Virus record (IMG/VR): IMGVR_UViG_2778261592_000001
Span: 1 to 6,627 of that record
Length of the DNA stretch: 6,627 bases
Strand: one strand, 5' to 3'
From: a virus
Taxonomy: Duplodnaviria; Heunggongvirae; Uroviricota; Caudoviricetes
In this document: piece after piece, positions 1-6,627 of the stretch
Layout of the letters: the number at the start of each line of letters is the position of its first letter
Position numbering within the stretch: position 1 is the stretch's first letter
Program-made: the position numbers and the translations under genes
Notes under the pieces: model-generated
The model's input: the letters and a program-made list of their open reading frames with translations, nothing else
Databases searched by the model: none
What the model was told of the DNA's origin: nothing

Positions 1-2054
1 TCGGTCAGAATGGCTGATTGTGCTTCCCGTGACTGTTTCAGCCACCACTTAATGGTGTCCCGATCGATGACTCCGCCTGCGGTTTCCAGATCGATAGTTT
101 TGCTGAATTCTGGCCCCATCTCTCCGGTTGCCGGATCAAAAAACTTACCGGCCAGAGCGTTTATTGGGGCATCAGGATTTTTGCCCATTGTTTCAAGGTT
201 AATCATCAGATGGTGCCACAACCTGCTGGTGGATGTGCTTTCACGATGACCGTTCACCTTAATTAAGGGATTTGCTGTCTCGCCACTTTCATTATCTGTG
301 GTGTGGTAGTGATCGCCGCCAGAGCCTTCCATTTCTTCCTGAGCTTCAGCCTGATTTTCTTCATCGAGTGTTTCCTGGTAGGTTGCGTTGCCCATCACCG
401 CGCCACAGTCAGGACAGTTGCCGCCACCGCTCTGACCGCAGGCGGTGCAGACTTTTTCCTCTTCCTGTTGCGCTACTGGTTCGGATTGTTTCGTTTCTGG
501 CTCGTCTTGTAACGCATTTTGGCTGTTTTGTTCTGCTTTCTGGTCGTTCTGTTCCGTTTCTTGCTGGTTCTGGTTCACAGAATCGCAGGTTTCAATCCCC
601 TTAACCCATTTCGGATCATTCGGGTCGCTAATCCCCTCAACAAATTCACCACGCGATACAGCAAGTAACTTATCGGCGTCAGGCTGGCTGATATTGGCTG
701 CCTGCATAATTTTGTTTACTTCGTCAGCGGTGACTTTTACTTGGTTAGCGGAACTCACCTGCGACTGAGCGTTCTGGCAATGTTCAGTTGTATCCGGTTC
801 CATTGTTTCAGTTGTTGCCTGTTCACCTGCCATTGCGTCAGATGGTTGTGGTTTTTCTTCTTCTGTTTCACGTTCAGTAACCACCTCGCGGTTAATTTCT
901 TCCAGGATATCTTTTTCCGGCGTATGCCGGGCAGCTGTGAGAGTTTCCTTGCTGGGGTTCTCGTGATCAGTTTCCGTCAAATAGGCGTTGATATACCCCT
1001 GAAGGCGTCCCGGGTAGTGATAAAATTCAGGGTGTGCGCTTCGGATAAGTGCAAAAATAGCGGCGCGGGAATAGTCCAGAATACCCGGGGTTGCACGAAG
1101 TGCTGCGGACCATTCTTTGAACGGACTTTCTTTTTTCAGGACTACTTCTTTTGCGCGACGATAAACGCTGCCCGGAATTTCATAAATATTAAAATCCATC
1201 GGAAGTGTGGCAGCTGCAATCTCCACATCCAGTGTGTCGAGGGTGTGTACTAAATTCGGATTGCGATCGGTTTTGTTCCCACCGCCAGCATTAGCACCGG
1301 AAGCCGTGCGGGTGATGCGTGAAACACGATTTCCTTTCATCCACTCTTTTGTCAGCAGACCTCGATCAGTGTAGTCAGCGTCCAGGTATGCTTCGAAAAA
1401 AGCAGTTATTAGTCCCAGGTCTGAATTACCCGGATTAGGGAAAACTTTGTCAGTGTCACGAACCAGTTTGTGGAGGTCGCGAATCTCCAGCGAGTCGAGC
1501 AGACTGGTTTTATGCGAAATAGCCAGGGCAGTAACAGCCGGTAGTTCTTCAGCCCGTGCAATGTGTAATGCCTGGAGTTCGTCGCGTGAAACGTGCGTTA
1601 CTGGTTTTTCGCTGCCGTGTTGAGCAAGCCAACGAATGGGCAATTCCTGACCGGAGACAGGCAGAAGCATGCTCTCCTCAATCTCAGTCATGTCTTCGCC
1701 GTTGATGTTGGTATTGTCAGTGCTGGCTGGTTTGTCCTGAACAGAGGGGGAAGGGCCGATAAATGTCATTGTGATGCCATCTTTCCCGCCTTTTTCATAG
1801 CGGTTGCAGAATTCAGTATCAAACACGCCTTCTGGCGGAAGGTCGTCAACAACGGGCAAATTGACGCGGACGGGTTTTTTAAAGTCGTCTTCATCATAAT
1901 CGTTGTCATCCATTGCAGTAATGCAGCGGGAGATTGCAACAGATAATTTTTTTGCTGTAGTCCAGTAAAAACCACCTTTAATTCCCAGGCGTTTTCTTAC
2001 TTTGTCATTTTTTGCTTCGCAATATAGTGCAAATTCTTCTTTATCAGTGCTCAT
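1..2054 (-). CDS. recE: RecE-like exonuclease VIII family protein, N-terminal 684 codons; C-terminus lies beyond the left edge
   Basis: Uninterrupted minus-strand reading frame from ATG at 2054 ([15 protein letters not shown]...) to position 1, hand-translated with no stop; not in the ORF track because it is edge-truncated. A long block ([85 protein letters not shown]) matches my recollection of the Rac prophage RecE N-terminal region. Sits directly downstream of ydfD, where K-12 has the ydfE fragment. Weak GAGG Shine-Dalgarno 14-17 nt upstream. Confidence 0.7.
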
Positions 2055-2147
2055 TATTGATAAACCTCATCACAGATTTAAGGGTGAACAAATCTCTGCC
2101 ATTGCTGACATATAAGAATGAAACTGGATATTTATTACGGTGCTGTT

Positions 2148-2336
2148 TTAAAATCCTGCCGGGATTTCGTTATCCTGGTGAATAACTTTATCGACCGGAT
2201 AACAGTTGCCTGGAATTTTCTGTTCGGTTGCTGCGGCCATACATTCCTGCATTGTTCTGTGAACACTGACTGCAATATCAACTGGCTCTCCGGAAACAAG
2301 AAAAACCGTCAGAATAAGTGCAAATGCTGAATTCAT
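2148..2336 (-). CDS. ydfD: YdfD-like small lysis protein with N-terminal hydrophobic segment (62 aa)
   Basis: MNSAFALILTVFLVSGEPVDIAVSVH... Start at 2336 has AAGGA 8 nt upstream and overlaps the dicB stop as ATGA. The longer track start at 2390 would overlap dicB by 58 nt. Position and size match ydfD of Qin (63 aa in K-12). Confidence 0.75.
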   Translation of the reverse strand: MNSAFALILTVFLVSGEPVDIAVSVHRTMQECMAAATEQKIPGNCYPVDKVIHQDNEIPAGF

Positions 2337-2521
2337 TGCGCACATCCTTTTGGCATCAGACGTAAACGAGCCAGCATTGAAACAATGCATATTTTATTTA
2401 ATAGCTCCCGTTCTTGTTTTCTCTTGTTAATGGCATCTTCAGTAAATACAGGGTTACTGATAGTGACACCAATTTCAAAACAACCTTCAGACGTATTAAC
2501 GTTTGGTAATAACGTTTTCAT
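2333..2521 (-). CDS. dicB: DicB cell-division inhibitor (MinC-activating), 62 aa
   Basis: MKTLLPNVNTSEGCFEIGVTISNPVFTEDAINKRKQERELLNKICIVSMLARLRLMPKGCAQ matches recalled DicB in sequence and length. GAGGA 7 nt upstream of ATG at 2521. Lies 175 nt downstream of DicF, as in K-12. Confidence 0.9.
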   Translation of the reverse strand: MKTLLPNVNTSEGCFEIGVTISNPVFTEDAINKRKQERELLNKICIVSMLARLRLMPKGCAQ

Positions 2522-2690
2522 TATCGCGTCCTCAACAATGAATTTTGTGATGCAGTGCCTGGTGCCTCCAGGTGACGTTAACCAGTTAACAATTAACGCC
2601 GGATACAGAGAATCCACCCATAACACTGTTTTTGGTTTTAACTGTTCCGCGTGCGCTCAGCCGCATTCACCACATCACAAAATTCACTTT

Positions 2691-2733
2691 AAAAAGGGCG
2701 GCAGAGCAGTCACGGAGTAAAACTGATACCGCC
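2691..2733 (-). terminator. Rho-independent terminator forming the DicF 3' end
   Basis: Minus-strand GGCGG (plus 2729-2733) pairs with CCGCC (within plus 2696-2701), followed by a five-U tract (plus 2691-2695). Confidence 0.6.
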
Positions 2734-2748
2734 AAACGTCACCAGAAA
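2696..2748 (-). ncRNA. dicF: DicF small regulatory RNA (53 nt)
   Basis: Minus-strand sequence UUUCUGGUGACGUUUGGCGGUAUCAGUUUUACUCCGUGACUGCUCUGCCGCCC followed by UUUUU (plus 2691-2695) matches recalled DicF exactly. 3' GC-rich stem (GGCGG/CCGCC) plus U-tract forms the intrinsic terminator. Confidence 0.85.
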
Positions 2749-3088
2749 ATTGATAACAGAAGGCGTTGCAGCGGGGTTGTCACTTAAGCGTATGGTCAAC
2801 CTGACAACCCGGTGTCCTCAACGGGGAAGAAATAACCCCTCCATACTTACCGCCGCACCATTTCGCGGGTTGCCACAACCGGAAGCGCACGGTCGACGAA
2901 AAGTTAACGACAGGCTATCTATGAACCAGCTACCTCGCCGTGCGCTTTCGCGTTATGGTCTGACTTTTCAGGGAAATATCCTTTCAGTAAACTGTCAGTG
3001 CCGGATGCTCACCCGCGTCCGGCGCACGCACTCCACCTCACCCGTGGAGAACTACTTAATTACCAACCTTAGCTTCGTTGGTTAGCTA

Positions 3089-3307
3089 TTAACGCGGGTA
3101 TGTAATCATTCTGGCAATGCTTAATGCCGCTGCTTTTTCCAGATTGGTGATATCCTGCTCCAGAGCGGACAGATTTTCAGCCTGCTTAGCCCTGGCTTCA
3201 TTGGCCCATTTCAGATCCTGCGCTGCATTAATTTTCTGGCGCATCCACTCATAAAGTTCATCATCGGTATAGTCTGGTGCGATGATGACGGGTTCTCGTT
3301 TCTGCAT
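3089..3307 (-). CDS. ydfC: YdfC-like hypothetical protein, predicted helical (72 aa)
   Basis: MQKREPVIIAPDYTDDELYEWMRQKINAAQDLKWANEARAKQAENLSALEQD... GAGGAA 5 nt upstream of the ATG. Position and length match ydfC in the Qin dicB operon. Confidence 0.8.
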   Translation of the reverse strand: MQKREPVIIAPDYTDDELYEWMRQKINAAQDLKWANEARAKQAENLSALEQDITNLEKAAALSIARMITYPR

Positions 3308-3336
3308 ACTGATTCCTCGCGGTGCTGTTTCGCTTA

Positions 3337-3465
3337 TCAGCCGTTAGATTTTGCCGAGCTGGAAAGCGCCTGTTTAAATTCGTTGAAGCTGAGAGCTTCT
3401 TCGCCGTCGGCAAGACCTTCGAAGTATTCTTCATAAGCCTTTTCCATGATTGTGTCGAAATCCAT
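3337..3465 (-). CDS. ydfB: YdfB-like small acidic protein (42 aa)
   Basis: Hand-translated MDFDTIMEKAYEEYFEGLADGEEALSFNEFKQALSSSAKSNG, ending in tandem stops TGATAA. ATG lies 1 nt after the ydfA stop (TGAtATG), with AGGTGAG upstream. Below the ORF-track size cut-off. Confidence 0.75.
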   Translation of the reverse strand: MDFDTIMEKAYEEYFEGLADGEEALSFNEFKQALSSSAKSNG

Positions 3466-3466
3466 A

Positions 3467-3622
3467 TCACTCACCTGAGTTTCTTTCCAGCCAGCGACGG
3501 GCACCATTTTCGGTTTTAAACGTTTTGCTTTTGGTATACGTCATCGCGGTGAACGTGCCGTCCTGGTTGGGGAACACGCCACATACCAGAGATTCGCTGT
3601 TGCCAAGATCGATAGTATCCAT
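3467..3622 (-). CDS. ydfA: YdfA-like small protein (51 aa)
   Basis: MDTIDLGNSESLVCGVFPNQDGTFTAMTYTKSKTFKTENGARRWLERNSGE. GAGGT 4-5 nt upstream of the ATG at 3622. The longer track ORF (start 3700) would begin inside the predicted promoter, so the internal start is preferred. Confidence 0.75.
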   Translation of the reverse strand: MDTIDLGNSESLVCGVFPNQDGTFTAMTYTKSKTFKTENGARRWLERNSGE

Positions 3623-3699
3623 GCTGACCTCATTTCCCCTTAACGCCGGGGTAGCGGAACTGTTTGCTGAGAACACCGTGCGGTGTCTTGATGCAAGCA

Positions 3700-3719
3700 A
3701 GATTAGCCATGACTAACAA
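3700..3719. promoter_or_regulatory. Operator-like imperfect palindrome, 16/20 match to the 20-bp site at 4246-4265
   Basis: agATTAGCCATGaCTAACAA; overlaps the -10 of the candidate operon promoter. Confidence 0.5.
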
Positions 3720-3728
3720 TTTGGTCAA
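3700..3728 (-). promoter_or_regulatory. Candidate sigma-70 promoter of the ydfABC-dicF-dicB-ydfD operon, overlapped by two operator palindromes
   Basis: Minus strand reads TTGACC (plus 3723-3728), 17-nt spacer, TAATCT (plus 3700-3705), about 80 nt upstream of the ydfA ATG. Confidence 0.5.
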
Positions 3729-3734
3729 GTATTT

Positions 3735-3754
3735 TTGTTTGCCATGGCTAACAT
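3735..3754. promoter_or_regulatory. Operator-like imperfect palindrome, 18/20 match to the 20-bp site at 4246-4265
   Basis: TTGTTtGCCATGGCTAACAt; centre lies 35 bp from the centre of the 3700-3719 site, just upstream of the -35. Confidence 0.55.
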
Positions 3755-3758
3755 TTTG

Positions 3759-3793
3759 GGCAGCCAAAAAGATAACGCATTGATTGCGTTATC
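3759..3793 (-). terminator. Candidate intrinsic terminator at the end of dicA
   Basis: Inverted repeat GATAACGCA (3771-3779) / TGCGTTATC (3785-3793) with 5-nt loop; the dicA stop codon lies in the stem. On the minus strand it is followed by TTTTT (plus 3766-3770). Confidence 0.45.
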
Positions 3794-4196
3794 TTTTGTT
3801 TGTTCGTTGACGGGCTTTTAATAACTCTTCAAAGAGTTTGTTGAAATTTTTTACTCGGGCGCGCATCTCGGTGAGCTGAGCATCCTGTTCTGATTCAGGC
3901 AATGCATTAAAAAGCTCAAGGAGCTCATGTTCTTTGGGGGATAGAGCAACTGGCTCCTCAATAGGTGGTGATGGCTGCTTGTCTTCATCGCCAAATAGAA
4001 TCCATGTTGGCGAGCACTGCAGTACTTTGCTGAGGGCAAAAAGATTCTTTCCTGTAGGTTCGCTATCATCCCGCTCCCATTGTGAAACCGATACGTGAGA
4101 AATTTTCAGGACTTTAGCAAGAGACCTTTGGGTGTATTTGAGGTTTTTTCGGCGATATCTAATGCGTTCGCCAATGGTTAAATTTTTTGTATCCAT
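3789..4196 (-). CDS. dicA: DicA, CI-like HTH (XRE family) prophage repressor, 135 aa
   Basis: MDTKNLTIGERIRYRRKNLKYTQRSLAKVLKISHVSVSQWERDDSEPTGKNLFALSKVLQCSPTWILFG... near-identical to recalled K-12 DicA. Divergent from the Cro-like gene. No obvious Shine-Dalgarno. Confidence 0.9.
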   Translation of the reverse strand: MDTKNLTIGERIRYRRKNLKYTQRSLAKVLKISHVSVSQWERDDSEPTGKNLFALSKVLQCSPTWILFGDEDKQPSPPIEEPVALSPKEHELLELFNALPESEQDAQLTEMRARVKNFNKLFEELLKARQRTNKR

Positions 4197-4218
4197 AGTT
4201 AGCTAATGCTAAATCTTA

Positions 4219-4247
4219 TTGACTATGTTTTTGTTAACATCTATTTT
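4219..4247 (+). promoter_or_regulatory. Candidate sigma-70 promoter for dicC
   Basis: TTGACT (4219-4224), 17-nt spacer, TATTTT (4242-4247); the 20-bp operator palindrome overlaps the -10 and the predicted transcription start. Confidence 0.5.
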
Positions 4248-4265
4248 GTTAGCCATGGCTAACAA
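4246..4265. promoter_or_regulatory. Perfect 20-bp palindromic operator, candidate DicA binding site
   Basis: TTGTTAGCCATGGCTAACAA is its own reverse complement. Located in the dicA-dicC intergenic region; two degenerate copies lie upstream of ydfA. Confidence 0.65.
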
Positions 4266-4279
4266 TTAAGGTGCTTTAA

Positions 4280-4510
4280 ATGCTTAAAACTGACGCACTT
4301 TTGTATTTCGGTTCAAAAACAAAACTTGCACAAGCTGCTGGTATTCGTTTGGCTTCGCTTTATAGCTGGAAAGGGGAGCTAGTACCTGAAGGTCGCGCGA
4401 TGCGCCTGCAAGAGGCATCCGGCGGGGAACTTCAGTACGACCCCAAAGTTTATGACGAATATCGTAAGGCAAAGCGGGCGGGGCGGTTGAACAATGAAAA
4501 TCACCCCTGA
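4280..4510 (+). CDS. dicC: DicC, Cro-like regulator, 76 aa
   Basis: MLKTDALLYFGSKTKLAQAAGIRLASLYSWKGELVPEGRAMRLQEASGGELQYDPKVYDEYRKAKRAGRLNNENHP matches recalled DicC. TAAGG 8 nt upstream of the ATG. Confidence 0.9.
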   Translation: MLKTDALLYFGSKTKLAQAAGIRLASLYSWKGELVPEGRAMRLQEASGGELQYDPKVYDEYRKAKRAGRLNNENHP

Positions 4511-5045
4511 ACAGGTTTGTGAGGCTCTGGATGCCTGGGTGTGCCGACCAGGAATGACACAGGAACAGGCGACGATATTAATCACGGAAGCATTCTGGGC
4601 TCTGAAAGAACGCCCGAACATCGATGTTCAACGCATCACGTTTAATGATGGCGAGGTTGATCAACGGGCACTGGGCGTTAACCGGGTGAAGATATTCGAA
4701 CGCTGGAAAGCTATCGACACCAGGGATAAGCGGAAAAAATTCACGGCGCTGATTCCGGCAATTATGGAGGCTATCCGAATTAGTGATTTCAGGTTGTATC
4801 GTGAGATCAGTGATGGAAAAAGCATTACGTACATGATCGCCGGATTAAACAAAGAATATGGCGATGTGGTGGAGTCCGGGCTGCTTTTTGCGGATCCATC
4901 TGTTGTGGAACGTGAGACTGACGAGCTTATAGAAAAAGCTATTGCTTTCAAGCATGCGTATCGTCAGCAGTATCAATATTACTTTGCAGATAAACAAATA
5001 TCTGCCAGGGGTTCGTATGAGTATCGATGCACTACGATGGGCTAA
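4494..5045 (+). CDS. YdaT-like (CII-analog family) protein, 183 aa; intact counterpart of the K-12 ydfX remnant
   Basis: Complete ORF starting 17 nt before the dicC stop. Begins MKI... and has the motif KFTALIPAIMEAI, resembling the KLIPAILAIL region I recall in Rac YdaT. Same position (after the cro-like gene) as ydaT in Rac-type prophages. Family assignment is from memory only. Confidence 0.55.
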   Translation: MKITPEQVCEALDAWVCRPGMTQEQATILITEAFWALKERPNIDVQRITFNDGEVDQRALGVNRVKIFERWKAIDTRDKRKKFTALIPAIMEAIRISDFRLYREISDGKSITYMIAGLNKEYGDVVESGLLFADPSVVERETDELIEKAIAFKHAYRQQYQYYFADKQISARGSYEYRCTTMG

Positions 5046-6057
5046 AAAGGTGAAAACCGGCAGTTCATCCAGTAAGTCTGTATTGACCTGGCTTGCTGAT
5101 ATGTGCGGTGCCGATTTGTGTGCATACCCGTCTGTATCTGCACTGGCAGAAGTAACGGAACTGAACAAAAAGACTGTGCAGGACAGCTTACGACACCTGA
5201 TGGAGATTGGGTTAATTGTTGATACCGGTGAGAGAAAAGGCAGAACAAAGCAAATTGTGGTGTACCGACTTATCGGTGTAGAAGAAAGTGTTGCCGAGCC
5301 TGAATACACCCAAAAACGGGTGTCTTTAAAGGTGGGTAAAATTGGTGCTGTTAATAAAAACAGTACCGAAAACGGTTATGTTTCAGCACAAAAGAGCCCC
5401 AAAAACGGAACTCTTTGTTGCATGGAAAATAACCAAAGACACCCAAATTTTCCATCAAAGACACCCAAAAACGGATCACGGAACCCAAAGGAACCCAAAG
5501 ATCTAAACCCCACACATAACGCACACGAGAGTGCTCCGATCAGTGAGCAGGAAGTTTTGTCGTTACAGGCAGCCCCCCATGTATTCCTGGATGGCCTGAG
5601 CGAACCCATCGGAAAATTTCCGATGACCGATAGCTGGTATCCGTCACGGGATTTTCGACGACGGGCTGCGTTGTGGGGGATGGCTTTGCCGGAGACAGAA
5701 TTTACACCTGCTGAACTTACCGCATTCCGGGACTACTGGGCAGCGGAGGGGAAAGTGTTTACGCAGATTCAGTGGGAGCAGAAATTCGCCCGTCACGTAA
5801 ATCACGTCAGGGCGCAGGTTAAACCAGTCAGCAAGGGGGTAAACCATGCAGCAGCACCAGGTGGCACCGCATCACGGGCAGTTCAGGAAATTCGGGCAGC
5901 ACGTGAGCAGTGGGAACGTGAAAACGGATTTATCAGCGACGGAAACGGCCTGGAAGCTGTGGGAACTCATGGGGGAGGTTTATTCGAACCGCTGGACCCA
6001 GAAGAACGGGGCCGCACCTTCGAAGCTCTGGATTGCACAGATTGGCGCGATGACTGA
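5017..6057 (+). CDS. Phage replication initiation protein: winged-helix N-terminal domain, low-complexity linker, DnaT-like C-terminal domain (346 aa from chosen start)
   Basis: Start ATG 5017 (MSIDALRWAKKV...) has AGGGG 5 nt upstream and overlaps the upstream gene by 29 nt; the track ORF start at 4942 would overlap by 104 nt. C-terminal segment (WYPSRDFRRRAALWGMALPETEFTPAELTAFRDYWAAEGKVFTQIQWEQKFARHV) resembles DnaT-like ssDNA-binding domains. Occupies the lambda O position upstream of a P-like gene. Confidence 0.7.
   Translation: MSIDALRWAKKVKTGSSSSKSVLTWLADMCGADLCAYPSVSALAEVTELNKKTVQDSLRHLMEIGLIVDTGERKGRTKQIVVYRLIGVEESVAEPEYTQKRVSLKVGKIGAVNKNSTENGYVSAQKSPKNGTLCCMENNQRHPNFPSKTPKNGSRNPKEPKDLNPTHNAHESAPISEQEVLSLQAAPHVFLDGLSEPIGKFPMTDSWYPSRDFRRRAALWGMALPETEFTPAELTAFRDYWAAEGKVFTQIQWEQKFARHVNHVRAQVKPVSKGVNHAAAPGGTASRAVQEIRAAREQWERENGFISDGNGLEAVGTHGGGLFEPLDPEERGRTFEALDCTDWRDD
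5397..5500. repeat. Iteron-like direct repeats (ACCCAAA core), candidate replication origin inside the initiator gene
   Basis: CAAAGACACCCAAA at 5434-5447 and 5456-5469 (22-bp spacing); CCCAAAAACGGA at 5398-5409 and 5464-5475 (66-bp spacing); tandem GGAACCCAAA at 5480-5489 and 5490-5499. A moderately AT-rich stretch lies just upstream (5350-5395). Confidence 0.5.
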
Positions 6058-6511
6058 GCAGCAAATCCGGCAGGTCTGCCGCCAGTGCATGGACCGCTGC
6101 CGGGCGGGTGAAACATGGCCTCCGGACCTGGCTGAGTTTGTGGCGCTGATTTCGGAAAGCGGGGCCAATCCATTTGGCCTGACGGTGGATGCTGTGATGG
6201 AGGAGTATCGCCGCTGGCGTAATGAGTCCTGGCGATATAACGGAAGCGACAAATATCCGTGGCCTCAGCCTGTGCTGTATCACATTTGCCTCGAGATGCG
6301 TTCAAAGGGGATTGAACGCCAGATGACCGAAGGGGAATTAAAACGGCTTGCAGAACGGCAGCTGACGAAATGGGCAAAGCATGTTAGTAACGGCCTGAGC
6401 GTTCCGCCAGTACGGCGACAACTGGCGGCACCAAAACGCCCGTTGGGACCAACGCCAATTGAGTTGCTGAAACAGGAGTATGAACGCCGGAAAGCGGCTG
6501 GTTTTGTCTGA
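6050..6511 (+). CDS. Lambda P-like replication protein (DnaB helicase loader family); start uncertain, in-frame alternatives at 5969 and 5846
   Basis: Resembles recalled lambda P: AMTEQQIRQVCRQ..ETWPPDLAEFVALI vs ITTMEQVNAGMRVARRQ..PFLPSPGQFVAWC, and YPWPQPVLYH..TEGELKRLAERQ vs YPWKSNAHYW..TDAELRRKAADE. ATG 6050 overlaps the upstream stop as ATGACTGA. The frame is open from 5846, which has AAGGGGG 6 nt upstream and would give 221 aa. Confidence 0.7.
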   Translation: MTEQQIRQVCRQCMDRCRAGETWPPDLAEFVALISESGANPFGLTVDAVMEEYRRWRNESWRYNGSDKYPWPQPVLYHICLEMRSKGIERQMTEGELKRLAERQLTKWAKHVSNGLSVPPVRRQLAAPKRPLGPTPIELLKQEYERRKAAGFV

Positions 6512-6545
6512 TTTGAGAAGTAATTTTTATCCGGAGGAAATTTTA

Positions 6546-6627
6546 ATGGGAACCGTATTGCATGCACTGAAAGCGATGGGTAAAGCCAATTCTGTTGAAC
6601 TGGCGGCGCGGCTTGATATCAGCCGTG
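6546..6627 (+). CDS. Hypothetical protein, 5' fragment only (27 codons in window), possibly Ren-like
   Basis: ATG 6546 preceded by GGAGGAAA with 7-nt spacer; frame open to the window end (MGTVLHALKAMGKANSVELAARLDISR...). Loose resemblance to lambda Ren N-terminus; too short to classify. Confidence 0.45.
   Translation, partial: MGTVLHALKAMGKANSVELAARLDISR

Follow-up and report, generated by a model that had tools for sequence, protein, structure and literature searches.

RecE of the Rac prophage, or exonuclease VIII, is a 5'→3' double-stranded DNA exonuclease, and acts with its partner RecT as a two-component recombinase. Its N-terminal region was still described as 'of unknown function' in a 2023 review, in agreement with the original prediction made for the DNA analysed here, and the protein region in view in that DNA is homologous to it. 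Other described systems enter the comparison from the catalytic side. DexA of phage T4 is a stand-alone DEDDh exonuclease whose residue D7 is listed as catalytic, and EcD, a DexA-like protein of Escherichia coli, is reported to cut the DNA of T4 and to make E. coli resistant to this phage (PMC12153337). In lambdoid phages, DnaQ-like nucleases have been proposed to trim within Rec modules (excerpts of PMC12315714). In the Qin prophage of E. coli K-12, finally, the corresponding place is taken by a pseudogene, ydfE.

The gene and its extent

The stretch of DNA analysed here (the window, 6627 nt) begins within a gene that belongs among these systems. A minus-strand ORF runs from 2054 to 1 and off the left edge of the window, 684 codons without a stop, just as originally described; all of the features given below with window positions lie on this strand. 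Its ATG is at 2054–2052; a GAGG lies 10 nt ahead of it, and the frame is closed by stops 5 and 6 codons before the ATG. Contigs L005–L008 are 99.9% identical to the window over all 6627 nt, and in these the gene continues, with no stop or frameshift just past the window edge, to a length of 796 aa. Positions 1–2054 thus cover codons 1–684 of the gene's 796. In all likelihood the product is a modular prophage protein, a RecE-type N-terminal region followed by a DEDDh 3'–5' exonuclease, and not an orthologue of RecE. The two-domain architecture is identical in all 120 of its best homologues. The expectation that this prophage keeps a full recombination exonuclease gene was therefore right about the gene, which is intact, and wrong about the nuclease, which is DEDDh rather than RecE-type.

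The gene is not new. Among 5426 complete E. coli genomes, 4707 contain sequence that matches parts of it, it is annotated in thousands of genomes, and public records call the product a 3'–5' exonuclease; databases also often label it exodeoxyribonuclease VIII or RecE family. For tests that reach past the window edge we used a full-length homologue, P0002.

The N-terminal region resembles RecE

When compared by BLASTP with Rac RecE, the protein is 55% identical over aa 58–598 (RecE 50–591), and matches nothing beyond. A small alpha+beta domain occupies aa 1–100 (1755–2054), and Pfam's Exonuc_VIII family, PF06630, which is also present in P0002, matches aa 57–189 (1488–1886) at 125.7 bits (cut-off 25; E 2.8e-36). 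A helical domain follows at aa 190–380 (915–1487; pLDDT 83–98), for which a structure search of the PDB gave no significant neighbour. Of the family's folded parts, residues 270–360 show the strongest conservation, and the YdfE-type alleles discussed below have them too.

The original prediction placed everything in view within the N-terminal region. The homology to the RecE N-terminal region is real, but the view extends further, since the catalytic domain already begins in positions 1–215, with 71 of its residues. It is ahead of this domain, at aa 598, that the homology to RecE stops. On the NCBIfam RecE equivalog profile, NF007259, Rac RecE scores 1830 bits over positions 1–877, whereas P0002 scores 867.4 bits against a cut-off of 1269, and covers only positions 1–600 of 877. 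RecE's PD-(D/E)XK domain, PF12684 (DUF3799), the nuclease domain known from crystals, is found by Pfam in Rac RecE and not in P0002.

The catalytic domain is of the DEDDh kind

What P0002 has instead is a domain of the Rv2179c-like, or DexA-like, DEDDh 3'–5' exonucleases. PF16473, a Pfam family named after an exoribonuclease, matches it with 205.4 bits over aa 614–786 (cut-off 27); in the window the first 71 residues of the domain (aa 614–684, positions 1–215) score 71.6 bits, and the remainder lies outside. An exonuclease domain had been expected downstream, and one is there, although it belongs to the DEDDh superfamily and not to RecE's PD-(D/E)XK. The top match of the complete P0002 C-terminal domain is T4 DexA (8kel), both by sequence (E 9e-7) and by fold (Foldseek, E 9e-8), and the next are RNase T, oligoribonuclease and REXO2. 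The 684-aa fragment found no match in a sequence search of the PDB; only the complete P0002 domain found DexA. P0002 has the DEDDh residues D619, E621, D719, H769 and D774, which correspond to D7, E9, D119, H186 and D191 of DexA. Judging by its family, the enzyme should remove nucleotides from 3' ends, of DNA rather than RNA, with a polarity opposite to that of RecE, and would therefore leave no 3' overhangs for a RecT-type annealase.

The window's own copy departs from this pattern at one residue. Codon 619 (198–200) is AAC, and specifies Asn at the position that aligns with DexA D7, where the Exo I motif (MIDLET) elsewhere has its first metal-binding Asp. The substitution, D619N, is unique among the 135 homologues checked; the others have Asp. 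The five-residue set is thus incomplete in this copy (N619), and its last three members lie beyond the window. Provided that the base is correct, catalysis is probably impaired in this copy.

D619N hangs on a single base of one short contig, at window position 200, and might be due to an error in sequencing.

Neighbouring genes

The gene is the last in an early operon of the dicBF type (ydfABC-dicF-dicB-ydfD), repressed by DicA, in a Qin-like prophage. Upstream, in the same operon and on the same minus strand, are a ydfD-like gene (DUF1482; 2148–2336), which is the immediate neighbour, dicB, which encodes a cell division inhibitor (2333–2521), and the small RNA DicF (2696–2747; 76.7 bits to Rfam RF00039, whose gathering score is 48). 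The window itself stops before the gene ends, so what follows must be read from related loci. In L005–L008 the order is dicB, DUF1482, the 796-aa gene, xis, int and then host genes; in L001, L002 and L009 it is the same, with xis and int right after the gene. A recT partner had been anticipated to the left. None adjoins the gene in any of these seven loci, where xis and int come next, and the early-left operon of the near-identical contigs has no annealase or SSB gene. In Rac, recT comes after recE.

Could the protein nonetheless be an intact RecE orthologue, a 5'→3' double-stranded DNA exonuclease with a RecT partner? Its N-terminal ~600 residues are RecE-like, and many databases name it exodeoxyribonuclease VIII or RecE family. 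Against these, its catalytic domain is DEDDh rather than PD-(D/E)XK, its score is below the RecE equivalog cut-off, and xis and int come next in all of the near-identical or related loci examined. We consider the idea very improbable. Membership of the RecE family as such is refuted by the other nuclease superfamily, the missed equivalog cut-off and the lack of recT.

ydfE of K-12 is another allele in the same slot

K-12 Qin was said to have only a disrupted fragment where this prophage has an intact gene, and so it does: ydfE lies at the same position and is cut by IS2. The relationship between the two is indirect. A direct BLASTP comparison of K-12 YdfE with the window's protein finds no similarity (E 3.3), because IS2 cuts after residue 256 and what is left of the protein does not resemble it. 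Over residues 1–256, K-12 YdfE aligns at 99% identity with the beginning of P0132, a protein of 823 aa. P0132 in turn matches the window's protein from aa 270 onwards to its end, a part that includes both the Cys4 block and the DEDDh domain. By these alignments K-12 ydfE is the IS2-cut remnant of an allele in the same gene slot, one that has an unrelated N-terminal module. That ydfE might be an unrelated gene is ruled out by the DEDD-type alignment and the P0132 matches.

The linker, its conserved peptide and its Cys4 motif

Between the helical and catalytic domains lies a long linker, aa 381–613 (216–914), acidic, rich in Gln and Glu, and mostly disordered (pLDDT mostly <50, and <50 across much of aa 405–613). 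In aa 481–600, each block of 40 residues has 5–12 Asp+Glu, 2–8 Gln and 1–3 Lys+Arg. The acidic, Q/E-rich stretch noticed at the outset (~260–700) falls inside this linker, the true start of which is further upstream in the gene, at ~914 (~aa 381). Both length and sequence of the linker differ among alleles. Its most widely conserved element is a 21-residue peptide at aa 463–483 (606–668), which stands out from the surrounding disorder with pLDDT 79–85, and which most representatives have, whatever the type of their tail. Rac RecE shares a 10-residue peptide of the linker, and Pfam's DUF4072 matches weakly at 449–476.

The second element is a 19-residue motif, aa 535–553 (396–452), that contains four cysteines: C536-x2-C539-x7-C547-x2-C550 (CTACG…CPDCG). 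The Cys codons are at 447–449, 438–440, 414–416 and 405–407, respectively, so that the Cys-to-Cys span is exactly the 405–449 first reported; the spacing between the CxxC pairs, given as x10, is in fact x7 (GQSGGGN). CxxCG…CPxCG is the classic rubredoxin-type knuckle pair, and the likeness to a zinc ribbon noted earlier holds at the level of this signature, making the motif a candidate zinc knuckle or mini zinc ribbon. The original prediction was unsure whether canonical RecE has this insert. It is not an insert; Rac RecE has a counterpart block, also of 19 residues, with the same Cys4 motif.

Does the motif bind metal? The block might instead be a lineage-specific remnant of the linker, or a redox or disulfide element that plays no part in the structure, and several observations would suit this. 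Pfam's DZR family (PF12773) matches at 14.7 bits, below its cut-off of 27.3 (E 0.035). AlphaFold's confidence in the block is low to moderate, with pLDDT <50 when 18 sequences were used, and ~62, with flanks of ~40 and a beta-bridge between 535 and 542, when 101 were used. The motif is missing from most distant relatives, and two natural variants, P0112 and P0122, have lost one Cys or the whole first knuckle. Conservation within the close lineage argues the other way. Of 120 close homologues, 119 keep all four Cys, as do all 12 of the distinct variants of the block that come from further afield; both knuckle Gly and the Pro are likewise invariant in these, while the adjacent residues vary, and the Cys codons differ synonymously between alleles. 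The pattern C..C.{4,25}C..C is rare by chance, turning up in 14 cases when the 684-aa protein was shuffled 100,000 times, and the knuckle signature itself fits. Stable disulfides are unlikely, too, because the protein is cytoplasmic. We therefore regard a role without metal as rather unlikely. The better reading is that the block probably forms a small structural zinc site in a flexible tether, confined to the Escherichia-type sub-lineage and found there with either nuclease. Conservation, the point on which the prediction was to be checked, thus holds in the close lineage and fails across the wider family. From the sequences compared, the motif is not essential for that wider family, because distant relatives mostly do without it and P0112 and P0122 have lost a Cys. 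Among the titles and abstracts listed by a literature search on RecE, none connects RecE with a zinc motif.

One N-terminal region, several tails

Representatives (at 50% identity) with this N-terminal region end in a DEDD tail, a PD-(D/E)XK tail or one that is neither, and the Cys4 block occurs with each kind. Tails of the 'neither' kind gave, at Pfam E ≤ 0.001, just one RecT fusion and one weak DUF3799; one type has a sub-threshold match to Rad52_Rad22, at E 0.11 a hint only. The shared region presumably acts as a common targeting or scaffolding module that can carry various DNA-end enzymes. We suggest, tentatively, that it might serve as an interchangeable platform—for the RecE nuclease, the DEDDh nuclease, a possible Rad52-like domain, and short helical tails—with the conserved 10-residue linker peptide and the Cys4 knuckle (the latter in the Escherichia lineage) as docking sites for a common partner, perhaps the ends of DNA, or a protein of host replication or repair. 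If this is true, a common partner would explain the need for full-length RecE in linear–linear recombination, which has long gone unexplained.

What might the enzyme do?

Two kinds of work can be envisaged, by analogy, for an exonuclease in this setting. The first is anti-phage defense, or superinfection exclusion, of the 'HREX' kind, in which incoming phage DNA containing 5hmC would be cut from its 3' ends and host DNA spared. The C-terminal domain is a DexA homologue, EcD is reported to cut T4 DNA and to give protection against T4 (PMC12153337), the Asp equivalent to DexA D169 is present, and the operon already holds host-modulating or exclusion-type functions in dicB and dicF. The HMMER alignment with DexA is equivocal: DexA D169 aligns with an Asp here, but W152, which stacks on 5hmC, aligns with a Thr, with a Trp three residues earlier, and the position is variable in the family. 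EcD is, moreover, a different, stand-alone protein, and the operon is normally repressed by DicA. We think a defensive role unlikely. That the present protein is the published EcD itself can be dismissed, since the primers show that EcD starts MIDTET and ends TIPETYD, and stands alone.

The second is service as an accessory nuclease of the Rec module, trimming 3' ends or flaps as phage DNA recombines or replicates, in concert with host or distal annealing functions. Genes for DnaQ-like 3'–5' nucleases are packed into lambdoid Rec modules, according to PMC12315714; the same paper has it that 3'–5' exonucleases usually inhibit homologous recombination. The present gene sits in the position of Rac's recE-recT, between the early left genes and xis-int, and in relatives the same N-terminal region is joined to RecE-type nucleases and to the possible Rad52-like domain. 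The Rad52 match is, however, only E = 0.11, and the early-left operon lacks an annealase or SSB gene. The accessory role is conceivable, and we lean against it somewhat less than against defense.

The gene itself is ordinary, and its value lies in the corrections to annotation that it calls for. Names such as 'exodeoxyribonuclease VIII' or 'RecE family', when taken from the N-terminal region, can hide a nuclease of the opposite polarity that has no RecT, and it would be wrong to include such proteins among RecET recombination systems or to choose them for recombineering. Two elements that canonical RecE also has, the conserved peptide and the Cys4 block, offer handles on the function of its N-terminal region through peptide and Cys-to-Ser mutants.

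Comparison with known systems

The 'RecE-2' proteins and DnaQ-like nucleases of PMC12315714 resemble the present protein in being, respectively, RecE-related without the RecE nuclease, and 3'–5' nucleases from lambdoid early-left regions; in the available excerpts they are treated as separate proteins, and a fusion is not described. The E. coli defense exonuclease EcD, or 'HREX' (PMC12153337), is likewise an E. coli-encoded member of the DexA-like family, but it is a separate, stand-alone protein, and the anti-T4 activity is reported for EcD.

T4 DexA (exodeoxyribonuclease A, PDB 8KEL/8KEN) has the same fold (TM ~0.65–0.71, normalised to the target) and the same catalytic DEDDh residues. It differs in standing alone, at 227 aa, with extra loops and without the RecE-type N-terminal region, and in having W152, implicated in 5hmC recognition, where a Thr aligns here. 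The K-12 Qin pseudogene ydfE (b1577) shares the gene slot after dicB-ydfD, but alleles of its type (P0132) begin with an unrelated module of ~245 residues that has no PF06630.

Rac RecE (b1350, 866 aa) shares the N-terminal ~590 residues, with PF06630, the helical domain, the conserved peptide, the acidic linker and the Cys4 block, and occupies the same slot in the lambdoid early-left operon, upstream of xis-int. Its first ~57 residues are unlike those of the present protein, and recE is followed by recT, which the present gene is not. Above all, its nuclease is PD-(D/E)XK (PF12684) and works 5'→3', whereas the nuclease here is DEDDh (PF16473), and would work 3'→5'.

A RecE-type N-terminal region with a different nuclease

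From 2054 to 1 on the minus strand, the window has an uninterrupted frame of 684 codons that, as the original prediction had it, is still open at the left edge. The ATG at 2054–2052 is preceded by GAGG, and in-frame stops lie 5 and 6 codons upstream. NCBI holds the window as a 6627-bp E. coli contig, its protein (P0001) named 'exonuclease, partial'. In four longer contigs (L005–L008), 99.9% identical across the whole window with 4–6 mismatches, the gene encodes 796 aa (P0002), so the frame is neither closed nor shifted immediately beyond the edge. The gene is already catalogued and annotated: 4707 of 5426 complete E. coli genomes match parts of it, 945 of them with coverage of at least 80%; several PHROGs families cover it; and public data already list PF06630 with PF16473 as a precomputed combination. 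Its alleles are also mosaic: window 336–2054 has 98% matches in many E. coli genomes, which then diverge over 1–335, where the linker ends and the nuclease domain begins.

On the 684 residues, Pfam places PF06630 (Exonuc_VIII) at aa 57–189 and PF16473 (Rv2179c-like 3'-5' exoribonuclease domain), over its first 70 positions, at aa 614–683, where the window edge cuts it; in P0002, PF16473 is complete at aa 614–786. This is not the full RecE recombination exonuclease that had been proposed. BLASTP aligns P0002 with Rac RecE (exonuclease VIII, b1350) at 55% identity over aa 58–598 (RecE 50–591), and finds no further similarity beyond aa 598; Rac RecE continues into a PD-(D/E)XK domain, PF12684, which Pfam does not find in P0002. 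The NCBI RecE equivalog model matches P0002 over the first 600 of its 877 positions only, scoring 867 bits against a cut-off of 1269. The exonuclease domain expected downstream is present, but it is of the DEDDh type, PF16473, instead of RecE's. Its nearest solved relative is phage T4 DexA (PDB 8KEL), by sequence (E 9e-7) and by Foldseek (E 9e-8), followed by RNase T, oligoribonuclease and REXO2, which identifies it as a DEDDh exonuclease. The catalytic set of P0002 is complete—D619, E621, D719, H769 and D774—and corresponds to the DexA residues given in PMC12153337. The protein is thus a chimera in which the non-catalytic region of RecE precedes a nuclease from another superfamily. From family membership, the polarity of this nuclease would be opposite to that of RecE, and we infer that the enzyme acts as a 3'→5' exonuclease on DNA ends.

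The window's own copy differs from P0002 by one amino acid in 684: N619 for D619, codon AAC (window 198–200, minus strand) for the GAC of the near-identical contigs. In the DEDDh Exo I motif, D619 provides the first metal-binding Asp, and it aligns with DexA D7. Asp occupies this position in all 117 other close homologues with a readable motif and in 17 of 17 DEDD-type representatives, leaving N619 unique among the 135 homologues checked. The change may be an inactivating mutation, or it may equally be an error made in sequencing a short contig; should the base be right, the enzyme of this isolate is probably impaired.

Exchange of modules and tails

K-12 Qin was said to hold only a disrupted fragment of the gene, and it does, although direct comparison conceals the relation: K-12 YdfE does not resemble the protein of the window (E 3.3). 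K-12 ydfE (L004:5079–5999) is a pseudogene followed by IS2E, its residues 1–256 being 99% identical to the start of an 823-aa homologue, P0132, whose own alignment with P0002 starts at aa 270 and runs as far as the C-terminus, linker, Cys4 block and DEDDh domain included. By sequence, then, the gene has at least two unrelated N-terminal modules, of PF06630 type and of YdfE type, and either can precede a common set of middle domain, linker and DEDDh domain (K-12 ydfE and the homologues P0132, P0163 and P0180). K-12 ydfE is a YdfE-type allele truncated by IS2 where the shared part begins.

A search with aa 1–613 against a representative library of 1.84 billion proteins returned 252 relatives. 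Among representatives of at least 400 aa, our local classification gives roughly 17 DEDD tails, 25 PD-(D/E)XK tails and about 45 that are neither. The same N-terminal region carries other tails among P0177, P0129, P0268, P0247; P0125, P0134, P0155, P0233, P0241; and P0124. These include a domain that weakly matches Rad52_Rad22 (E 0.11) and a short helical tail, 'LTWKQRLTIAAIQGLCANP'; in one representative the region is joined to RecT. In the literature searched, we found no account of catalytic tails and N-terminal modules being exchanged systematically.

The linker and its Cys4 block

AlphaFold, with the deeper, 101-sequence alignment, confidently predicts an alpha+beta domain at aa 1–100 and a helical domain at aa 190–380, with a stretch of lower confidence at aa 133–190 and a mostly disordered linker from about aa 381. 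The acidic, Gln/Glu-rich composition noticed earlier around the motif is borne out, with very few basic residues. Amid this disorder one peptide, aa 463–483 (window 606–668), reaches pLDDT 79–85; no other element of the linker is conserved so widely across all tail types, and the peptide looks like a docking motif.

The four cysteines, C536, C539, C547 and C550 (motif string aa 535–553), span exactly the 405–449 first assigned, with 7 residues between the pairs in place of the supposed 10: CxxC-x7-CxxC. Only 14 of 100,000 shuffles of the protein give the pattern. Of 120 close homologues 119 retain all four, as do 12 of 12 more distant variants of the block, while neighbouring positions vary, and the Cys codons differ synonymously between alleles; the block is real, and no chance pattern. 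Canonical Rac RecE has the same block, then MGDATYQETFDEE, so it is not an insert specific to the window's gene. The motif is confined to one sub-lineage: Cys stands at the motif columns in only 13–19 of 97 more distant sequences (101-sequence alignment). The consensus, C-x2-C-G-x5-[NHK]-C-P-D-C-G, occurs in about ten of the representatives of at least 400 aa, with each tail type.

CxxCG and CPxCG are the classic pair of rubredoxin-type zinc knuckles. Other tests speak less strongly for zinc: the Pfam double zinc ribbon model falls below threshold (14.7 vs 27.3 bits). At the block, AlphaFold gives pLDDT below 50 with an 18-sequence alignment, and about 62 with a beta-bridge, flanks about 40, with 101 sequences. 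It is reasonable to suppose that the block binds zinc. We found no description of it in RecE in the literature searched.

Two natural variants have lost part of the block. P0122 joins GANAGGGN straight to CPDCG, through a deletion between two GGGN repeats that costs it about 285 residues along with the first CxxC; P0112 reads CPDYG, the fourth Cys lost. At the same linker site, relatives without Cys4 (P0130, P0136–P0138, P0141, P0174, P0180, P0188, P0203 and P0254; alignment A3, columns about 930–970) have a conserved G-x-G-[VIM]-[FY]-[SD]-[VI]-x-x-L-[MLVF] peptide, often with SNE[GV]EKTE nearby; both look like short motifs that serve as alternatives in the tether.

Gene neighbourhood and possible roles

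In L005–L008 the order is dicA, ydfA, ydfB, ydfC, (dicF), dicB, DUF1482/ydfD, the window's gene, xis, int and host genes; the same operon end recurs in L001, L002 and the phage record L009. Within the window, the ydfD-like gene (DUF1482) lies at 2148–2336, dicB at 2333–2521, dicA at 3789–4196 and dicC at 4280–4510, followed by replication genes. The DicF small RNA (2696–2747, minus strand; Rfam RF00039, 76.7 bits) has ydfC and dicB on either side, the arrangement also seen in K-12 Qin. Three further window-specific transitions, at 2529, 2542 and 2554, lie together in the 33 nt that precede the dicB start codon (2521); all four contigs, otherwise 99.9% identical, have the other base. In L009 (Escherichia phage vB_EcoM-606R7, ON470580.1; 6001–8444) the gene is split into two CDS, both labelled exodeoxyribonuclease VIII, and is flanked by host genes and tRNAs, which suggests that the record is a predicted prophage whose copy is disrupted.

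A recT partner had been anticipated beyond the left edge. In Rac, recT directly follows recE; here xis and int come next instead, and the gene order of L005–L008 contains neither recT nor any other annealase gene. Domain identities, gene order and this absence of an annealase are firm ground, and three roles are compatible with them. The protein may serve as an accessory nuclease in the region for phage recombination or replication: PMC12315714 places DnaQ-like nucleases in lambdoid Rec modules, but also has them usually inhibiting recombination. A remnant without current role is compatible, too. So is an inter-phage defence nuclease resembling EcD, a stand-alone E. coli DexA homologue that cleaves 5hmC DNA and protects against T4. 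EcD, however, is a different protein, and the position of DexA W152 is Thr in the window-type protein, so defence would be only an analogy. The Cys4 of RecE and the exchange of tails and modules do not amount to a new kind of system, but they give a modest lead on what the N-terminal region of RecE may do.

Follow-up and report, generated by a model that had tools for sequence, protein, structure and literature searches.

What does the dicBF operon carry between ydfC and DicF? Few bacterial sRNAs have been known for longer than DicF, and the operon serves as a model of the effects that cryptic prophages have on the host. In the window (the whole stretch of DNA analyzed, 6,627 nucleotides), the minus strand has the gene order of a Qin-like prophage immunity region (dicA, dicBp, ydfA, ydfB, ydfC, DicF, dicB), and the annotation of K-12 and of its closest relative agrees with this order. 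The interval in question, 2749–3088, is framed by the following features.

dicA: 3789–4196, minus strand
dicBp promoter: −35 TTGACC at 3728–3723 and −10 TAATCT at 3705–3700, minus strand; inferred start at ~3694–3692
ydfA: 3467–3622, minus strand
ydfB: 3337–3465, minus strand
ydfC: 3089–3307, minus strand, with its stop at 3089
DicF sRNA: 2695–2747, minus strand; its hairpin is the intrinsic terminator, and it forms the 3′ part of a 190-nt RNA
dicB: 2333–2521, minus strand

DicF itself is matched by the Rfam model RF00039 at 2696–2747 (76.7 bits, E = 3.7e-16), and this 52-nt model (cut-off 48 bits) has no match within 2749–3088, even at E ≤ 10. The interval is the body of the DicF precursor and lies outside DicF itself. 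The region 2600–3320 was matched by BLAST in 4383 of 5426 complete E. coli genomes and is at least 80% covered in 3007.

A sequence-only reading of the window had seen no credible minus-strand frame in 2749–3088 and had dismissed the plus-strand frame as an artefact. Both judgments hold. Between the ydfC stop and DicF, a 36-aa ORF with a GTG start (2780–2890) is the sole minus-strand ORF of at least 30 aa, and the plus strand has a 111-aa ORF at 2750–3085 for which no Pfam match was found. Indels of 1 nt and 4 nt occur inside both ORFs, helix P2 (below) included, among homologous copies in a MAFFT alignment (A3), and the longest antisense frame differs from variant to variant, with no antisense reading frame conserved. 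Coding potential was rejected for either strand on these grounds. In some genomes PGAP calls a 54-aa antisense "hypothetical protein" here (WP_001331716.1).

The interval had also been thought long enough to hold a second stable RNA or a cis-regulatory structure, and it does contain a discrete, covarying domain of 115 nt. The predicted fold of 2690–3095 (406 nt) has an energy of −157.5 kcal/mol, against −134.1 ± 6.5 kcal/mol for shuffled sequences (z = −3.6; matched by none of 100 shuffles); when folded by itself, the 194-nt "long DicF" stretch reaches a z of only −1.96. The decisive support for RNA structure, as judged from the sequences compared below, is comparative and not thermodynamic. 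With a probability that we put at roughly 85%, 2749–3088 forms the 5′, untranslated portion of the DicF precursor and is made up of mosaic hairpins, an RNase III hairpin and an autonomously folding, pseudoknotted domain of 115 nt. The modular domain, its pseudoknot and its presence outside Qin go beyond the sequence-only reading. The parts are as follows.

2951–3088, minus strand: upstream non-coding stretch with several local hairpins, from the MFE fold and repeat I5
2950–2938 / 2892–2880, minus strand: arms of the RNase III processing hairpin, from inverted repeat I1 and the published cut
2879–2765, minus strand: core conserved RNA domain, 115 nt, with four helices and a 9-bp pseudoknot
2872–2879 (GGUUGUGG region) pairing with 2765–2772, minus strand: P0 closing helix, columns 4–11 with 116–123 of A3
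2868–2864 (CCGCG) and 2857–2853 (UGCGG/CGCGG), minus strand: P1 hairpin, loop AAAUGG
2851–2849 (GGU) and 2846–2841 (GUAUGG), minus strand: pseudoknot 5′ strand, with its partner at 2795–2787 in the P3 loop
2840–2836 ((A/C)GGGG) and 2826–2822 (CCCCG), minus strand: P2 hairpin, pyrimidine-rich loop
2810–2802 / 2782–2774, minus strand: P3 hairpin, the 9-bp stem of the sequence-only reading
2748–2764, minus strand: spacer from P0 to DicF (GCCUUCUGUUAUCAAU), the AU-rich site where RNase E makes the DicF 5′ end

The upstream stretch folds into local hairpins (CUCCAC/GUGGAG at 3049–3044/3036–3031, GCCGGA/UCCGGC at 3023–3018/3005–3000 and CUGAC/GUCAG at 2998–2994/2964–2960). It is a mosaic between prophages, and the ends of BLAST matches fall at differing points within it. 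Its conservation in an Stx1c phage is at about 80%, and other prophages carry a different upstream module.

The pathway by which RNase III and RNase E process DicF is already known, and the statement of the sequence-only reading that both enzymes cut DicF out of the operon transcript agrees with it. A 190-nt DicF owes its 5′ end to RNase III, which cleaves the transcript between its positions 813 and 814, and the 53-nt form is made by RNase E; on Northern blots the 190-nt form builds up in stationary phase and is gone without RNase III, and inactivation of RNase E raises it (Ragunathan et al., 2023, PMC10448788). The same study confirms Faubladier 1990 on DicF processing. RNase III cleavage itself is taken from this literature, and its coordinates were mapped here. 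Counted from the inferred dicBp start (3694–3692), position 813 is at 2882–2880 of the window; 190 nt back from the DicF 3′ end is 2882–2884. Both counts (~2879–2884) hit the 3′-arm base of the hairpin formed by inverted repeat I1 (2880–2892/2938–2950; 13-nt arms, 92% complementary), so the perfect 10-bp stem inside it (2947–2938/2892–2883, enclosing 45 nt) coincides with the published RNase III site. This stem was found where the sequence-only reading had placed it. That reading had taken the 10-bp stem and a 9-bp stem beside DicF as possible processing determinants. The suggestion stands for the former, at the published cut; the latter forms helix P3 of the domain and was also found at its exact coordinates (2774–2782/2802–2810, repeat I3, with fully complementary 9-nt arms 19 nt apart). 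The RNase III hairpin stem is retained in prophages with and without the core domain, and its 10-bp stem shows one A-U to G-C compensatory exchange between two prophage classes (AAAGCGCA/UGCGCUUC versus AAGGCGCA/UGCGCCUC, compared by eye).

RNase III probably cuts the hairpin base 1–4 nt before P0. With the DicF terminator as the 3′ end, the product is the published 190-nt "long DicF", composed of the domain, a 17-nt spacer and DicF, and a further RNase E cut in the spacer yields the 53-nt DicF together with a putative structured 5′ fragment of ~135 nt. The position of the DicF 5′ end (2747) comes from the Rfam match, and its dependence on RNase E from the literature. In the predicted fold, the spacer sequence GUUAUCA pairs with UGGUGAC of DicF. 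Beyond DicF, Qin has a long duplex (2690–2675/2555–2540) within an STnc100-like match. The long DicF precursor of the Qin dicBF operon is the same molecule as the domain, spacer and DicF taken together; the literature defines that precursor by its ends, whereas here it gains a structured 5′ domain. The 135 nt that make up most of the 190-nt form can now be seen as a discrete, covarying and probably pseudoknotted module.

To gather copies of the domain, viral contigs and a single genome for each species were scanned with sequence patterns, which gave 74 distinct copies, and 78 after a model search. Two alignments were used, a MAFFT alignment of the 74 copies (A3) and a covariance-model alignment (A4). 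In A3, 96.4% of the cells are paired, and none of 500 shuffles reaches the observed values; when the 3′ partner is slid by 1–3 columns, the paired cells fall to 28–53%. In A4, 14 of the 27 nested pairs are changed on both sides. The compensatory changes for which the sequence-only reading had looked to related prophages are present, in the one exchange of the 10-bp stem and in P3, where six of the nine pairs have both-sided changes. Variants of P3 include GUUGCCA/UGGCAAC in phages P1 and P7, GGGUAACCA/UGGUUACCC in L213 and GGGUCGUCA/UGACAGCCC in L036. P2 has at least nine stem sequences, all of them hairpins here (for example, CGGGG/CCCCG, CUGGG/CCCAG, CUGGGGU/GCUCCAG and CCAGGUG/CACCUG, and further CCCGGG/CCCGGG, CAGGG/CCCUG and GGGGU/ACCCC), with compensatory changes at three of its five pairs in A4. 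P0 is 93.6% paired in A3 and shows U-G, U-A and G-U, G-C exchanges. Helix P1 is 95.7% paired, with one-sided (wobble) changes only and no compensatory pair, and on this alignment it is the weakest helix.

The comparison also indicates that a pseudoknot joins the P1–P2 linker to the P3 loop. Its nine pairs are 99.5% paired, with one U-A to C-G exchange in the copies of the phage P1 type and two one-sided changes, and RNAalifold, run on the MAFFT alignment and blind to the proposed model, also picked this helix. The 19-nt P3 loop (2801–2783, GGUUGACCAUACGCYURAG), which bears the pseudoknot 3′ strand at 2795–2787, is near-invariant. Part of the invariance at pseudoknot positions comes from ascertainment, as most of the 3′ strand and part of the 5′ strand were specified in the search patterns; helices outside the patterns were unconstrained by them. 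The Qin-type copies are too alike for a within-family diversity profile to show purifying selection. A second pseudoknot, between the P2 loop (UCCUU) and GAGGA of the P2–P3 linker, was discarded, being available to the Qin and L042 types and absent from the P1, L063, L196 and L203 types.

G-U wobbles mark the minus strand as the one that folds. They bear on the view that the interval is no RNA element and instead codes for protein on one strand or the other, acts as a site in the DNA or is a neutral insertion. The antisense annotation and the 111-aa plus-strand ORF would speak for such a view, as would the behavior of the domain as a present/absent insertion. Against it stand the indels in P2, the unconserved antisense frame and the lack of a Pfam match, as well as the wobbles and compensatory changes, which fit a minus-strand RNA only, and the conservation of the sequence across lambdoid and P1-like phages. 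We regard this view as very improbable.

No Rfam 15 family matches the 115-nt domain, even at E ≤ 10, in the copy of this window or in that of P7. The best matches in 2740–3100 are DnaX (14.4 bits, gathering 35) and c4-a1b1 (11.3 bits, gathering 46.7), at E = 0.9–3.4, and ARAGORN reports no tRNA gene in 2600–3100. The C4/c4-a1b1 RNA of P1/P7, a tRNA and any Rfam family were rejected as identities for want of a credible match. By eye the P3 loop looks like helix III of 5S rRNA; this idea was dropped, with no 5S family among the matches to the interval at E ≤ 10. In the literature searched on long DicF, Faubladier 1990/1994 and the P1 genome paper aside, we found no fold, pseudoknot, covariation or modular distribution for the 5′ 135 nt. 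What is added here is a covarying, pseudoknotted domain that is absent from Rfam and from the literature searched, is polymorphic for presence and absence and has a fixed terminator-like hairpin downstream. Whatever its role, the domain is a candidate for a new Rfam RNA family, and its description corrects antisense proteins that are spuriously annotated in RefSeq genomes.

A search of phage records found 2765–2879 conserved alone in phages otherwise unlike Qin (cdtI, Ayreon, 2H10, Stx2c phages, Salmonella F1055 and P7), and also in a phage recorded from Actinobacillus. Genuine genome matches are nearly all in Enterobacterales (E. coli, E. albertii, E. ruysiae, Shigella, Citrobacter, Trabulsiella, Erwinia tracheiphila and Serratia symbiotica), three non-enterobacterial MAGs being the exceptions. 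The module is found both in phage P1 and in numerous E. coli, Shigella, Citrobacter, Erwinia and Serratia prophages. Its flanks are unrelated among cdtI, 2H10, F1055, the Stx2c phages and P7/P1. By these comparisons, the 115-nt domain is a portable module. One copy was found in the complete cdtI genome and in every locus searched with the covariance model (R1).

The module is also absent from close relatives. In an Stx1c phage that encodes N, the non-coding region is the same and a DicF-like terminator is present, and exactly the core is missing. Among 132 loci with DicF-flanking sequence, a pattern test found the core in 101, and ~27 have GGUUGU-AAAUA-ACGAC in its place, which is P0 capped by a pentaloop, in sister prophages without the core. 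Locus L229 has an independent, precise deletion of the core. Natural "minus" alleles thus exist for comparison with the module-bearing prophages.

These alleles weigh on the idea that the structures serve DicF maturation only, by directing RNase III and RNase E and shielding the 5′ end of the precursor. The RNase III site does map to the base of the 10-bp stem, P0 starts 1–4 nt from the new 5′ end, so that a monophosphorylated end would be nearly buried, and the site cut by RNase E, 16 nt beyond P0, is predicted to form a hairpin together with the DicF seed. The sister prophages, however, have the plain P0 pentaloop at this place, which argues that the extra 95 nt are unneeded for processing. 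The domain is, moreover, kept in P1/P7, where initiation makes the 5′ end and no DicF seed follows, and in cdtI-type phages the terminator comes only ~10 nt after P0. The near-invariant unpaired nucleotides and the 9-bp pseudoknot also exceed what a nuclease guide needs. A role confined to processing and stability is improbable.

Other evidence comes from the position of the domain, which is always in a repressor-controlled early operon, in the same orientation and downstream of cI or dicA. In P1/P7 it opens the ban operon, beginning ~36 nt past the Pban start. In cdtI it is ~285 nt after a near-consensus pL-like promoter (TTGACA-16-CATAAT) and precedes early-left genes that end with an excisionase. 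A GC-rich hairpin followed by U5–7 was found downstream in 20 of the 20 sequence classes inspected, and the sequence of this hairpin varies by class; it is DicF in Qin and GCCCAUCUUCGGGUGGGC-U6 in phage P1. The U-tract lies 46–141 nt past the pseudoknot. With a lax automatic terminator test, all 144 loci score positive, and so do 41% of positions picked at random. As every class has the downstream hairpin and U-tract, the conserved unit is domain plus terminator, ~190 nt long in Qin after the RNase III cut and ~180 nt long in phage P1 from initiation.

This arrangement is the ground for the role that we favor, tentatively and at somewhat short of even odds, namely that the domain is a portable, cis-acting leader module governing read-through of the adjacent intrinsic terminator. 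The domain would fold on leaving RNA polymerase and then control the terminator immediately downstream. Its action could be constitutive, through binding to the elongation complex (as for HK022 put and Bacillus EAR), or responsive to a host factor or ligand. The outcome would be that the genes past the terminator are expressed without an N-type protein; lambdoid prophages have dicB/kil and genes for recombination and excision there, and phage P1 has tRNAs and ban. The near-invariant unpaired and pseudoknot nucleotides would form a recognition surface, and the invariance of the unpaired ones suggests recognition by a conserved host machine. Read-through in cis is favored because the genes behind the terminator must be expressed, because the leader terminator, which follows the domain, is the sole strong sense-strand terminator in the P1 ban operon, and because the element-bearing loci lack an N-type protein and the N-encoding loci lack the element. 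In P1 bac-1 lysogens, Ban is made from Pban while all other lytic functions stay repressed, and dicBp, when derepressed or replaced by Plac, gives DicB; both suggest that read-through would need no other phage protein. If control of read-through is real, it would account for the passage of a leader terminator in the P1 ban operon and in lambdoid phages without N.

Some of the same observations count against control in cis. The single terminator of the P1 ban leader fits an attenuator or a plain sRNA gene equally well, and the RNase III sites on both sides, together with the stable 190-nt RNA, fit a stand-alone RNA equally well. The domain could then be the functional 5′ body of a ~180–190-nt "long DicF family" RNA, with the terminator merely its 3′ end. 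Such an RNA would act in trans or bound to a protein (a chaperone, nuclease, polymerase or defence/counter-defence factor), and the variable stretch from P0 to the terminator would carry lineage-specific seeds such as DicF. The 190-nt species seen on Northern blots, with its build-up in stationary phase (PMC10448788), supports this account, and the promoter start and terminator of phage P1 would give nearly the same size and layout without processing. RNase III-type duplexes flank the Qin unit (2880–2950 and 2690–2675/2555–2540), a 15-bp perfect hairpin directly follows the terminator in cdtI, and the invariance of loop nucleotides hints at a specific partner. No such partner or target is known, however, and the conserved residues of the P3 loop are mostly taken up by the pseudoknot. 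The domain is also optional among otherwise homologous prophages, and it is never an isolated gene, being always in an early operon with co-oriented genes behind it. On balance, a stand-alone RNA is the main rival to control in cis, though rather unlikely in itself. Were it true, "DicF" would have been studied so far without most of its molecule.

The layout is also that of a ligand-sensing riboswitch or attenuator, in which occupancy of an aptamer decides whether the adjacent terminator forms: a closing helix and a pseudoknotted core stand directly upstream of an intrinsic terminator in all the classes inspected. In several lineages the 3′ strand of P0 (CCACAAC) has an alternative downstream partner (e.g., CAACA...UGUUG and CCACA...UGUGUG). 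This alternative hairpin does not, however, overlap the terminator, the terminator sequences vary by lineage without matching changes in the domain, the downstream genes share no metabolic theme and no Rfam riboswitch matches at E ≤ 10. We consider ligand sensing of this kind quite improbable. A switch between domain and terminator was set aside. In the single-sequence fold of the 190-nt RNA, the P1–P2 linker, with the pseudoknot 5′ strand in it, pairs with the 3′ arm of DicF, but across 20 lineages such pairing is at the level of shuffles; the complementarity of the linker to the terminator 3′ arm has a z of −3.2 in the variant of this window only and is near zero in other lineages. No conserved alternative pairing of the antiterminator/terminator kind was found in these 20 lineages.

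The relation to N was examined with lambda N and Stx-type N, two N families, as queries, and none of 82 element-bearing loci gave a match. YdfA, YdfB, YdfC and their neighbors are not N-like (DUF1391, or without an assigned function), and the Stx1c control matches PF25694 N_peptide. Conversely, none of 80 loci that encode an Stx-type N carries the element, and five of them with a DicF-like region have P0 only; the N-encoding sample is one close lineage, and the anticorrelation rests on few related lineages. Furthermore, the domain is missing from ~20 N-less prophages whose DicF-like terminator and downstream genes are the same and some of which have a 98%-identical DicA, so it is not generally needed for read-through. 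With these ~20 loci lacking both element and N, the anticorrelation was rejected as proof of antitermination and lends the idea weak support only.

The lambda nutL/N/tL1 region has the same map position as the element, after the repressor gene and early-left promoter and before the first terminator and the kil and recombination genes. It differs in having boxB and an N gene, whereas the element loci have no boxB-like 15-nt hairpin and no N match. A boxA-like UGCUCU(U/C)U occurs just upstream of P0 in the non-Qin lineages only. A long helix between this sequence and the segment after the terminator was not adopted, being only ~2 sd better than shuffles. The resemblance to boxA is itself ambiguous, as in cdtI the post-terminator segment complementary to the motif is paired locally in the perfect downstream hairpin, which also spoke against the long helix.

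A possible functional parallel is HK022 put, which suppresses termination independently of factors through binding of the β′ zinc-binding domain. Like the element, putL and putR are structured RNAs in the early operons of an N-less lambdoid phage, upstream of terminators and with no dedicated protein. The put RNAs, however, are ~70 nt long, with two stem-loops and a triplex, and are present in two copies (pL and pR); the element is 115 nt long, with four helices and a pseudoknot, and is present in one. They share only a GCGCGGCGG run with it, and model R1 has no match in the HK022 immunity region (L009) at E ≤ 1. Homology to put was rejected on sequence and covariance-model similarity, copy number and fold. 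EAR of the Bacillales, a ~120-nt structured RNA between operon genes that is needed to read through downstream intrinsic terminators, resembles the element in its placement within an operon, as in Qin between ydfC and dicB. EAR belongs to a different phylum, has a different fold and is not next to one particular terminator; it is in Rfam, yet gave no match here at E ≤ 10. The domain may also be read as an antiterminator or read-through RNA of a new structural class that works without protein, similar to put in function and unrelated in fold; we hold this to be unlikely. On this reading, N-less lambdoid prophages and P1-like phages would use the domain to pass the early-operon terminator, and it would gate the DicB/Kil-type division inhibitors, the recombination and excision genes and the P1 Ban helicase. 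Control of read-through by the domain, if true, would be only the second phage case of RNA-only antitermination.

The homology between phage P1 and Qin in the dicF region has been noticed before, as the P1 record NC_005856 annotates a "dicF-like region" at 68791–68892, just downstream of P1ban, that covers P3 and the terminator of the P1 copy. It starts inside the domain and misses helix P1, the pseudoknot 5′ strand and P2, and the record gives no structure or function. The label names DicF, yet the similarity is mainly in the upstream domain.

The 5' leader of dicB (window 2489-2698, minus strand) matched the Rfam family STnc100 at 34.4 bits (E = 9e-5), a sub-threshold score given the family's gathering score of 47. 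A long duplex can form inside the STnc100-like match:

~2690-2675 with ~2555-2540, minus strand: the two arms, AGUGAAUUUUGUGAUG and CAUCACAAAAUUCAU, of the long duplex in the dicB 5' leader

The published 72-nt DicF 3' end likely arises from cutting of this leader duplex by RNase III.

In several enterobacterial prophages outside E. coli (L006, L166, L196, L203, and L213), the terminator hairpin 3' of the pseudoknotted domain is 60–70 nt in length. These hairpins enclose a Shine-Dalgarno-like CCAGGAGG...GAUAAUGUUCU, which suggests that a short ORF may begin within the terminator stem. In phage P7 (L003), the stretch directly 3' of the leader terminator (3137-3250) has similar sequences in about 250 phage records from Klebsiella, Salmonella, and Escherichia, and its tmRNA-like matches in Rfam were weak (21.5 bits, E = 0.036). 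The cdtI locus (L004) carries a repeat:

L004 3166-3182 with 3247-3263: perfect inverted repeat of ~15 bp in cdtI, ACAAAACAGAGAAGA and UCUUCUCUGUUUUGU, directly 3' of the terminator

This repeat is a second candidate for cleavage by RNase III. The boxA-like GUGCUCU... sequence that lies 5' of P0, the closing helix of the domain, shows complementarity to the 5' arm of the repeat as well.

In the IMG/VR contig L018, a natural deletion has occurred between two direct repeats, AACGCGAAA at window 2955-2947 and CCGCGAAA at 2867-2860; relative to window 2867-2955, the RNase III hairpin and the 5' strand of P0 are lost and the remainder of the domain is kept. The P1-like contig L020 (4668-4811) holds a P1-type copy with an insertion of ~25 nt in hairpin P2, made up of a G-run and a partial duplication. 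The score of 79 bits that this copy obtained with the covariance model fits a view of P2 as a tolerant, variable arm.

Prophages that lack the core (L216, L224, and related loci) have another upstream module, ACCACCGAAGCCCGGAGGUGGUGAAAUAAAACCGGGC, located ~150–200 nt 5' of a DicF-like terminator. Its two complementary pairs, ACCACC/GGUGGU and GCCCGG/CCGGGC, are interleaved as in a classical H-type pseudoknot. The 254-kb record of Aeromonas phage AP1 (H76) contains 83 nt (249892-249974) with 94% identity to DicF plus the spacer immediately 5' of it; the domain is absent beside this stretch.

Within the untranslated region, some genomes carry a RefSeq/PGAP call for an antisense "hypothetical protein" of 54 amino acids:

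L002 3236-3400, minus strand (window 2921-3085, plus strand): ORF of WP_001331716.1, RefSeq/PGAP annotation

WP_001331716.1 is probably a spurious gene call, because its reading frame varies and is not kept across homologous copies. Near-identical copies of the E. coli or P1-type element also occur in metagenome-assembled genomes labeled Bacillota, Veillonella parvula, and Collinsella (L175, L178, and L195), most likely because contigs from enterobacteria or phages were mis-binned and not because these taxa are genuine hosts.

Follow-up and report, generated by a model that had tools for sequence, protein, structure and literature searches.

Which functions do the three small genes at the head of a dicBF-type operon serve? 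The window analyzed here, a 6,627-nt stretch of a Caudoviricetes virus record (IMGVR_UViG_2778261592_000001), corresponds, within a Qin/Tritos-type lambdoid prophage, to the immunity and early-left region, which is read on the minus strand, and carries ydfA, ydfB, and ydfC at positions 3089 to 3622. These genes are already known and annotated, and their identification below largely restates the existing annotation. ydfABC were called uncharacterized in mSystems in 2016, in the Journal of Bacteriology in 2023, and in a y-ome survey of 2024, and YdfC has no known function according to a preprint dated 2026; this literature agrees with the initial annotation, in which the functions of all three genes were considered undefined. 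We found no report in the literature of a ydfA, ydfB, or ydfC deletion or of protein-level detection of their products.

The ydfABC genes head a Qin-type dicBF operon

The features of the window are arranged as in the Qin-type dicBF operon, i.e., dicA and its operators are followed on one strand by ydfA-ydfB-ydfC, DicF, dicB, and ydfD (Table 1). The same gene names in the same order are present in the RefSeq annotation of the closest complete genome and, together with the exact coordinates, this bears out the operon position and the sizes of 51, 42, and 72 aa that had been proposed for the three proteins. A terminator-like hairpin is located directly after dicA, and a large exonuclease ORF extends past the left end of the window, while no terminator-like sites were found on the minus strand at 3089 to 3622. 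An Rfam scan at a permissive E-value returned only DicF and a sub-threshold STnc100 match.

The position of the dicBp-type promoter agrees with that of the DicA-repressed dicBp described for K-12; a simple consensus scan did not flag this promoter. Both operator-like palindromes overlap the promoter and are related to a third palindrome, TTAGCCATGGCTAA (4249 to 4262), between dicA and dicC. DicA operators at both intergenic regions are described in the K-12 literature. In K-12, the promoter is under repression by DicA, and transcripts of ydfABC-dicF and of ydfABC-dicFB-ydfD are detected with a ydfA probe (J Bacteriol 2023); a Rho-independent terminator is located at DicF, between ydfC and dicB (mSystems 2016). 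Carrying over the K-12 Northern blot and RT-PCR data, ydfABC and DicF of the window would be part of one polycistronic transcript from dicBp.

Table 1. Positions of the genes and regulatory features in the window
Feature	Position	Strand	Remarks
YdaT-family gene (CII-like YdaT), other side of the immunity region	4494-5045		
dicA, 135-aa HTH repressor controlling the operon	3789-4196	-	Pfam HTH_3 and Phage_CI_repr; annotated dicA in E. coli
Two operator-like palindromes, TTGTTAGTCATGGCTAA (3703-3719) and TGTTAGCCATGGCAAACA (3736-3753)	3703-3753	-	Pattern search
dicBp-type sigma-70 promoter	3700-3728	-	-35 TTGACC (3723-3728), 17-nt spacer, -10 TAATCT (3700-3705); read from sequence
Conserved 5' leader box, GTTCCGCTACCCCGGCGTTAAGGGG / GTTCCGCYACCCSGGCGTTAAGGGG	3636-3660	-	13 nt upstream of ydfA ATG
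ydfA, 51 aa, solo DUF1391 domain	3467-3622	-	ATG...TGA; GAGG Shine-Dalgarno 5 nt upstream
ydfA/ydfB junction	3463-3476	-	AGGTGA Shine-Dalgarno inside ydfA, TGA, 1 nt, ydfB ATG
ydfB, 42 aa, acidic, putative helix-loop-helix	3337-3465	-	ATG...TGA; phrog_2061
ydfC, 72 aa, N-terminal peptide and predicted long helix	3089-3307	-	ATG...TAA; GAGGA Shine-Dalgarno 6 nt upstream
Untranslated spacer, 341 nt, ydfC to DicF	2748-3088	-	
DicF sRNA	2696-2747	-	Rfam RF00039, 76.7 bits, E = 3.7e-16
dicB, 62 aa	2333-2521	-	Pfam PF05358, E = 1.9e-40
ydfD, 62 aa (DUF1482)	2148-2336	-	Pfam PF07358, E = 1.2e-24; start overlaps dicB stop (ATGA)

ydfA, ydfB, and ydfC are conserved short reading frames

ORFs as small as these are frequent by chance, and the window contains 66 ORFs of at least 30 aa. 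Together with the lack of published protein-level detection, this would be compatible with ydfABC being untranslated ORFs and their annotation an artifact. Several lines of evidence make this explanation hardly credible. First, all three products matched family models with E-values in the range of 1e-27 to 1e-40. YdfA matched Pfam PF07151 (DUF1391) with 96.2 bits (cutoff, 27.3) over model positions 1 to 48 of 48 as well as phrog_751 (E = 1.8e-36), YdfB matched phrog_2061 (E = 3.8e-27) and no Pfam family, and YdfC matched phrog_1744 over positions 1 to 68 of 68 (E = 1.6e-39). Second, each of the three starts is preceded by a correctly spaced Shine-Dalgarno sequence. Third, ydfA and ydfB are under purifying selection, with pairwise dN/dS values of 0.11 to 0.26 for ydfA, at dS values of up to ~1, and of 0.16 to 0.31 for ydfB. 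Finally, frame and length are kept in Salmonella, Citrobacter, and Cronobacter, and the 42-aa frame of YdfB is kept in four genera that include these three.

Because the 51-, 42-, and 72-aa frames are conserved while the extensions proposed by gene finders are not, we conclude that the short forms are the real ones. Based on their non-conserved extensions, the longer forms of YdfA (77 to 86 aa) and YdfB (56 to 68 aa) were rejected; for the 56-aa form of YdfB, the upstream in-frame ATG is also lost in some loci. As noted in the initial annotation, the proteins have no enzymatic signature, and none of them matched an enzymatic family in Pfam or NCBIfam, with NCBIfam returning no match at all.

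YdfA is a solo member of a family that also occurs in large fusion proteins

YdfA contains the motifs GNNE, DGTF-A-T, and SK-FKT--GA--W of DUF1391, which are invariant or nearly invariant in family alignments. The AlphaFold2 model of YdfA is a beta hairpin and a helix with low confidence (pLDDT 62), and comparison with the PDB using the single sequence as well as a profile gave only a weak match to a head-decoration protein. Solo DUF1391 genes are the first early-left gene behind unlike repressors, i.e., DicA-like repressors, CI of Tritos, and the LexA-like cI of Serratia phage OS31, and in Pantoea and Salicola phages, DUF1391 genes also lie within clusters of small genes annotated as hypothetical. 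In the Pantoea phage LIET2, DUF1391 is followed by a small acidic gene, which we rejected as a ydfB homologue (hhalign probability, 0.1%). The gene called "ydfA" in an IncI-plasmid paper only shares the name and was set aside.

When the YdfA alignment was used as a profile in an exhaustive search, we obtained 342 cluster representatives of DUF1391 at E ≤ 1e-3, of which 113 had E ≤ 1e-10. These sequences vary far more than the matches of the first search, which were near-identical proteins from Escherichia, Shigella, and Salmonella, and they share a common core composed of LGNNE followed by GVF, DGTF-A-T, SK-FKT, and GA-RWL. Most of the matches are small solo proteins, and DUF1391 is conserved across distant Proteobacteria. 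A match of 3348 aa (P0358) is a repeat-protein artifact. Ten proteins of at least 440 aa were scanned for additional domains, and in these, DUF1391 was present as an internal domain together with DarA_N ("defense against restriction A") in five and together with ArdC-N and DUF3560 in two, in all cases above the Pfam cutoffs; the association with these domains, therefore, comprises 7 proteins among the 150 DUF1391 matches listed. The DarA_N/DUF1391 proteins also match phrog_1926, which is annotated as "released from the phage upon host infection," and one of the ArdC-N/DUF1391 fusions adjoins genes for an integrase, an SRAP protein, and a methyltransferase. Using tblastn against plasmids, we found nearly all DUF1391 matches in records typed as non-mobilizable, several of which are chromosome sized, and none in recognizable conjugative plasmids.

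The polyvalent-protein paper describes this domain architecture for effectors in the early phase of conflicts and reports that polyvalent proteins also hold domains unrelated to restriction; its main text makes no mention of DUF1391, YdfA, or YdaF. The association of DUF1391 with DarA_N and with ArdC-N/DUF3560 is a new lead, which points to function by guilt by association. That DUF1391 is made first, or is housed in DarA/ArdC-type proteins, is as expected of a counter-defense or DNA-entry factor, and we regard a counter-defense mechanism for YdfA as possible, at a confidence clearly short of even. The initial annotation had noted that anti-defense factors are often found in such loci. For YdfA, this idea gains indirect support from the fusions and from the position as the first early-left gene, and it gains none for YdfB and YdfC. 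Structure prediction and remote-homology searches revealed no likeness of the three proteins to any characterized anti-defense protein, i.e., no similarity in sequence or fold to characterized ArdA/Ocr mimics, ArdC, DarA, Ral, or Gam.

YdfB is a small acidic protein, and ydfB begins 1 nt after ydfA

YdfB has a pI of 4.05 and a net charge of -7.5, consistent with its earlier description as strongly acidic, and shares with its family the length of 42 aa, the acidic character, and the invariant core AYE-YF...GE--SF-EFK. When YdfB was compared with the PDB as a single sequence and as a profile, only EF-hand loops of calcineurin B/CHP proteins were returned, and these were sub-threshold (E ~0.4 to 0.9). 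An EF-hand in YdfB was rejected, since, relative to the canonical DxDxDG calcium-binding loop, Asp is missing at position 1 and Gly at position 6. YdaG of Rac was likewise rejected as a homologue, as the two sequences are unrelated by eye.

The sequence at the ydfA/ydfB junction is ...GGT GAG TGA t ATG GAT, with AGGTGA located 5 nt upstream of the ydfB ATG, and the 1-nt distance between stop and start codons reported earlier is, thus, correct. Most of the related loci that were checked have an identical junction, and the spacing is the same in 59 of 62 viral contigs. In the minimum-free-energy fold of the junction, the ydfB Shine-Dalgarno sequence pairs with codons of ydfA, yet this fold is unexceptional compared to shuffled sequences (z = 0.05). 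More generally, no exceptional RNA structure was detected at the leader and the two intercistronic junctions (z-scores of -0.3 to +0.3). From the geometry of the junction, we reasonably infer that translation of ydfB may be coupled to that of ydfA.

YdfC is predicted to form a single long helix

AlphaFold2 models YdfC as one helix covering residues 15 to 69 (pLDDT 88), as anticipated from its helical appearance. A Foldseek search with this lone helix gave no match, and comparison with the PDB using the single sequence and a profile returned only GCN4-type coiled coils. Based on the model, YdfC is probably a single long coiled-coil helix with a conserved acidic-aromatic N-terminus.

The two parts of ydfC differ in their conservation. 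The dN/dS of the entire gene is ~0.5 to 0.65, which is compatible with weak constraint, and is composed of values of ~0.06 in codons 1 to 22 and 0.6 to 1.2 in codons 23 to 68. Between alleles, codons 1 to 22 are near-identical even as DNA, while the remaining codons differ by ~50% at the protein level. Within the helix, the conserved a and d positions of the heptads have entropy values of 0.56 and 1.02, compared to 1.4 to 1.9 at the variable surface positions. Such a pattern would be expected of a coiled coil whose surface changes or of a mosaic joint located within ydfC. We note that in loci carrying divergent ydfC alleles, the downstream neighbors also differ.

ydfA, ydfB, and ydfC are separable modules behind a conserved leader

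Among 5,426 complete E. coli genomes, 3,969 contain part of the 534-bp block spanning ydfABC, and 2,311 (~43%) contain the whole block, which is present at up to 8 places per genome and often sits in defective prophages. The operon is also found in viral genome records, e.g., those of Tritos, PhiR42_1, and mEp460. Frameshifted and truncated copies of the genes are common in databases.

The block is broken up along gene boundaries in the phage and genome collections. ydfA is present alone in mEp460 and related loci, while in other loci, ydfA and ydfB occur together or ydfC occurs alone; a different first gene, of ~100 aa, precedes ydfC in 13 of 63 viral contigs, and in a Rac-like Citrobacter prophage, a solo orthologue of the 42-aa ydfB is the first gene after the repressor. 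ydfA, ydfB, and ydfC are, therefore, separable modules and not an obligate trio, and the breaks at gene boundaries together with the varied gene combinations indicate that the slot behind the early-left promoter is an exchangeable accessory region. All in all, we consider it very likely that ydfA, ydfB, and ydfC are real, separately mobile, immediate-early accessory genes.

The leader box upstream of ydfA was identified in 162 loci with 81 distinct upstream 60-mers. In ~139 of these loci (~86%), the box is followed by DUF1391 at a fixed spacer of 13 nt, and variants of the box are located upstream of ydaG in Rac and of ydfB in Citrobacter. The box contains a 4-bp stem with an 8-nt loop, CCCC-GGCGTTAA-GGGG, which we considered as a boxA/boxB nut site; it has no match in Rfam.

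One possibility is that one or more of the three proteins regulate the early program of the phage itself instead of acting on host defenses, either as an N-like antiterminator that allows transcription past the DicF terminator to dicB, the exonuclease gene, xis, and int, or as a cIII-like protector of the CII-like YdaT. Several observations are in agreement with this possibility. A conserved leader box is located upstream of the first gene. ydfA has the position of lambda N, i.e., it is the first gene after the repressor and on the same strand, and an N homologue is not annotated in Tritos, PhiR42_1, and mEp460-type phages. The Rho-independent terminator between ydfC and dicB would provide a target for an antiterminator, and a YdaT-family gene at 4494 to 5045 would provide a client for a protector. 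Moreover, YdfC is predicted to be a long amphipathic helix, and lambda CIII resembles it in this respect. We nevertheless consider a regulatory function distinctly unlikely. The proteins have no arginine-rich motif, as the first Arg in YdfA is not before residue 42, YdfB has none, and residues 1 to 22 of YdfC have one; none of them matched the N, CIII, or Gam families in Pfam at E ≤ 0.1; and the leader folds no better than shuffled sequence (z = -0.3). In addition, ydfB and ydfC are missing from many phages with DicF and dicB, and DUF1391 occurs outside the lambdoid immunity context and in large fusions, where antitermination makes no sense.

K-12 data argue against toxicity and superinfection exclusion by ydfABC

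When the K-12 operon lacking dicF and dicB is induced, growth, viability, and morphology are as in the wild type, demonstrating that expression of ydfABC at that level is not toxic. This lack of a phenotype is also in agreement with ydfABC products of little importance, in which case the genes would be hitchhiking or decaying moron-like genes or their translation would shield the transcript from Rho and RNases for the benefit of DicF and DicB. The dN/dS of ~0.5 to 1 in the ydfC helix and the many frameshifted or truncated database copies point in the same direction, as does the dependence of upstream mRNA stability on processing by RNases E and III (J Bacteriol 2023). Opposed to this are the dN/dS values of ydfA and ydfB (0.11 to 0.31 for the two genes, with dS of up to ~1), the retention of DUF1391 across distant Proteobacteria and as a domain of large proteins, the constant length of ydfB in four genera, and the conserved heptad core of YdfC. 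Based on these considerations, we give the explanation that the products matter little a small chance of being correct.

A second possibility is that ydfABC serve the lysogen as superinfection-exclusion or defense factors in the manner of DicB, which is encoded in the same operon and blocks lambda and other phages. In support of this, a subpopulation of cells shows spontaneous firing of dicBp, and ~43% of the complete E. coli genomes have kept the block, which often lies in a defective prophage. However, DicA keeps the promoter repressed in the lysogen, and in K-12, deletion of dicB alone returns the plating of lambda-vir to near normal although ydfABC are still induced. From the latter observation, it follows that ydfABC do not exclude lambda-vir. 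Also, none of the three proteins matched a family among the PADLOC defense models at E ≤ 1, and they have no membrane segments (GRAVY, -0.6 to -0.75). We, therefore, consider it very unlikely that ydfABC act in this manner, and the proposal of superinfection-exclusion factors in the initial annotation loses ground accordingly.

A model for ydfABC in early lytic development

We tentatively propose, at slightly less than even confidence, that ydfABC encode small non-enzymatic binders that the phage uses within the first minutes of its lytic development and that YdfA functions in counter-defense or DNA entry. In this model, ydfA, ydfB, and ydfC would take the first slots of the early-left operon, which is the equivalent of the lambda pL operon, and would be silent in the lysogen due to repression of dicBp by DicA. 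Upon infection, induction, or spontaneous derepression, YdfA, YdfB, and YdfC would be produced first, before DicF and DicB, which would then cause the known division block. Each gene would be translated from its own Shine-Dalgarno sequence, with ydfB also being placed for coupling to ydfA by termination-reinitiation. YdfA, as a solo DUF1391 module, would probably act on host defense or on the DNA itself. The acidic YdfB, as a 42-aa putative helix-loop-helix protein, would probably bind a host or phage protein, and the predicted coiled coil of YdfC would probably display the acidic-aromatic N-terminal peptide for binding of a partner.

A more far-reaching version of this model would have YdfA and YdaF as the free-standing form of a module that is otherwise carried by phages and integrative elements within DarA- and ArdC-type polyvalent proteins, and as members of a new and very widespread immediate-early counter-defense family that functions, e.g., by alleviating restriction or by protecting DNA on entry. 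In that case, an exchangeable anti-defense hotspot of N-less lambdoid phages would be located behind the leader box, and YdfB and YdfC would be further inhibitors. We regard this version as doubtful.

The ydfABC genes belong to the K-12 "y-ome" and are present at least in part in approximately three quarters of the complete E. coli genomes, often in multiple copies. By the model, they would give rise to the first products when a very common class of prophages wakes, and knowing what they do would fill a gap of long standing in an intensively studied operon.

Comparison with known systems

The small early proteins of the lambdoid pL operons, i.e., N, Ral, CIII, Kil, and Gam, are encoded at the same operon position and fall in the same size class as the ydfABC products, and DicB is the functional analogue of Kil in the dicBF operon, with both being listed as division inhibitors. 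By contrast, sequence similarity of YdfA, YdfB, or YdfC to N, Ral, CIII, Kil, or Gam is not detectable, and the arginine-rich motif is missing.

The closest system is the dicBF operon of K-12 Qin, which is like the window in gene order, gene sizes, promoter/operator layout, and the downstream DicF, dicB, and ydfD. The window is ~97% identical in DNA sequence to K-12-derived genomes, and the 534-bp block is 100% identical to that of strain STEC434. Over 2.2 kb, no match in the complete E. coli genomes exceeds 97.3% identity, and the window is, therefore, a mosaic relative. It differs from K-12 in having an intact-looking large exonuclease ORF downstream, at a location where K-12 has a disrupted ydfE/insD region.

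The DUF1391 paralogue YdaF of Rac has the same length of 51 aa as YdfA, is ~80% identical to it, and is similarly encoded in an early-left operon that adjoins the repressor gene and has the same leader box. Unlike ydfA, ydaF is the second gene, after ydaG, and downstream of it lie sieB, kilR, and recET instead of ydfB, ydfC, DicF, and dicB.

With the polyvalent proteins of phages and conjugative elements, to which the anti-restriction proteins DarA of P1 and ArdC of plasmids belong and which according to the polyvalent-protein paper act in the early phase of invasion, the connection is that DUF1391 shares a polypeptide with DarA_N (n = 5) or with ArdC-N and DUF3560 (n = 2). YdfA differs from these proteins in consisting of 51 aa only, in having neither a DarA_N nor an ArdC domain, and in being expressed from the incoming or induced genome and not as part of a large protein. 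Two observations appear worth keeping, namely the exchangeable slot behind the conserved leader and the association of DUF1391 with DarA_N and ArdC-N. If this link to DarA and ArdC reflects function, YdfA would be a small and easily testable new candidate for a phage counter-defense protein.

Mosaicism and possible decay of the ydfABC block

The 534-bp block spanning ydfA, ydfB and ydfC (3089-3622) is 100% identical between the window and the E. coli strain STEC434. When the 2.2 kb around it (window 2100-4300) was compared with 5426 complete genomes, no match above 97.3% was found. An identical block within more diverged surroundings indicates that the prophage of the window is a mosaic. Many database copies of ydfA, ydfB or ydfC are damaged or fused (related loci L032/L033 and protein sequences P0343 and P0123, among others). 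They include a premature stop in ydfA, which leaves a wider gap of 10 nt before ydfB, a frameshift fusion of YdfA with YdfB, and truncated entries labelled as partial for YdfB and YdfC. These copies are consistent with decay in defective prophages.

Features flanking the ydfABC block

The 25-nt leader box (Table) is conserved downstream of 81 or more distinct immunity sequences, and variants of it precede both Rac ydaG and Citrobacter ydfB. Folding of the box revealed no exceptional structure. Possible readings of the box are a recombination linker, a translation-initiation region or a nut/put-like site. The YdaT-family gene is followed by DnaT-like and lambda-P-like replication genes, the same arrangement as in annotated relatives.

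Table. Additional features of the window
Feature	Position	Strand	Remark
Leader box GTTCCGCTACCCCGGCGTTAAGGGG, 25 nt	3636-3660	-	Directly 5' of the first early-left gene
YdaT-family (CII-like) gene	4494-5045	+	Start within the end of dicC, 17-nt overlap
dicB stop/ydfD start, ATGA	2333-2336	-	Overlap in the window sequence
STnc100-like match	2544-2684	-	Between DicF and dicB
111-aa ORF	2750-3085	+	Opposite strand, within the ydfC-DicF spacer

Judged by the overlap of their stop and start codons, dicB and ydfD are likely a second translationally coupled pair in the ydfABC-DicF-dicB operon. The Rfam model of the Salmonella sRNA STnc100 matched the spacer downstream of DicF below threshold (34 bits, gathering score 47; E = 3e-5). 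An opposite-strand ORF lies in the 341-nt spacer that separates ydfC from DicF (2748-3088), and in the record of phage PhiR42_1, in which DicF is not annotated, two opposite-strand "hypothetical proteins" are annotated over this spacer and DicF (4716-5416 of that locus). Such ORF calls are probably spurious.

Annotation and relatives of YdfA

Several deposited phage genomes, including PhiR42_1 (4125-4334) and several ON4706xx records, label YdfA as "head-DNA stabilization protein D." The only ground that we found for this label is similarity to a head decoration protein at a level expected by chance (E = 0.32), and the label looks like a propagated misannotation. Among DUF1391 relatives, a large metagenomic protein of 722 aa (P0435) carries two tandem copies of the domain, at about residues 184-230 and 275-315. 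Non-enteric members share a C-terminal tail, RG(Y/L)-x2-DG(T/S)(R/K), which the E. coli proteins lack. The DUF1391 gene of Serratia phage OS31 is followed by small ORFs, the third of which (3852-3989 of that locus) codes for a peptide of 45 aa. This peptide contains an arginine-rich stretch, RCRRRARREIRTQRRR, that is similar to the RNA-binding motif of N-type antiterminators.

Follow-up and report, generated by a model that had tools for sequence, protein, structure and literature searches.

Palindromic operators shared by the dicC and dicB-operon promoters of a Qin-like prophage, a probable P22-type immunity switch

The Qin-like immunity region and its genes

The stretch of DNA analysed here (the window, 6,627 nucleotides) is the immunity region of a Qin-like lambdoid prophage from E. 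coli and runs in the orientation opposite to that of K-12. The locus was identified by 88-95% nucleotide identity and synteny with K-12 Qin. When the whole window was compared with complete E. coli genomes the top match was 97%, and the regulatory core was 99.4% identical to that of an O145 strain and ~88% identical to that of K-12. The full region is present in ~850 of the complete genomes of E. coli. The ORFs, the alignment and the K-12 annotation together gave the gene order of a Qin-type module, with dicC divergent from dicA, followed by ydfA, ydfB, ydfC, dicF, dicB and ydfD (Table 1). Pfam matched DUF1391 (YdfA) and DicB in the operon, and DicF was the only match in an Rfam scan of the window. 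Downstream of dicC, on the plus strand, there are ydaT/cII-like, O-like and P-like genes, including one for a YdaT-family protein.

DicA matched the Pfam families HTH_3 (6e-16) and Phage_CI_repr, and its N-terminal domain was aligned with the N-terminal, DNA-binding domain of P22 c2 (E=2e-20). Only HTH families were found by Pfam in this 135-aa protein, Peptidase_S24 being absent; DicA is of the CI family in action, yet it is not a classical SOS-cleavable member. It is 93% identical to K-12 DicA, and the recognition helix (SHVSVSQWER) is the same in the DicA proteins of the window, K-12, Citrobacter and Serratia. Because this helix is identical, the experimental data on K-12 DicA can be applied to the allele in the window. 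DicC matched the Pfam family P22_Cro (1.3e-11) and the P22 Cro structure 1RZS (3e-6), and is 96% identical to K-12 DicC.

The hairpin that overlaps the stop codon of dicA is probably a terminator between dicA and the promoter of the dicB operon (dicBp). K-12 also retains a hairpin, whose inner stem differs. Alignment folding of the ydfA leader for conserved RNA structure gave 1 compensatory pair.

Table 1. Coordinates of the genes, promoters and operator sites in the window
Feature	Position	Strand	Description
ydfD-like ORF	2148-2390	-	After dicB
dicB operon	2333-3622	-	DicA-repressed; from ORFs, Pfam, Rfam and K-12 synteny
dicB	2333-2521	-	ORF; Pfam DicB
DicF sRNA	2696-2747	-	Rfam DicF, 76.7 bits
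ydfC	3089-3307	-	ORF
ydfB	about 3337-3465	-	ORF
ydfA	3467-3622	-	ORF
dicBp	3700-3728	-	PL-like promoter of ydfABC-dicF-dicB-ydfD, read from sequence: TTGACC (3728-3723), 17 bp, TAATCT (3705-3700)
Proximal dicBp operator	3700-3719	- (reading TTGTTAGTCATGGCTAATCT)	OL1-like; about -26 to -7; 16/20 to Oc
Distal dicBp operator	3735-3754	- (reading ATGTTAGCCATGGCAAACAA)	OL2-like; about -61 to -42; 18/20 to Oc
Hairpin	3767-3797		13-bp perfect stem, overlaps dicA stop codon
dicA	3789-4196	-	135-aa CI-like repressor, P22 c2-type HTH N-terminal domain
Oa	4196-4215		Fourth site, probably Oa (OR3-like); core TTAGCTAATGCTAA at 4199-4212, perfect core match
dicC promoter	4219-4247	+	PR-like, sigma-70-like, from promoter scan: TTGACT (4219-4224), 17 bp, TATTTT (4242-4247)
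Om	4221-4240		Degenerate middle operator, probably Om; contains TTGTTAACA (4231-4239); one arm (TTAACA) left
Oc	4246-4265		OR1-like operator; perfect 20-bp palindrome; positional ortholog of K-12 Oc
dicC	4280-4510	+	76-aa Cro-like regulator

Palindromic sites at the two early promoters

In the repeat search, 3700-3719, 3735-3754 and 4246-4265 were grouped as one family with spacings of 35 and 511 bp. The sequence at 4246-4265, TTGTTAGCCATGGCTAACAA, is self-complementary at 20/20 positions. The two other members, TTGTTTGCCATGGCTAACAT at 3735-3754 and AGATTAGCCATGACTAACAA at 3700-3719, agree with it at 18 and 16 positions, respectively; their centres (3744.5 and 3709.5) are 35 bp apart, with a further 511 bp to the third centre. 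The initial annotation had described the perfect palindrome and its 18/20 and 16/20 copies with 35 bp between centres, and these coordinates were correct. A fourth copy of the core, at 4199-4212, had been overlooked. The exact core, TTAG-N6-CTAA, occurs three times in the window (3703, 4199 and 4249), where 0.06 would be expected, and with up to one mismatch allowed there are only four copies in 6.6 kb, the one at 3738 being added. All four of them sit at regulatory positions.

These numbers bear on whether the sites could merely resemble each other by chance, as A/T-rich promoter sequence. Promoters are generally A/T-rich, and nothing further speaks for this explanation, which is refuted: three 20-mers with four or fewer mismatches were observed, against a mean of 0.003 in 1000 dinucleotide-preserving shuffles, and separate shuffles gave 0 sites at three or fewer mismatches. 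In addition, the core is confined to the four regulatory positions and the sites are conserved across genera. As in the OR and OL regions of lambdoid phages, the shared dyad-symmetric operators overlap both early promoters and are accompanied by divergent CI-like and Cro-like genes.

The Oc palindrome covers the final 2 bp of the dicC -10 hexamer plus the start region, so that, as in K-12, a 20-bp inverted repeat lies over the -10 and +1. For K-12, 5'RACE has located the start of dicC, the -11 A being in register (PMC3441716); by homology with this start, +1 would be at ~4254 and Oc would extend from about -8 to +12. This is in agreement with the overlap of the -10 and start that had been proposed for 4246-4265. 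In K-12, Oc is 5'-TTGTTAGTCATAACTAACAA (PMC3441716, Yun 2012), which DicA binds in vivo and through which it represses a reporter, and one A-to-C change in an arm abolishes both (PMC3441716). Multicopy Oc clones were lethal unless Oc was mutated, and DicA at Oc was shown to repress dicC and activate dicA (PMC3441716). The DicA site at dicC was also recovered by Reg-Seq (PMC7567609, eLife 2020).

Oc is probably the strongest of the sites because it is the only one in which both arms are consensus, and not because its centre is symmetric. The CCATGG centre was found in only 3/85 Oc sequences, TCATAA being the commonest (26/85). The P22 c2 repressor, the nearest solved homolog, makes no contact with the central base pairs, and its affinity drops with increasing G/C content there (PMC4267663). 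By analogy with P22, where a G/C-rich centre weakens binding, the Oc in the window, with its CCATGG centre, would therefore be among the weaker alleles. The earlier suggestion that the perfect site was probably the tightest is not upheld, as its centre is a minority form of the G/C-rich kind that binds weakest in P22 (PMC4267663).

For the dicB operon, the main promoter has been placed upstream of ydfA (PMC10448788). dicBp was not called in a consensus promoter scan of the window because its -10 matches at 3/6 positions only; the assignment rests on reading of the sequence, conservation of the hexamers and the literature, and the start is predicted near 3693. The proximal site (3700-3719) has a perfect TTAG-N6-CTAA core and a degenerate right arm (CTAATCT), and occupies the spacer plus the whole -10 of dicBp, while the distal site (3735-3754) lies upstream of the -35 and stops 6 bp from it. 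The two had been said to bracket the -35 and -10, which is approximately right for the pair and does not describe the proximal site, which fills the spacer and -10, or the distal one, which ends short of the -35. On at least one side, both carry the full 7-bp arm of Oc, unlike Oa and Om. Their 35-bp spacing is ~3.3 helical turns, in which cooperative phasing is not obvious.

In K-12, deletion of dicA derepressed dicBp 22-fold (PMC10448788, Ragunathan 2023), and deletion of dicC left dicBp activity unaltered (PMC10448788). Operators in the dicA-dicC and dicA-dicBp intergenic regions, resembling lambda PR and PL, are attributed to Bejar et al. 1988 in PMC10448788; those at dicBp were predicted in that year. 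In Reg-Seq, the DicA site for dicB was 'low-evidence' and 'the binding location is unknown' (PMC7567609), and the accessible literature yielded no DicA footprint or EMSA on the dicBp sites. Sequence and conservation suggest that DicA would bind at both 3700-3719 and 3735-3754.

Between dicA and dicC, the fourth site corresponds, judging by its position, probably to the 'Oa' of Bejar et al. Its core adjoins the dicA start codon and its centre is 50 bp from that of Oc. Om lies 25 bp from the centres of both Oa and Oc and keeps one arm only; a tripartite lambdoid OR has three adjacent operators in steps of about 23-26 bp. The short TTGTTAACA element had been placed correctly at 4231-4239 and interpreted as two outer half-site arms abutted. 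The second part is less likely: the O157 prophage PPompW has a full site, TTAGGTTTCTCTAC, at the Om position, in steps of 25 and 26 bp, which suggests that the TTGTTAACA region is a decayed middle operator.

Conservation of the sites was followed in 85 close relatives from IMG/VR and genomes, together with Citrobacter, Serratia rubidaea, PPompW and a Rac-like phage. DicA identity was 75% in Citrobacter and 65% in both Serratia rubidaea and PPompW, the last having a nucleotide identity of 72.6%. A scan of genome contigs with DicA gave only 5 loci; one of them carries the label of a Collinsella MAG, probably through wrong binning of an E. coli contig. The three sites were in the same positions in all Qin-type loci, with 35-bp spacing at dicBp in 82/85; the proximal dicBp site was in the same place in 85/85 close relatives, Citrobacter and Serratia, and the arms and layout were retained in the latter two. 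Om was unchanged in 84/85 and Oa in 83/85 relatives, and both PPompW and the Rac-like phage keep Oa in the form TTAGGTAATTCTAA. In PPompW, the bases flanking the core differ, but the core itself is retained, as are site number and spacing, with two sites 36 bp apart at a PL-like promoter and three between dicA and dicC; TTAG-N6-CTAA had no matches in its 3.9 kb beyond the operator sites. Among 41 unique 1044-bp regions, from dicC to ydfA, the operator arms, positions 10/11, the promoter hexamers, Om and Oa were essentially invariant.

Also largely refuted is the explanation that the palindromes act as nucleic-acid structure (a cruciform or a hairpin in the dicC mRNA at its 5' end) or that CCATGG is a restriction or methylation target, which is very improbable. 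Hairpin extrusion from a perfect 20-bp palindrome is conceivable, half of the palindrome falls within +1 to +12 of the dicC mRNA, CCATGG belongs to the type II recognition sequences, and the hypervariable positions are the cytosines and guanines of the centre. However, most alleles are imperfect palindromes, CCATGG is as rare at Oc as described above, and symmetric positions do not covary, which argues against selection on a stem. Moreover, PPompW-type sites keep the arms with unrelated, A/T-rich centres, and in K-12 a single arm substitution is enough to abolish DicA-dependent repression (PMC3441716).

DicA, DicC and comparison with known switches

Taken together, the sites very likely (probability about 0.9) serve as operators in the P22-like (lambdoid) immunity switch that a Qin-type prophage carries. 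A DicA dimer would read the outer arms TTGTTAG ... CTAACAA, with TTAG-N6-CTAA as the minimal core, by its c2-type helix-turn-helix. With DicA on Oc, RNA polymerase would be blocked at the promoter of dicC, and transcription of dicA would be stimulated, the latter having been shown in K-12. On 3700-3719 it would occupy the spacer and -10 of dicBp and, together with DicA on 3735-3754, could keep ydfABC-dicF-dicB-ydfD off. DicC would use the same operators, probably favouring Oa by the dicA start, which could result in a bistable switch. A DicC-dependent bistable switch has been reported, in which the antirepressor Rem relieves repression of dicBp (PMC10448788). Affinity order, cooperativity or looping among the operators we infer rather than observe.

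That one dimeric HTH repressor, DicA, controls both dicC and the dicB operon, as the initial annotation suggested, is the established model for K-12 Qin, with binding at Oc and the 22-fold derepression of dicBp. The regulators named there were incomplete: DicA stands, but DicC was omitted, although ChIP-seq puts DicC peaks on both sides of dicA, with the motif TT(A/C/T)G...C(G/A/T)AA (PMC11430063). The TTAG-N6-CTAA core fits this motif, and DicC represses dicA strongly (PMC11430063). In K-12, Om and Oa are operators predicted from sequence that DicA leaves unbound in vivo (PMC3441716); therefore, a core match alone is no guarantee of DicA binding. Because DicA is not bound at Om or Oa and DicC strongly represses dicA, Oa may be an OR3-like, DicC-preferred site that shuts off dicA.

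The same observations could be taken to mean that the dicBp palindromes, as well as Oa, are mainly sites for DicC, or for the host TetR-family protein YjdC, which was enriched at the dic locus in ChIP-qPCR (PMC9283627), and that DicA acts on dicBp indirectly or by another sequence. The unlocated dicB site of Reg-Seq (PMC7567609) would be compatible with this. It is nevertheless unlikely, as dicBp responded to deletion of dicA and not to that of dicC (PMC10448788), and the dicBp sites have a full Oc arm that Oa and Om lack. In addition, lambdoid repressors and Cro proteins share their operators, so DicC binding is compatible with DicA binding. In the ChIP-seq compendium of PMC12059191, DicA is not mentioned in the main text.

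The closest known systems are K-12 Qin and the switches of P22, lambda and CP-933P. The window shares gene order, operator positions (Oc, Om and Oa; Bejar et al. 1986/1988), arms and the 35-bp dicBp spacing with K-12 Qin. It differs in the Oc centre (GCCATGGC in the window and GTCATAAC in K-12) and in the distal dicBp site (GCCATGGCAAACAA and GCTATAGCATACAA, respectively), and it keeps replication genes of the ydaT/cII-like, O-like and P-like kinds, in whose place K-12 carries the ydfX and ydfW remnants.

With P22 (c2 and Cro; OR1-3 and OL1-3), the likeness extends to the proteins, as the c2 N-terminal alignment includes E44 of c2, equivalent to E46 of DicA, and DicC matches P22 Cro. The operators in both are dyad-symmetric, the outer arms being conserved and the centre variable. 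However, P22 operators are 18 bp with a 4-bp centre, whereas those in the window measure 20 bp and have a conserved G and C enclosing a 6-bp centre, and DicA lacks the S24 autopeptidase domain. It has no Ala-Gly bond and is relieved by Rem, not by RecA (PMC10448788). Qin-type alleles also have just one fully intact operator between the divergent genes, because Om has decayed.

Features in common with lambda CI/Cro are repressor and Cro genes that diverge, operators on the rightward as well as the leftward early promoter, positive autoregulation from the PR-proximal site, and bistability. The sequence and length of the operators are different, and the left promoter has two recognisable sites here compared with three in lambda; no evidence for cooperative tetramers or OL-OR looping was found in the window data. 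The switch of CP-933P (PaaR2/YdaS/YdaT) likewise belongs to a cryptic lambdoid prophage; its CI analog is non-cleavable, it has analogs of Cro and CII (the latter of YdaT type), and repeated 18-bp palindromes overlap PR, PRM and PL (PMC8630535). Its repressor, PaaR2, and its operator word (GTTTAGTAA half-site) are unrelated to those of the window.

Variation at the operator centres and significance

A separate observation concerns positions 8, 9, 12 and 13 of the three operators (TTGTTAG-YY-AT-RR-CTAACAA), where 12/12 columns vary among the 41 unique regions. All 56 changes inferred at these positions were transitions, with 0 transversions, compared with 66% transitions elsewhere, and they were bidirectional (34 GC-to-AT and 22 AT-to-GC). 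The centre columns had 4.67 parsimony steps/site, ~6.6x the 0.71 at 4-fold degenerate sites, while other operator positions had 0-0.36; when 4-fold sites were resampled, 0/100,000 samples reached 4.67 steps/site. Between pairs of regions that differ at 1-5 of 1044 positions, 21% of the differences were in the 12 centre columns. At positions 12/13, the four combinations are all present in both Oc and the distal dicBp operator; therefore, recurrent change is needed. Around the dicBp operators, bases of the spacers vary too, transversions included.

Several sources of this variation were considered and rejected or weakened. Quasi-palindrome (hairpin) template switching does not account for it, positions 8/13 and 9/12 being unassociated in any operator (Fisher p > 0.1), and gene conversion among the three operators was not supported, as the same position was not positively correlated across operators. 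A one-way cytosine deamination hotspot is weakened by the two-way changes. A general rule that operator centres always evolve fast is contradicted by the PPompW-type operators, whose A/T-rich centres show no rate excess and evolve at background (0.067 steps/site, in a low-diversity set).

The places taken by the centres are the dicC start, -15/-14 of dicBp (extended -10; here the G at position 13 is kept in 37/41 regions) and the UP-element zone of dicBp. Changes in the centre could therefore act on repressor affinity as well as on promoter strength. A tentative explanation, which we consider possible but doubtful, is that positions 8, 9, 12 and 13 are an evolutionary tuning knob under recurrent selection on the set-point of the switch. 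DicA could read the centre indirectly, as P22 c2 does, and each transition would add or remove a minor-groove guanine amino group, changing affinity stepwise. Alternatively, these positions could be a mutational hotspot, sequence-specific and working in both directions, which the present data do not distinguish from selection on the set-point. No description of this fast variation was found in the searchable literature.

As the window is an allelic variant of the known K-12 system, the operator finding itself is already known: as a DicA site Oc is of textbook level, and operators at dicBp had been put forward in 1988. Base-resolution occupancy of the dicBp sites and Oa by DicA or DicC was not found in the accessible literature, and the remaining value lies in determining this occupancy and in the natural allelic series of operator centres, which is a panel for indirect readout and switch tuning in a homolog of P22 c2.

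The operators control DicB and DicF, by which cell division is blocked, carbon metabolism is altered and some phages are resisted. The tightness of repression decides whether the cryptic prophage is harmless, toxic or useful. If selection on the operator centres is real, an operon that is toxic and defends against phages would have had its set-point re-tuned recurrently.

Variation within the operators and the dicA-dicC intergenic region

When the close relatives were compared, positions 8, 9, 12 and 13 at the operator centre varied in all three operators, namely Oc at the dicC promoter and the proximal and distal sites at dicBp, the promoter of the ydfABC-dicF-dicB operon. The changes were exclusively transitions, found in both directions and at approximately 6.6 times the rate at 4-fold sites, and the operator arms and the central AT showed no change among the same relatives. 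No such centre hypervariability was seen in the operators of the PPompW type, which form a low-diversity set.

Besides the operator centres, the sole variable positions of the dicA-dicC intergenic region were 4266-4270, the five bases from Oc to the Shine-Dalgarno sequence of dicC (TTAAG on the + strand), which varied by 1-4 steps per base; the remainder was invariant.

The fourth operator-like site is probably Oa, one of the further operators predicted between dicA and dicC. It was unchanged in 83 of 85 relatives and is also kept in PPompW and in Rac-like prophages. As DicA of K-12 did not bind at Oa (PMC3441716), this may be the OR3-like site, preferred by DicC.

Features of the immunity region and its flanks
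Feature	Coordinates	Strand	Remarks
ydfA leader	3620-3693	-	
Operator positions 8, 9, 12, 13	3707, 3708, 3711, 3712; 3742, 3743, 3746, 3747; 4253, 4254, 4257, 4258		hypervariable among close relatives
Hairpin	3767-3797		perfect 13-bp stem; overlaps dicA stop codon; T-runs either side
Fourth operator-like site, TTAGCTAATGCTAA	4196-4215 (core 4199-4212)		perfect core; adjoins dicA start codon
ORF, YdaT_toxin family	4494-5045		overlaps dicC end
O-like replication gene	4942-6057		after YdaT_toxin-family ORF
P-like replication gene	5846-6511		after O-like gene

Flanks of the immunity module

Thousands of E. coli genomes without this dicA/dicC allele share a near-identical ydfA leader, as does PPompW, and the immunity module therefore has its mosaic boundary precisely where dicBp transcription is predicted to start. 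Within the leader lie two short conserved elements that resemble hairpins (ACACCG..CGGTGT and CCCC..GGGG), and folding of the alignment gave one compensatory pair.

K-12 also has a hairpin at the dicA end, but its inner stem differs from that in the window. The window hairpin probably terminates transcription in both directions, shielding dicBp from read-through out of dicA. Downstream of dicC, this prophage has decayed less than Qin of K-12, because the O-like and P-like replication genes follow. YdaT of the related CP-933P prophage is a CII analog rather than a toxin (PMC8630535).

Strain 2D, the closest complete genome, has approximately 650 bp of extra DNA between dicB and ydfC (L002 3190-4412, compared with ~2750-3085 in the window), including two hypothetical genes missing from the window. 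This length difference is an indel polymorphism within the dicBF operon, near DicF.

Operators in other loci

A 2.5-kb contig (L006) in an actinobacterial MAG labelled Collinsella sp. carries a 93%-identical dicA and E. coli-type operators, and is most likely a misbinned fragment of an E. coli prophage.

PPompW, the divergent O157 prophage (L003), has a full tripartite operator between dicA and dicC (2102-2166), with centres 25 and 26 bp apart, and two operator sites 36 bp apart at a PL-like promoter (1568-1617). All of these sites share TTAG-N6-CTAA with A/T-rich centres, and PPompW may represent a distinct immunity specificity that makes use of this common core.

Follow-up and report, generated by a model that had tools for sequence, protein, structure and literature searches.

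A YdaT-family gene in the immunity region of a Qin-like prophage and a candidate leftward promoter beside its start

What is the role of the gene that follows dicC in this prophage, and does its length reveal an additional domain? The window, that is, the whole stretch of 6,627 nucleotides that was analysed, is the immunity and early region of a Qin-like lambdoid prophage, and the gene in question is an ATG-started ORF of 183 codons plus a stop (4494..5045, plus strand), present in the ORF listing of the window exactly as the first-pass annotation had described it. That annotation proposed that the product belongs to the YdaT family, that the gene sits where a CII-like regulator would be expected and that its last 40-50 residues might be an extra module. 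The best overall explanation, which we regard as probable, is that the ORF codes for a YdaT-family activator, analogous to CII, that would act from a box at its own start on a leftward promoter, while the end of the protein would be the by-product of a module junction.

The gene, its neighbours and its protein family

The gene order is dicA on the minus strand, followed on the plus strand by dicC, the ydaT-like ORF, an O-like initiator gene and a lambda-P-like helicase loader gene. dicA (3789..4196; NCBIfam DicA, 235.6 bits) codes for a CI-like repressor and is the presumed target of the leftward promoter discussed below. The cro-like dicC (4280..4510, plus strand; 76 aa; NCBIfam DicC, 159.6 bits; Pfam P22_Cro) is the upstream partner of the ydaT-like gene in the rightward operon, and the initiator gene (5017..6057, plus strand), whose product begins with MSIDALRWAKK, codes for an N-terminal wHTH and a DnaT-like domain (Pfam DnaT domain, PHROG 1032, RefSeq). 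The minus strand also carries the DicF RNA (2696-2747) and the DicB, DUF1482 and DUF1391 genes. The ORF, with a cro-like gene before it, the replication genes after it and a divergent CI-like repressor gene, is therefore in a cII-like slot, and the same slot is flanked by cro-like and O-like genes in phages HannyBb, mEp460 and PhiR42_1. The overlaps that had been noted with both neighbours are real: 17 nt are shared with dicC (4494-4510, dicC ending at 4510) and 29 nt with the initiator gene (5017-5045), whose ATG at 5017 is also the start used in RefSeq. Likewise, the LIPAI segment described as central lies at residues 86-90, inside FTALIPAIMEA; its counterparts in the alignments are ALLPAIEKA in CP-933P YdaT and KLIPAILAI in Rac YdaT.

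Family membership was examined with several profile methods. The protein matches Pfam PF06254 (YdaT_toxin) with 25.3 bits, the gathering cut-off being 21, and PHROG 163, 'CII-like transcriptional activator', over residues 1-170 (E=1.4e-41). No model of the NCBIfam scan matched it, and a weak match to the APAF-1 WHD in the Pfam scan (E=0.15) was set aside as noise. When a single sequence was used in phmmer searches of the PDB, the matches were not significant (E=0.18-0.22). Significance required a profile built from 35 full-length homologues, with which 8bt1 (E=2.3e-7) and 3c4r (1.8e-6) were recovered, the alignment to the former reaching into its alpha6. Additionally, hhalign aligned residues 1-106 with residues 1-90 of Rac YdaT at 97.9% probability.

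Structure prediction points in the same direction. An AF2 model based on the alignment of the 35 homologues has a mean pLDDT of 84.7, and 8bt1 and 3c4r are, again, the only PDB entries that Foldseek matched to it credibly (probability 1.00; TM normalised to the target 0.65 and 0.53). The predicted N-terminal domain is an all-alpha, POU-like HTH with helices at 5-16, 23-36, 57-73, 77-97 and 99-106 and with the long alpha2-alpha3 loop typical of the family (37-56, ~20 residues); two C-terminal helices, 111-130 and 135-~161, follow it. In the recognition helix, R70 and W71 are invariant across the 35-sequence alignment and align with the HRW motif of Rac YdaT and the F-RW motif of CP-933P YdaT, the equivalent arginines being R57 and R60, respectively. 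The counterparts of this Arg-Trp pair are required for DNA binding in Rac YdaT (PMC11879457), and that of the arginine is the single fully conserved recognition-helix residue in CP-933P YdaT (PMC9986795). E69 stands where Rac YdaT has H56, which is also needed for DNA binding by that protein (PMC11879457). Identity to the experimentally studied YdaTs is about 25-30%.

Taken together, the Pfam, PHROG and PDB profile matches, the Rac alignment and the phage neighbourhoods bear out both the family assignment and the CII-like position that had been claimed. Judged from its sequence and predicted fold, the ORF codes for a YdaT-family transcription factor, and by analogy the family is the functional counterpart of lambda CII in lambdoid prophages of the Qin, Rac and CP-933P types.

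The box over the start codon and a candidate leftward promoter

A putative inverted-repeat YdaT-box, TTGAAC-AATGAA-AATCAC, is found at the start of the gene (4487..4504, no strand assigned), with the ATG (4494) in its spacer and TGA-N10-TCA as its core. It lies in the same sequence register as two boxes that have been studied experimentally: the footprinted Rac box, ATGATT-CATGAA-AATCAA, which also holds the ydaT ATG in its spacer (PMC11879457), and the CP-933P box, TTGATT-N6-AATCAA, which is located at the ydaS/ydaT junction and bound by tetrameric YdaT (PMC9986795). With 9 of 12 positions in agreement with TTGATT-N6-AATCAA, the window box is a weak palindrome; it is the sole match to relaxed box patterns in the window, where 0.4-0.7 matches per 6.6 kb are expected by chance. 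Its conservation is more informative than its score. In fact, a box is present at the start of essentially all the homologues that were fetched, and TGA at -6..-4 and ATCA at +7..+10 are kept in every lineage examined, the remaining upstream sequence being unrelated, while Ile3 is always encoded by ATC. In a Salmonella lineage whose protein, beginning M-I-T, has one residue fewer, a different arrangement, TGAACAACCATGATCA, retains the 16-nt TGAA-N8-ATCA unit. As the unit is maintained even when the ATG is shifted by one codon, the DNA motif must be constrained in its own right.

Other repeats were also found nearby. A direct repeat, 4499-4515 / 4553-4569 (two copies, 76% identity), was considered as a possible lambda-CII-style site, but it is unsupported by relatives and likely due to chance. 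Further short inverted repeats (I3 and I4) are present inside dicC.

On the minus strand, 16 of 17 independent upstream contexts (mutually <60% identical) have the hexamer TAnnnT 21-22 nt beyond the box, against a background of 1.3% per position (binomial P~1e-24). For this comparison, a second scan of viral contigs was carried out with a profile of distant members; the first scan had recovered only near-identical 183-aa copies and served for the polymorphism described below. Three further lineages, inspected by eye and kept outside the statistic, also have TAnnnT at a like spacing, including a CP-933P-type phage with TTGATT-CATGAA-AATCAA, and the lineages covered are of the Qin-like, Salmonella/Citrobacter, Serratia, Klebsiella, Rac and CP-933P types. 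Protein coding does not explain the hexamer, as the upstream cro-like ORFs encode unrelated peptides across it and, relative to the box, have six different end points in two reading frames.

In the window, the hexamer is TACGAT (4461..4466, minus strand, read from 4466 to 4461), 21 nt from the box, and it is a candidate -10 element of a leftward promoter. The implied start, about 7 nt downstream of the hexamer (~4454), would place the box centre (4495.5) at about -41.5. No -35-like hexamer accompanies this candidate. A sigma-70 scan detected no consensus promoter on the minus strand, its sole site being the rightward, pR-like 4219-4247; this null result is uninformative because the candidate would be activator-dependent. 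From the sequence, we infer that the candidate has the geometry of an activator-dependent, pRE-like promoter.

The proposed mechanism would then run as follows. The ydaT-like protein would be expressed from the rightward dicC promoter and would oligomerise through its C-terminal helices, CP-933P YdaT being a tetramer (PMC9986795). It would bind TTGAAC-N6-AATCAC, straddling its own start codon (4487-4504), and the bound protein would activate the leftward promoter with its -10 at 4466..4461 and no recognisable -35. The resulting transcript would cross dicC in antisense and continue into dicA, so that repressor synthesis and, with it, lysogeny would be favoured.

The activities of the studied relatives are of this kind, since Rac YdaT activates, via its box, a reverse promoter driving racR (PMC11879457), and CP-933P YdaT activates PRE933P (PMC8630535). 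Nevertheless, the proposed adjacent-promoter geometry differs from both published placements. The YdaT-dependent Rac promoter, PracR4, is about 190 bp from the box (PMC11879457), and the CP-933P papers draw a predicted PRE with the box covering the start site (PMC9986795, PMC8630535). We entertain, at slightly less than even confidence, the family-wide proposal that the ydaT-start box is paired with an antisense TAnnnT 21-22 bp from it and that the true establishment promoter adjoins the box. If so, the activator would sit at about -41.5 of a promoter without a -35 element, in a class-II-type arrangement, and the M-x-I-(T/S/K/N) N-terminus and the ATC codon of Ile3 would be conserved because they form part of the operator. 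The one modestly new point of this analysis is that, across the family, the YdaT-box and an antisense, -10-like hexamer keep a fixed distance from each other. This architecture could help to place the repressor-establishment promoter of many dicA/dicC-type prophages, including relatives of Stx phages, and to reconcile the differing placements in Rac and CP-933P.

Alternatively, the main role of the protein could be the regulation of host genes, besides or instead of its role in the prophage. There is a precedent in Rac YdaT, which rewires the Rcs regulon and binds, upstream of rcsA, to a 7/12 box (PMC11879457), and the tetramer has two DNA-binding faces (PMC9986795), but CP-933P YdaT does not activate rcsA (PMC11879457) and the window contains no box other than that at the start of the gene itself. 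We deem a mainly host-directed role unlikely, though the protein may have some such role in addition to that in the prophage.

Length of the protein and its carboxyl-terminal tail

The protein is, as had been pointed out, longer than the 140-aa Rac YdaT, by 43 residues. However, these give no support to a C-terminal module of 40-50 residues: 16 of them belong to the N-terminal DNA-binding domain, mostly to the alpha2-alpha3 loop, which ranges from 9 to 23 residues in YdaTs (PMC9986795), ~5 belong to the C-terminal helical region and only the last 22 form a tail. The family body runs to residue 161 (codons 1-161, 4494..4976, plus strand), as judged from the AF2 model, Foldseek, the profile search of the PDB, alignments and dN/dS, and what is specific to this variant is confined to residues 162-183. 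For instance, the homologues of Citrobacter, Salmonella, Klebsiella, Raoultella, Enterobacter, Trabulsiella, Buttiauxella and others have 160-165 aa; they align through residue ~161 (...AYRQQYQ) and stop 1-4 residues later. The C-terminal region of the body is itself divided into its two predicted helices, 111-130 and 135-~161, by a conserved G/A-P break, and the second helix starts with an acidic motif, D-F-E-R-E-C-D-E in most members and V-V-E-R-E-T-D-E in the window protein. In the alignments, the break and the acidic motif are a trait of the whole subfamily, not an addition in this copy.

The tail proper (4977..5045 with the stop, plus strand) reads YYFADKQISARGSYEYRCTTMG. The 173-aa variant of E. 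coli ends instead in 12 unrelated residues, QKAGWNYEPSFC, and tails of 12 or 4 aa are found elsewhere. The DNA matches that of the 173-aa variants at about 90% identity as far as ~4977 and only at random beyond; on the sequence comparison, the immunity and replication modules meet at this position in a mosaic boundary of the lambdoid kind. After it, the tail frame crosses the leader of the initiator gene, its ribosome-binding site and its first nine codons, and then stops. The model becomes less confident along the tail, with pLDDT values of 63 (161-170), 51 (171-180) and 45 (181-183), and no family was found when the last 54 residues were scanned alone against Pfam. Among 30 distinct 183-aa alleles, codons 162-174 have 2 synonymous and 5 nonsynonymous variable codons, against 33 and 17 in the body, which suggests relaxed constraint on this part of the tail, although with only 7 variable codons no Fisher-type significance is claimed for the contrast. 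The tail is most likely a recombination by-product at the junction with this replication module, rather than an added functional domain.

It could be argued that the 22 residues are a functional add-on, such as a degradation or instability tag or a means of coupling to the DnaT-like initiator. Lambda CII does bear a C-terminal proteolysis signal, the low-confidence prediction suggests that the tail may be flexible, and the tail has 95-100% DNA identity in 908 genomes and stands beside this initiator in every sampled entry. In the same sample, tail and initiator were not found beside other cII types, a YdaT-family gene being upstream in all cases. Against this reading, the tail starts exactly where homology to the other variants ends, their own 12-aa or 4-aa tails are unrelated to it, nonsynonymous exceed synonymous variable codons in 162-174, and the Pfam scan of the C-terminal end gave no family. 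Besides, the start and the ribosome-binding site of the initiator gene in any case constrain the last 9 codons of the tail and the stretch that precedes them. A functional tail is thus improbable, and we keep to its interpretation as a by-product of the junction.

Conservation, remaining alternatives and related systems

The gene is widely distributed. Its product has the same sequence as RefSeq WP_000705369.1, 'toxin YdaT family protein', and the ORF recurs with identical DNA, as an annotated gene, in several strains, E. coli O145:H28 among them. Of 5,426 complete E. coli genomes, 2,103 (about 40%) carry 80% or more of the gene, and 908 carry its junction with this initiator. In the isolated phages HannyBb, mEp460_ev081 and PhiR42_1, the gene between cro and O codes for a 173-aa version, with about 90% identity over residues 1-161, that annotators have labelled cII or CII-like. 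Full-length homologues at 34-47% identity occur across Enterobacterales, and homologues number in the hundreds.

Conservation in related prophages, which the first-pass reading presupposed, was also observed. Among 80 near-identical viral-contig loci, a script located the ORF in 69, and in all 69 it is open for exactly 183 codons. Compared with the HannyBb and PhiR42_1 homologues over codons 1-161, dN/dS is 0.09-0.10 at a dS of about 0.5. The hundreds of homologues, the low dN/dS and the conserved open frame indicate that this is not a chance ORF, and profile and fold homology, the phage copies and the dN/dS of ~0.1 make it a genuine, selected member of the YdaT family. As the gene is annotated and widespread, the finding counts as already known: it is an ordinary part of the immunity regions of Qin-like prophages. 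The question as posed matters little, the function being readable from two studied relatives.

These observations also bear on the possibility that the gene is a relic of a cryptic prophage, intact in appearance, functionally idle and kept by recent descent alone. Many copies do reside in defective prophages, many alleles are truncated or frameshifted, and the K-12 copy is truncated; such a relic is, however, very unlikely, given a dN/dS of about 0.1 at a dS of about 0.5, an open frame in 69 of 69 located loci, presence in isolated phages and full-length homologues retained across Enterobacterales at 34-47% identity. The K-12 copy is YdfX (b1568, 96 aa), which a 2025 NAR paper named as the Qin homologue of YdaT (PMC11879457). 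The first-pass annotation had stated that only pseudogene remnants are found at this position of K-12 Qin; a truncated ydfX is indeed located there, but RefSeq lists ydfX and ydfW as CDS, not as pseudogenes. The locus is orthologous, as YdfX is 88% identical to residues 1-94 and, in MG1655 Qin, its gene overlaps dicC by 17 nt, as in the window. It differs by a deletion after codon 94, with DNA homology ending at window position ~4774, so that YdfX lacks every oligomerisation helix as well as the last part of the DNA-binding domain.

That the protein acts as toxin, and DicC as antitoxin, in a toxin-antitoxin pair of the YdaS/YdaT type is hinted at by the database names ('YdaT_toxin', 'toxin YdaT family protein'), by a sub-threshold match of dicC to YdaS_toxin (18.7 bits, cut-off 30) and by the filamentation and death caused by Rac YdaT overexpression (PMC11879457), but is extremely unlikely, given that the toxin-antitoxin idea was an early prediction that failed experimental tests in relatives, CP-933P YdaT not being toxic and YdaS and YdaT acting as Cro and CII analogues (PMC9986795, PMC8630535), that the Rac toxicity is accounted for by transcriptional activation of rcsA (PMC11879457) and that the predicted fold is a HTH DNA-binding domain with oligomerisation helices rather than a toxin fold. 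For this subfamily too, "toxin" is a misleading name.

The YdaT-family activator favoured here can be compared with three known systems. The best structural and profile match is CP-933P YdaT of E. coli O157:H7 (8bt1; 3c4r is from E. coli O6). Both genes come after a cro-like gene, and the proteins share the POU-like HTH with a long alpha2-alpha3 loop (as predicted for the window protein), the IF-RW recognition helix and the LxPAI helix. CP-933P YdaT uses its C-terminal helix for tetramerisation, and C-terminal helices are also predicted in the window protein. Additionally, an inverted-repeat box, TTGATT-N6-AATCAA, covers the ydaT start in the CP-933P type, as seen in the closely related phage Tritos. 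By contrast, identity is about 27%, the loop has ~20 residues in the window protein against 14, and the C-terminal region is predicted to form a helix, the G/A-P break and another helix, where CP-933P YdaT has one 29-residue helix and a disordered end. The left half-site is TTGAAC rather than TTGATT, the neighbouring repressor is DicA rather than PaaR2, and the 22-aa tail has no counterpart in CP-933P YdaT.

Rac YdaT of K-12 (b1358, 140 aa) shares with the window protein an N-terminus beginning MKI, the identical position of the ATG in the box spacer and a TAnnnT hexamer 21 nt from the box. It differs in having a DNA-binding domain that is 16 residues shorter, and regulation of the host gene rcsA is known only for Rac YdaT.

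The third system, lambda CII, occupies the same slot of the genetic map and is a tetrameric HTH activator of a leftward repressor-establishment promoter with a poor -35, as the window protein would be by analogy. No Phage_CII match was found in Pfam at E<=1 and no CII structure appeared among the Foldseek matches; lambda CII is a functional analogue only, with no relationship in sequence or fold. DNA recognition differs too: the site of lambda CII is a direct repeat, TTGC-N6-TTGC, to which it binds as a dimer of dimers, and that of YdaT is an inverted repeat, bound with 222 symmetry (PMC9986795).

Start site of the lambda-P-like loader and genes around the ydaT-like ORF

Adjacent to the minus-strand DicF sRNA, which is present at full length (window 2696-2747; Rfam RF00039, 76.7 bits), lie the DicB and DUF1482 genes, and together they form a typical Qin-like division-inhibition cluster. 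In the ORF listed for DicB (97 aa), the Pfam match spans residues 36-97, so the real start of this gene is internal. Further along, the dicA-dicC intergenic region (4195-4266) carries a perfect 20-bp palindrome, TTGTTAGCCATGGCTAACAA, at 4246-4265 and an imperfect copy related to it at 4195-4212, which flank a rightward promoter-like site (4219-4247). The palindrome and its copy are presumably the DicA/DicC operators. Downstream, the mechanically called plus-strand ORF of the lambda-P-like loader (5846-6511) would encode 221 aa and overlap the initiator gene by 212 nt, while the start used in RefSeq, equivalent to window position 6050, gives a protein of 153 aa and an overlap of 8 nt. The true start of the loader gene is uncertain, as the Pfam P-domain match opens at residue 56 of the long ORF.

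C-terminal half of the YdaT-like protein

Past a conserved G/A-P break, the beginning of the second C-terminal helix of the ORF carries a strongly conserved acidic motif, which reads D-F-E-R-E-C-D-E in most homologues and V-V-E-R-E-T-D-E in the window. The region comprising the motif and this helix (residues 135-161, window 4896-4976) may be an interaction surface or a piece of a larger helical bundle; no description of it was found in the portions consulted of the Rac and CP-933P papers.

Among the homologues there is a very common Salmonella allele (P0110, P0105, P0109, P0112 and P0130, with clusters of 879, 411 and 106 members), whose match is limited to the first ~65% of the query, the C-terminal half being unrelated. 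The pattern suggests that a frameshift downstream of ...LLKK, now fixed, has removed both C-terminal helices; the allele may represent either a pseudogene or a variant that only binds DNA.

Additionally, near-identical copies (91-92%) of the E. coli prophage gene were found on contigs labelled as Collinsella, Bacillota and Veillonella MAGs and on a Rhodococcus qingshengii record (L008, L009, L010; P0056), assignments that almost certainly reflect binning or assembly contamination and not host range.

Box and antisense hexamer at the ydaT-like start

A TGAW-N8-WTCA box spans the start codon of the ydaT-like gene, with an antisense TAnnnT hexamer 21-22 nt away (together, window 4461-4504), and this architecture is conserved family-wide (loci L003, L013-L019 and L100-L182). 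The arrangement is kept in 16 of the 17 independent contexts and, by visual inspection, in three more lineages, including the CP-933P-type and Rac ones. In the 'MITPET...' lineage of Salmonella-type viral contigs (L108-L169), the start codon lies one codon nearer ATCA (TGAACAACCATGATCA) and the protein is one residue shorter. As the 16-nt box is retained despite the loss of this residue, the comparison indicates that it is constrained at the DNA rather than the protein level. The promoter positions given in the literature for Rac and CP-933P are unlike the box/TAnnnT geometry.

Follow-up and report, generated by a model that had tools for sequence, protein, structure and literature searches.

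The window (the whole 6,627-nucleotide stretch of viral DNA that was analysed) carries a replication initiator gene followed by a lambda-P-like helicase loader gene, in a prophage context in which integrase, cI and cro are also present (Table 1). The initiator falls in the PHROG class "replication initiation protein / O-like", is also annotated as an initiator in RefSeq from a genome that is 99.9% identical, and matches the Pfam families HTH_36 (sub-threshold) and DnaT domain (E 1.4e-16). Its N-terminal domain is modelled by AlphaFold with pLDDT above 90 as a set of helices followed by a beta-hairpin wing, and the fold matches are winged-helix regulators and plasmid RepA_N initiators. Taken alone, this domain matches the O-like PHROGs 391, 678, and 345, the latter two of which are also matched by the N-terminal part of lambda O, while a direct hhalign comparison gives a weak match to lambda O (E 0.004, probability 8%). 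HTH_36 has been assigned to lambda O by HHpred (PMC5509034), and in phage GF-2 an N-domain of the same type is joined to a lambda-O C-half. Residues 92-195, which hold all of the repeats described below, have pLDDT values below 50 and are predicted by AlphaFold to be disordered. The DnaT-type domain that follows has sequence matches in the PDB (6aep, 4ou6, 9zbt; E 1e-17 to 1e-19) and a fold match with a TM of 0.9 at 52-57% identity. The possibility that the protein is the primosomal protein DnaT itself was ruled out, as it scores 91.9 bits against NF002770, which has a cutoff of 201, and the match is limited to residues 194-278. The gene at 6050-6511 matches Pfam Phage_lambda_P (1.7e-15) and the PHROG "P-like helicase loader" (2.7e-54), and the partner genes of homologues always encode helicase loaders or helicases (P, DnaB or DnaC-like).

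Table 1. Features of the initiator locus, with positions numbered from the first nucleotide of the window.
Feature	Positions	Strand	Read as	Remarks
pR-like promoter candidate, upstream of cro	4219..4247	+		consensus scan only, 9/12 matches
Initiator gene, 346 aa	5017..6057	+		winged helix, disordered linker, DnaT-type ssDNA-binding domain
N-terminal winged-helix coding part, aa 1-91	5017..5289	+		presumed iteron reader
Disordered linker coding part, aa 92-195	5290..5601	+		holds every repeat
Iteron 1 ACACCCAAAAACGGGTGT	5306..5323		T-Q-K-R	perfect 6-nt dyad arms flanking AAAAAC
Least stable 40-mer of initiator gene	5326..5365			between iterons 1 and 2; nearest-neighbour profile
Iteron 2 GTACCGAAAACGGTTA	5363..5378		T-E-N-G	
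Iteron 3 AGCCCCAAAAACGGAACT	5395..5412		P-K-N-G	
Variant iteron 4 ACACCCAAATTTTCCATC	5439..5456		H-P-N-F-P	AATT-type centre; weaker assignment than four strict copies
Iteron 5 ACACCCAAAAACGGATCA	5461..5478		P-K-N-G	
Tandem GGAACCCAAA x2	5480..5499			TRF; local form of family-wide GAACC-type block after last iteron
Mosaic junction TAAACCCCACACATAACGC	5504..5522			partial megablast hits begin at query 475-509; sequence read in three loci
DnaT-type ssDNA-binding domain coding part, aa ~197-270	5605..5826	+		
Lambda-P-like helicase loader gene	6050..6511	+		start overlaps initiator stop (ATGACTGA)

An earlier note on this DNA had named three sets of direct repeats in the initiator linker (5397-5500), and all of them were found where it had placed them: CAAAGACACCCAAA at 5434 and 5456 (22-nt spacing), with a third copy (86%) at 5486; CCCAAAAACGGA at 5398 and 5464, with a spacing of 66 nt; and GGAACCCAAA in 2.1 copies at 5480-5500. 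The repeats thus stand, but their description as three families with a shared ACCCAAA gives way to two elements: iterons of dyad type, whose arms flank an A4-5C centre, and a block of 10-nt repeats that comes after the last of them. The cluster is also bigger than first described, with 5302-5500 holding four strict CC[C/G]AAAA(A)CGG iterons, one variant and the 10-nt tandem. A 19-nt family accounts for four copies (starts at 5302, 5358, 5391, and 5457) and the CC[C/G]AAAA(A)CGG cores lie at 5309, 5366, 5398, and 5464, while CCCAAA occurs seven times in the 6.6-kb window, with six occurrences in 5309-5499, all on the + strand. The AATT-type centre of the variant iteron is shared with lambda iteron 3 and several homologues, and the position and frame of iteron 1 are unchanged in Klebsiella-type and Edwardsiella homologues. 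Iteron spacing in the window is irregular; the proposal that repeats sit close to whole helical turns holds in part, with centre-to-centre distances of 56.5, 32.5, 44.5, and 21.5 nt corresponding to 5.4, 3.1, 4.2, and 2.05 turns.

The same arrangement recurs well beyond this prophage. Ten distant homologues (26-63% identity, GC 40-64%) were compared, and the 11 linker windows, with a total of 2651 nt, hold 39 strict cores vs. a single one in 116,907 nt elsewhere, both strands included. The layout is found in isolated, replicating phages (phiV10, Vibrio H20, AP22, Bcep176, and GF-2), and a second repeat cluster is absent from the replication regions examined in the isolated phages with this initiator. 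Mcat8, which has a divergent N-domain, has the same layout with a different iteron. Searching in the reverse direction, 53 of the 121 places at which a two-core DNA pattern occurs in viral contigs lie directly downstream of this type of N-domain, and the pattern also falls in lambda-O-type genes. After the last iteron, GAACC-type words 9-13 nt apart occur in 63 of 68 loci, compared with 1.3% of control 70-mers. Overall, DNA-level conservation of the iterons and the post-iteron block extends over a broad family of phage initiators, whatever the frame.

A lambda-like AT-rich tract beside the iterons was not found in the window, where AT content over the 60 nt that follow the last iteron is 50%; family-wide, this stretch exceeds the locus mean by only about 5 points of AT. 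Differences in nearest-neighbour stability are modest, with values of -47.0 and -48.4 kcal/mol at 5326-5365 and 5422-5461, respectively, compared with a mean of -54.7 for the window (sd 3.9). The window contains no DnaA box with 0 mismatches and one site with 1 mismatch (5349-5357, minus strand). Scans for promoters and terminators gave nothing within the cluster, and the region has no match to an Rfam family. As no clear AT-rich tract lies beside the iterons, the placement of a putative unwinding site at 5480-5522, which comprises the GAACC block and an A+C-rich stretch in the position of the lambda unwinding region, is a guess, and the spacers at 5326-5365 and 5422-5461 are alternative candidates for first opening.

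It is probable (roughly 0.78 by our own estimate) that the cluster at 5302-5522 serves a lambdoid Escherichia coli prophage as its replication origin, located within the initiator gene of that prophage as in lambda. This reading is drawn from the use by lambda-O-type genes of iterons with the same core. Four strict dyad-type sites and one variant (5306-5478) lie between the DNA-binding and C-terminal domains, and the P-like helicase-loader gene is immediately downstream. The earlier suggestion of a lambda-like origin with iterons in the inter-domain linker is supported by the frames of the repeats, the codon nulls (see below), conservation in homologues, and comparison with the lambda record, in which four annotated iterons of a similar dyad-plus-AAAAC design occupy codons ~117-145 of O in different frames.

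The sites could instead be bound by the initiator for purposes other than initiation, such as autoregulation, handcuffing/copy control or exclusion of related phages by titration, or the array could be an inactive relic in a cryptic prophage whose active origin is elsewhere or missing, and we consider this unlikely. Plasmid iterons have control roles too, and a clear AT-rich unwinding element adjacent to the array is lacking. Close E. coli copies also carry iteron-core substitutions and frameshifts: in the common O157 variant the cores of iterons 2 and 3 are altered, and frameshifts within the repeats leave some copies with N-domain-only proteins, which are annotated in some genomes. From such changes it follows that many E. 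coli copies may be decaying relics. Five close E. coli copies give no sign of purifying selection on the iterons, as ~5 of the 12 variable columns fall in iterons, roughly the expectation from length, and support for the array therefore comes from distant homologues and not from population data. Matches in E. coli are found in 1254 of 5426 complete genomes. However, isolated phages, both lytic and temperate, share the array and have no other repeat cluster in the replication regions examined, the homologously placed array in lambda is the origin, and strongly AT-rich tracts follow the array in some related initiator genes.

The earlier note also raised the possibility that the DNA repeats partly reflect a repetitive PKNG/PKEPK peptide linker; taken further, they would be only the shadow of a low-complexity linker selected at the protein level. 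The linker peptide is indeed repetitive and predicted to be disordered, and similar peptide motifs occur in homologues; however, this explanation is very improbable and the worry is effectively refuted by frames, codon nulls, and frozen synonymous sites. Repeat copies occupy frames 0, 1, and 2 of the initiator gene, and the 10-nt tandem has a period that is not a multiple of three. The numbers of shared 8-, 10-, and 12-mers in 5296-5505 are matched by at most 20 of 5000 dinucleotide shuffles, and the repeat counts of this segment are matched by only 0-1 of 5000 sequences in which the protein was fixed and the synonymous codons were reshuffled or redrawn. The check that the earlier note had called for, nucleotide conservation in spite of amino-acid change, was run and came out in favor of the DNA, with the same word kept in distant homologues as it is read TQKR, PKNG, TENG or VPKT. 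Synonymous positions are invariant within it: arginine inside the motifs is encoded by CGG in 14 of 14 cases, compared with 31 of 170 elsewhere (p = 5e-10), and the same fixation is seen for Lys AAA (26/26), Asn AAC (25/25), Gln CAA (14/14), and Glu GAA (13/13). Frame independence also extends to the block after the iterons, which homologues retain in all three frames. With copies in three frames and the protein-fixed codon nulls exceeded, the repetition belongs to the DNA and not to the peptide, and the repeats are constrained as such.

From 5504-5522 onward, the C-terminal half of the gene is common to prophages with unrelated N-terminal modules, and these other modules carry their own, different repeats (e.g., TGTCACGAC in 4-6 copies). 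Judged by these sequence comparisons, and by the different iteron of Mcat8, the N-domain and the iterons form one specificity module that is exchanged together, and the C-half with the P-like gene forms the other. The location of the mosaic junction directly after the cluster, along with the change in unit number of the 10-nt tandem among E. coli copies, could be taken to mean that the repeats are a recombination hotspot for module exchange at the domain boundary. We regard this as highly unlikely considering that what lies at the junction is the conserved beginning of the common C-half and not the repeats, that the repeats differ between N-modules and therefore cannot supply homology for exchange, and that the conservation of one word across genomes of 40-64% GC would be left unexplained. 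Finally, programmed ribosomal frameshifting at slippery CCCAAAN runs toward an N-domain-only product can be dismissed, for while C CCA AAT (5442) and C CCA AAG (5484) fit the pattern X XXY YYZ in the zero frame and the annotation of some genomes includes truncated N-domain proteins, DNA indels explain those proteins, most copies of the word are outside the slippery register, and neither a stimulatory RNA structure, a conserved alternative frame nor an Rfam match was found in the region.

For the lambda-type origin favored here, a working model can be proposed by analogy with lambda O. The winged helix of initiator dimers would bind the iterons, and the DNA would be bent or wrapped into an O-some-like complex, and the duplex might open beside the last iteron. 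The DnaT-like domain may then hold the single strand and/or dock the P-like protein, which in turn would deliver host DnaB. A transcript from the upstream candidate pR-like promoter would cross the origin and may help its activation.

The design is similar to that of ori-lambda. In both, the iterons lie inside the initiator gene between the N-domain and C-domain and in several frames, four to five sites are present, dyad arms surround an A-tract centre (lambda TCCCTCAAAACGAGGGA vs. ACACCCAAAAACGGGTGT here), a P-like gene is directly downstream, and the N-domain and iterons behave as a specificity module. The two differ in that the C-domain is of DnaT type here, whereas that of lambda O is Phg_2220_C, and lambda has a 40-bp AT-rich tract, whereas a GAACC-type block of 10-12-nt repeats follows the last iteron here. 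Spacing is also irregular here, and the N-domain is distantly related to that of lambda O. The Shiga-toxin phages 933W and P27 have origins with six iterons (PMC7466680) and resemble the present case in their EHEC prophage background, the position of the origin inside O, and variable iteron number; however, they have true lambda-type O and P and an AT-rich tract, whereas an HTH_36 plus DnaT-like module is found here. The Rac prophage carries an active origin, oriJ (PMC3945230), and its ydaU-ydaV region matches the C-terminal half of the present initiator, as well as the P-like gene, at ~91% DNA identity, while its N-module is unrelated (DUF1376-like) and TGTTCAAAC-like repeats lie upstream of the same junction.

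Iteron plasmids (RepA, pi, TrfA) similarly use winged-helix initiators on directly repeated sites, and plasmid Rep proteins have been reported to bind the ssDNA of the unwinding element (PMC4081077). Their iterons, however, are outside the rep gene, near DnaA boxes and an AT-rich DUE, and a plasmid-type iteron origin was rejected for this locus because the iterons are intragenic and no 0-mismatch DnaA box exists in the window. DopC and DopE are chromosomally encoded, stem from the domestication of O-like and P-like phage genes (Brezellec et al., 2017; PMC5509034), and have an identical two-gene architecture, HTH_36 plus DnaT C-domain and then a P-like protein. Iterons were not found in dopC by the authors of that study, who concluded that the gene has lost its role as an origin (PMC5509034). 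We rejected the idea that the initiator here is itself a DopC-type domesticated gene, given the presence of iterons and a prophage context with integrase, cI, and cro. With its intact iterons and prophage setting, it is the phage-type ancestor state of DopC.

An origin is not annotated under the match in any of the phage records examined, and the Eru and Stx-phage typing papers list the module type without origin analysis. Literature searches with the iteron sequence yielded nothing beyond papers on papillomavirus E2 sites and on primers, and those combining DnaT-like with prophage, or phiV10/epsilon15 with iterons, found nothing relevant. By the likenesses set out above, the candidate origin is a further case of the known lambda-type design and not a new kind.

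A broader reading would have diverse phage winged-helix initiators share CC(C/G)-AAAA(A)-CGG, the GAACC block replace the AT-rich tract, and the tandem give rise to blocking fragments; as a joint proposition this is tentative and, on balance, doubtful. The initiators concerned, a very large set, would take in the HTH_36 family described here and the classical lambda-O type, together with further proteins from distant hosts. In the present family, the GAACC-type words at intervals of 9-13 nt could be an unwinding or helicase-loading site, perhaps read as ssDNA by the initiator or a host factor. The out-of-frame 10-nt tandem could make the gene prone to frameshifts, and the resulting origin-binding N-domain fragments could block related incoming phages.

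These observations give a candidate origin of ~220 bp (5302-5522) to a type of replication module that is common in EHEC prophages. They explain the conserved "QKRN / PKNGT / TENGT" peptide motifs as by-products of overlapping DNA sites, and they supply an iteron-bearing phage counterpart for the domesticated DopC gene. CC[C/G]AAAA(A)CGG iterons followed by a GAACC block also form a signature for finding origins in many phages, including phiV10 and AP22-like Acinetobacter, Vibrio H20-like, and Burkholderia phages.

The window is the part of an E. coli lambdoid prophage concerned with immunity and replication. Its initiator gene shares 99.9% identity with a copy in E. coli O157 FDAARGOS_293 and 98.3% with the STEC prophages called 'PPompW'. 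The three repeats that an earlier note had read as a candidate lambda-like origin within this gene are all present, but the cluster, placed by that note at 5397-5500, is wider, with a 19-nt family of four members (starts 5302, 5358, 5391, and 5457; core CC[C/G]AAAA(A)CGG) beginning upstream. Six of the window's seven CCCAAA words fall within 5309-5499, all on the + strand, and the 29, 17, and 7 shared 8-, 10-, and 12-mers of 5296-5505 were reached in 20 or fewer of 5000 dinucleotide shuffles. The spacings of these dyad-type repeats, or iterons, are irregular (56.5, 32.5, 44.5, and 21.5 nt), a trait of the window's enterobacterial subgroup.

Repeats and genes of the initiator region (window positions)
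Feature	Positions	Strand	Remark
iteron 1	5306-5323
iteron 2	5363-5378
iteron 3	5395-5412
variant iteron	5439-5456
iteron 5	5461-5478
10-nt tandem	5480-5499		GGAACCCAAA x2
cI-like repressor	3789-4196	-
cro-like gene	4280-4510	+
YdaT-family / CII-like gene	4494-5045	+	PHROG 'CII-like transcriptional activator', 1.4e-41
initiator	5017-6057	+
lambda-P-like helicase loader	6050-6511	+

The cro-like and YdaT-family genes (4280-5045) resemble the YdaS/YdaT pair. The YdaT-family gene runs 29 nt into the initiator, and the initiator stop overlaps the P-like start (ATGACTGA), which suggests an operon with translational coupling. Elsewhere, a full-length DicF sRNA match was detected at 2696-2747 (-; 76.7 bits, E 3.7e-16), with a sub-threshold STnc100 match at 2489-2698 (-), and downstream of DicF on the same strand is an ORF ending at 2333, the product of which contains MKTLLPNVNTSEGCFEIG... 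and is presumably DicB. A 21-nt tandem repeat at 486-576 (4.3 copies, 63% matches; TTGTTTCGTTTCTGGCTCGTT) falls where the minus strand of a near-identical genome carries a large 'exonuclease' gene.

It had been cautioned that the DNA repeats might mirror a repetitive peptide, however, three independent tests favour the DNA. Repeat copies in the window occupy all three reading frames: the 14-mer CAAAGACACCCAAA encodes QRHP(N) at 5434 and (S)KTPK at 5456, the iteron core gives TQKR at 5309 and PKNG at 5398 and 5464, and the tandem has a period of 10 nt. When the protein was held fixed and synonymous codons were permuted or redrawn, the observed repetition was reached in 0-1 of 5000 trials. Alignment across relatives, as the earlier note had proposed, showed the DNA word kept while the encoded residues differ, in ten distant homologues of the N-terminal winged-helix part (N-domain; 26-63% protein identity, loci of 40-64% GC) from hosts ranging from Klebsiella and Edwardsiella to Ralstonia and from metagenomic phages. 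Each carries 3-6 copies of the same word at gene positions ~265-465, and strict cores number 39 in 2651 nt of linker, the DNA coding the inter-domain stretch, vs. one in 116,907 nt elsewhere (both strands). These cores are read in three frames as TQKR, SQKR, PKNG, TENG, PENG, or VPKT, with CAAAAACGGAAC underlying both the QKRN and KNGT motifs. Arg is encoded by CGG in 14/14 cases inside motifs vs. 31/170 elsewhere (p = 5e-10), and Lys AAA (26/26), Asn AAC (25/25), Gln CAA (14/14), and Glu GAA (13/13) are likewise invariant inside motifs. Given these frames and invariant synonymous positions, the conserved peptide motifs of the initiator family are by-products of a single DNA word in different frames.

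The last iteron is followed in all homologues by a second block of 2-4 GAACC-type words, 9-13 nt apart, represented by the 10-nt tandem in the window and by three copies of GAACCAGTCAT in phiV10 and Vibrio phage H20. The join between the two is kept in three frames (KNGTRNP, QKRDTEP, and VPKTVHGTV), and the block occurs in 63/68 N-domain-encoding loci, a count that includes near-duplicates and so overstates independence, vs. 1.3% of 70-mers drawn at random from these loci. The AT content of the stretch is only slightly raised (by 5 points on average; it is 50% in the window). GATC sites at 5474, 5500, and 5538 flank the tandem. The only DnaA-box-like site near the cluster (TTATTAACA, 5349-5357 (-), one mismatch) lies between iterons 1 and 2, where the spacer is AT-richer. 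A 15-nt inverted repeat (5318-5332/5452-5466, 87% complementary, arms 119 nt apart) pairs the right flank of iteron 1 with the left flank of iteron 5 because the iteron dyad arms are extended (CAAAGACACCC/GGGTGTCTTTAAAG), and could form a cruciform or hairpin. ACCGAAAACGGT within iteron 2 fits the papillomavirus E2 binding-site form ACCN6GGT, due to which a sequence-based literature search gave mostly HPV papers; we take this as coincidence.

All repeats lie within the DNA coding residues 92-195, which are disordered in an AlphaFold model (pLDDT below 50), between a winged-helix domain (residues 1-90, pLDDT above 90) and a DnaT-type fold (TM 0.9 to 6aeq and 4ou6). The N-terminus has a weak HTH_36 match and residues ~197-270 a clear match to the DnaT ssDNA-binding domain. 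Both the N-domain alone and the N-terminal part of lambda O match PHROGs 678 and 345 (O-like), with a weak direct hhalign match between the two, and HHpred assigns HTH_36 to lambda O (Brezellec et al., PMC5509034). Gene O in the lambda record has four annotated iterons (codons ~117-145) that fall in different frames and whose dyad arms enclose AAAAC (TCCCTCAAAACGAGGGA); an AT-rich tract comes after them. Homologues always belong to replication modules of phages, with a P-like, DnaB, or DnaC/IstB-like gene next, and the layout recurs in the isolated phages phiV10, AP22, Vibrio H20, Bcep176, and GF-2, often with regular 24-nt tandem iterons. Mcat8 has a more divergent N-domain and a different iteron at the same place, and GF-2 joins the N-domain to a C-terminal half of lambda-O type.

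In a reverse search of viral contigs, a two-core pattern, for which many chance matches are expected, hit at least 120 loci, and among the matches listed 53/121 places had the N-domain encoded immediately upstream, on the same strand. Several of the other arrays among these matches lie either in true lambda-O-type genes or in different winged-helix initiators, so that the window iterons belong to an extended lambda-type family. Such arrays share the CCGAAAACGG core and were seen on contigs L035, L061, L082, L086, L108, L137, and L101; the lambda-O-type genes carry TTACCGAAAACGGTAA x3-4, and the different winged-helix initiators, which the N-domain HMM misses, in several cases precede very AT-rich tracts. 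A single recognition word common to a very broad initiator superfamily is thereby suggested.

In lambda, the N-domain and iterons set origin specificity and the C-terminal half works with P. Megablast matches to prophages with other N-modules start at query 475-509 (window ~5491-5525), and the part shared by three such genes begins at TAAACCCCACACATAACGC (5504-5522), with the same DnaT-like C-terminal half in initiators of contigs L014 (2027-3067) and L012 (1962-3032). Each of these unrelated N-modules has its own repeats just upstream of this junction. In one type, TGTCACGAC occurs four times at 10-nt spacing and in two further copies, and the Rac ydaU type carries words resembling TGTTCAAAC, one of which is inverted; both sets are candidate origins for their modules. 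Such pairing would be expected if N-domain and iterons determine specificity with the C-terminal half partnering the P-like protein.

From the observed domain layout, iteron array and second block conserved as DNA, modular exchange, and partner gene, a lambda-like initiation may be envisaged. Initiator dimers would use the winged helix to bind the dyad iterons, with the central A-tracts favouring bending into an O-some-like complex, and the duplex would open beside the last iteron. We favour 5480-5522 as the opening site because it is the positional homologue of the lambda unwinding tract and shows strong strand asymmetry in composition (A 24, C 19, G 8, T 4 in 5476-5530); alternatives are 5326-5365 and 5422-5461, the least stable 40-mers of the gene. 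The DnaT-type domain would then bind the exposed strand, the P-like protein, or both, with DnaB brought by the P-like protein, and transcription from a candidate pR-like promoter (4219-4247) would cross the site.

That an initiator gene can harbour the origin is textbook knowledge for lambda and is also known for Stx phages (PMC7466680). With partial coverage of the literature, we found no origin description for the HTH_36 plus DnaT-like module type with a P-like gene; iterons are unmentioned in the Eru typing papers, and no origin feature is annotated under the match in any of the listed phage records. The sole paper found on this architecture concerns DopC/DopE and reports that the domesticated copy, DopC, lacks iterons (PMC5509034), whereas the window initiator has four strict cores.

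In the window copy these cores are intact and the reading frame is open. Among close E. coli copies, substitutions in iterons are not fewer: in the common O157 form, iteron 2 contains AAAATGG and iteron 3 contains AACAG. The number of 10-nt units also varies (window 5480-5499; contig L022, 574-834). Loss of one unit in strain 2013C_3653, which leaves a single one, causes a frameshift that splits the gene into an HTH-only protein and a pseudogene. Database proteins of 134-182 residues represent frameshifts within the repeats, including a three-unit form that P0007 (37 member sequences) fits, and the truncated P0006 and P0016 are consistent with slips of 1 nt where the iterons have runs of A or C. 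The putative origin repeats make the initiator gene mutationally fragile and, considering both the iteron substitutions and the frameshifts, many chromosomal copies are probably decaying.

Follow-up and report, generated by a model that had tools for sequence, protein, structure and literature searches.

The window analysed here (6,627 nt of the IMG/VR record IMGVR_UViG_2778261592_000001) carries the lambdoid replication module of an E. coli prophage, with the gene order dicA/dicC-like immunity genes, ydaT, replication initiator, a second replication gene and a ydaW/DUF1627 gene. The frame of the initiator opens at 4933; its ATG is probably that at 5017, and it closes with the TGA at 6055–6057. 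The lambda-P-like frame of the second gene has a TAA at 5840–5842 and then an ATG at 5846, and runs to a stop at 6509–6511 (221 aa). This loader frame is the initiator frame +1 throughout the 212 nt that the two genes share, and a further in-frame ATG at 6050 forms ATGACTGA with the initiator stop (6050–6057). The original prediction, made from the letters of this DNA, had described the 212-nt dual-frame open region at 5846–6057 with its TGA at 6055–6057, the AAGGGGG with a 6-nt spacer at ATG 5846 (located at 5833–5839) and the coupled ATG at 6050, and all of these statements are correct; Pfam, sequence and structure matches also bear out its gene assignments, with a lambda-P-like loader coming after an initiator. 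The features are as follows.

5017–6057, + strand: replication initiator gene, 346 aa (ORF, Pfam DnaT match, same CDS in RefSeq)
5617–5817, + strand: DnaT-like domain of the initiator (Pfam), outside the overlap; reference for substitution rates
5833–5839, + strand: Shine-Dalgarno sequence (AAGGGGG) of the loader gene, within the initiator coding sequence, 6 nt before ATG 5846
5846–6511, + strand: lambda-P-like helicase loader gene, full form, 221 aa (PF06992, lambda P structural matches, homologues)
5846–6057, + strand: dual-coding region, 212 nt; initiator codons 277–346 and loader codons 1–70
5846–5950, + strand: 5′ half of the overlap; conserved helix motif SRAVQxIRAAREQW in the initiator, variable leader in the loader
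5951–6057, + strand: 3′ half of the overlap; first helices of conserved domain II in the loader, disordered acidic Gly-rich tail in the initiator
5969–5971, + strand: in-frame ATG (M42), start in 180/181-aa annotations of other genera, most likely an internal Met
6050–6052, + strand: in-frame ATG (M69), RefSeq start of the 153-aa form, most likely an internal Met
6055–6057, + strand: initiator stop TGA, made up of the third base of the loader T70 codon and the first two bases of E71

Initiator residues 201–267 match the Pfam DnaT family (PF17948; 60.4 bits against a cut-off of 25), the AlphaFold2 model of this domain has a pLDDT of 82–93, and the RefSeq product for the same CDS is a DnaT-like ssDNA-binding domain protein. 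The N terminus gives a weak match to HTH_36 (20.9 bits, under the cut-off of 25), and a 19-nt repeat, iteron-like by appearance, occurs in four copies at 5302–5475 within the gene. From its sequence, the initiator is predicted to consist of an N-terminal helix-turn-helix, a linker bearing putative iterons, the DnaT-like domain and a C-terminal tail encoded by the overlap. In this last part, a helix encoded at nt 5875–5922 reaches a pLDDT of only ~60, and the tail encoded by the 3′ half stays below 50 and is modelled as disordered; a search of a word-indexed protein database with the initiator C terminus as query returned mostly partial E. coli fragments.

The loader matches Pfam PF06992 with 59.6 bits (gathering score 26), residues 56–188 corresponding to profile positions 28–161, and also matches the lambda P chains 8v9t (E = 5e-4) and 8v9s (E = 4e-3) directly. 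In the AlphaFold2 model of the 221-aa protein, residues 1–26 are disordered (pLDDT <50), confident helices span 25–46, 48–54, 60–67, 71–86 and 95–106, and the helical regions as a whole (25–106, 114–181 and 204–217) follow the lambda P domain plan, this being a model and not a solved structure. The only significant PDB matches returned by Foldseek are lambda P in the DnaB complexes 9oa1 and 9oa2 (E = 9e-6 to 3e-3); the crystal structure of domain III (8v9s) aligns with E = 0.017 and a TM score of 0.91 over 72 columns. Lambda P has a disordered domain I, followed by domain II at about 30–119 (PMC12661323). The leader of the present loader is the counterpart of domain I, with helix 1 of domain II starting from about residue 25. 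As modelled, the 221-residue protein has all four lambda-P-type domains, and by sequence it is a helicase loader of the lambda P family, predicted to load DnaB.

Choice of the loader start codon

The original prediction had favoured the ATG at 6050 over that at 5846, and had missed a third candidate start, the ATG at 5969 (M42). A loader begun at 6050 would have 153 aa and be coupled to the initiator stop via ATGACTGA, a classic coupling arrangement, with the open P frame upstream as a by-product; this start is annotated by RefSeq, Rac-SA53 and pPE4, and the P frame is open in ~24–34% of initiator-codon reshuffles. Conservation, however, begins well upstream of 6050. The residues W50, K53, N54, G55, P58 and W62, all N-terminal to M69, reach at least 90% conservation across 27 homologues with identities down to 45%. 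In relatives at 20–40% identity, lambda P included, an exhaustive HMMER search and alignment place the shared domain at ~36–105, with W39 (at least 90% conserved) and G55 near-invariant and W62 invariant. The lambda P resemblance that had been seen to continue upstream of 6050 is thus confirmed, with PF06992 matching from residue 56 and family alignments beginning near residue 36. A start at M69 would delete three confident domain II helices (25–46, 48–54 and 60–67), halving the conserved N-terminal domain; M69 is replaced by Leu or Cys in several homologues (L026, L028, L031 and L033) and has no Shine-Dalgarno sequence; the 3′ half of the overlap evolves as ordinary loader coding sequence; and one locus, L032, encodes the same loader N-terminal domain without an overlapping initiator. 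A start at 6050 is, in our view, very improbable.

Codon choice had also been put forward in favour of 6050, as looking more typical in the initiator frame over 5846–6050. Over 5951–6055 this frame is indeed slightly favoured (mean ln RSCU 0.142, against 0.004 for the P frame), but over 5846–5950 the two frames are equal (0.101 for the initiator frame and 0.100 for the P frame); because RSCU does not discriminate between the frames, the argument carries little weight either way.

Pairing of the anti-Shine-Dalgarno sequence upstream of ATG 5846 amounts to −11.8 kcal/mol in the window and to a mean of −9.9 kcal/mol over 22 loci, against a background with a mean of −2.6 kcal/mol and a 5th percentile of −7.1 kcal/mol; the corresponding means are −5.5 kcal/mol for M42 and −2.6 kcal/mol, equal to the background mean, for M69. 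GGAGG or GAGG lies 6–9 nt 5′ of the first ATG in nearly all loci despite diverged flanks, and homologues of 212–223 aa share the loader start position 5846. Conservation upstream of 6050, together with the conserved ATG and Shine-Dalgarno sequence at 5846, therefore shows that a long genuine overlap, one of the options that had been considered, is the right one, and that the 6050 start is not.

It is decidedly unlikely that the loader starts instead at ATG 5969 as a protein of 180 aa, with a real overlap of just 89 nt and the 5846 ATG unused. M42 is kept in nearly all homologues, its Shine-Dalgarno-like pairing is intermediate, NCBI lists 180/181-aa proteins named 'replication protein P' in Salmonella, Citrobacter, Klebsiella and other genera, and loader residues 1–35 are poorly conserved (amino-acid difference 0.60). 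Nevertheless, W36 and W39 are conserved upstream of M42, W39 also in distant relatives; M42 lies within the predicted helix 25–46 and is Leu in L022 and L025; the loader gene of L032 begins 13 codons upstream of the M42 equivalent; the Shine-Dalgarno sequence at the first ATG is far stronger and conserved; and synonymous sites of the initiator are depressed in 5846–5950, as expected with a translated leader. A variable leader of 20–50 residues is, in addition, the norm for the loader family, lambda P domain I included. Since residues 1–35 are poorly conserved, the assignment of the exact start rests on conservation of the ATG and its Shine-Dalgarno sequence and on synonymous-site depression, and not on protein conservation.

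Recurrence of the overlap and selection on both frames

In ~40 loci, from Vibrio phages as well as Enterobacterales prophages, the two genes overlap with the loader always in +1; the shared stretch is 110–263 nt long (usually 190–230 nt). Thirty Enterobacterales loci share 149–242 nt at offset +1, seven Vibrio phage representatives share 110–263 nt at offset +1 with loader identity down to ~30%, and Citrobacter phage Chris1 shares 215 nt at the same offset. The initiator stop lies 58 nt 5′ of the WPPDLA motif in most Enterobacterales loci, and within 5 codons of that position in most others. Both frames are thus open across diverged homologues. In the window alone, the probability of an open P frame given the initiator protein is 0.34 and that of an open initiator frame given the P protein is 0.03, so that the double open frame is mildly unlikely; its recurrence across diverged lineages places it beyond chance, with the reservation that the loci are phylogenetically related and per-locus probabilities therefore cannot simply be multiplied. 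L032 no longer has the initiator; there, three stops have arisen in the tail frame, beside an intact loader ORF.

The same recurrence bears on the idea of an artefact, in which one gene has lost its frame through an indel, a sequencing error or pseudogene formation; a frameshift was among the options in the original prediction. One Leclercia locus (L030) switches from the P frame to the initiator frame, and fusion proteins (P0030, P0084, P0107 and P0108) occur in databases; however, the same arrangement, offset and approximate length recur in ~40 independent loci from two bacterial orders, which excludes a frameshift or sequencing error, and the segment 5500–6627, spanning the overlap, has a match of 99.9% identity in completed E. 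coli genomes. The likelihood of an artefact is practically negligible. Among 5,426 complete E. coli genomes, 1,334 contain sequence resembling this segment, in most cases with 90–95% identity.

Programmed +1 ribosomal frameshifting, producing an initiator–loader fusion protein, was rejected as extremely improbable. In its favour, the loader is read in +1 with respect to the initiator, the initiator ORF contains a Shine-Dalgarno-like element of the kind found at the +1 frameshift site of prfB, and databases list proteins of fusion length. At prfB the spacing from the internal element is ~3 nt, whereas here the conserved ATG 6–9 nt after the Shine-Dalgarno sequence fits initiation; in many loci an in-frame stop lies immediately 5′ of this ATG. 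There is no conserved slippery heptamer: none of the form X XXY YYZ occurs within the overlap of the window, and GGGAAAT, which recurs elsewhere, shifts −1 and hence into the wrong frame.

Substitution patterns differ between the two halves of the overlap. In the 5′ half, the initiator has a synonymous difference of 0.386 and the loader one of 0.354, while outside the overlap the values are 0.515 (initiator, with the DnaT-like domain as reference) and 0.519 (loader); the comparison of synonymous sites that had been proposed as a check thus finds them depressed in both frames in this half. In the 3′ half, the loader shows an amino-acid difference of 0.29 and a synonymous difference of 0.483, close to the 0.28 and 0.52 of the rest of the gene, and an all-pairs test gave no significant reduction of its synonymous difference in this half. 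The 3′ half therefore evolves like ordinary loader coding sequence, and the initiator synonymous difference falls to 0.122. Residues of the initiator tail flip radically via synonymous loader changes, for example from W to R, and this, together with the barely reduced loader synonymous rate, indicates that residue-level constraint on this part of the tail is weak. Given the null result of the all-pairs test, the claim of residue-level constraint was dropped and composition was tested instead: in all of the 28 loci compared, the tail is richer in D/E and poorer in K/R than its synonymous reshuffles (mean z +2.4). Each frame constrains the synonymous sites of the other in the 5′ half, and in the 3′ half the constraint exerted by the initiator takes the form of composition. 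The dominant constraint swaps midway, from the initiator in the 5′ half to the loader in the 3′ half.

The acidic and aromatic LDxxDWxDD motif at the end of the tail, considered as kin of lambda-O-type tips, was rejected as such. The likeness is not counted as shared ancestry because L-D and D-W/R are shadows of loader codons (W62 and I-G), with W and R alternating synonymously.

Synonymous reshuffling of loader codons preserves an open initiator frame in a median of ~4% of cases (0.1–1% in four Vibrio phages). Reshuffling of initiator codons leaves the P frame open in ~24%, so that openness of this frame alone is weak evidence.

These data also bear on the reading in which the loader does start at 5846 and the initiator beyond ~5925 is a functionless read-through, merely tolerated after loss of an ancestral stop and with no role in loader recruitment. 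The nearly unreduced loader synonymous rate in the 3′ half and the flipping residues of a tail predicted to be disordered would agree with it. The tail frame is nonetheless open in all 34 loci subjected to reshuffling, although reshuffles of the 3′ half keep it open in ~22% of cases (3–7% for Vibrio phages), and it is open in three further Vibrio phage loci; its stop position is kept within a few codons, its acidity exceeds the reshuffle expectation in every one of the 28 loci mentioned above, in L032, which lacks the initiator, it has decayed, and it has been retained behind unrelated initiator bodies. We regard read-through as unlikely.

The two reading frames and the start signals are conserved, and signatures of selection are present in each frame. 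The locus is very probably a genuine, old out-of-frame overlap between the initiator (5017–6057) and an independently started 221-residue loader (from 5846). The initiator would be translated from 5017 to the TGA ending at 6057, and the loader separately, from its own Shine-Dalgarno sequence and ATG 5846 in the +1 frame. The coding burden would be split between the products, the 5′ half serving the conserved helix of the initiator against a tolerant loader leader that is disordered to about residue 26, and the 3′ half serving the first helices of loader domain II against a disordered, acidic, Gly-rich initiator tail.

Comparison with known phage systems

The lambda O–P module is alike in several respects: the initiator gene is directly followed by the loader gene, PF06992 and the lambda P domain plan are common to both, the initiator gene contains internal iteron-like repeats (here the 19-nt copies), and mosaic exchange takes place within the initiator, so that the initiator C terminus travels with the loader. 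By contrast, the two genes share only the 4 nt ATGA in lambda, phi80 and phiV10 and are separated by a gap in PdC23, whereas here the shared DNA accounts for ~70 codons of each; the initiator body combines a predicted helix-turn-helix with a DnaT-like domain instead of being of the lambda O type; and its C terminus is a helix with an acidic tail instead of the short tips 'TNTDWIYGV' or 'HWNSPEAWEDFL'.

Overprinted viral genes are known from phiX174 (D/E and A/B/K) and lambda (Rz/Rz1). In such regions, the less constrained frame typically encodes a disordered segment (reviewed in PMC8227390). The present overlap resembles such regions in yielding two proteins from one stretch, in its synonymous depression and in the disordered segment encoded by the laxer frame. 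It differs in being a terminal overlap of neighbouring genes with probably cooperating products and not an embedded gene, in that the constraint swaps frames halfway, and in belonging to a large dsDNA temperate phage, for which the saving of space is a weak argument.

Relatives also lead to VdhL, the virus-derived helicase loaders of Vibrionaceae. Vibrio phage proteins that have the N-terminal domain of the window loader find a relative in VBM1 gene 1 (33% identity, E = 9e-22, for the protein of locus L041), and this phage gene has been used as a viral VdhL homologue (PMC11087808). Loader proteins of Vibrio phages related to that of VBM1 adjoin lambda-O-like genes; no gene overlap is mentioned in the VdhL study (PMC11087808). 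PfamScan found no PF06992 domain in VdhL (PMC11087808), unlike the window loader, which is a clear member of this family.

Initiator–loader pairing and annotation

The C-terminal region of lambda O binds P, and the N-terminal part of lambda P binds O (PMC6022878). In non-overlapping modules, the type of the initiator C-terminal tip tracks the N-terminal type of the loader, whatever the initiator body, and the overlapped tail is found behind at least three initiator bodies (DnaT-type, lambda-O-type and others). From this co-variation, and by analogy with lambda, we infer that the initiator tail may recruit its own loader. If so, the matching specificity determinants of the two proteins would lie together in the overlap, on a single stretch of DNA where recombination could not part them.

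A further-reaching proposal, possible but doubtful, is that the 212 shared nucleotides encode both surfaces of mutual recognition and act as an anti-recombination lock, older than the divergence of Enterobacterales phages from Vibrio phages and already present in the phage lineage that gave rise to the chromosomal VdhL loaders of Vibrionaceae. The surfaces would be the C-terminal helix and acidic tail of the initiator and, in the loader, the leader and the first helices of domain II; recombination in mosaic phages could then not separate a matched initiator–loader pair. This suggests a testable route by which mosaic phages may keep initiator and loader matched.

When long same-strand overlaps are annotated in bacteria or phages, they usually turn out to be errors. 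The present overlap is a rare, well-supported case, found in two bacterial orders and with selection on both frames. A full-text literature search, thin on subscription journals, returned no published description of this initiator–loader overlap, an absence that is not proof. Because E. coli prophages and Vibrio phages alike have retained the arrangement, it is the 153-residue reference protein that has been cut short: the RefSeq 'replication protein P' WP_000139476.1 is a truncated loader. This form, the 180-aa forms of other genera and the 140-aa forms of phage records miss the leader and the domain II helices in part or entirely, and recognition of the full gene corrects a widespread annotation error. 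For experimental work, recoding one of the genes synonymously, or cloning it from its start codon, will damage its partner, and studies of loaders derived from Vibrio phages may have used truncated or overlapping gene models unawares.

The neighbourhood of this prophage is of the same type as the ydaU–ydaV region of the E. coli K-12 Rac prophage, and Rac-SA53 carries the same module at 92% nucleotide identity, with its genes labelled ydaU and ydaV. We take K-12 ydaV to encode a DnaC-type protein and not a lambda-P-type loader; in Rac-SA53 the two names are given by position only.

Gene order and the initiator–loader junction

The window contains a lambdoid or Rac-type early region with the following genes, both replication genes being of known families (a DnaT-domain replisome organizer and a lambda-P-type loader):

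3789-4196, minus strand, dicA-like repressor
4280-4510, plus strand, Cro/dicC-like gene
4494-5045, plus strand, YdaT-family (YdaT_toxin-family) ORF, 183 aa (PF06254, 25.3 bits)
5017-6057, plus strand, replication initiator, DnaT-like domain (PF17948, 60.4 bits) behind a weak helix-turn-helix (Pfam)
ending at 6511, plus strand, lambda-P-like helicase loader (Phage_lambda_P, PF06992, 59.6 bits; Pfam)
6547-6627, plus strand, 5' end of a DUF1627/ydaW-like gene (MGTVLHALKAMGKANSVELAARLDISR...), beginning 35 nt 3' of the loader stop

The immunity genes (dicA-like and Cro/dicC-like) upstream of the YdaT ORF are marks of a Rac/PPompW-type prophage early region, and the YdaT_toxin-family ORF overlaps the initiator start by 29 nt (5017-5045). 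The segment 6547-6627 is 95% identical to the Shigella Stx phages POCJ13 and 75/02, both otherwise without this replication module. The part of the initiator gene encoding the linker that separates helix-turn-helix from DnaT-like domain has four copies of a 19-nt repeat (consensus about AAAGAsmCCCAAAAACGGA) at 5302-5475, alongside the related shorter repeats CAAAGACACCCAAA (three copies) and GGAACCCAAA (two copies). These repeats resemble an iteron-type origin embedded within the initiator gene; ori-lambda is likewise embedded in the O gene.

Re-reading of the sequence showed the original prediction's description of 5846-6057 to be accurate in all details. The initiator ends at TGA 6055-6057; the loader frame, +1 relative to it, has a TAA at 5840-5842 followed by ATG 5846, which the Shine–Dalgarno (SD) sequence AAGGGGG (5833-5839) precedes with a 6-nt spacer, and a later ATG (M69 of the 221-aa form) lies in ATGACTGA at 6050-6057. 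A third in-frame candidate, ATG 5969 (M42), was missing from that description.

The start of the loader

In public records the loader is given 221–223, 180–181, 177, 153 or 140 residues, and RefSeq lists it in E. coli O157:H7 as a 153-aa protein starting at the 6050 equivalent. Of 5,426 complete E. coli genomes, 1,334 contain sequence similar to window positions 5500-6627, in most cases at 90–95% identity. A short loader from 6050 as the main product, the start preferred in the original prediction, is refuted by conservation upstream of it. Across 27 homologues, with identity down to 45%, conservation begins at about residue 36, well upstream of M69, with the pattern AWxLWExMxEIYSNRWTxKNGxxPSxLWIAQIG; conservation is 90% or higher at W50, K53, N54, G55, P58 and W62, and position 69 is frequently leucine. 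The resemblance to lambda P upstream of 6050 that had been suspected is also borne out, the PF06992 match starting 13 codons 5' of the 6050 methionine (residue 56 of the 221-aa form). An exhaustive HMMER search over 1.84 billion representatives returned many relatives at 20–40% identity in which the match is confined to residues ~25–105. When aligned, distant relatives including lambda P have a common domain at ~36–105, with W39 and G55 near-invariant and W62 invariant, and a variable leader of 20–50 residues N-terminal to it.

The AlphaFold2 model of the 221-aa loader (mean pLDDT 78.9) has residues 1–26 disordered and predicted helices at 25–46, 48–54, 60–67, 71–86 and 95–106, and its only significant PDB fold matches are to lambda P within DnaB–lambda P complexes. 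In lambda P, domain I is likewise disordered, and domain II comes after it at ~30–119 (PMC12661323). Judged on the model, a 6050 start would cost the loader domain I and three domain II helices; initiation at M42 would cut helix 1, losing conserved tryptophans.

Despite diverged flanks, essentially all loci have GGAGG, GAGG or AGGGGG 6–9 nt 5' of the first ATG. Over 22 loci, mean predicted anti-SD pairing is −9.9 kcal/mol at the first ATG, −5.5 kcal/mol at the M42 position and −2.6 kcal/mol at the M69 position, the last being equal to the background mean (background 5th percentile, −7.1 kcal/mol). M42 is replaced by leucine in two loci, and M69 by leucine or cysteine in four. A start at M42 is therefore unlikely, given its weaker pairing, its replacement and the damage to helix 1, and the long overlap that the original prediction had offered as an option is supported, on the criterion set in that prediction, by upstream conservation and the retained first ATG and SD, and also by the recurrence of both open frames. 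We consider it highly probable that the overlap is real and that the loader starts at 5846. Since it initiates at an internal SD 70 codons 5' of the initiator stop, the loader is not made by termination–reinitiation, and a minor second product may arise from M69.

Recurrence of the overlap

Scanning one genome per species yielded 33 loci. Among these, both frames are open in loci from Escherichia, Citrobacter, Enterobacter, Klebsiella, Phytobacter, Pluralibacter, Kluyvera, Pectobacterium, Salmonella, Scandinavium, Buttiauxella, Dryocola, Samsonia, Rouxiella, Erwinia, Rahnella and Limnobaculum, without exception with the loader in the +1 frame and an overlap of 149–242 nt. The same +1 offset is found in all eight phage records, with loader identity down to ~30%: Citrobacter phage Chris1 (215 nt) and Vibrio phages D67 (212 nt), pA2SJ1 (230 nt), D173 (200 nt), 1.214.O (191 nt), F89 (263 nt), 1.183.O (197 nt) and VBM1 (L046, NC_020850.1, locus 603-2037), whose gene 1 overlaps an upstream O-like gene (110 nt). 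By contrast, the PF06992 modules of lambda, phi80 and phiV10 have a 4-nt ATGA junction and that of PdC23 a gap between initiator and loader; the long overlap is thus the mark of a single sub-lineage.

This recurrence excludes the frameshift or indel that had been entertained, and with it a sequencing error or pseudogene; truly frameshifted copies look different. One such copy, in Leclercia adecarboxylata NCTC13032 (L030, locus 2438-2689), has a one-base frame change within the overlap that fuses ~55 N-terminal loader residues to the initiator tail and truncates both genes; it represents a pseudogene or else a mistake in the assembly. Four database proteins of 291–385 aa (P0030, P0084, P0107 and P0108), with PF06992 joined to PF07789 or PF07120 (DUF1376), are probably gene-calling fusions from frameshifts in or near the overlap. 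Programmed frameshifting is not supported either: no slippery site is conserved, and GGGAAAT, which does recur, would shift into the wrong frame.

Actinobacillus phage vB_Apl-pPE4 (L003, PP818812.1, locus 939-2517) carries an E. coli-type initiator C-terminus and loader with 91% nucleotide and 95.5% protein identity to the window module. So close a match is unexpected in a phage of a Pasteurellaceae host (recorded as Actinobacillus pleuropneumoniae), and the host assignment or sample purity may be questionable.

Overprinting is a known kind of phenomenon (reviewed in PMC8227390). What appears to be new is a long, ancient same-strand initiator–loader overlap in the replication module of a dsDNA temperate phage, a constraint that switches frames halfway through it, and the implication for cognate-pair linkage. 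A full-text literature search found no description of this long overlap; the paper defining the related Vibrio VdhL loaders, in which VBM1 gene 1 serves as the viral homologue of the chromosomal helicase loader VdhL of Vibrionaceae, nowhere mentions an overlap (PMC11087808).

Constraint on the two frames and co-occurrence of tail and loader

With the initiator protein fixed, a median 24% of synonymous reshuffles leave the loader frame open, which is weak evidence for selection. With the loader protein fixed, a median 4% leave the initiator frame open (22% for the 3' half alone, and 3–7% in four Vibrio phages reshuffled); the actual frame is open in 34 of 34 loci so treated. Substitution patterns differ between the 5' half (5846-5950) and the 3' half (5951-6057).

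Differences in 17 DnaT-type loci (amino-acid; synonymous)
Loader, outside overlap: 0.28; 0.519
Loader, 5' half of overlap: 0.60; 0.354
Loader, 3' half of overlap: 0.29; 0.483
Initiator, DnaT domain: 0.43; 0.515
Initiator, 5' half of overlap: 0.53; 0.386
Initiator, 3' half of overlap: 0.54; 0.122

In the 5' half, synonymous sites are depressed mutually by both frames, the classic dual-coding signature; the loader frame dominates the 3' half, where it evolves as normal coding sequence. Codon-position counts agree. In the AlphaFold2 model of DnaT domain plus tail (the overlap-encoded initiator C-terminus), the former is confident, nt 5875-5922 (SRAVQEIRAAREQWER) form a helix (pLDDT about 60) and the remainder is disordered. 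In each half, then, one protein contributes a structured element and the other a disordered end.

The main open alternative is that the 3' half encodes a functionless read-through tail. It is disfavored by a frame kept open across loci, a conserved stop position and an acidic composition beyond that of reshuffles: relative to synonymous reshuffling of loader codons, the last 35 initiator residues are enriched in D/E and depleted in K/R in 28 of 28 non-redundant loci (net acidity, mean z +2.4), and loader synonymous sites therefore serve to maintain the acidity of the tail. Against a functionless tail there is also a natural control: in L032 (Erwinia sp. MMLR14_017), where the initiator is lost, the loader ORF and N-terminal domain are intact and the former tail frame has decayed, with three stops. 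L032 and L027 (Erwinia sp. CGal63) are orphan loader genes, lying 3' of a PTS-like gene and directly 3' of a ttcA-like host gene, respectively, and look like prophage remnants; the L027 tail-frame relic is still intact in the 3' half.

Among the compared loci, the tail accompanies the loader regardless of initiator body, be it HTH_36 + DnaT (window), DUF1376 + DnaT (Rac-SA53 and Vibrio phage 1.183.O), another N-terminus + DnaT (pPE4), lambda-O-type C-terminal domains (L021, L022, L025, L029, L033, L039 and L041) or other bodies (L020 and L026). Where modules lack the long overlap, the initiator C-terminal tip co-varies with loader N-terminal type and not with initiator body: 'TNTDWIYGV'-kind tips pair with lambda/phi80-type N-termini, and 'HWNSPEAWEDFL' tips with the loader type of phiV10, PdC23, L036 and L037, behind DnaT, DUF4373 or lambda-O bodies. 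In lambda, the two proteins bind each other through the O C-terminal region and the P N-terminal part (PMC6022878); the amber mutation Oam205 retains 294 O residues (mutant table, PMC6022878) of 299 (CDS record). In the long-overlap lineage, the initiator helix and acidic tail may recruit the loader, and the overlap would then hold the determinants by which the two partners match on a single piece of DNA that cannot be split. We offer this interaction lock tentatively, as a possible rather than a probable mechanism.

The loader C-terminal half can be swapped independently of the N-terminal part, as in L034–L037 (Trabulsiella and Enterobacter). These mosaic loaders lie behind lambda-O-type initiators with short junctions and are lambda/phi80-type or phiV10-type up to an FLPSPGQF or FWPSPGQF motif; their C-terminal half is 50% identical to the window loader, with the recombination joint at about residue 93–110 in window protein numbering.
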